Source of the DNA: Entomortierella parvispora E1425
Taxonomy: Eukaryota; Fungi; Mortierellomycota
Direction: 5' to 3'
Length of the DNA stretch: 64,000 nt
Assembly (NCBI GenBank): GCA_020891255.1
Contig: BQFW01000001.1
Location: 248,001-312,000 of the forward strand
The notes under the pieces are model-generated. The model searched no databases, was not told the origin of the DNA, and saw nothing but the letters and a program-made list of their open reading frames with translations. Position numbers and translations under genes: made by a program. The first letter of the stretch is position 1, and every line of letters starts with the position of its first letter. Positions 1 to 64,000 of this stretch are shown in pieces.

Positions 1-742
1 ATCGCGCCTTCATGAACCTCTTTCTTGCCTAACCTCATCTTTAACCTCGGTCTTTCCGATCCGACGATATCAAATCTTCAAGCACGATCTCGACTCCACC
101 GGCTCAAGACTTGTTTTCGAGGTTGATAGTCCGCTAGGATTGATTTTGGCTGCAAGACTCCCTGTCCAGCTAACTCAAGCGTCGATCCCAAACGCTTCTG
201 CTTCTCAACACAGCGGGAACAACGGCTGAGGTAGCCCTCTCGCACGGCCATTTCAATCACGAGCCCCGGCGACCAGCAGGCTCGAAATCGGGCAAGTTTG
301 AAGGTCTTGAGCGGTCTCTTTGACTTTTCTGAACAGCTTTGCTTGGCAACAGATATTAATGAGGTTTTTCTTCTTCCCCTTCTTTTTCTTCCTCTTCCTG
401 TTTCTCTTTTTCCTCTTCCCCTTCCCCTTCTTCTTTTTCTTCTTCTTGCTATTGTCGTGCAGATCTTTGACTTTGATGTACTTCTTCTTTCCTTCCCTTC
501 CCTCCCTCCTTCCTTCCTTCGTCGCTGCATCATCATCCCACTCTGATGGTTGCCAAGGTTATGTGAGCAGACGCCTTGGGATGTCTGAGAACATGGGGTG
601 TCTCGTCTCTTTCGAGGAACCGTACGCAATGGCCACGTAAAGATGCCACCATGGATGGGGCCATCAAAACTCCCCGCCTCTCTCCAAGGGCTCCAAATAC
701 ACTTTTCACACGTTCCTTCATTAATTAGTGAGTGGGATGGAC

Positions 743-775
<33 letters not shown>

Positions 776-1736
776 ATGCAATAGAGGGATGCGACGGGGA
801 GATCAAAGTGGACGCGTTTCACCTAAAAATCAAAAAAAGCCCTAGGGGATGCTGTTGCCTGGTCCATGAAGAGCCTGTCTGCACCAACTTGTTTCTCCTT
901 GACCTGATGACTCCAATCACTTCAAGGTCTAATACCTTGCAGCTTGCGGTATAGTTTGCGAGGAGGATATGCAACTCCTACTCTGTTTCTGTGTAAAATA
1001 TGAATGACTAGAGATCAGAGAAAGTGGGCAGACAAGCAATCATATAGCGAGTCAAAGATGTTTTCTTACCTGGGTCTAGCATCCGCCACAGCTCTCTTTG
1101 AGAAAGTGGTATGGCAGCTACTGGCGGGCACTGGATGCGCTCAAGAAGATCATTGGGAGGCCAAAAGAAAACGGAATGGAGAGTACAACGGTTTACATGC
1201 ACAGCTACTCCTGCAGGGGGAGCAGACGCGAACAAACAAACAGGGTCAAAATTCTCGACTAGTTGACAGATTAATCGAGATATTTTATCAACGCAAAAAA
1301 ATCCACAAAAAACAAAACAAAAAAAAAATAAAATAAAAAAAAAGAAAGCTTGTTGCCCAATCGAGCAAAAGATCATCGGGCAAAAGAACAAAAGCGGAGC
1401 GGAGCAACAACGGCAGCAGGGTCCGCAGAAGGGACGCTTCCCACCTTCCCCACCTTCCCCACGCTCGCGCGAGGGAACAGATCTTAGATCCGGGCTCGAT
1501 CTGCCGCGTCGGTTCCCTCCCCCGTCGTCGTCGTCGTCTGGGTCTGGATCTCTGTCCTTGTCGGGGTGTGCATGTGCCGCCGTGCGACGTGCAAATAAGC
1601 AATTATTCAATATTCAATACAACCAACCCAGTCAGCGTGCGAGAAGGGTGTGTGTCCAATCGTGGCCATCATGCACAGGTGAGCCAAAAAGGAAGACTGA
1701 AGAAAAAAGGTCGTTTCTGTGGTCCCAATGCCTGCG

Positions 1737-1860
1737 CTCCTTCCTTCCTTCCTTTCGTCCTTCCTTCCTTCCTTTTGTCCTTTTGTCCTTCCTTTTGTCC
1801 TTCCTCCTGTCCTTCCCTCTGTCCCTCCGTCCTTCCTTCCTTCCTTCCTTCCTTCCCTCC
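1737..1860. repeat. (TTCC)n / (TCCTT)n microsatellite upstream of the kinase
   Basis: Repeated ttcc and tccttttg units visible directly. Confidence 0.85.
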
Positions 1861-2133
1861 ATCCTCTCGTCCACTCCAAAGTCAACCACTCGCCCCATCA
1901 TTCGCTCTCCTCCATCCGCCTCCTTCCCCCCGTCATTGCCTCCCGTCACTACTCAAAACATTCTTTCCTTCCACTAGCATTCATTCTTCTCGTCTTCATT
2001 GTCGCATGGACTGAACTCTTTGTTTCAAGAACCCTTTCCTACCCACTCTACTCTCCCCTTTGACAGGGTCGTCATTAGCCAACAACTGGCTCAATCGCAA
2101 CTGCCCTTGACAGACATCTACGGCGGCCACATT

Positions 2134-5100
2134 ATGGAAAACAACCATAGCAGTAATAGTAACGATTCCCCTTCAGCGTCAGTTGAGCCATGTGTCGACA
2201 AGAGCGAGGATCTCTTTGATCTTCCATCGGCAGACGACCATGCTCATCCCTCAAATTTCAATCAACAGAGCGCCACTATGGAGGCAGCGTCCATGAATGA
2301 GCTGAAAGACCATGTTGCTAGTCAGGATCCTCCAGAGGCGACGGACCATGACCAACCCATGTTGGCCAACTCGGAAATGAAGAAGCAAATGACAATCTTG
2401 GATCCCGCCCTCGCCGCCGCCGCAGTGCCGTCGGCTATAGCACCGACTGTCTACGCCCTGGCCTCGAAGGTCCCGTTTCCGACCATCAACCACCTGACCA
2501 TGAACATCCCCAACCAACCAGTGGTCCAGGAGAAGGTTGCAGTCCCTTTCAAAACCATCCTCTGCTCCCCTCCAAATGAAACCACAAACACACCACAGGA
2601 TCGACAACACCAAAGCCCAGAATATCGGTCGAAAGCGCACAGCTCAGCGACAGCTCATCTATCCGAGTCGACGATGTATGACGATCCGGATCAGATGCAG
2701 GAAAATGATACCCCGCAAAACAATGTCCATCCGTACTTTGCAGCTGCAAAGTTCCCAGAGCGCCCACCGCTATCAAGAAGTCGAAGCCAGCATTCCAGCG
2801 CCGAATCAATGACTGGATCTCAACCAAAGGGTCTGCAGCGACCGACTTCTGGAATGACTTCCCCTCCTCTGACGACCAACCTCACGACTGCATCCTCGAA
2901 TTCGGACACTGTCCCTGTGCACCATGTCGTCTTCGACGAGAACTTGGATCCAGGTCTTGTCAAGAAAAATACTAACAAACACCAACAGGCGCAGGATGAT
3001 GAGGCTGCCGCCGCATCTAGCGGGAACAACTCCATTGGATCAAGGAGCACAGTCTTTGGGTTTGCGCCATTGTACGGCAAAGGGGACCATCAGGCCGCTA
3101 TGAGTTCTGGTGAAGAGCGCGTCTTGAAAGAGAGCCTTGCTTGCCGAACGATACCCCTCTCTGGAAGACTGACATCCGCCCACAACAACGAATCGGGCGC
3201 TATCTCAGGAGCAATATTTAGTCAGAGTCCAACAGAGGATGGACAGCCACAGGCAACTCCACATGCCCGAGCAGGAATTTCAAGAACTCTTAACCTGGAC
3301 CAACTCGAGAGTGGTGTTGAGCCCACAGTCCCTGATTCTGAAGAATCGGTCGAGTCGTTGATTGAAACCAAAGACTGGTCTAAAACAGGACTTGGTCCTA
3401 GATCATCTTGGCCTGCAGAGCTCAACATGCTCATGCCTCTCCTTATGCGATCGGCCTCGCCTTTGGCTCTTTACTGGGGAGACCAAAACTATTTAATCTA
3501 TAACGATGTAAGTTACGGCACCTGGCTTATCCCGCAGGTCTTGACTGGGGACCCCAGCTTCGGAAGATCAACATGAGATTCCTGGAGGTCGGGAGGAACC
3601 TTTTAAACCCGTCGAGGTGAACTGAAGGCAGTGATGGCATTCCCGATTGTTTGCTGCTAGCGTAAATCTGGTCTTCATCGGGGTCACTTCCTTTCGAGTT
3701 TTGTGCGACCAATAGGGGAGTGATGTTTCTATGGCTTGCTTCTAAAGGTACTGACCAAATTTTGTTTTGTCTGATCTCGATAGGCCTGGCGACCGATATT
3801 GAAGCAAAAGCACCCTCTGGGTAAGTTCTGCAAGGGGAAGGATGGAAGACAACGGATCCCTGCTGTCGGAGACAGCTTAGTCGTTCGTCTTGCCTCAATC
3901 TGAGCTAATCTGAGATCGCAGCCTCCGAAAGTTTCAATTGGGTTTAGTGTCTGGATTTTGGGTTTGATGAAGAAGCTAACGTTTTGAGTTTGTTCGTCTC
4001 TTCAACTCCTCGATATAGCTATGGGCATGCCCGGCGCCACGGTCTGGAGTGAGATTTGGGACGTGCTCGGGGCACAGATCGACCAGGTCAGGAAAGAGGG
4101 CCGTGGAAACGACAACAAGGGCCTGCGCTTGGACCTTCATCGGTAATCCCCCCCCCCCCCCTCTGCTGTTATGTTTTTTAAGATCCGTATATTCGAAAGC
4201 TGCCCTTCATTGGAACTTGGTCTTGGCCTGACCCCTTTTATATCTGTCTGTTATATAGCGAGGGATATGAAGAAGAATGCTACTTCGACTTCACTTTTTC
4301 GCCCATCTTCCTTTCGGATAATTCGATAGGCGGTATATTTGCGTGCGTCCTGGAAGTGACCCAATCAATCTTGAACCAACGGCGGCTGATGACCTTAAAT
4401 CAATTCAGCAAACAGGCCCCCCTCATCCAATCTGTCACTGGGGCGTATTCAATGATCACAACAATTCTCCAGGAATCCAACAATCTCGACATTCCATTCT
4501 CAATCGTGTACAGCACTAAGGAACTTGCCAAGGAGCCTTGTCCTGCACCAACATCCCACGGGACGTTTTCGCCACCACCTTCACAACCTCCCGTCGTTCC
4601 ACCCGTGCCCGACGATATCCTTACGACAGGACATCACGCAGGTACAGGACTGAAGTCTGGTGAAGGTGTTTCAAAAACTAGGATAGAATTGATTCGCTCA
4701 TATTTTTCTAATGGCCTTATTCCAGGTAAATGCGATGCCCGACGAGCTCCTCAGGCTGCTATCTTGCGTAGCACATCATTCGACCGTAAGTTGGAGGTAG
4801 TGGACTATGGTCAGACGAAAGAGAAAATATTTTCAAAAGCCACCTCCACACGTCATATTCCAGACTCGCTCCTTATCACACCCGAGGAATATGAGCCACT
4901 GGATCCGTCGGCGCCTATTTATGATGACCCATGGGCATGGCCTGTCCGCTCTGTTCTCGCAGACGGTATTCCTCGACTGGTCACGCTTCCAAAGTCGACT
5001 CACAAACTCGCTCGAGCTATACTTCTGCCGATCCTTGAGAATCCGTCTGTTCTTGATTCCAGGATTACGACAATATTGATTGTCGGAATCAATCCATTTC

Positions 5101-8100
5101 AGATGCTTGACAACCAATATCTGGACTTTCTTGCTCTCTTGGTTGCCAATATCGCATCCCTACTTCACTTTGGACGTTCTCGCGAGGAAGAAAGAAAGAC
5201 CACGGAGGCCCTCTTTGAGCTCAACAAGGCCAAGATCTCCTTCTTTCAAAACATTTCGCACGAGCTTCGGAGTAAGTTACTGACATATGTGTGCTCCACC
5301 TCAAATTTCTCCACACTGCTAATCTAATACCGTGCCTCCTTTTTACTTTATTAGCACCACTGACTCTAATGCTTGCGCCGCTGGATGATGTCTTGGCACA
5401 AACTCCAGAAAAGGCGCCAACGAGAGCGAACTTGGAGATGATCCGTCGCAATTCCAGGCGACTCTTAAAACTCGTCAACACCTTACTCCAGTTTTCGAGA
5501 ATTGAGGCAGGAAAGGGACTAGCAGTATTTGAAGAGACCGATCTTTCCAAGGCTACCCGCGAGGTGTCCGCCAATTTTGAAAGTGTCGCCCGCGGATTCA
5601 ACTTGGATTACATTATCGACTGCGAGGATCTGAGTGGAATCCCTGGAGGAATCTGGGTGGACCAGGCCATGTGGGCTGGAATCATTCTAAACTTGATTGG
5701 AAATGCATTCAAGCACACTTGGTCCGGATCAGTCACTGTCCATCAATACCCCGCCAAGGGCAAGAACGGTCGGGATGGAGTAGCAGTTGATGTCGCGGAT
5801 ACTGGCGTCGGAATCTCAGCCGACCATCTTCACAGCCTTTTTGGACGATTTAACAGGATCGAAAACAAGCAGTCGCGTTCTCATGAGGGAACAGGAATTG
5901 GTCTGTCCCTCGTCAAAGAGTTGACGGAAGTTCATGGAGGTAATGTCTCAGTCACGTCTGAAGTGGACAAAGGCACCTGTTTCCATCTGTGGATCCCCGC
6001 TGGTCGGAGTCACCTCCCAAGCTCTCAAATCAAGCTTGGAGATTCCAACGAAGCAGGTCAGAACTCTCGGACGTTTAATAACGACATCATGAACAACAAG
6101 ACAGACGCCTCCATGTATGTGGAGGAAGCAACTCAGTGGATTTCTCAGAAATCTCTTCCAGGATCAACTTTGACCGCTTCTGGCACAGATTCAACCGAGG
6201 AAGAGAAACCAGAGGATGATGACGATGATGCCATTCATTTGGGATTGGACCACATGCGCGATCGCCAGGGCTCTGTTGAAAGCAACCAAGACTATGAAGT
6301 ATCGACTCTTGACGTGGACGAAGAGGAGTTGTCCAGGATTCTCATCGATCCGCCAGAAGATGGGGAAGTGGTTATACCAGAAGAAGAGTTGGCGAAACTG
6401 GAGGCGCGCCGGAGTTCATCAACTGTTCACAGCCCAAGACTTTCCACTGCCTCGGCCGAAGGAATATTTGCGTTTAAGGAACAAGCGCCATCGGCCATAT
6501 CTTTCACTTCTACGGAAAGGGTGCTTGACACTGGAATGAACGATGATGGTGGGTTTGGATCACAGGAGCAAACACGGGAACTTATAGAGGAGCCCGAAGA
6601 CGACAAGGCAATCTCACCCCGGGCTCGGTCTCGACGGAGCTATATCATCATTGTCGACGACAACAATGACATGAGGACCTACCTTCGTGAGATTCTTGGC
6701 AAGGACTTTAGAGTCCGCTGCGCTGTGGACGGTCTGGACGCCATTCGTTTGATTTCGGAGCGATTGCATCAGAGGAAACGAATCGATCTGGTTTTGAGTG
6801 GTATGCAGTTTGATGTAGCTGTTTGATGTATTTGTTTGTGCTTGATATCTTACATCGGCATTACTTCCTTGAGAGTGCTAATGAATCATGATATCTTTCA
6901 TTATAGACGTTGCGATGCCGAACATGAATGGATACGAATTGCTTAAGCGGCTTCGAAGCGACTCTGCGACAATGACGACCCCATTTATTCTGCTCTCCGC
7001 CCGAGCTGGAGAGGAGGCTAATGTTGAGGGACTTGATTTGGGCGCGGATGATTGTCTTGTCAAGCCGTTTTCAGCGCGGGAGCTCTTGGCTCGTGTCCGA
7101 TCAACCATCCGACTCTCTGACCTTCGCCATGAACTGATTCGAGAGCAACGTCACGCACTGGAGATGAAACAGCTAATCTACTCGATTTCTGTTCGCATTC
7201 GAAGTGGACTTTCCTTGCCCCAAATCTTGGACACTGCATCCAAAGAGCTGTTCACGGTGATCCGATGCAACGCCATTCGAATCTGCCGGTTTCGACGAGT
7301 GGATCCGGAGTCTGGTCAGCATTGGGTCCGGTTTGTTAGTGAAATTGTCAGCTGCGGGAAACCAAAGGTATTGACGCCGACAGATCGATTGTTGCCCAAG
7401 GGTCTTGAGGTGAATGAGATCCATCATGTTCACGGTGGCGACACGGAGATGGCCGGTGATCTGCGTCATGTCAGACATTACCAACATCCAGTATTTGGTG
7501 CAAAGAACTTTATCAGTGTAGCGCTCATCCACAACCGGAGAATCTGGGGATATTTACTTGCGTCTAAGGATGCCGAAATGGTGGACTGGTCCCAGAGCGA
7601 AAAGTTGCTCTTTGAGCAAACTGGGAATCAGATCTCTTTGGCAATTGCCCACGCCAGTCTGTGGGAGATGAAGAAGTCCCAGCAGGTTGAAATGGAGGCA
7701 GCTCATGCTGCTAATGAGGCTAAATCGCAGATTTTGGCCAACACAAGTCATGAACTTCGAACAGTAAGTCATCGAAGATTATCACTGCGAAACATATTGG
7801 GGATGTCATGCAGTATGCTTACATTTCGTCCGCTTTGATTTGACCGTTAGCCTATCGGCGCCATTGTAGGAGCACTGAGCGCACTGGAGGATACTGATTA
7901 TAACCTCACCGGAGAACAACGCGACATGGTCAAGATCATGCAAATCACCAGTGATGTGGCCCTCAGCGTTATCAATGACTTGCTGGACACGGCGAAACTG
8001 GAAGCTGGCGCGATGAGTCTGACAATCAAAGAGTGCCCTGCTTTAGCAGACACTTTGGTGCAATCTGTTCGTATCTTTGCGGACAAGGCAGGACGTAAAG

Positions 8101-11083
8101 AGGTCGACTTGATTCTGGAGCCCTCGGAAGAACTGGAGTCTTTTGATACCATGATGCAGCAAGGCGCCATAATATGGACGGATGGCGATCGATTGCAGCA
8201 AGTCATCATGAACCTAATTGGCAACGCCGTCAAATTTACTTCGAACGGCAAGGTCGTTATCCAATGCTCATTTTCAAAGGGCGGGCCAGGCGCGGTCCAC
8301 AGTTCTGCTTCCTCCTCGCCAATGGCAACGTCACCGTTAGTTTCTCATGGTGAAGGCCTCGATGTGCGATCGTCATCCTCAGCCAGTTCGCCAGCAATAT
8401 CCTCGCACGGACGAATCCACCATGCGGCTCCGATCCCCCCCGATGCACAGGTGACTCATGGAACACTAAAATTCGAGGTCTCGGACACTGGCATTGGCAT
8501 CGACCCAGAGTTCTTGAAGAACCACATCTTCAAGAGTTTTGCGCAATATGACCAGTCAATGACACGTCGTTTTGGCGGCACTGGACTCGGTAAGACTTGT
8601 GCTTTCTAGCGTCTTTTGTTTCGAGTTCAGGTTCTCGGAAATGACCCCGACTATACTCAGTGTCACCGATCAGAGCGGGGTCTATGAACCACGGACTGCG
8701 AAGCAGGATTCTCCTTTTCGAGTCCTGCCAGACCCGGCTTGGCCAGAAATTGATCACTCTTCAGCATTGTAAATGCTTTATTCCAACTTATTATTCTCAG
8801 TTAACTTATTTTTTATTTTCTATTCGAATAACTAGGTCTCGCTATCAGCAAGCACCTGGTCATGATGAACGGAGGCATCCTGGGCGTCACCTCTAATGTT
8901 GGTCAGGGCTCAACCTTCTACTTTACATGGCCCATCACGCTTGTCACGAGAGCCCACCTTCCTACCTCTCCTCAGCGTCCATTGACTCCCCGACCTGCAC
9001 TCTCCGCCGAGCTGGCATACGAAACCAGAGCTGTGGTTGTTGAGCCGGTGCCCGAAGCGAGGAACATGCTCAGATGGATTCTAAGCCAGCAATCTATCGA
9101 TGTAGCCCTCTATGAGAGCTGTGACAATGTCTTTATGGATGAGCAGGCACGCAACCCGGATCTCCTCGGTCCGGACGGGAAGGTGCTCGTCGCCAACTAC
9201 AGACCCAACGCCCACTTTTTCTTCTGCACACGCTCTTCAACTGCAGAGGCGACCATCAGGACTGCTCGAGATATTGGCGAGCTTTTCAGGGCAAAGAATG
9301 ACGAGGCAAGATTGAAAGAGACTCAAGATCATCGGGACCTTATCGTCTCCATTATCTTGGTAGTCTTTTCTTCTGCCCAGGGTCGGTCACTTGCCAAGGA
9401 CATGATCAAGCGGATTCGAGGTGGTGGATTAGAGCAAACAGTCCTTTGTCGCTACATTGTCAAACCTGTCAAGACAGAGCGCGTGATCGAGTGTTTACAA
9501 ATGCAAGGGTCATACACGCCGTTTACCCGTGGGATTGATGTGTCTTCAGAGGCTTTGCAGGGCGGGGCATTGAAGCAGACTGGATATTCGCGGTATGCGC
9601 CTCACCATCGCCCTCATCAACCACACCATCACCAACGACAGTCTAATAGTCAGGCAGAAGAATCGGGATCCATACCAGGAGACTATGACGGCGACGACTA
9701 TTGCAACAAAAATATAGAGAATCTCGGCGCCAACCACTCTCCTATATCAGATGAGAGCCCCACTGTGAGATCACCGCCGCAAGAGTTTCCGACGCCCTTC
9801 ACGCCCTCTAAAGCACAGACTGGGGCCCCAACAAAAACTTCGCTGGGAAGCCACCCACGGTCCTCAACAGCCACTCAACGACGCTTAAGACTCCGAGCCA
9901 ATGCAGAAGCTGTAGGGGGAGCCCTGGGCCGAGGATCAGGGAAGAACAGCAAGACCTCTGGCACCGACGAGTCTATAAAGTCTTTGAGCGATAACCCAGC
10001 CTTCAGTAATCGAGCGGCCCGAGCAGCTGCTGGAAAGCGGGAACGGAAGGGAAAATGCATTCTTTGCGTTGAAGACAATATTATCAATCTGAGGGTAATT
10101 TTATTTTGCCAACTTTTTACCAGCATGGTTTTCCCTTCTGAAAGGTTTACTGATTCTTTTTTTCTTCCTGTCTCTCTCCCTCCCTCTTTTTATCTCTTTA
10201 GGTGGTTCAATATCAGCTGCAAAAACTCGGTTATGACACACAGTCCGCCTGTGATGGACAAGTGGCTGTTGACATTATCAAGGCGCAGATCGAGATGCTA
10301 GCGCAGCAGGAAGGGGCCGAGAACACAGTTTCAGTCGAGGACGAAACTACGGATGCAATTGTGACTGAGAGTGGGACCGATAATGAGATTGCTGTGAGCT
10401 CTGCTGATGACGAAGCAGGAGGTCGGGAGATCTTGCATGCCCACTCGGCCATTGGGAGGGAGCTGTTGGCGCTGAACCCAGAAGAGAACCTTATGAAGGG
10501 GAGCAATGTCACTGAGGCAGCACATCCGCAGGTGGACCCCTCGTCTACTCCAGCGGCCCTGCGACCCTCTCTATTGACCCCGCTTCAATCCTCTGGTGCA
10601 TCTAGTACTTCTTTGGCGCCATCCCTATTGTCGTCTTCCTCGACTTCCTTGGATCAATCCACAGCATCTGAATCTTCTAGCTTTACCGAAGGCCGCTCAT
10701 CAACTGGACTGCCCCCATTGCCTACTGCAGCAGCTGATAATGAGCTATTCCCAACGCAAGGACCACCAAAGAGCTCCAAGACATATTTGCCAGTGAAGGC
10801 GCCAAAGACGAATCGACCCCAAGGAGATGGAGCCAAGATTGATTTGATCCTGATGGATTGCGCCATGCCCGTCAAGAGTGGATTTGATGCTGCATCAGAG
10901 ATCCGAGCCATGGAGGCCGGGTCTACGTTCACAGCTTCCATCCCCATCATTGCCTTGACGGCAAGTGCAGTGGCGTCGACCAAAGAAAAGTGCCTTGAAT
11001 CGGGCATGAACGGATACCTGTCCAAACCGACCAAGCTGGCGGATTTGGAGGAAATGCTGGACCAGTGGATAGAGAAGGATTAG
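2134..11083 (+). CDS. Dual hybrid histidine kinase: PAS/GAF-like sensor, HisKA, HATPase, REC, GAF, HisKA, HATPase, degenerate REC, REC (multi-exon)
   Basis: Spliced reading gives the sensor motif DWSKTGLGPRSSWP...YNDAWRPILKQKHPLAMG using a 37-nt exon (3784-3820). H-boxes are NISHELRTPL (intron 5272-5354) and NTSHELRTPI (intron 7764-7850). There are two HATPase N/G boxes (NLIGNAFKH...DTGVGI...GTGIGL and NLIGNAVKF...DTGIGI...GTGLG), REC1 (IVDDNND...LVLS|DVAMP...KPF) and a final REC (VEDN...LMDCAMP...SKP). Start inferred at ATG 2134; not every exon was mapped. Confidence 0.92.
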
Positions 11084-11642
11084 ACGAATGACCCCTTGTA
11101 CATGTAAACTACGATTAAAGAAAAGCAGGAGCCTTCATGGCATGTTACATAAAACATGGGCACTGCACCCTTGGATTCTGCCAGGGCAACACACGAGTTT
11201 CATTTCCCTCCATGGCAAAGCAAAACGAACAAAAAAAACAAAAAAAACGGCCATTCTATTTTTGTCGGCGAAGCACAGCAACAAATTTTTTCTTGGAGCA
11301 ATGGTGGACGACTGGTGGACCATTGTTCCGACAAAGTAACCCCTTTGCCTTCCCCTTGCCCTTGAGCGTGTCTGCTAGACACCTTTTTGGAAAAGTCGTC
11401 CATCACCCCTTGGGCCCTGCAAACTCCATTATGAAAAGCTCAAACATGGAGATTGCGCCCCGCTCCATCCACTTCACTACTTCACTGACATGTCTGGCAC
11501 GTATATATTTTGCTTCCCCTTCACTCACTCGCCTTTTTGACCATCCTTCACAATTAGATTCTCTTTCTCCACGAGCCAACTGCACCCTGTCCATTTTGTC
11601 ACGTACTCCTTATTCCCACCGTCCATCTTTCAAGAACAAAGC

Positions 11643-12181
11643 ATGCCTCAGCAAAATGACTCGGATCACCGACACCGCTACATCCGCGTCTTTATGAAGC
11701 ATTGTCAAGGCGGAGAACTCGAAATGGAAATCGCCCACAGCTTGCAAGAGCGACTGGAACGCGAGGCTCTTGTCGCTGGAACCGTTTTCATTTCGACGAC
11801 CACCGCTACAAGTACTTTAGTCGCATCAAAGCCGAACACCGCGAGGTCGTGTGTCGCGACATCCCCGTGTGCAGCTGCACCCAGCTCAGGTTTCGGTTGG
11901 CGGGCGGCCGCATACGACCGGAACGGAAAGACATGGTCCATGCCGTGGATTGCTCCGATGTGGGCAGCATTCGAAGGATCAAAGACGTGACCAGGAGCCA
12001 TGGTCGCAATGTCCTGCACATGGCGAGTATCGAGGTCATCTCTGTCAGGAAACGCAATTTGGAGATGGAACAGAGAAACGAACATATCAGGATCGGAAAT
12101 GAGAGGGCATTGTTGACCGCCACAGGAAGTCTGCTGGGTGCGATCATCGGCCTCGCTTTCCAATGGGCTGCAAGCTCGTAA
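11643..12181 (+). CDS. Possible small protein with a C-terminal hydrophobic segment; structure unresolved
   Basis: Two overlapping + strand ORFs (11643-11990 and 11702-12181); the second ends in TM-like ALLTATGSLLGAIIGLAFQW. No clear splice joining them. Confidence 0.3.
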
Positions 12182-12558
12182 ATGGTAGCAATAAATCCAT
12201 CTGCCCACCTCTCTCCGGGGGCATCTGCAGGAACAATGGCCCTTCTGTCCGTCTTTTTTTTTTTTTTTTCTTTCTTTTTTTTTTTTTATGGAAGCTTGAC
12301 AATGCTCTCCCTGCATGATCCACTTCTGACCTCAACATTCAACTTCTCCTGCGTCAGATCAAGTGCATCGCCTCGATCGAGCTGCGATACGGTTTTCACC
12401 TTTAGAGATAAAATCCTTGCCTTGCAGACAGAGACCCTCGTCCTCCTAGTTCTCATGCACTCTATCGCTTGACCCACCGTCGTGCGGAACTGCCCAGCAT
12501 GTCAAAATACGATGGTTTTATTAACAAATCTTGTTGTTTTGGAGGCAAGGTTGAGATA

Positions 12559-12927
12559 TTACTGTTTGCAGAAGCAATAGGGCTTCTGACAAAGGAGATC
12601 CCTGGAGCATTGATAAGTGCAAGCGGCCCCTCCAGCATTGTCACATTGGCATGGGAGTGGGATGTTGGAGCCGCAACGGCAGCCAATCGTGGCGCAATCT
12701 CCCTCCCCGCCGAATTGGCAGTTGATCTGGCTGAGGTTCGAGCTAGAGCGCAGACAGGATAGGCCAGTGGATGAAGCCTCTGCACGCTTGAGAAGCTGGG
12801 TGCCATCTGCGATCGTGTCCTGAGGTGCAGCCCGTTTGATGCCAAGGGCTGCCATTGGGACAGTGGCCGCTGTCGCTTGCAAGAGGATGACGGTAGCAAA
12901 GATGGTAAGGATTCCAAAAGTTTTCAT
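12559..12927 (-). CDS. Small secreted cysteine-rich prepro-protein (122 aa, 12 Cys)
   Basis: ATG in caaaaATG context; signal-like MKTFGILTIFATVILLQATAA; two Kex2-type KR sites (GIKR, LLKR); C-terminal domain with 12 Cys. TATATAAA on the minus strand near 13100. Confidence 0.8.
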   Translation of the reverse strand: MKTFGILTIFATVILLQATAATVPMAALGIKRAAPQDTIADGTQLLKRAEASSTGLSCLRSSSNLSQINCQFGGEGDCATIGCRCGSNIPLPCQCDNAGGAACTYQCSRDLLCQKPYCFCKQ

Positions 12928-13749
12928 TTTTGAAACGCTGGTTGTGTTGTGATGGAACAGGGAATAATAGACCACAAGATCAAGATGCTTCTGCTGCTGA
13001 AGGAAACCAAGTGCTGTAGTGGCTTGTTGATGGTTGGGGCGTTGAGGATCGGGGGGAAGCAAGGTGTGGAGAATCGAGGGAAGCAAAAGAAGGCGCGAGT
13101 TTATATACTTGGACGATTTTAAAATAGAACAGCAACATACAGGGTGAATCGGCCACAGGAAGGCTGAGTGCACAGAAAGTGGGTACAAGATCAGGGGGAT
13201 GTAGGCTTAGCAGGGGAAAAAAGTTATCAGGGGGAGGATGTGAAAAAAAACAGTAAAAATATACCGGGTAGACGCCAAAATCCAAGGGTGAATGGCTGAA
13301 ATGGGATCATGGACCCGAGGAAAGATTCAACAGGACAAGACCTGTCGCTAGCCCGTTTTCTTTTTCTATTTCGCGCTTGATTGTCCTACTGACTTGGGCG
13401 TTGCCCCATTAAGGTTTGTAACCACAAATGCACCTACGTCTCTTCGACGAGGAAACACAATGTCCAAATAGTGTAGTCTCTTCCTCTCTGGCTCCGGGCG
13501 CACTCCAGTTGTTTTCATGATGATTTTAATGGCAGCGTAAGAAAACTGCACCTATCTATAGTAAGAAGGAATGTGTGGCCGTCGTGGATGCTGTCAAGAC
13601 GCGATGGACCTCCGATCACTATTACGCCGCTCGAGGGTAAGGCCATCTCAGAATGACACTCCAACCTCCAGCCCGTCATTAAAAAATCGGAATGGTCGCT
13701 TGCAGACGCCTTGTCCGACAGCCTCCACTGCCATACCTTGATCGAACTC

Positions 13750-14120
13750 GCGGGCATCTGTGCAGTGGCATGCCTCTGCGAAGGAAGATTTGGAGTTGAA
13801 AAAAAGGATCGAGGATTCATGGGTGTTCCATGTCAGTCTCGAGAACGGTACCAGTCCGTTACCAGCGGAAGCTACTCCACTCGAGGTCATTATATAATCG
13901 AATGCTCCTACAACCTCTCCCTGGGGAGAGAATTCACGGGATTGCGAATAGATACAATGTAGTAGACCCGATGGAAATTGTGAAACTTCTCGCCAAGTAC
14001 CATGTTCAGGACTGGGGATCCGCCTCTGCCATTCTTGTAGTCGATGGATTAGAATACTTCATTACAGATTCTCAAGCGGTACTAGATATCGATGGATCAT
14101 CTTGCCTTGCTGACTGACTG
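13750..14120 (+). pseudogene. Decayed fragment of a second Crinkler-type NTPase family
   Basis: NRMLLQ...ILVVDGLEYF motifs; paralog of 20490-21300; no start, broken frame. Family assignment is from recalled motifs. Confidence 0.55.
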
Positions 14121-14711
14121 GAGAACAATGATGACAGGATATGGCCATTGAGGTCACGGTTGACCAAGCCTTTGCACTTCCCTCTCCTTGATAATCATCA
14201 GATACCACGCCACTCCAGCGTGCAAGGCCATCTGAACAAACTGAAGCTGATGATCATTCATAGTGGCAACTTCAGAGCTGGTTGTAGATCCGACAGTCAA
14301 AAGCAACACCTGCAAGCACGCGGTGAGCAGATGGTAATCACGGATCGATCTTCAAAAAACAGTCATGGTCTATGTCGTAATATCGGCACTGTGAGGTTGT
14401 CACTGCGTCAAGTGTGTCAAGAAACTTGTTGTGGTCAGGATGGAGGAGATGGTGGCAAGGTATGGTCAGGAAAACGCGTCAACAGTTTTTGTTCGATTGC
14501 GGTAGTACACGTGCAAATATAAATATACGTACGCCCTATAAGTTTGGAGGTCTTCAGTACGCGATAGTTGGGAGAGGATTGGACGCGGATGCATGCACGC
14601 TTCTTCTGATGGGACTGTGTCAACTTCCGCTTTCCCTTTGCCACCAGCCATTCGTCACCTTTCGTTCTCTTTCCTTACCTTCGCTCCTACCCTCTTGTGC
14701 TTCGTAACGCA

Positions 14712-17700
14712 ATGACAAGCAACCTTTCTTTGAGATTTCTCGTGGACCGCATGCCATATTCAAAATCGGTCATGCTTACTCTACCACCGAATGAGCTGAA
14801 AACAGTTGAGGCTCTCCGAACCTTCATCTTTCAGAGCAAGCCAGCCTGGTTTGCGGGTTTGGAGGCAGAAGACCTCATCCTTTGGTCTGTCTCGATTCCT
14901 CTCCCTGATTATGACGAGGTGCTCATGGACATCGACAAATTACGCGAGACCGAGAAGAAGAAACTTAAGGCGACTGCAATGCTTTCCAATATCCTTGACA
15001 CTGAATTGGACGAGAACACCATTTATATGATCGTTCAACGACCACCAGCAGGTAATTATTGTTGACACTCAATAGTGCAACTTTGCCTTTCTCTAATTGT
15101 TGCTCGTGCTGTGGTCATCATGTGACGATTGTTTGTCATTTCAGTTGTTTCCTTGAGAGCCTTATTGTTCTAACCTTGCCTTTTCACGTTCAAGCCTCGA
15201 CTCCTCCAGGCCATGTCCTACCCAACAGTCGTCCTAGCTCGCAGCAGTCAGGTATGTCAGTCATGTAGTAGCCCACGTAGAGCCCTGTGTCTGATGATTA
15301 CATCTAAATTCCTGAAAAGTGGCCCTCTGCTGACTGCATTCTTTTTCATTTCAAATAGAAGAGGAATGGCAACAATGTGTAGAACAGATTGAGGACAGAT
15401 TCTTTGCACCTGATTTGAGCAACTACAGAAACCTCGTTCAGTTCGTCAAAAGTGGTGCGAACATTACGATAACAGGAGGAACCCTGGGTGGTCTACCCTC
15501 AGTTCATCCCCGTGCTGGCGGGAAAACGAACCAGCCCAGTCTATTGTTTCTAAACCTACCAGAGTCATTGGAGACACAGGTCCCTCCCAGTACTGCCGAT
15601 AAGGCGCTCGAAAAAATTCGTGAGCGAGGGATTCCCTTGCTGCCAGTTTTCGGGGTCGCTGGATGTGGGAAAACGAGGACGATGATTGAGATGCTCTGCA
15701 AAAACTGGGGCTTTTATTTTAACGGAAGCGGCACGGATTACGGCTCCGGTGACCTCCACAGATTTCTCTGGCTTGTCCGTGATGAGCATCGATACCGAAA
15801 TCGAGATGAAGAGAGCAACACTCATGTTCACATATTGACTCTGGCTCTTGTTCTTACTCGTGTTATCATTTTGCACCGGTGTCTCGACATTGCAGGTCGC
15901 GAAGGAACGACATTTACTTGCAAACAATGGATGCTGTTGCAGGTTGCTTTCCGCACGATGCGTGTTGATGACCTGTTTTCAAGCCTGTTCTTGTTGGTTG
16001 CACATAAAATCCACGATCGTTCTGTTACCATCTCGACCATGAGAGCCTTCGTTAAAGCACGATTCTCCACTCTTCGCAAACGCCTTCTGGATCTCACCTT
16101 TAACACGCCTTCCCAGCGCCTTGGCTACAAGATCCTTTTAGTGGTTGACGAAGCTCAAAATCTCGGCAAGGTGGAATTTGGAACTTTTCTTTCACAACAA
16201 ATGCCCTCGGAAGCTGAGAGACGAGCTGGAGCTGCCTCTCTTGACAACTATATGGGACCGATTCTCTCCCCCTTGGTTCACGGGCTCTGCGAAATCTCTG
16301 CAGACAGTAACACTTTTTGCGTAGTACCCTGTGGGACTGGCCTCAGCATTTTCGATTTGACATGGCTCGAAGACTCGGCTCCTGTCACCAAAGGTTATCA
16401 AAAGCAGCTTGGGCCATTCACCGATTTCCAAGGCTGGGAATCAGACGAACAAGTCCGACAGTACCGAGATCTTGTGTATTCCTCACTACACGATGCCGAC
16501 GCAAGAGATAATTTCAATGCGCATGTGCCAAGCGAATCGATTCCAGTGCTCTTTAAACGCTTACGTGGGCGTTTTAGGCCCATTGTTTCCGCCATCGGTG
16601 AGTAATGTCAAATGTTTGCTGTTGTCCCAAGCTAGAAAAAGAGGAAAAGAAAGAAGCGGAAGATGACGGAAGACAGTTGCGCTAACACACCTATTCAATA
16701 TCTAATGATAGAGCGCATGATCATGCCTAACGATGCCAGGCTTCATTGGAGACTAGCGATCCAGGAAACAGAGAATACGTTGTCATCAACAGATTCCCGG
16801 TATTATGGCAAGGGAAACATCGCTTTCGACATATCGCGAATGGTTCAAAGAGTTTACAGTTCGCCGTTGCGATACAGAAAATATCGAAACATAGGAATCA
16901 CCCTCAAGGCTTTTGTGTTGGGGTACTACCTGCACGGGCGTGGTTTGCTTCTCAATAAGGAGGAGGCGCCGCTGGTGGAGGCATCTGTCGGGAGGATCCT
17001 TAATTTCGGCGAAGATTCAGCGACAGTCCTTGATGAGCCCTTTGCATTGCGCGCGGCTGTGAACTATTTTCGTCAGCATGACCCGGGCTTTCATAATATG
17101 ATCTGTTCGTTGACGAGTTCGGGATCAAATGCGTCAGTGCATGGACACCAATGGGAAGAGACAGTGCAGTGGAGCCTAGCGACCGCTTTCCACAACAAAA
17201 TCTTGTCCAAAACAGAGCTCATTCCGAAGGGGACGAAGTCTTACGATCCGGTCATGAATGGCAAGGCTAATATTGCTGGATTCGACAATCACGTCAACAT
17301 TGGGACCGACTCTGGAAGTATGGAACTTGATGCGTTTCTGGATGCTCATGTTCATCATGGTTCATTCAAGGATGGTGAACCAGTTGCGCCGTTTTACCAT
17401 CCCGCCGAGACACCGTCAGGACCGGATATTGTGTTTGTTCTTCATCTCAACAATCATGGCTACTGTCCCGTTTTCGTTCAGTTGAGGATGCGACACAAGA
17501 TGACAAAGGAAGATACCCTTGATGCGTTCTCTACGGTCAAGTCTGAAGCTATCCAAGGTCATCTTGAAGAATCAATGCTTGGGAAGTATTGTACTGGTCA
17601 TCCTGAGCGGTTCTTTGGAATTGTTATTGCTTATCCAGCAGAGCTTGCAACTGTCGAGGGTATATTTCCGGTGATCAGTCGAAGCGAACGAATTCGTGAC

Positions 17701-17871
17701 CGTGCGGCACAAGGACCGGAGTGCATTCCGCTGAGGATTGACAAGAACAATATACACGACCTCTTCCCCGAAAATCATACGCGGGCGCTGGATCTACTAA
17801 AAGGAGTCAAGCGACAGCTGCACCAGAGAAAGGAGGGCGAAGAAGCGATTATCCAATGGATAAACCTATAA
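14712..17871 (+). CDS. Crinkler (CRN) effector-like protein, copy 1: ubiquitin-like header + P-loop NTPase + PD-(D/E)xK-like REase (about 931 aa)
   Basis: Exons 14712-15051, 15195-15251, 15359-16597, 16712-17871 total 2796 nt in frame. Header has LILWSV and TIYMIVQRPP; Walker A GVAGCGKT; Walker B LLVVDEAQ; REase-like GPDIVF...VQLR. Confidence 0.85.
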
Positions 17872-19399
17872 CAAAGCATCGTCGGTACAGGGATGAAGAC
17901 GAAGACTCTCTCATGGATTCGAAGTAAGTTGCTCTTATCATGCATCGTTCATTCCTGGTATTTTCATTTTTAGCACCGTAAGGCTGGAGTTAGATTCGGT
18001 ATTGCTCCCCATTGAGAGCCCATAGGACCATGAAACGCATACCATGATCAGGAAAATTTTAGAGATTATCAGATCCCCGGTATCTCTTCTGGTTCCCAAT
18101 CTTCAATAAACGAAATCTGTATTCTGTATTTTTGAATTCATTCAATACATGTAGACTGCTTTTCCGTGGGCAGACGGACCACCAATTGGCGCCATGCATC
18201 TCTGCCATGGCGAGGTTGTATGACAGCCAGCGTGATGCGACACAGAAACGTATTTTCTTGTCAGGCACGTCCTGGCTCTTTCTGTCCTCTTTCCTCTTCA
18301 CCTCTACTCCTCTTCAGTCTTCACCTCTACTCCTCTACCCCTCTTCACCTACTCTCCTCTCCCTCAATGAACACATTTCACTATAAAATGGGCGTCATAT
18401 TTGTGGGTGTTGCAATGGCACACAGGTTGCTTTTCATGATGGATACTATCATTCTTTTGCAACATGGGGATTGCTATTTTGGCAAAAAGAGGATTATTGC
18501 TACTTGAAAGAGACAGCAAAGGGTCATTCAAAAGGGATATCTTCAAGCGTTGCTGGAGCCAGAAATCCGGAGAGAGGTCCATGAAAGTCTTTGCGTACTC
18601 TTGGGATCCACAACAGAAAGTCATAATCGTTTACCAGCAAGAATGCTCGACCTCTCCACTCAATTGACCTTTCGAGATGCTGGACGATTAGAGATGAGAG
18701 ATCACTGACCTGACAGAAAGGACCAAAGGGATGTAAGAGTTGAGAGAGATGAGGAGCTATGGAGGGCAGGCGCATGGCATGTATGCAGGTGACAAGATGG
18801 AAGAGAGAGATAGGAGATGAGATGGAACGGTCGGGGACTGGAGCAGAAAGAACAACGGACAGGCCTTGCCCATGTCTCTGTCCCTTGTCTCAGTCCTGCT
18901 CGCCGTTTCGTTGTTCTTCTCTTCCTTTGTGTTTTCCATCTCTCTTCCCTCTTCCTCTCCCTCCCCTGTTTCTGCTGCCGTCGAGATCTGGGCAGAGATC
19001 TTGAGATGCGCACTTTGCAGCGGCGGCCGCAAAAAAAATCAAGACAAGGACCCTGCATCGTTTTTTTTTTGTTATCCGCTTGGACCGATCGGGGCTCGTG
19101 TATCTCAGCTGTTGTCGGTCCCAGCTATTGTCGGGTCCGCTGTTGTCGCTTGTCCCTTGTCTGTTGTCCCTGTTGCCCATGTCCGAGGATGATGTCCCTC
19201 TTGTCCGTCTCTTTTTCCCCTCTTGTCCGTCTTCCTCTCTTGTCCGTCTCTTTTTCCCCTCTTGTCCGTCTTCCTCTCTTGTCTGTCTCTTTTTTCGCTC
19301 TTGTCGTCTCTTCTTTTCCCTCTTGTCCATCTTCCTCTTGTCCCTCTCTTCTCTTGCCTCTTGTCCCTCCTTTTCTCTTTCCTCTTGCAGGAATCAGCT

Positions 19400-19999
19400 A
19401 TGCAGTCAATCATCACCATACTCAGGGATCACCGTTATCAAATCAGGCTGTCGGCATCCTCGGTATTATTTGAGCAGCCTGAGTTGCGAGACTTAGAAAT
19501 TCAATCCATCATCGCAACAGTCCAGGACGATAGTGTGCACGTCAGGCACTCGGTAATTGCTGCTTTGATGAAGTACTCTTCCTTGCCGGAATCAATCATC
19601 CAGTCGCTCATTGTCACGCTCACGAATCTCCGTGAAAATGTCGACCCCACACAAGGATTGACATTGGACCACTCCTCTTTCCTACAGGAATCATCAGTCC
19701 GGTATCTAATCTCTATGTTTAAAGACGGCGAGAGGAACGTTCGACATTACGGCACATTACTTCTTGGGGATCACTACCGCCAACTATTGACTTCCATCCC
19801 ACAGCTGTCCGAAGAGGAAGTCGACTCTCTTTTTAATAATCACCTGTTTCTCTACAGCTGCGATAACGCCATGCCTTTGCAAGCCCATGACAGTAGATTG
19901 CGTCTCTACGCCGGGCAAAGCGAGCTTGAAAGCAACTGGTTCCCGAAGGTAGCAGCGCGCAGGGTTATATATCGTCGTGAAGGAAACCTGGTGCTGTAG
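19400..19999 (+). pseudogene. HEAT-repeat fragment resembling the C-terminus of fungal NACHT-HEAT (NLR-like) proteins, truncated at the duplication junction
   Basis: HEAT-like units (IQSIIATVQDDSVHVRHSV; LISMFKDGERNVRHYG) after acceptor ttgcag at about 19390. No NACHT visible. Reads into the duplicated block at 19978. Confidence 0.5.
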
Positions 20000-20307
20000 T
20001 GGCTTGTTGATGGTTGAGGCGTTGAGGATCGGTGGGAAGCAAGGTGTGGAGAATCGAGGGAAGCAAAAGAAGGCGCGAGTTTATATACTTGGACGATTTT
20101 AAAATAGAACAGCAGCAACACGGCGAATCGGCCCCAGGAAGGCTGAGTGCATAGAAAGTGGGTACAAGATCAGGGGGAGGTAGGCTTAGCAGGGGAAAAA
20201 AGTTATCAGGGGGGTGGATGAAAAATTGGCATGGTCGCTTGCAGACGCCTTGTCTTGCTGCCGCCACTGCCATACCTTGATCAAACTCGCGGGCATCTGT
20301 GCAGTAG

Positions 20308-20479
20308 TGGGATATTTTGGGCTCTCACTTACAATATGACTATCGAGACAAGAAGCAGGATCTTTATGTTCTGCCCTCGCACTCCTTTGATAAGGGAGTG
20401 CGAGGGTGGCTTGCTACTAAACTAGGTTACTAAAATAAACATCCCTATTAATACACTTCAAGGCCCACGATATGCCACA
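20308..20479 (+). mobile_element. Solo LTR (172 bp) with 5-bp target-site duplication
   Basis: TG...CA ends flanked by AGTAG (20303-20307 and 20480-20484). The paralogous site near 13765 is empty (tgtgc-agtgg-catgcc). Contains an internal 12-bp stem and AATAAA. Confidence 0.85.
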
Positions 20480-20489
20480 AGTAGCATGC

Positions 20490-21300
20490 CTCTGCGAAGG
20501 AAGATTTGGAGTTGTAAAAAAAGGATCGAGGATTCTTGGGTGTTCCATGTCAGTCTCGAGAACGGTACCAGTCCGTTGCCAGCGGAAGCTACTCACTCGA
20601 GGTCATATGCAATCGAATGCTCCTACAACTTCTCCCTGGGGAGAGAACTCACGGGATCGCGAATAGATACAATGTAGTAGACCCGATGGATATTGTGAAA
20701 CTTCTCGCCAAGCACCATGGTCAGGACTGGGAATCCGCCTCTGTCATTCTTGTCGTCGAAGAATTACACTACTTCATGACAGATTCTCAAGATGGCCCTA
20801 ATAAAGACTCCTTTTTATGAGGCCTTGACAAACATCGCGGATGTTGCGGTCGGAGAAATCTTTCCAATGGTATGCTGTACAGCGACTGCTATCTCTCCCG
20901 TTGATCAACCTTTGGCGTCGACTCATCGAAATCGTGTCGTGCCACCTGTTGCTTCCCTGAATCCTCCGCATTTCATTCGGAATGGCGAGTCCAAGCCAGT
21001 CTTTGACGAAAACGATCAGGTCGGTGCTTGTGATTGTTGTGGTCACGGAAGAGCACTCGAGGCCTTACAGCAGGCTATCGAAGAGGTGGGTAATGAGTAT
21101 AACGTCGATTCGCTGATGAACAGTCTACGCCTCAAACTTGAAAATCGATACTCAGAAGTACTTCTCAATCTTCCTTCGACAATTGACGACACGCTCGTGT
21201 TCTAGATATTCCGACACAATCGACCTGGGATCTAAACACGACAGTTATTGATTAACGAGTGAACTGGATGGCAAATCAAGACATTACAGTCATCTCGTTT
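20490..21300 (+). pseudogene. Frameshifted Crinkler-type NTPase remnant
   Basis: Motifs spread over three frames: VFHVSLENGTS, NRMLLQLL, VILVVEEL, YEALTNIAD, LASTHRNRVVPPVASLNPP, GHGRALEAL. Confidence 0.65.
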
Positions 21301-21339
21301 GTTTCGTACCTTCGCCCTTGATGTTCATGATGACAAAAA

Positions 21340-22080
21340 GGCTGACTGACTGGACCAAGCGAAAATATTTTCTAGCCGTAGTCATTTGACACCACACAAG
21401 CAAGAGCCGTGAGCTGAGTTGATGACAATCCAAGAGTCTGGAAAACATCCGCGCGACTATAGGCTAGATGAAGTCCACGAGAGATGGGTCGCCCTAGCGT
21501 GTAGATAGTGCCATATGCAAGCACATTATTGTCAACTGATATGACAATGTCTTCTGGTCTGCAGTCCGCCGCGATTGCAACATCAGCCTATGTCTCACAT
21601 ATCCGAACACTCCATCTAGCCTTGAGCAGGTAATCGATGAAATCCTCTATCTCAGGATGGCCAATAGAAAGGTGATGTAAGGCTCTTCTTGACATATCCA
21701 CAAAATTTCGCTTCCTAGCCTTTTGGTTGTTGGTGATTCGTTGCTCGAGTGTGTCAAGGTTCTTAACGCATTTTTCAGCGGCTTTGTCACGGTTGGCCTA
21801 TTGTTTTTTTGCTGTCTCTTCTTTCACCACCGCAGCGCCACCATCAATGTAAAGAATGAGTCTATCCTTTCCGCCATAACGCAAAAAGTTTGCTTCGAGG
21901 ACCCGGTGCCCTTCTTCAGGTGCCTCAAAAGAGTATGTATTGCAGATGATAGAGTAAAATGACAGTACATCAAGACGTTTTGTACGGTCGGCCATTGTTG
22001 ACTCCACGTTGGAAGGATAAATGACAGAAGGTTCGTAGCCCTTTTTGCGCAAAAAAGGGGAACCAATCTTGTAATCCCAT
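21340..22080 (-). pseudogene. Decayed XPG/FEN1-like PIN-domain nuclease
   Basis: Minus strand reads MGLQDWFPFLRKKGYEP...RLDVLSF...LILYIDGG...CET*ADVAIA...IVISVDNN...LTALAVVS-NDY, with in-frame stops and frameshifts. The motif order fits the XPG N and I regions plus H3TH. Confidence 0.7.
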
Positions 22081-22492
22081 CAGAGGCACAGTTCGGAGGA
22101 TGGGTAAAAGACTAGATGATAAGAGGTAGTTGGAATGCAAGGGTTGTCGCTGGTAATGGGGAGCATGGTGGACAGGCAGTCGCCGCGACAGAGGAAGAGC
22201 TCTTTAAGCATGCAGTTCAAGAGCATTTCGCTCAAGGCATGGGACTCGAAGAAGAAGCGTGTATTGCGCGCGTAGGTGAGCCAACTGTGGCTCTTAATCC
22301 CAGCCAATGAGAGAAGCCCTCCCTTTTGGTGACGTAATTCTAGCGCCAATTGCGCTACTGCTCGTACATCCATCACTCCCACGCTCACTCTACCTTGCCT
22401 CTCTCAATCATAAATAAATAAATAATCAACCTGTTGCTTAAAGATTCATTTATCCGCCACTTGCAACACTCGCTCGAACCATTCTCTCCACA

Positions 22493-25400
22493 ATGGCAAA
22501 GAACAAAGGCAAAGCGAAAGCGAAATCAAGCAGCAACCTCCTACTGAGATCATCAGGAAGCTTGACGAACCTACAACAGAGTTCTACGACCCGTTCTTTC
22601 ACAGTGGACTCGTCCTCGCAACCAGCCATCTCTCTATCCGCCATGACCGACAGCACCATGGCCGACAGCACTGACAGCCTCATTCCTTACAGTGAAATAA
22701 GCCTATGCTGTGTTGTTGATGGTCGATCAACGACATTCTCTGCGGACATATTGTCGACAAAAACGGTGGACCACCTCAAGCAGCTCATCTGCACGCCAGC
22801 TCGGTTTCCTGGTATTGCACCAGAACAACTCACCCTCTGGAAGGTCTCGATTCCTCTTTTACCCAAGAAGGACCGCAGGGAAATCGTGCTTGATAAGGTC
22901 CCGTCGAAGGAGGAGCTTGATGAGAGCGACAAGATCTCTCGTGTCTTTTCAGTACAACCGCCCGAGAAAACCATCCACATCATTGTCCAACCACCCTCTC
23001 AAGGTAATGCAACAGACTTCATTCTCACTCCCATTATCTTGTTTGTGAAAGGCTGTATGCAATTGTTGCTCGTGCTGTGGTCTTCATGCACGATTTTTTG
23101 TCATTTCAGTTGTTTCCTTGTAAGCCTTATTGTTCTAACCTTGCCTTTTCGCGTTCAAGCCTCGACTCCTCCAGGCCATGGCCTACCTAACAGTCGTCCT
23201 AGCTCGCCGCAGCCACGTATGTCAATCATGCAGGAGCCCATAGAGCCCTGTGTCTGATGATTACATCTAAATTCCTGAAAAGTGGCGCTCTGCTGACTGC
23301 ATTCTTTTTCATTTCAAATAGAAGAGGAATGGCAACAATGTGTAGAACAGATTGAGGACAGATTCTTTGCACCCGATTTGAACAACTACAGAAACCTCGT
23401 TCAGTTCGTCAAAAGTGGTGCGAACATTACGATAACAGGAGGAACTTTGGGTGGTCTACCCTCTGTTCTTCCCCGTGTTGGCGGGAAAACGAACCAGCCC
23501 AGTCTATTGTTTCTAAACCTACCAGAGTCATTCGAGACACAGGTCCCTCCCAGTACTGCCGACAAGGCGCTCGAAAAAATTCGTGAGCGAGGGATTCCCT
23601 TGCTGCCGGTCTTCGGGGTCTCTGGATGTGGGAAAACGAGGACGATGATTGAAATGCTCTGCAAACACTGGGGATTTTATTTTAACGGAAGCGGCACGGA
23701 TTGGGGCTCCGATGACCTCCTCGGGTTTCTCGGGCTTGTCCGTCAAGAGCACCGATACCGAAATCAAAATGAAGAGAGCAACACTCATGTTCACATATTG
23801 ACGCTGGCTCTTGTTCTTACTCGCGTCATGATTTTGCACCGGTGTCTTGACATTGCGGAGCGCGAAGGGACGTCATTTACTTGCAAACAGTGGATGCTAT
23901 TGCAGATTGGTTTCCGCACGATGGGTGTTGCGGACCTGTTTTCAAACTTGTTTTCATTGCTTGCGGATATAATCCACACTCGTTCTGTAACCATCGCGAT
24001 CATGAGAGCCTTCGTTAAAGCACGATTCTTCACTCTTCGCGAACATCTTCTGGACCTCACCTTTGACACGCCGTCCCGGCACTTTGGCTACAAGATCCTT
24101 TTAGTGGTCGACGAAGCTCAAAATCTCGGCAAAATGGAATTTGGAACTTTTCCTTCGCAAAAAATGCCCTCGGAAGCTGAGAGTATGCGACCCATTCTCT
24201 CCCCCTTGGTTCACGGGCTCTACCAAATCTCTTCAGACAGTAACACTTTTTGCGTAGTACCCTGTGGGACTGGCCTCAGCATTTTCGATTTGACATGGCT
24301 CGAAGACTCGGCTCCTGTCACCAAAGGTTATCAAAAGCAGCTTGGGCCATTCACCGATTTCCAAGGCTGGGAATCAGACGAACAAGTCCAACAGTACCGA
24401 GATCTTGTGTATTCCTCACTACACGATGCCGACGCAAGAGATAATTTTAGTGCGCATGTGCCACGCGAATCTATTCCAGAGCTCTTTAAACGCTTACGTG
24501 GGCGTTTTAGGCCCATTGTTTCCGCCATCGGTGAGTAATGTTAAATGTTTACTGTTGTCCCAAGCTAGAAAGAGAGGAAAAGAAAGAAGCGGAAGATGAC
24601 GGAAGACAGTTGCGCTAACACACCTACTCAATATCTAATGATAGAGCGCATGATCATGCCTAACGATGCCAGGCTTCATTGGAGACTAGCGATCCAGGAA
24701 ACAGAGAATACGTTGTCATCAACAGATTCCCGGTATTATGGCAAGGGAAACATCGCTTTCGACATATCGCGAATGGTTCAAAGAGTTTACAGTTCGCCGT
24801 TGCGATACAGAAAATATCGAAACATAGAAAACACCCTCAAGGCTTTTGTGTTGGGGTACTACCTGCACGGGCGTGGTTTGCTTCTCAATAAGGAGGAGGC
24901 GCCGCTGGTGGAGGCATCTGTCGGGAGGATCCTTAATTTCGGCGAAGATACCGTGACAGTCCTTGACGAACCCTTTGCATTGCGCGCGGCTGTGAACTAT
25001 TTTCGTCAGGAGGACCCAGGCTTTCATAGTGCGATCTGTTCATTGTTTGGTTTGGGATTCAATGCGTCAGTGCATGGACACCAATGGGAAATGACAGTGC
25101 AGTGGAGCCTAGCGAACGCTTTCCACGACAAAATCTTGTCCAAAACAGAGCTCGTTCCGAAGGAGACGAAGTTTTACGACCCGGTCATGGATGACAAGGC
25201 TGAAATTGCTGGATTCGACAATCACGTCAACATTGGGACCGACTCTGGAAGTATGACACTTGATGCGTTTCTGGATGCTCATGTTCATCATGGTTCATTC
25301 AAGGATGGTAAACCAGTTGCGCCGTTTTACCATCCTGCCGAGACACCGTCAGGACCGGATATTGTGTTTGTTCTTCATTTCGACAATCATGGCTACTGTC

Positions 25401-25867
25401 CCGTTTTCGTTCAGTTGAAGATGCGACACAAGATGACAAAGGAAGGTACCCTTGGTGCGTTCTCTACGGTCAACTCTGAAGCAGTCCAAGGTCATCTTAA
25501 AGAGTCAATGCTTGGGAAGTATTGTACTGGCCATCCTAAGCGGTTCTTTGGAATTGTTATTGCATATCCAGCAGAGCTTGCAGGTGTCGAGGGTATATTT
25601 CCGGTGATCAGACGAAGCGAACGAATTCGTGACCGTTTGGCAAAAGAAGGCAGACCCGAGTGCATTTCGCTGAGGATTGACAAGAACAATATACACAAGC
25701 TCTTCCCCGAAAATCATATGCGGGCGCTGGATCTACTGAAAGGAGTCAAGCGAGAGCTGCACCAGGGAAAGGCGGGCGAAGACAGCGATTATCCAATGGA
25801 TGAACCTGTGACAAAGCATCGTCGGTACAAGGATGAAGACGAGGACTCTCGCATGGATTCGAACTAA
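22493..25867 (+). CDS. Crinkler (CRN) effector-like protein, copy 2 (about 999 aa)
   Basis: Exons 22493-23003, 23160-23216, 23322-24530, 24645-25867 total 3000 nt. Header has ISLCCVVDG, LTLWKVSIP and TIHIIVQPP; Walker A GVSGCGKT; Walker B VVDEAQ; REase GPDIVF...VQLK. The true start could be a later Met. Confidence 0.88.
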
Positions 25868-39085: not shown

Positions 39086-40129
39086 ATGCCTGTGGACTTT
39101 GACAAGCAGGAATATTGGTCGGAGCGGTTTACGCATGAGCAGACATTTGAATGGCTAATGCCCTGGTCTGTCCTCAAGCCATGGATGCATCAGCTCCATC
39201 TCTTGCCCAAGCCATGTCATTCCATCGCTGCAGCTGCCTCTTATCCAGACACAACAAGGTCGACCCAGGATGAGCCAGTGTCAACATCTACAACAACACA
39301 ATCGACAGATACCTCGGCCCCCTTCCAGATCTTAAACTTGGGATGCGGCAACTCGGATCTTCCTTTGGATCTCTACAGAGCAGGGTATCCCAACGTCCTG
39401 AGTGTCGACTTTGTGGGCTCTGTTGTTGAGCGTTTGAAGAATCGCTGTGAGCAAGCCATCGGTTGGACCAACAGTGAGTGCACTGGCAGAAGTGGATTAC
39501 AAGAGAATATACCCGAGCCTGGCCCATGCGCCTCATCACCATCATCTGCTACAACAAATGCGCTAGCGGCGGACACAACCACAACGACAGAGATGGCACA
39601 TTCCGGCAAAGCCAATAACAACAACAACAACAACAACAGTTGTCCACTTCGATTTCAGGAGATGGATTGCCTCGACATGTCCTCTCTTCCTTCGAACCAT
39701 TTTCATTTATGCATCGACAAATCAACCTCGGACGCCATCTCGTGCGGGGACGATGACCAGTATACAAAACTGAGGACGCTCTGCGAACAAGTCGCAAGGG
39801 TGATCAAGCAACCTGGTGGCGTCTGGTGTGTAGTATCCTATTCAAGGTTCCGTCAATACGAGTGGGATCAAGGTTTAGGCATGGGCCTCTGGAAGACTGA
39901 AGGAATACACGAAATCAAAGTTGAGGCGAGACCACCGCCCCCTCCAACAACACTGCCAACGCCTTCCGACGCTTCGTCCGAGTTGCCGGTCTCGTCCACC
40001 CCTTCAAAGCATGGCAGAAGAGGAAGAAAGGAGGCACAACAGCAAAAGCATCAACTTCAACAGCAACAACAACACACAGTCCATGTGCCAGACGTGTTCC
40101 AATACCTGTATGTGAACAGACGGTTATGA
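39086..40129 (+). CDS. Class I SAM-dependent methyltransferase, EEF1AKMT4/METTL13-N-like
   Basis: DKQEYWSERF...FEWL; motif I ILNLGCGNS; VDF; MDCLDM; IDKSTSDAISC; with low-complexity insertions. Confidence 0.85.
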   Translation: MPVDFDKQEYWSERFTHEQTFEWLMPWSVLKPWMHQLHLLPKPCHSIAAAASYPDTTRSTQDEPVSTSTTTQSTDTSAPFQILNLGCGNSDLPLDLYRAGYPNVLSVDFVGSVVERLKNRCEQAIGWTNSECTGRSGLQENIPEPGPCASSPSSATTNALAADTTTTTEMAHSGKANNNNNNNNSCPLRFQEMDCLDMSSLPSNHFHLCIDKSTSDAISCGDDDQYTKLRTLCEQVARVIKQPGGVWCVVSYSRFRQYEWDQGLGMGLWKTEGIHEIKVEARPPPPPTTLPTPSDASSELPVSSTPSKHGRRGRKEAQQQKHQLQQQQQHTVHVPDVFQYLYVNRRL

Positions 40130-40244
40130 GAGGGGCTGGCTCACCTCTCTATCCCTCTCGCTCTGGGTCTCCCACTCCTTGATCAGATCATCAAATAGGG
40201 GACAGGAAGAAGCAAAGGTCTGTCCTTCTCTGTGCTTCTTGTTT

Positions 40245-40597
40245 TGACAGCTGAAATAAAGTTTCCGAAATGGACTCGGCCCTGCAACGCGTCAATGTGT
40301 CAAATGTGTCAATGTGGTTCTTGTGAGTGGATCTTTCCTTTGAGGGATGATTATCCCTGTTATTCGGATTTGGACAGACCGTAGTAGAGTGATCACCCAC
40401 CTCTCTGACCACGACAGGATCCTCTCCCGTTGACACCTACACCAGAATAATCAATGAGTTCTCGGATTGAGCAGATTAGAAAAAATGACATGGGTGACAT
40501 TTGGGAATGAGGCCGCATTTGTGCATTTGGCTTACATTGTGTCATTCATGACAGGGACCCTGGACAAAGATGGGGGTCAGTCAAAGGCATATTAAAA
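40245..40597 (+). promoter_or_regulatory. Putative promoter of the Cys-rich gene: eight TGACA/TGTCA motifs and a TATA-like TATTAAAA
   Basis: Motifs at 40245, 40298, 40307, 40431, 40486, 40495, 40540 and 40549; TATTAAAA at 40590-40597, followed by a pyrimidine tract. Confidence 0.45.
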
Positions 40598-40760
40598 TGG
40601 GGCACTGTCCGCCCTTTTTTTTTTGTCTTTCCTCCTCTGTCATCCCTATTTTCTCTGCCACCGCTCTTTTTCTCCCACACTCACACTTTTTTTCTTTTCG
40701 AACATCTCATTTTCACCCACACCCTTCCCCTCTGAACTACCGAACCTTCAAGACCTCACA

Positions 40761-42432
40761 ATGAACCCTTGCGGAAACAGCGCCTGCACCTGCGGTGCCA
40801 ACTGCGGTAAGAACTCATTCTACAACACGCCTCATTACTTTGGGGAGCACTGGTCGCCTTCCGTTTGTGTGAGCGCTCGATCGGCAGCTCTCGAACTACC
40901 TCACCCTCTCATGCTTTGATCACACAAAAGACATGAACACAGGCCATGGCCAAGGTCGTGCCAAATTGCTCTCTGTGATTTTTACCAATCCTCGGTCTGC
41001 CTTTTGCCAGCAATTTTTTTTTCCTTGTCCGTTGCGGTCGCGTCATCTCGCGCCATCCATCCCTCTCGAGACCTAGAAAATCAACCCTGACGTTCTCTTT
41101 TTTTTTAAAAAAAAAAAAAAACTCCTTCGTCATTCTTTGACACCATAGGTTGCGGATCCAAGTGTCAATGCGGCAAAGGTGAAGCCGCTGCGTCTTCTTC
41201 CTCATCGTCATCTGCTCCCTGCCACTGTAGATCCGGCTCTCAGTGCACCTGTGGTGGTCACTGCGACTGCGCCAAGCGCCAGAAGCAAGGCTGCGGTTGT
41301 GCCAAGGGGGCTTGCCCCTGCGAGAAGTCTGGAGGAGATTGCAAGTGTGACAGCAACTGTCAGTGTGCCAAGGGAGGCCATGGAGGCTGTGGATGTGCCA
41401 AGGGTGCCTGCCCCTGTGAAGGATCGTCTGGAGGTGCGTGCAAGTGCGACAGCCATTGCAAGTGTGCCGGCAAGGGACACGGGTGTGGATGTGCCAAGGG
41501 TCATTGCCCATGCGAGGGATCTTCCGGTGGCGACTGCAAGTGCGATTCACATTGCAAGTGTGCCAAGGGTGACTGTGGATGTGCCAAAGGTGCCTGCCCT
41601 TGTGAAGGAAAGTCTGGAGGAGACTGCAAGTGCGACTCGCATTGCAAGTGCGCTAAGGGTGGCTGCGGATGTGCCAAGGGTGCCTGCCCTTGCGATGCTG
41701 GAAAGGACTGCAAGTGTGATTCACACTGCAAGTGTGCCAAGGGTGGCTGTGGATGTGCCAAAGGTGCCTGCCCATGTGAGGGCAAGTCTGGAGGAGATTG
41801 CAAGTGTGATAGCCACTGCAAGTGTGCCGGTAACGAACATGGTTGTGGATGTGCCAAAGGTGCCTGCCCTTGTGAGGGAAAGTCTGGAGGTGACTGCAAG
41901 TGCGACTCGCATTGCAAGTGCGCCAAGGGTGGCTGCGGCTGTGCCAAGGGTCACTGTCCTTGCGAGGCCTCATCTTCCTCTGCTGGAGGAAGCAGCAGCT
42001 CTGCCGAATGCAAGTGCGACTCCCACTGCAAGTGTGCAAAGGGTGCCCACGGTTGCGGCTGCGCCAAGGGCCAGTGCCCTTGTGAAGGCTCCTCTGGAGG
42101 GGAGTGCAAGTGCGAGTCGCACTGCAAGTGTGCTGGCAAGGGTCATGGATGCGGCTGCGCCAAGGGCCACTGTCCTTGCGAAGGATCTGCTGGTGGCGAT
42201 TGCAAATGCGACTCGCATTGCAAGTGCGCCAAGAAGAGCGGATGCGGATGTGCCAAAGGTGCCTGTCCCTGTGAGGGCAAGTCTGGGTAAGTCTAGAGAG
42301 GGGATACCTTCGTTCATTTGTTGACATTGCAAAACGCGTAAAAATGTCGCCACCCACTGACGCGTCCCTCTCCAAAAATATCGCGATAGTCACGAATGCA
42401 AGTGTGGAGGTGATTGCAAGTGCGCCAAGTAG
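40761..42432 (+). CDS. Very long modular metallothionein-like protein (408 aa, 101 Cys, 11 eight-Cys repeats)
   Basis: Exons 40761-40806, 41149-42286 and 42390-42432 with GTAAG donors and TAG acceptors total 1227 nt in frame. Translation: MNPCGNSACTCGANCGCGSKCQC..., then repeats of CGCAKGACPCEGKSGGDCKCDSHCKCAKGG, ending CKCGGDCKCAK*. No aromatic residues, Leu, Ile, Val or internal Met. Confidence 0.93.
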
Positions 42433-42897
42433 GACATGCTTGTCGTAGCATGGACGGCGACTCGTTGATGCTCTTTCTGTTTTCCAATACGACGGATGAT
42501 GAACATGCCAATGTTTTTTTTCTCTTTTTTTATTCTTTCTCTTTTCCGTATCCAACTTTCCTCCCGGTACAACAACTGTTGTTGTTTCCGTGGCTTTCCC
42601 GATCCTTCAGCGCGAACTGATCGGGCTTCTCATCGACCACGAAGACAGAGTGCTCTTCCACGATGAACTTTTTTGTTTCTTTCTTCAATAAACCAAATCA
42701 ATCGTCCATGTTTTCGTCATCCTGCCACACTTTTTGCCATCTTGGAAATCTGATCAGCAGCTGCTCTGTCGTTGTCTTGCATGAACCCGCCTTCTGCCAT
42801 CTGGCCAACTTTCCTCTTCTGCTTTCATCCACTCACCCACACCTCGCAAGCTCTTCCCCTTGAACATCTCTTTATTTGCCCACAAGTCAATCAACGG

Positions 42898-44820
42898 ATG
42901 ACAAAGCCAACAGATATCCCCCGCCCTCTTGCAAACACGCACACGAACAGAGTTCCTCGTCCATCGATCTATCCGGCTGCAAGAGTCACTGACATCGAGG
43001 ATGAGGACGAGTTCATCGAACTGACTGGGGGTTCGCCTGATGTCAGCAACAGGCGAACATCCATCCCGGTGGACAGAGAACGCAAGCAAGAAACCCGTGA
43101 GCTCCTCGCTGAAAACTTTCCGTATCACCTTCGCCAGACGATCGCCAATCCCACTCATGCGAGCTTTGATCAAGTCAGAAAGGTCCAACACGACAAGCAA
43201 AGAATCAAGGAACTCATCCGTCGCGTTGGTTTGAGAGACGACTCGGTTTTTTTGAATAAGATCGGAGCCAGCGATGGTCAGAAAAGCAACGCGCCAGAAG
43301 CCATCGAGGAGTCTGCTGGTACGAAGGAAAGAAGTATTTTCACCAAAGAGTCCTCTCAAGAGAAACACTTTGCTGCAGACTTGCCAAAACGTCTTTCACA
43401 AAGCGTCCTGAAGATGGTGGCAGACTATCTCTATCCTTCCCAATTGAGCAAGTTGGCAGCCCTGAGCAAGGAATGGCGCATTAAAATCCATGGCCTTCCT
43501 GTATGGAGGGAGCTTTGCGAAGAGGCTGGCCTGGTCCTCACGTCCGATCAGATCAAAGACCGTGGCTACAAGCAGCCAGATTACTTTCGGATTGCCCTCG
43601 AGAGCTCAAACGTGATCTGTGAGCAGTGCTTCCGCCTCACTCGTTCTTCAGGAGCTTTCAGGGCCTTGCCTGTTACTATTGCCGAAAGTCCAGTGCCCAC
43701 CAAAGTCCTCATGTGTCGCGATTGCCGAGTCGAATACTATCTGGATCTTCCTGAGCCAGTCCCGGATACTGTGGCCCCTTATACGAAAGGAGGGATTGCA
43801 GTGACACCTCGTATGACCAAGGGAGAAGCCATGAAGGCCTATTTGTTGACGGGCTCGGATGTCATGTCGTTGCCTTACGAAATGGGTCGAAACCCCTACT
43901 TCAGCAGACAGGCGCCTATGTACCTCTTTGAGGAGCAGCACATCCTGCGCCTCGCCCGTCAAGTCCACGGCGGCGACATTGGTATCGCGGCGGCCCACTC
44001 AAGCTTGGAGACTGTAGGTCGCAAAGCTCCCGATCCTCAAAGAGATGTGATCCGACATCGTCGAAACCTATTGCGTTCCCTCTTGCACGACAAAGGCCTG
44101 CACTTGCCAGAGCATGCGGCTATCTGCCACATCTACACCGAACATGGTGTCGGAGACCCGGTGAAAATTGTGGAGGAGCTGCAGGCTGTGGATTGGTTCC
44201 ACCGCTTTACCAACTATGACCCTTCACTCGACAAGGCTCATCTCAACCAGGTCAAGTGCCGACCGCACATCTCTCACAATCGAGTGGCAGAGTCCGAGGC
44301 TTTGGACAAGTCATCCCAGGACGAGATTATGACCGAGAAAGAGGAAGAAGAGGACGACCACCACAAGATGGCTGCTGTTGACGGCTGGCTCCAAGATCGA
44401 CTTGATCAGGGTCTCTATGACTCGTACAAGCGGGATCCTGATGGACCCGAGAAGCCGCCAAAGTCGATCTGGCCTTTGTTGGACCAGATCGACATGGGTC
44501 ACAAATTGCTTTTGTTCGCGGCCAAACGCGTGTTTTGTTCGATACTCAAGTGCGTGAGGCAAAAAGGAGAACTGGACAGTGTAAAGCTCAGCAAAAATGA
44601 GATTCGGGCCATGGTGGACACCCCAGACCAAGTCTCTGGAGTCTTCTCGACCTCCAACACGCGGAAGAGAAAAAGAAGCGTTGAGGAGGGCATGGGCAGA
44701 GACTCGTCCAAGGACCCTGCACCTCGACTGTCGGCCTTGCTGGAGCATGAGCTTGGTACGAACTGGGACCTAAAGGTCCTGGACAAGGCCATGACCATGA
44801 TCACAGCCTGTCTGTCGTAA
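42898..44820 (+). CDS. F-box protein with a CxxC/CxxC zinc site and an XPA C-terminal-like domain
   Basis: F-box LPKRLSQSVLKMVADYLYPSQLSKLAALSKEWR; CEQC...CRDC; MTKGEAMKAYLLTGSDV...NPY...MYLF recalls the XPA DNA-binding motif. Confidence 0.75.
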   Translation: MTKPTDIPRPLANTHTNRVPRPSIYPAARVTDIEDEDEFIELTGGSPDVSNRRTSIPVDRERKQETRELLAENFPYHLRQTIANPTHASFDQVRKVQHDKQRIKELIRRVGLRDDSVFLNKIGASDGQKSNAPEAIEESAGTKERSIFTKESSQEKHFAADLPKRLSQSVLKMVADYLYPSQLSKLAALSKEWRIKIHGLPVWRELCEEAGLVLTSDQIKDRGYKQPDYFRIALESSNVICEQCFRLTRSSGAFRALPVTIAESPVPTKVLMCRDCRVEYYLDLPEPVPDTVAPYTKGGIAVTPRMTKGEAMKAYLLTGSDVMSLPYEMGRNPYFSRQAPMYLFEEQHILRLARQVHGGDIGIAAAHSSLETVGRKAPDPQRDVIRHRRNLLRSLLHDKGLHLPEHAAICHIYTEHGVGDPVKIVEELQAVDWFHRFTNYDPSLDKAHLNQVKCRPHISHNRVAESEALDKSSQDEIMTEKEEEEDDHHKMAAVDGWLQDRLDQGLYDSYKRDPDGPEKPPKSIWPLLDQIDMGHKLLLFAAKRVFCSILKCVRQKGELDSVKLSKNEIRAMVDTPDQVSGVFSTSNTRKRKRSVEEGMGRDSSKDPAPRLSALLEHELGTNWDLKVLDKAMTMITACLS

Positions 44821-45320
44821 GTAGCGTTCTCCATGGAGTAGCCATTTATCCGTGGCAATTTGACCTTTGCGAATTTTTGGACCCAATAAATTCCTTCGGA
44901 AATCGTGGATGCACTGCCGCAGCAACAGCCACCCGTTTCGGTCCATCCCCTGCTTCTGCTGAGGACAAAATCGGGATCGAGATTTCAGCATGCAGCATTC
45001 CGATCTCGCTCATTGACGCGCATTGCCCCCAATGGGCATTCTCCTCCTCCCGACCCTAGGATTCCAACCGTTTGCCCCTTCCTTGGAGTGGCAGTGCGAC
45101 CGCCATTCAGGCAACACAACACATGCATGCCAAGCTGGGTTGCATGTCCGACTGCTTGCTCTCGTTTTTCTGCGCCAACAACAACAAAAAGGGCTCTCTC
45201 CGTCTTCCTTTTTTCGCCCACTGAACCCTTTCACAGCCAACGTCGCTTTCTTTTCCTCTTTCTCTTCTCTTTCCTTTCGCACATAAACAGACCTGACTAT
45301 CCAGGCATCGAAGGACAGCG

Positions 45321-47063
45321 ATGAGTCTTCTTCCGTCCTCGTTCCTCGAGAGGTCGGTGGCGAACCTTCAGAGGACAACCATGTACCAACTCCTGCGGAA
45401 AGAATCCCGCAAACCCCCTTTGCAAATTGCCGAGGACAATTGGCCCCGAATGGCCTTTGGTCTACTTTCCGTGGTCTCTCTGAACAGCTGGCGGACAGAC
45501 ATCTTTACGCCGGTCTCTACCTATATCAAGAAAACATTTACAATTCTGAGTACGTTCGGAAAGGCGGCAGAGTGATCCTCCTGCACAGACTGAGCTAACC
45601 GTGCTCTTCTTACTCCCATAGCTGACCACATCCATCCAGACGAGGAGATCTATCCGTATGTTAGGCCCATTACAGTATTGGCAATAATGTTCGTTAGCGG
45701 GGCAGCAATCACTTTTTTCGAGCGGTTTTCGAACCTGATCCTTGCTGTTCGCCCCAGCGACAGGAACGATCACGAAGGCGCCTCGCCTGTCCATCAACGT
45801 ACCGACAAGGAGAGTGCGATGTTGGAGACGAGGGAGACATCCTCTGCGACATGGTCCTTCTGGCGACCATCAACCTTGACCCATGCCGAGTGGATGTACA
45901 AGTACAGTCTGTTCAGCATCATATCTCTGTCAACCTATACCTTTATGGTTAGAAACCGAGTACATTTGCCTAATCTCTGGCCATGGATCTGGAACAACCC
46001 GTATTGGATCGACTTTCTTCGTGGCATCTTTATTTCACTGGAGGAAGAACGCGCCCACCTAACTGTATGGCAGTCTCTGTACGCTGTTATCGTGCGGGTT
46101 TTGATGACGCCTATTCTCTCTCGACTGGCCCTGCGAGTCTTTATCATGGATCTGAAGGAGGAACCGAGGACGTGGTGGGGTGGCAAGAAGGATCCCAAGG
46201 ACTGGACTGTCACGGATAGAGCGATGTCTGCACTGGAGAGAAATTTGAGAACGATGGCAGATCATGCTCGGAGAGGCTGGAAAGTTGCTGGACCTTGGTT
46301 GGCTAGAAACTGGCCAAAGTTGGCTTTGTTCGGCTTATCAATCCGCTGGTGCATGCTCTCTGAGGACATGTGGAAAATAGCCACACTATGGATTTCAGAC
46401 GTTTGGTCTTATCACCGTAAGTTCAAAGCTAGTTGGTGTTTTACGAATCGAATCCCTTTTTCTGACCGGCTTGCCTTCCTCTCGTTCAATCTCTATCTAG
46501 TCCAATTTAAGGATCCTAGAGATCGCCAGGCGATTGTCTATCCTAGCTTTGGAGTTCTCGCTGCAATTCTTCTGCCGCTTCTTTGGCTTTCAGCAGAAAC
46601 CTTTTCCAACGTTATCCTGTCTGTGCGCGTACCTTTCCGCCATCAACTTTCAAAGGAAAGGAAAGAGGATGAGGCACCTCTGACTGGGACGACCGATACT
46701 CCAAAGAACAGGGGACTGATTCGGCATGCAAAGATTATGTACATGTACACAATTGCTTCCAATGCCTCCATGTTTGCATGGATCGAACTGGATGTCTATG
46801 GACGACTTCTTGCGTGGATTAGGAGAACTACCGAAGGCCCATTCCTGAAGGCGGTCTTGGACGCTGCGATAAGCGATCGAAGCTCGCGTCATCGGGCTGT
46901 TGACTTGATCTTGTCTAGGGTGAGTTGGTGGACATATATCAAGTACCACATGCGCGGACAGTTTGGCATGGCGATCATGGTAGTTTGGACACTAAGGACA
47001 TTGCTCAAGGATCTGAGAGGCGAGCCACGGACCTGGTGGGGAGGCGACCAGAAATCGAAATAA
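45321..47063 (+). CDS. Uncharacterised multi-pass membrane protein made of two internal repeat units
   Basis: Exons 45321-45549 and 45622-47063; hydrophobic segments; two units each beginning NWP[RK] and ending EPRTWWGG. Confidence 0.75.
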
Positions 47064-47377
47064 AGAGCTCCGAAAAATTTCCTTTTTGCGCCAATGGTTC
47101 CCTTTTCTGTGTGCAACGAGCATAGCCTCCACGGGAAAAAACGCGCCTTCGGGAAGAAATAGAGTCATTCCCCCAGGAATGGTCATTCATTGCTGTTGAT
47201 TCGACTTTCCAGAAGAGGGTTACCCAGCGTGGTGCTCTATCACTCTGCCCTGTTGATGTTACATATAAAGACCTTTGTTTCCGACCTCTATTTCTCATCA
47301 TTCAACACCGTTTCCTCTCATCCACAACCTATTTCAACATAAACACTTGCCACACCACGCACAGGTCAAGGAAGACT

Positions 47378-48322
47378 ATGAACTCTCTTCCATCTACTTT
47401 TCTTCGGCAGTCCTTGGCTGATCTGCAGCGGGCAACCATGTATCAGCTCGTCCGAAAGGAGTGCCAGAAACCACCTCAACGGATTGTCCGGGACAATTGG
47501 CCTCGACTGACGATCGGTCTCTGGTGCGCATATAACTTTTACGCCTGTAAAGATCTCTTTGTCCTCACGGCCGATTTTTTTCGTCACTCGTTTCCAACCC
47601 TTGGTAAGAATATAGAAAGAACAGTGAGGGGCTGAACAATAGATTTCCATTTTCACCCGAGGGCTGACAATTCTCGTTTGTCGTCTCCGTCTCTATCGCG
47701 TGTAGTCAGCTATGTTTCTCCACAAACAAGAGAATACCCATATCGAAAGGGTTGCTGCGTGTTTGCGGCTCTAATGGTCGTTACCAATGCCGTCGTGATC
47801 TTTGAATCGATATCTTTCATCGCTCTTTGTCTCCGTCCCAGCCACAACAACCACAGCAATGGCAACAACAACAGTGACCAAAGCATAAAGTCCGATGCAT
47901 CCATGCAAGAAGCCGGCTCAATAGCTGTGGTCAAGCCCATTCCTGCAATTGCAAGCACATCCGCACCTGCTTCTTCCCTCTGGTCAAAGATCCAGCTGCC
48001 TCCGTTCACTACCTTGAGACACGCAAAGTGGATGTATGGCTATAGTTTGATTAGTGTTGTTTGCACCCCTCTTCTCATTTCGGTCTTGCGGTATCACAAG
48101 TACTGGCCCAACTTGTGGCCTTGGATCTGGAACGACCCTTTCTGGATGGAGTTGGTGTCTGGCATCACCGCTTCCATGGATGCGGATATGTTGGTGGAGA
48201 CGAGTTGGCAAAAGCTCGACTTTACGCTCAGGCCCATTCTTGGAGTGATCATGACTGTCTGGGGTCTTCGTGTCTGGATCCGAAAGATGGAGGAGGGACA
48301 GGAAGACAAGGCCGACAAGTAA
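47378..48322 (+). CDS. Single-unit paralog of the upstream membrane protein
   Basis: Exons 47378-47603 and 47706-48322; N-terminus MNSLPSTFL...ATMYQLVRKE...DNWPRL and HAKWMY...WPNLWPWIWNDPFW match the upstream gene. Confidence 0.75.
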
Positions 48323-48639
48323 ACTGAGCTGAAAAAATAAACTGCCACGATCGAATCTTTTTTTCAGACGTGGATGGATGGAGGGGAAATTTGAGGTCCC
48401 TTTTTTTGACTTTGGTTTTGAGCCACACTCCGCCCTCTTTTTTCTTTCTCATTGACCTTGCAGGAACACGACAAGAACCCGATGTACTCCCATGGCACCT
48501 TTTCACCTTGACAAGAGATGCCACGATGGCATTCCGTACTTGCAACTCAACCAGCATGGAATCGGACTAGGCGGACTAGGCGATTCAGGACAATTAACTC
48601 TGAGCATGTCATGGAAGACAGCCATCTCGAGATTTTAGA

Positions 48640-49382
48640 TGGCGAGTGGACCCTGGACCTGGGAAGATGAAGATCACCTTCTTATCGACATCCCTGGATC
48701 GCTCGCAGTCAGGGCTCCGCTGAGCGAAGAGAAAAGAGGTTGTCATCACGTTCCCCCATGCCCACCTCCATCATGGAATGAGCTTTCGCCATTGGGGACA
48801 TCTTCGAATGGCTACATTAGATTAAGGATGTCCTCTGCTGCGTCTGTCGTTTAAGCACTGGTTGAGTGCAACAGCTTCTATTACATCACTGCATACTACT
48901 CCCTTGGACTCTGTTTTGCTCCGCCGTCATATTTGCCTGCCAGCTCAAGGATCCATGTTGTATGTCTATACTGGACCTGCGACTTTGCAGGAGGCGGGAT
49001 ATTCATGGGACCACCAGTCCTGGGGATCGAAGTCATGCTTTTGGTTATACAGCTGCATGAAACGCACAGGCGAGGATCGCGTTGATTGTGCTGGAACTCG
49101 GTGTCACCGAACTGTTCCAACTCATTGAAAGCAGCTCAAATCAAAGGGACCTATGCCCGCTCAGGCGCCAGCTGGAACATCTCCTTCTTCATCGATATCC
49201 TGCTTCGGAGAGAGAAAGCGAAGCGATTCCCTTGCCCGCTCTTCAACCATTTTCACGGGTACTGGATTGACTGGCTGGGACAGCCGGGCTTGAGGGAAGG
49301 CTCTACTGATTTGAGGTCTGTCCTCTATTTGGTCCCTGCCCATCATTCTCTTTTCAATATCATCGACCGACTTGAAAGATAG
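48640..49382 (+). pseudogene. Possible decayed C-terminal part of an F-box/RNI-LRR-type gene
   Basis: Fragments GPWTWEDEDHLLIDI and SWDHQSWGS in different frames. Weak, recalled similarity only. Confidence 0.3.
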
Positions 49383-49789
49383 ATGTATTAATGAAAATAA
49401 AACCGAGCGATAATTATGAACAAAATCTTTGTCTTGAGAACCTCCTCGAGATGGAGGGATGTGTCAGCATTGTGGATTAGGCTGGATCAAGGGATAGCGA
49501 CCAAGGGTGCTGTAATACCCTATTACCCCACTTCTTGTTCTCGGCCATCTTTTCTTCACAATCAATCGACCTTCTCTATTGCGAGGCGAAGATCCTCACT
49601 AATGCAGGTTCACAATAGCTCCCACTATATTTACAGGTTTCCAACACAGGACCAGTCCATGGATTCCGCAATGATAGCTTGCATCTACTTAAGCAGTGGT
49701 CGATCTGAACCGCATCCAGATTTGCCTGTTATCTTTTCTTCTATCTGCACAGCTCCTTATACACAGACTCCAATCCACAGGTCTCGAAA

Positions 49790-50884
49790 ATGCCGAGCAG
49801 CGACGGAAATCACAATGGTGGTATCCACCTTGAACGCGCATTTACATCCACCACGAACAACCTGATCGCTAATACTGCACTGCCGGTTCCTTTAGAGGTG
49901 TCTGACATCATATGCAGTTACCTCGACCAAAACTCACTGGCCAATCTTTGCCTCGCCAGCCGTGACACACGTGAAGCCTGTCTTTCAGGTCTTTGGAAGC
50001 GAATTTATGTTTTCGATTTCGGGTATCGACGACAAAGAATCATCTCCAAGACAACTGGACAATTGGCAGGCCATCAAATTGTCCCCAATTCCACGGAATC
50101 CCTGGGGCCGATTATGGAGGCATTCACAAAGAACATCCTTGATATCCAGTCTTTGACGACATCTTCAGTGACGATGCTTCAGTTGCTCACCAAAAGCCCA
50201 TGCAAGAGCCTACGCGAGTTGAATTTCCACCCTTTCTCATATTTCGTGAATACGACCTGGGAAGACACGCAGGATTTCGAGATGTTCCAGGAATCCCTTC
50301 GAAACATCCCCATGGCCCTTGTACCGGCGATTGAGCGCCATCAACGGCTTTCCCGTGTTTCCCTCGAGCTCAATGGCAGGACCCCTCACCTCAACATGAT
50401 GGCTGTCATTGACGCGCTCGCGACATTGTCCGAGTTACGAGAGCTGACTTTTGGAGCAACGGCCCATGCCGTGACGAATCGAGCTCAGGGGGTCGAAACT
50501 ATGATCTTCAAGCTTTTGTCGGGCTGTCCCAAGCTTTTGCAACTGAACATTTTGGAGATGCCGTGGGTCGACGACCCCGACACACCGTTTGTTCTTTTGA
50601 AGCCGATCACTTCGGACCTTACCGATCTCAACCTGTCTGGAACTCTGATCCTGGACAATGGAGTGGCTCTGTCCTCGGTTTTGAAAGTCTGTCCTCGACT
50701 GGAGTCCTTTGTGTTTCCTCGACACTCGGATGGACCTTTGCTGGATGCTGTTCATAAGGCAATCCGGGAGTTCCAGTTGCCAATCAGAAGGGTTCCACTC
50801 CTTGCTTCTTTGATCACCCGAGGAAACCTCCCCTTGGACAAGTACAATGAGATCGTGGAGTCCTTGACACGCTTGAATCTGTAA
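49790..50884 (+). CDS. F-box / RNI-like leucine-rich-repeat protein (364 aa)
   Basis: F-box LPVPLEVSDIICSYLDQNSLANLCLASR...LWK followed by LxxLxL repeats (CKSLRELNF, LSELRELTF, CPKLLQLNI, CPRLESFVF). Confidence 0.8.
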   Translation: MPSSDGNHNGGIHLERAFTSTTNNLIANTALPVPLEVSDIICSYLDQNSLANLCLASRDTREACLSGLWKRIYVFDFGYRRQRIISKTTGQLAGHQIVPNSTESLGPIMEAFTKNILDIQSLTTSSVTMLQLLTKSPCKSLRELNFHPFSYFVNTTWEDTQDFEMFQESLRNIPMALVPAIERHQRLSRVSLELNGRTPHLNMMAVIDALATLSELRELTFGATAHAVTNRAQGVETMIFKLLSGCPKLLQLNILEMPWVDDPDTPFVLLKPITSDLTDLNLSGTLILDNGVALSSVLKVCPRLESFVFPRHSDGPLLDAVHKAIREFQLPIRRVPLLASLITRGNLPLDKYNEIVESLTRLNL

Positions 50885-51389
50885 GGCCCTAGAGCGGGAC
50901 GTTCCTTAGTCTACTAAGTCCTAAGCGACTAAAAAAAAAAAAAAAACGAGCTCTACAAAGAATGAGCGCACAATACTGCAGGCAGTCATTGTCGTCAAAT
51001 AAAAAAAAGGGTATAATCTTGATAGATACAATCCGCACCACACAATGTCGCCCAGAACCATGTCATTATGAAACCACCAGTCTAAAAAGGCCTTGGAGCG
51101 GGGCCAGGGCCTCGTTCATTTCTAAAAATGAATCCGACTTGGACCGTGCACAAGAGGACAAAAAAAAAAGATCAGCGAAACAACAGCGGGCTCAAAATGG
51201 GCGAAGCGTGTTTTTCTCCCTGGCGTTCTCCCGCCTGCTCTCCTCTTTTCGTCTTCTCATGTCTCCATCACTCCATGCCCTGCCTGCATCGCTCCATTCC
51301 ACCATCATTTCTCCATTACCCCTCTCTCATTCATTCACATTAGTCTCCATCACTCCATCCCTCAGTCGTTGACTCAGTGCATCTCTACT

Positions 51390-54300
51390 GAGGTCCAAAA
51401 GAGCCGATCTCCTTCACAATTGCTGCCCTAGCTGCCTTACACACTTTCAAACAAGATCATTCACACATGAGGTCAACTTTAGTAGCGGGACAAATGGTCT
51501 ACTGTTTATTCATCACCAACTTGTAAAGTAGTTCCCTTTTTTTTTTTTTTTTTTGAAGTCTTTTTTTTTTGGTCAGAATTAAAGAGAGAAAACAAGAATT
51601 TTAATAATAGAGTGTTTTGAAAGGGAGTGGAGGTGGAAGAGAGTGCTATAGAAGTGGAAAAGAAGAGGAGAAGAGGATGCTTTGGAAAAGAAAAGGTAAG
51701 TTTCGAAGAAAAAAAAATGGTTTGTGGAAGGGATAAAGTGAGTTGGCGTACCAAGTCCCCCGATGTTTGTTATAGATGCTGACGACAGCGTGCCATCACC
51801 ACATCCCATCGGCATCATGGATTTGTGGAAGAAACAAAGAGTAGTACCAGGTCCCCGATGTTCGCTGACGACTCTGGGCCATCACCTCATCACATCGGCA
51901 TCATGGATTACCGCCCACTATCCTAACTACACTAGGGCTAAACTAACTAGTCTAGAAGCGAAGGAAGGGGGACGGAAGAAAAGGAAGTTTTCTCTCTTGA
52001 TTCTTGATTCTTGATTCTTGTTTCTTGTTTCTTGGATGGGGGCCCTAGACCAAAGAGGGTTGGGAGGCGACTGCGTTTGAGAGGCAGGCCAGGTGGTCTT
52101 GAGGGCCAAGGTCAAGTCTGAAAGCGCTAGACGACCTTGAGGCCGAGAGAGGCCGAGGCTTGGGCCGGGGCAGGCAAGCGGGCAGGTAGTCTTGTGGCCG
52201 AGGCAGGTCTTGAGGGCCAAGGTCAAGCCATGAGAAGGCTGACAACTTTGAGGCCGAGGCTTGAGCTTGAAAGGGCAGGCAAGCTTGCGGCCAGAGACTT
52301 GAAGGGCAGGCAGGTTTGCGGGCAAAGACTAGAAAGGGCAGGCAGGTTTGCGGCCAGAGTCTTGGAAGGGCAGGTCAAAGTCTTGAAAGGGCAGGAAAGG
52401 TGGGCCGCCAGGAGATCAAGACCATTGGGACCGGGGCCAAGGAGGGCAGGACTGAAGCTGGAGAGCCGATGTCGTTGGACCGGAGACACTTGTTACTGGC
52501 CGAGGGGAGGATGGCAGCATGGTGATGTGTACTTTGTGTGCTTTGTGTGCTTTGTGTGTGTGTGGAAAGGGAGTGAAGAAGAAATGAAGGATGAGGAGCA
52601 AAAAAAAGAGGGGAATTGTGGGGGGTATTTGTATGAAAAGTGGATTGTTCGGGTGGATTCTATCTGCTATCGCCTATCGACTGCGGTCTCAGATGCGATA
52701 GCAAAGTCGGCCGGTCCGCCATGGAGAAGACAGGAGAAAGGACATCGATTGGTCCGCCATCGGCTGCGGATCCAATAAAGATGTGATAGCGCGATAGCGA
52801 CATGGCAACATGAAGGAGGAAGGAAATCGATTGGTCCGCCATGGAGAAGACAGTCCTTGCTATCTGCTGCGGCTCCGAGAAAGATGTGATAGCGAGATAG
52901 CGACATGGCGACATAAGGGAGGGAGGAAATCGATTGGTCCGCTGTGGGGGAAGGAAGGAAGGCGGATGAGGGGATAAAGGAACGATGCGGTCATTGAGGA
53001 AGGAAGGAAGGCGATTGGTCCGCCGTCGTCAAAGGGAGGAAAGATAAGTAAACAGACGCGTTGATTTTGGATGAAAGGAGGAAATAAGGGCGATGGATGA
53101 AAGCCACATGGACGACGACGCGTTTGTTTTCTTTTTTTTTTTGTCAAATTTGAAAAAACCAAAAAAAAAATGACTGAAATTCATCTTTCATGGCAAAATG
53201 GCGCGTCTGTTTTCACTTAACTTCTCTCATCGCGTCGCATGGGGACCACTCGACTTCAGTTCCCTTATCCTCCCCCTTCATATAAATACCCGCCATGACT
53301 CCCTTCTTTTTTTTGCTCCTCATCCTTCTTTTCTTCTTCACTCCCCTTCCACACACACAAAGCACACACAAAGCACACAAAGTACACATCACCATGCTGC
53401 CATCCTCCCCTCGGCCAGCAACAAGTGCCTCCGGTCCAACGACATCGGCTCTCCAGCTTTAGTCCTGCCCTCTTTGGCCCCGGTCCCAATGGTCTTGATT
53501 TCCCGGCCCACATCTCCTGCCCTTCCAAGACTCTGGCCGCAAACCTGCCTTCCCTTTCAAGACTCTGGCCGCAAACCTGCCTGCCCTTTCTAGTCTTTGC
53601 CCGCAAACCTGCCTGCCCTTCAAGTCTCTGGCCGCAAACTTGCCCGCCCTTTCAAGCTCAGGCCTCGGCCTCAGCCTGAAAGTTGTCAGCCTTCTCATGG
53701 CTTGACCTTGGCCCTCAAAACCTGCCTCAGCCACAAGACCGCCTGCCCGCTTGCCTGCCCCGGCCCAAGCCTCGGCCTCTCTCGGCCTCAAGGTCGTCTA
53801 GCGCTTTCAGACTTGACCTTGGCCCTCAAGACCACCTGGCCTGCCTCTCAAACGCAGTCGCCTCCCTGCCCTCTTTGGTCTAGGGCCCCCCATCCAAGAA
53901 ACAAGAAACAAGAATTCAAGAAACAAGAATCAAGAGAGAAAACTTCCTTTTCTTCCGTCCCCCTTCCTTCGCTTCTAGACTAGTTAGTTTAGCCCTAGTG
54001 TAGTTAGGATAGTGGGCGGTAATCCATGATGCCGATGTGATGAGGTGATGGCCCAGAGTCGTCAGCGAACATCGGGGACCTGGTACTACTCTTTGTTTCT
54101 TCCACAAATCCATGATGCCGATGGGATGTGGTGATGGCACGCTGTCGTCAGCATCTATAACAAACATCGGGGGACTTGGTACGCCAACTCACTTTATCCC
54201 TTCCACAAACCATTTTTTTTTCTTCGAAACTTACCTTTTCTTTTCCAAAGCATCCTCTTCTCCTCTTCTTTTCCACTTCTATAGCACTCTCTTCCACCTC

Positions 54301-54534
54301 CACTCCCTTTCAAAACACTCTATTATTAAAATTCTTGTTTTCTCTCTTTAATTCTGATCAAAAAAAAAAAGACTTCGAAAAAAAAAAGGAACTACTTTAC
54401 AAAGTTGGTTATGAATAAACGTTAGACAATTTGTCCCGTTACTAAAGTTGACCACATGTGTGAATGATCTTGTTTGAAAGTGTGTAAGGCAGCTATGGCA
54501 GCAATTGTGAAGGAGATCGGCTCTTTTGGACCTC
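51390..54534. repeat. Long inverted repeat: arms about 51390-52640 and 53235-54534, spacer about 600 bp
   Basis: Identical ORF-track peptides on opposite strands (51763-52014 + equals 53916-54167 -; 51579-51818 - equals 54112-54351 +). Arms contain ~30-bp GC-rich subrepeats. Weaker homology extends to about 51150 and 54790. Confidence 0.95.
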
Positions 54535-55999
54535 GGCAGTCTGCACCAGTGCTGTTCAACGCGCCAGGGCAAGAGAATCGAGAGATGCATTCAGTCAATG
54601 ACTGAGAGATGGATTGATGGAGTGATGGAGTGAGAGCAAGGCAAATGTGCATGCATTCGCATGAATGAATGGAATGCTGGAAGAAGGATGGAGGGATGAA
54701 GAGATGGAATGGAGGCATGGGGAGAAAGAACACCAAGGTGGACGCGCTTCGCCCAGAAAAGAGCCCGTTTTTTTTTGCCTTCTTTGTCCTGCTTTGTCCT
54801 TCTTTGTCCTTCTTTGTCCTTCTTTGTCCTGTGGCCCTCTGGCCCTCATTCTTGTGAGCCAACGCACCCATATCTCATCCTGCCTGCCCCCCCTCTCTGA
54901 TCCACTTCATATATTGCCCATTGTTTTGGCACTAGACTAATCTCCAATAGCTCGAAGGGCCAACAGTTGCCACATAGATTCGAGGTTGTCTCTTCCTGGC
55001 TTTCACCCATCCGTATCCTTCATTATACCCGTGCCCGCGCAGATGTCATCAGCCCATGGCCAGATACCTTCCTTGCATCCCTCAAACTAATATTATCTGT
55101 CACTTGGCAAAGATGAGGAGTCTTTATTATCTTTTCATTCATCATCTATTGTAGATCTTTCATAAAGCCCTGATGGTTTTACCAAATGGCAGGCGTCCAT
55201 TGACGCAATTGCTAGGGACGATGAAGGTTTGAAGATTAGAAGGCAAGGAGTCCATTCGGTTCTCTATGAGGAAACAAAGAGTTGTCGAGACATCAAAGCC
55301 TCGCTGAAAGATTGCTTTTTTTTTTTTTTTGCATCTCTTTTGTTCTAATTCTTTTTCGTTTCTCGTGGGTGGGCTGTCTTGTCCGAAGAGAGGGCATCCT
55401 CTGTGAAATTTCCCGGCTTTCATTGCGCTTCTAGAATTCAAATGTAGGGAAAACATCTTTGATACCAGATGAAGGACCTTACCTGCATCTTGTTGTCCGC
55501 TCTATGTCTGCAGAATGTGAAGATGCCGGTGGACGTAGTTTCCTACAGTTAATTTGATGTTCTAGTACATGCAGAGATGAAGGCAAGACAATTATACGAT
55601 GTCCGACTTGGGTTTGTCTGGTCATTCCTTGGTGTCTAATGATTGTCGACTGAGAACCATCCACAATTGTATAGAGACGGTGATAGCTGCTGTAGATAAA
55701 GATAGTTGATTTCAAAGCGACGCCTCTCCTGGAGCGGCACTTCATACCCTGTACGTTCAATGATAGTTGATCAGCGACGGTGTCAATGGGCTAATTGATG
55801 CCCTTTCATCCCATGTCGTGGTATAGAGGGTTGATGTTTGAGTGAAATCCATTATTGTGCTCTTGTGTTGCCGGCTCTCGGCTAAGTGGGAATGAGCGGC
55901 CCCGGGTGATAAGATAACGCCCAGATTCCTGCATCCAGAGATGTTGGTTGAATGTATTACGAATGAGCGGTGCTCCGTTACTGGATTTCAAGTCTTGGC

Positions 56000-58950
56000 G
56001 TTGACGATGTCGAGAAACAGAAGCATATCTGATATTGCGTATCCGATGAGGATGGGTGGGTACAGGATGACGGATGACAGGGTGGTTTCCGTAGCTGGGC
56101 TTTCACGTCACGAGACTTGAGGGTTTGGTCTTGATGGTGGTGACTGACAAATTAAAATCGCCAATGGTCTTGTATCCAATTAGGATGGATGATTGCGGGA
56201 TACCTGTATAGTATCCATTGACTGACTCTCGTTTCGCCAGCCCCTTGCGGTTTGGATGTTGATGTTAACGAGGGGCTGGTTGGGCAGATGTAGGGTGTAA
56301 TCCGCTGTGGGCTCACGCATTATCTCTGAAGTTCTTCGATAGGGATGATGGGCAAAATGACACTTGTTGACATTCCTGCGTCCAAGATGGATGGATAAGA
56401 GGAATGGACGGTATCCACTGTTGAGTTCCAGTCTTGCCGGATCTTGCGATTTAGATGATGATGCTGACGAGGAGCAGATTGAATGGATGTATCATGGTAT
56501 CCGTTGTGGGCTCACACGTTACTTCTTGAGTTGTTGGGTTTTGATGGTGATGATGGGCAAGATGACACTTATTGGTGTTCCTGCGTCCAAGAAGATGGAT
56601 AGACAAGAGGAATGGATGATATCCATTGTTGAGTTCCCGTCTTCCTGGATCTTGAGATTTGGCTGTTGACTGTGCCGAGATACAAGACAGTTATCAACGT
56701 CTCTGCACCCTTTGGTGGTTGTTGGATGCAAGGTGACTTGGTGGTATCCTTGTTGCGTTCCTATCTCGCCATATGTCGACATTTGAGTATTGATGGTGGT
56801 GAGATGCAAGCCTGTTGTTATTGTATTGTCCCTGCATTCGTTTATAATGGGTGGACGCAGTACCGCTTGTTGGTATACCCGTTGAGTTCCTGTTTCGTCA
56901 GATCGAAATCTGAGTGACAATGATCGCGAAATGCAAGATAGTTGGTATAGCCCCTGCATCCGTCGATAATGTGGATGCAGCGTGACTAGGCAGCATCTTT
57001 GTTGAGTCCCTGTCTCGCCAGTTCGTGAGATTTGAGTGTTGATAGTGGTGGGAAGTAAGACAACTTCTAATGTCCCTGCCTTTGACGAAGGGTGGGTGTG
57101 ATATGCTTGGGTGGTATTCTTTGCAGGGTAGCCGGAGTCGGAGGTTCTAAGTCGATGGTTGCGCATCGGTGGTAGCGACTAGGGCGATAAGATACCAGTC
57201 TATAAAATACTGCCGAATCTGATGAGGACGGAGACGGATGGATGCAAGTTGGTAAAATAAGCATCCAAGCGCGATCATCAGATCTTCGGGTGCTGGGAGT
57301 TGATGATGTCGAGGGGTATAATAACATCCATTGTTATCCCTGCATCCCGCACCCAATGCTGATGGACGGATGCAGGATGGCTAGGTGGTATCCATTGTTG
57401 GCCTCCTGTTGGATCAGACGTCACCTGTGGATCCCACTGTGCCCAGTGCGGATAGGTAGGTAAAAATGACAAGATTGTCCATCCATGGCTCTTGGGTTCT
57501 TGAGTGTTGTGGTTGTTTTGGGGGTACTGACTGACAGTTGCTGCAAGAGATTCATAGTGTCCTTTGAGATCTTGAGAGTTGCAAATGGTGAGTAGTAGCG
57601 AAGCTAGGGCAGGAATCTCACTACATTCCTTGATTCATGAGAATAGATGGTCTCTGGATATCGGGGTAAGCCGCTCTTGAAATCTTCAATAGTCGCGTGA
57701 TGGTATTTGGGTGGCATCCATAGACGGATGGTCACTACGACCGGTTTTGTGGTCCTGAGCAGTGGTTGTGAACCAGAAGAGACGCCGAACCGACAAACGA
57801 TCGTCGTGTGTTGCCACCATTGTAGGAAGTGATGGTCAATTTGAGATGCCCTTGGGGCGTGAGTGGTGGATCCAAGAGCTTGATGACAGTGCTGCAGTCG
57901 ACGCTGAGTGTCTATAACCACGGCCTGGGACCGGGACGTGCTAGACTTAATTGAGCACCCGAGGATCAACCACTAGCTGATACCAAACGTGGTAGACATT
58001 ACACCTGGGTTCCCGCCGACGGAGATTGAGTATCTGCCAGAAGACACCCGATGACATCCATGCACCCTTGGAGATGGTTGGAGGGATGGAAAGCTGGACA
58101 GAAAGGTGTCCTTGCTGCTATCTTTCGTCTCCGTCTTTTGAGGCGTTCACTGCTGGTCGCTGAAGGTGTCAGTATTGTACCTTGCTTCACTGTCTTTTGA
58201 GATGGCAGACTCCAAGAAGCATTCGACGACAATGGCGGCGTGGAGGGTTTGATGCCCATGTATCCTGTGGAAATGGATAAGGAGTGCTTTGTCGCATCTG
58301 TTGAATGGTGGTGCCCGTTGCATCGAGTGTTTCTAGCGGTGAAAGACCAAAAGCTACCACTGCTGGCTCATCGTTTGTGGCAGGGTGGATACAGGTGGTA
58401 CTGGGGCGACATCCGTTGAAGTCTCTTTTCAGAGTGTTGACGATGAAAAGTACTCGATGATTGCCCCGCACAGATGGATTCGGGTGCTGAGACGAACATC
58501 GGTTGTTGTGACCAGCCGCACTTGCTCCAATGTCTTCAGTGTTGATGATGACAAGAGGGTGAAAGGCGCTTGGAGATATCCCCTGCATCCTATGAGGATG
58601 GAAGGATTCGTGCTGCTGAGATGACAACGGCTGTCGTGATCCCATCTTACTTGCTCTAGCGTCTTGAGCGTCGGCGGTGGCAAGACAATTAGCGACACTC
58701 GATGATGTCCTTGGATTCTATGACGATGGACGGATTCAGGGGGCTGAGATGGGTATTCATTGTTGTTGTGACGCCGTCTCACTTGGTCCAGTGTCTTGAC
58801 TGTTGATGATGGCAAGAGAATAAAAAGCACTTGCTGATGTCCCTGCAACGTATGACGATGGATAGATTCGCGCCGCTGGATGGGATATCCACTGCTGAGC
58901 TCCCACATATCGATGTCAGCAGAACAGGTCAGAAGAGCCTGCTCCTTGTA
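56000..58950. repeat. Degenerate ~125-bp tandem array
   Basis: Recurring gtatccaytgttgagttcc and tgtccctgca motifs at about 56412, 56619, 56744, 56874, 56997, 57387 and 58884; 42-aa periodicity in ORF 58429-58908. Confidence 0.65.
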
Positions 58951-59343
58951 TTCTTCGCGATGCTAGTAGCCAGTAGCCTTGTATCAATTGACCTTCAAGA
59001 CAGCACATCCAGAGCAAGGAGCGAGATACTGAAGGGTAGCGACCTCGGAGGCAGTGGCGGCAAAGACGATGGAGTACTTCATGATACCATCTTCTCAAGG
59101 GTCTGGGCGAACTGAGCGATGGTGGAATACTTTGGCCATACAACAGCTTAGACACAGTGAAGCGTCTTGTCCTCGTCAAAACCAGCGTTCCACTTCTTTT
59201 GGGTCAATATTCGTAACCAAAGCGACGGCGGTCTTTACGGCTGAGTATCGGCTCACATGACAGACGGGAGCCACGGAGACATTTGCACTTGATTCCAGTC
59301 AACATGGGCTTACGAACAGACTCGCGGGGGAGAACAATGGCGG

Positions 59344-60533
59344 TTATGACTTGGGCACATTGAGACTCAGAGCTCTGGCCTGTCGACGTTGCTCCATTCT
59401 CATGGCAATCCTGTCGTAGTCAAAGGGATCGAAGGCTGGTCCTCCGTCATCGCCTGTGACCAGGGGCTCCAGCCAGCGAACGGAGTCCTTTTGACTGTCA
59501 AGCCTCTCTTGCTCATGACCGTTGTTCATAGCTCGTGTGGGTACAGGGAACCCTTCCAACTTCGTGTTAACCATCCTAAACACACGGGGGCGGACCTCTC
59601 TCAGCAGGTTCAAACCTTGGACATCTGGCTGTAGAGGCACTAAATAAAATGCGTCGTATGTTAGTCCAACCTGAAAAGTGGGTAGAACCAATAAAGTTAA
59701 CCTGATTCAAGATACTTACGGGCTGCCATGACATCTCCACGGCATTCCTTCTTGTTGGTTATAGCCGGATGGGACCCAGGAACCAGGACCGAGGTGTTCT
59801 CATGATACCAGTTCACAAACTCGGAACCCACAGAAGGCAGAGCTTTTATGTCTCCTTGAAGGGAAAAGGCACATGCAACCACACGCTTGACATCGTCTTG
59901 GCGGCTTTCCATGAGTGACTTCATGGCAAAGCTCCCGAGTCCTACTCCAAGCAACACCACTTTCTGTCCAGCGCGAGCGACGTAGGTGTCCCACACGTAC
60001 TTCAACTGTGTGGTGATGGTCTGAAGCACTCGAGACCTCTCCGCACTGGTTGTCGGCTGACTGGGGACAGCCACGTCTATAAGGCCACTCCCACTTCCCA
60101 GGATATCGCTCATGTACTTCGATATGATCGAGTTGACAGGAATGACGTTCTCCGAGCCTTCGGGACTATACCAGAAAAAAAATCATGGTGGTCAGAGATT
60201 TTGAACTTTTGAGCACGTTCCTAGTTTTGAGGTAGGTACTTACACATCATGGACAAATAGGTATAGTGCTGCGCCCGAGCTCTCTCCACTCTCGACTGAC
60301 GGGCTGTAGTTTAGCAAAGATATGAGTAAGATGTTAGCATGCAAGTTTCGGAAGCAGTATATGCAACGGCTGGTGAGTATGATGGGATTAGAGGGCACTA
60401 ACCTAGCGAAAACGTTGCCCAGGTTTAGCGAGGCGTCGAATGGCTCGCCAATAGGCAGAGCCACCAAGCCTGCCTTGTAAGCCTTCGTCCTGTAGCACCC
60501 CATATCGATCGACGGCTTGTTGGTCGGCTCTGG
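59344..60533 (-). CDS. 3' exons of an Hda1/Clr3-like class II histone deacetylase (Arb2 domain); 5' part lies beyond the retroelement, outside the window
   Basis: Spliced LYLFVHDV|PEG...GLIDVAVP...LKYVWDTYV...VVLLGVGLG...NWYHENTSV resembles the Hda1 Arb2 domain. Introns have GTAAGT or GTTAGT donors. Branch site and acceptor (gctaat...catccag) at about 60534-60555. Confidence 0.65.
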
Positions 60534-60599
60534 ATGACATCAGCAGTATTAGCTATCGTTCTTCCGAGAGGCGCTGCAATGTATGGCGAGGGGACTAAG

Positions 60600-60864
60600 T
60601 GACAATACCTGGGACCAGACCTTCGGGAATGCGCACTGCCCTCAGTGCTGAGCGTGGGGTTGTCTGCGGGGCAGGGAGACGAAGGGCCTTTGGAATCCGG
60701 ATTCGTAAAACGATCGGCTTTCTAGGGACCGCGACTTCTCTCTCAAAGCGAGATGCAATAGGAGTATCGAGGGTGGAGTGGAGACAAGAAGTGAGTTTTA
60801 TTATATTGCAAGTTTCTAGCTTTTGTAGGTACACATCGCGTGATGTCACCGTATTCCTGTTACA
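60600..60864 (-). repeat. 3' LTR (about 265 bp)
   Basis: Immediately follows the PPT; TG...CA termini. The distal boundary cannot be confirmed without the 5' LTR. Confidence 0.7.
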
Positions 60865-60874
60865 CCTTCCCCTT

Positions 60875-63800
60875 TTAAAAAATGATACCGTGCTGCTCTT
60901 TGAAGGTTGTGACCAAGTCCATGCAGTTGTCCAAGTTGCTTACTGGGAGCCATTCGTCAGCTTCTCTGCCGTAGCCTTTGAATGACACTAGGAACTGGTG
61001 TTGTCTGCGGTAGAAGCGGTACTTTAAAATTTCGTCCACTTCATACTCCTCTTCGCCGTCAATTACAGTGGGATCCACGGGGGCAGGAGCTCGAATGCCG
61101 AGTGACTCCGGGGACGGCAAATAGGGTCGAAAGGTATCAACGTGGAAGACGTCATGGATTTTGTAGAATGGTGGCAGCTCGACGCGGAAGGTGACAGGTG
61201 AGTGTTGCTCCAAAAGTGTGAACGGGCCAAGGAATTGAGGTCGAAGTTTATCGGCTGGTCTGATACTGTCGGCAGGGATGGTGATATTGGTGGCACGCAG
61301 CAGGACCTTATCGCCAACCTTGTACTTGTGATCCCGTCGTCGCTTGTTTGCCTGTTGCTCCTGATGATCCTGAGCACGCTGCAGAGCATCCTGGGCCAGG
61401 GCAAGGGTGGTCGCCTGCTCAGTCAGGAAGGTATCGACAGTGGGGACTGAGCTGCTGGGTTTACCGAGGAGAGCGGTGGGGAGACGAGGGTGCTGGCCAG
61501 AGTTGAGGAAGAACGGCGAGTATCCCGTGGATGCATTGACAGCGTTGTTATAGGCGAATTCCAGTGACGGAAGGAGCTGGTCCCAGTTAGACTGCTTGTT
61601 GTCAATAAACGCTCTCAACATAGTCTTCAGCGTCTTGTTCATAACCTCTGTCTGCCCATCCGTCTGTGGGTGGTAGGCGGTTGACAGTGCAAGTTTGACA
61701 TCCATTAGCCTGTGCAACTCTTGCCAGAATCTACTAGTGAATCGAGTGTCGCGGTCCGAGATGATGGATGTTGGTGTGCCATGCAGCTTGAAGATGTTGT
61801 CAAAAAACTGGTGGGCGACGTCGACGGCTGTGGCAGAGGTAGTACTGGGGACGAAGTGAGCTTGCTTGGTCAGCTTGTCGACAAACACTGTGATGGCGTC
61901 AAAATTTCTAGCTGTGGGCGGAAGAGGGCCGATGAAGTCCATGGTGACTACCTCCCAACGTTGCGAAGGAATGGGTAGCGGTTGCAAGAGTCCAGCTGGT
62001 CGATCCTGTGAGTCCTTGTTCCTTTGACACTTCTCGCAGGTTGCTACATACTGCTGGGTATCCTTGGCGATGTGGGGCCAATATACGAAACGGCGCAGGT
62101 TGTCGTAAGTCTTTTGAAAACCAAAGTGTCCAGCAGTGGCAGAGTCGTGAGCGTCGTGCAAGAGAGTGAGGCGGATCGGGGAGTGCCGAGGGATGGCCAG
62201 GGTGGTTGCTCCACGTCGGGTAAAGTAGAGGAGGTTGTTCTGGAATGAATATCCATTGGCAACCTTCCCATCCAGGCAATCCTTGTAGATGGGTCCAAGT
62301 CGAGGATCGTCGTTGTAGTCCTGGACAAGCTGGTCACGGACGTCCGGGGACAGGGAGACGCTGAGGTTGTATAGCTCAACAGGGTCAGGCTCGCGGTAGT
62401 CCGGTCGTCGGGAGAGAGCGTCTGGGACGATGTTGTCAACTCCTCGCTTGTACTTGAAGTCAAAGTCGTATTCCTGAAGCAACTCCATCCAGCGAGCCTG
62501 TCGACGAGTGAGTTTGGGCTGTGTGGGGAAGTGGCGGAGGGTGGCGTGGTCGGTGTGGACGCTGAACTTGGTTCCATCGAGGTAGTAGCGCCAAGTGCGG
62601 AGCGCATGGATGACAGCCAACAGTTCCTGCTCATGGACAGGGTAGTTCCGCTCAGCTGACTGCATTTTCCTGGAAGTGAATGCGATGGGATGGGTATTCC
62701 CTTCCCGGTCAGTCTGCAGCAGCACTGCACCGATGGCGAAACCGGATGCATCTGTTTCGACAAAGGTGAGAGATCAGGGTCGAAGATGCGGAGGACGGGG
62801 GCGGAGCAGATGGCGCGTTTGAGCTGAAGGAATGCAGATTGTTGTTCGTCGGTCCATTTGAAGGGAGTGTTGTTGGCGAGGAGGGAAGAGAGAGGGAGGG
62901 CAATCCCTGCAAAGCCCGATACGTACTGTTGATAAAATTGCGCAAGCCCCAAAAATTGCTGGACGTCCTTTGTGCTCTTGGGGGTGGGCCAGTCACTGAT
63001 GGCTTTGCTGAGCCCGGCCGATGTTTTGATCCCGTCCTTGGTGATGGTGTGGCCCAAAAATTCAGTTTCGTCTTGCATGAAGGAGCACTTGCTCAATTTC
63101 GCGTACAGACCATTCTTGCGGAGGAGAGCCAGGACGCTTCGGAGATGCTGCAGGTGTTCTTTCTTTGTCTTGGAGTAGATCAACAGATCGTCGAGATACA
63201 CGACAACCCATTTGTCCAAGACTGGATCGAGTACTCGCAACATCATATTGGAGAACGAAGCAGGAGCGTTAGTAAGGCCAAAGGGAACAACATTGAACTC
63301 AAAGTGACCATAGCGACAACGGAAGGCAGTCTTGTGTGTGTGTGGTTCAAAGATACGCTGCTGATGATAACCGGATAACAAGTCCAACTTGGAGTAATAG
63401 CGTGCTCCACGGAAGCGGTCAAGTAGCTCGTCGATACGGGGCAACGGGTGTCTGTTCTTCCTGGTGATCTTGTTGAGGCCACGGTAGTCGACGCACATTC
63501 GGAGTGTGCCGTCCTTCTTCCGCACAAAGAGCACGGGGGCGCCATAGGGAGAGGTACTGGGTTTGATAAAACCTGCTGCTAGCAATTGGTCCAGTTGTTT
63601 GCGAAGTTCGTCAAGCTCGGCGATTGAAAGTCTAATGACAGGGCGGAAGGGTGGGTCGGCTGTCGGGTCGGTCTCGATCTTCATAGCATCACCACGGTCT
63701 AGGGGCAGGCCGTCCGGGAGTTTCTCCGGAAAGACATCAGCGAACTCTTCCATGACAATGGACCGCACCTCTGGGGTCATATCGGGAATTGTACGCGGTT

Positions 63801-64000
63801 GGTCAGTTTCTTCAGAGGGCTCTGGGGTGTTGCGAATAAGGGCCAGGAACACCTCCGAGCCGGGCAGGGTTGCCATGGAATGAAAGTGCATGTGTGTGAG
63901 GAGGAGTCCTTTGGTGCGGCTTTGGATGTGATCGGCCTTGAAGCCGCGGCAGCTCCATTTGACATCGATTCCATTGTGAGTGAAATGAAGATCGTTGGTG
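60875..64000 (-). CDS. pol: Retrotransposon pol: RT, RNase H, integrase, chromodomain; one frameshift at about 62770; open at the window edge
   Basis: RT YLDD; RNase H ETDASGFAIG (restored by adding one base) and ELLAV; integrase HHCC, D-D-E (VTMDF, SDRD, QTEVMN) and LGPF; chromodomain EYEVDEIL...FLVSFKGY...EWLP. Confidence 0.93.

Follow-up and report, generated by a model that had tools for sequence, protein, structure and literature searches.

A gene of Entomortierella parvispora likely to encode a 408-residue modular metallothionein that represents a new sequence family

A high cysteine content, CxC motifs, and the absence of aromatic residues define metallothioneins (MTs). Several large members are known, built as chains of repeated Cys-rich units, and metal binding has been found to be additive in such tandem-module proteins. 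In fungi, these are the Cu-thioneins CnMT1 (122 aa) and CnMT2 (183 aa) of Cryptococcus neoformans and TmMT of Tremella mesenterica, a protein of 257 aa with 57 Cys in 7-Cys units that is encoded by 10 small exons and whose expression has been reported as constitutive; the 7-Cys unit of the Neurospora crassa type reads CxC-x5-CxC-x3-CxC-x2-C (PMC4755600). In animals, OdiMT2 of Oikopleura dioica (399 aa, 123 Cys) is made of six repeat units, BscMT1 of Botryllus schlosseri (365 aa, 105 Cys) consists of nine 12-Cys repeats and can bind as many as 36 M(II), and the Cd-specific 10d-AbiMT4 of the mollusc Alinda biplicata exceeds 300 aa with its ten beta domains. A genome survey reported that Mucoromycotina genomes lack Dikarya-type MTs as well as animal ones, and our literature search returned no paper on MTs of Mortierellomycota. 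Here, we describe a locus of Entomortierella parvispora E1425, a soil-dwelling member of the Mortierellaceae (Mortierellomycota), situated in a stretch of 64,000 nucleotides (the window), whose predicted product resembles these proteins in architecture.

A sequence-only reading of the locus had proposed that three exons splice in frame to a protein of 408 aa with about 25% Cys. A scripted splice of the window sequence (Table 1) reproduced this exactly, yielding a 1227-nt CDS and a 408-aa product of 39 kDa and pI 8.3 that contains 101 Cys (24.8%), 84 Gly, 53 Lys, 43 Ala, 42 Ser, 20 His, and 20 Asp. The MT-like composition that had been noted was equally evident, in that 100 of the 101 Cys lie in CxC motifs (50 CxC pairs), CC and CxxC are both absent, and the entire protein is free of Phe, Trp, Tyr, Leu, Ile, and Val. 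The initiator Met1 is its sole Met and thereby its lone aliphatic or aromatic residue, which leaves no signal peptide, as had been claimed, and rules out classical secretion, a hydrophobic core, and autonomous folding. The module parse recovered the proposed architecture as well, namely a head of 63 aa that contains 13 Cys and, behind it, 11 modules with the consensus CGCAKGxCPC-linker-CKCxxxC(K/Q)C. Each module is 28 to 40 aa long and holds exactly 8 Cys, arranged as CxC-x4-CxC-x5..15-CxC-x3-CxC, together with 1 to 3 His. At the nucleotide level, a period of 90-96 nt was detected in the array by TRF. The AF2 model gave no autonomous fold (pLDDT 39, pTM 0.19), which might be compatible with an apo-thionein. 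The suspicion that the program-made list of open reading frames skips exon 2 for want of a suitable codon was also borne out, since the Cys frame of exon 2 lacks codons for Met, Val, Leu, and Ile (no ATG, GTG, or TTG) from which such a frame could start; both other plus-strand frames are present in the list at this locus, as are long antisense ORFs. Within the 64-kb window, there is no second Cys-dense frame of this type.

Table 1. Features of the locus (positions count from the first letter of the window)
Feature	Position	Strand	Description
Conserved promoter blocks	40452-40570	+	Found by alignment to the upstream region of the ortholog and by motif scan
Exon 1	40761-40806	+	ATG plus 15 codons, then one further base (MNPCGNSACTCGANC-G); donor G|GTAAGA in phase 1
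Intron 1	40807-41148	+	342 nt, GTAAGA..ATAG; acceptor context ..CCATAG|
Exon 2	41149-42286	+	Remainder of the head (41149-41291) and modules (41292-42286); ends at |GTAAGT
Remainder of the head	41149-41291	+	7-Cys block, Ser-rich linker, and 6-Cys block CxC-x5-CxC-x3-CxC
Modules 1-10 and first half of module 11	41292-42286	+	Tandem units of 28-40 aa, 8 Cys each
Intron 2	42287-42389	+	103 nt, GTAAGT..ATAG, phase 2, within module 11; acceptor context ..CGATAG|
Exon 3	42390-42432	+	End of module 11 (HECKCGGDCKCAK); stop TAG at 42430-42432; kept in the ortholog on contig L003
3' UTR	42433-42692	+	Conserved block at ~42596-42676 (alignment to L003) and AATAAA at 42687-42692; putative role

When the translation of the +1 frame was used as bait, it retrieved P0005, an ORF on the ENA metagenome contig ERZ27249417 k141_390369 (L003), and this contig carries an ortholog of the whole gene. 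The product of the ortholog has 456 aa and 109 Cys in total, with 12 modules behind a 63-aa head with 13 Cys, in which 57 of the 63 residues are identical to the head of the E. parvispora protein. The two genes share the ATG context, the phase-1 donor after MNPCGNSACTCGxxC-G, the acceptor, and both intron positions; the introns of the ortholog measure 308 and 104 nt, with the second one inside the last module in both genes. Over 407 aligned residues the proteins are 86% identical, and 101 of the 101 Cys of the E. parvispora protein are conserved. The modules pair one to one between the species, the long Ser-rich linker falling in module 8 of the window and in module 9 of L003. Since the modules correspond and L003 has one more, the array predates the split between the two lineages, while its copy number is still changing. 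All 8 Cys are invariant in the 21 modules aligned from the two species; the positions of the His residues vary between orthologous modules, which makes a role of His as ligand uncertain. On the same contig, the metagenome gene caller had split exon 2 of the ortholog (1035-2316) into two wrong-frame ORFs of 174 and 271 aa, the latter being P0005, and a Crinkler-domain gene lies at 3842-4621, ~1.4 kb downstream of the ortholog.

Outside this ortholog, searches for relatives returned little. No Pfam family was found for the protein even at E<=10, neither exon 2 (phmmer) nor a profile of the 21 modules matched an MT among the PDB sequences, and a word search of 5.8 billion proteins found no relative for either of its queries, exon 2 and the head together with two modules. 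An exhaustive phmmer search of 1.84 billion representative proteins returned only four repeat proteins, an EGF-repeat kinase among them, all of which were rejected as spurious. The protein thus shows no significant match to the curated MT families (Pfam and MTs of solved structure) and is filed in none of them. In the Atlas feature search, the nearest entries were unnamed short Cys-rich clusters (0.70), with MT clusters reaching only 0.5-0.58. A scan of genome contigs, a collection of bacteria and archaea, gave no match. The sole match from a scan of metagenome contigs, JGI Ga0209755_10439470, was discarded as a TG-rich satellite that is non-coding, with all frames interrupted by stop codons. 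This satellite is 1.2 kb long with a period of ~40-60 nt, and its translation mimics CxC peptides, making it a false positive for Cys-repeat searches in general. The assignment of the protein to the MTs is accordingly one of composition and motif logic rather than of homology, and the protein most likely belongs to a previously undescribed sequence family.

We consider it likely, and hold this view with good confidence, that an expressed nuclear gene of E. parvispora encodes a cytosolic multi-modular MT of such a family. The Cys content falls within the ~15-35% that MTs place in CxC, CC, or CxxC motifs, aromatic residues are lacking where few or none are expected, and His is abundant, with 20 residues, a feature shared by some Zn-MTs. 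A molecular weight of 39 kDa is not low, as would be usual for an MT, an exception that has likewise been accepted for OdiMT2, BscMT1, TmMT, and 10d-AbiMT4. The tandem arrangement of the module-built MTs is also present, with 11 units (12 in the relative), invariant Cys, and dN/dS values of 0.06 among modules and 0.08 between orthologs. In the reducing cytosol, the 50 CxC pairs would be present as free thiolates, and the 101 Cys with ~20 His would enclose metal-thiolate clusters. The head with its 13 Cys and every 8-Cys module with its 1 to 3 His would act as semi-independent cluster units joined by Gly/Ser/Lys linkers. A reading in terms of metal-thiolate clusters is favored because Cys spacing that is fixed across 21 modules and two species argues for a geometric constraint, and the one known to be of this kind is the metal-thiolate cluster of MTs. 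By analogy with BscMT1, at ~3 Cys per divalent ion, the predicted capacity would be ~33-40 Zn or Cd ions and more for Cu(I). The high Lys and low Asn content (K:N 53:5) and the frequent His may tentatively point to Zn/Cd over Cu, given that the K/N rule fails outside gastropods and is therefore not general, and that the His positions are not conserved. The array itself goes back to old tandem duplications of the 90-96-nt unit and has since been kept by strong purifying selection, with the number of modules varying among relatives (11 versus 12).

Several other explanations of a protein with this composition were weighed: (i) a cytosolic thiol-rich protein might serve mainly as a redox buffer or as a cysteine/sulfur store, possibly drawn on by Mycoavidus endobacteria, which would fit a cytosolic protein with 25% Cys in a strain that harbors Mycoavidus sp. 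B2-EB, the type species of Mycoavidus being named for its cysteine requirement. We regard this as unlikely, since a thiol store needs no invariant CxC spacing, whereas the 8 Cys fixed in 21 modules and the full set retained in the ortholog point to a cluster constraint; moreover, bacteria had been removed from the line that was sequenced, and the gene is expressed by relatives in soil, with nothing tying this expression to the symbiont; (ii) it is improbable that the protein is a structural high-sulfur protein, cross-linked by disulfides in the manner of keratin-associated proteins, for instance in spore or zygospore walls, because a protein with neither a signal peptide nor a hydrophobic residue has no classical route to the wall, because its Cys motif is exclusively the CxC typical of metal-thiolate clusters, because it is Lys-rich and basic as MTs are, and because no fold is predicted by AF2, even though tandem repeats very rich in Cys, Gly, and Ser are what such a protein would show. 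Going beyond the metal-binding role, the protein might also be a reservoir of cysteine and zinc under host control and as such condition the symbiosis between Mortierellaceae and their cysteine-dependent Mycoavidus endobacteria, with the module number tuned by symbiotic or soil-metal ecology, but this is a speculation that we hold to be very improbable.

The multi-modular MT presupposes that exon 2 is read in the Cys frame, and the pattern of substitution bears directly on this. In pairwise comparisons of 21 core codons among the 11 modules, differences at codon positions 1/2/3 numbered 88/66/494, and the mean values among modules were dN 0.073, dS 1.27, and dN/dS 0.057. Against the ortholog, the Cys frame gave dN 0.092, dS 1.20, and dN/dS 0.077, while the identical nucleotide alignment gave dN/dS of 2.37 in the +1 frame and 1.24 in the remaining sense frame. 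Purifying selection acts in the Cys frame only, and from the codon-position asymmetry and the complete retention of Cys in the ortholog, the repeat pattern is far beyond chance; the module duplications are old, with the peptide held fixed.

Splicing was assessed with RNA contigs of relatives from two soil metatranscriptomes (X1 and X2), aligned at 80% likeness, and these cross both of the junctions that the sequence-only reading had predicted. In two contigs, one from each set, the last letters of exon 1 run directly into the first letters of exon 2 within the 30 letters before 41169, and the joined sequence codes for ASCGCGSSCQ, from which it follows that intron 1 is removed at the 40806 donor. 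In an X1 contig, 42286 and 42391 are separated by just one letter, which differs, so that intron 2 is removed as predicted. The alignment of one X1 contig begins exactly at the ATG (40761), and an X2 contig ends with the C terminus ..ADCKCAK-stop. The gene is real and is read in the Cys frame, on which the codon positions of the modules, the ortholog, and the spliced RNA of relatives agree; the expression documented in this way is that of relatives rather than from RNA of E1425 itself. In a DNA run (X5) from a second strain labeled as this species, the locus is found at 90-95% identity, and the short-read contigs break inside the array. A further run (X6) was considered as high-expression RNA and dropped, since exons together with conserved non-coding blocks are also expected from DNA of a divergent strain. 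The proposal that the product is instead the Ala/Val/Pro/Arg-rich +1 frame, or that the locus is a non-coding repeat, has in its favor that the +1 frame is open over 381 codons, was adopted by the ENA gene call on the relative (P0005), and is compatible with the length of the 434-aa GenBank product, but it is already effectively refuted by the concentration of module differences at third positions of the Cys frame, by the use in the RNA of relatives of the very donor that sets this frame, and by the frame-wise dN/dS given above.

The public annotation of the locus can be understood in the same terms. The sequence of the locus is identical on contig BQFW01000001.1 of the E1425 assembly (GCA_020891255.1), where the protein of the downstream neighbor also has an exact match. 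This assembly was built from Nanopore reads (x409), polished with Illumina reads, and annotated with AUGUSTUS. A check of the repeat count by long reads had been advised, and the assembly supports 11 modules, a number that can be trusted because long reads span the array. The GenBank gene call covers 40761-42448 of the window and gives a 434-residue product without a Pfam match. Five GT-AG two-intron models produce 434 aa over this span, of which only one retains the real intron 2. In this model the first donor lies at 40869 rather than 40807, which shifts exon 2 into the +1 frame and leaves the product with 6 Cys. The GenBank model is thus probably a frame misannotation that came about through a wrong intron-1 donor. 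The description of the gene as hidden therefore stands for the ORF list, which misses it, but not for GenBank, where a gene is called from the same ATG, if probably in the wrong frame. The 434-aa product of E1425 itself was absent from the protein searches with either frame. ORF callers, and probably AUGUSTUS, choose the wrong frame at this locus, and because of this the family is missing from protein databases except as frame-shifted artifacts. A frame without start codons combined with an odd composition constitutes a blind spot of annotation, and comparable genes may have been missed in other genomes.

The noncoding parts of the gene also show conservation. The conserved promoter blocks hold two tandem TGACAT sites (40486 and 40495), which the ortholog shares, as well as, at 40540-40553, the perfect palindrome TGTCATTCATGACA; the TGACAT sites and the palindrome look like sites for a dimeric factor and may have a regulatory role. 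The promoter motif scan found no canonical MRE, ZRE, or Ace1-type site. In intron 1, which is otherwise poorly conserved apart from a branch-site region, a block of 51 nt (41008-41058) is ~93% identical to the intron of the ortholog and may represent, among other possibilities, a regulatory element of the intron; Rfam gave no match. The neighboring genes, a HIT/DcpS-type gene, a methyltransferase-like ORF, and an XPA_C-containing protein, are unrelated to metals. The methyltransferase-like ORF lies just upstream (39086-40129, +) and has a weak Methyltransf_25 match; its product has no exact public match, and public gene calls list none between 38788 and 40761. Elsewhere, the window contains a reverse-transcriptase ORF near its end (62044-63891, -; RVT_1, E 1e-34), which marks a retroelement, and two ordinary fungal genes, a histidine-kinase ORF (5291-6826, +; HATPase_c/HisKA) and a C2H2 zinc-finger ORF (33332-34816, -).

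Set beside the known large MTs, the E. parvispora protein shares with CnMT1, CnMT2, and TmMT a fungal origin and tandem CxC-rich units with spacers and, by prediction, a cytosolic location and a high capacity. It differs from them in its unit, as the sequence-only reading had maintained on the basis of the Cys patterns: the Cryptococcus and Tremella proteins have 3-8 units of 7 Cys with almost no His in 122-257 aa, whereas here there are 11 units of 8 Cys and 1-3 His in 408 aa. The second block of the head fits the first six Cys and both spacings of the N. crassa-type unit, without its x2-C, and the 11 modules depart from that unit. Whereas TmMT is spread over 10 small exons, the array here occupies one exon, and the MTs of Cryptococcus and Tremella come from another phylum and show no sequence match by Pfam or HMMER. 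OdiMT2 is likewise a giant tandem-repeat MT of similar length, but it is an animal protein unrelated in sequence, with a pair of t-12C and 12C domains that contain CC motifs. BscMT1, from which our capacity estimate is derived, is close to the E. parvispora protein in Cys number and length; it is also an animal protein, with 12-Cys domains of the ascidian type and a K/N ratio of 1:1, against 53:5 here. 10d-AbiMT4 is a comparable long chain of near-identical small cluster domains with ~9 Cys each, and by analogy the 8 Cys and a His of each module might make up a nine-ligand set comparable to such a domain; its mollusc beta-domain sequence is unrelated and has no tradition of His ligands.

The sizes quoted for OdiMT2, CnMT2, and TmMT with its 7-Cys blocks, against which the protein had been ranked among the longest MTs, agree with the published values. 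That ranking holds, as 408 aa exceed OdiMT2, BscMT1, 10d-AbiMT4, and TmMT, but both OdiMT2 (123) and BscMT1 (105) have more Cys than the 101 found here, and the 456-aa relative, itself longer, also stays below OdiMT2 in Cys number. If metal binding is confirmed, (i) the E. parvispora protein would surpass OdiMT2, the longest natural MT among those compared, by 9 aa and its 12-module relative would do so by 57 aa; (ii) early-diverging fungi would gain their first multi-modular MT, the founder of a family of 8-Cys/His modules; and (iii) the 11 to 12 old, recognizable, and constrained modules of these proteins could be of use for the study of repeat-protein evolution and for the design of high-capacity metal binders. 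Should the MT reading be true, the array would represent a fourth independent expansion of modular MTs, after those of tunicates, molluscs, and basidiomycetes.
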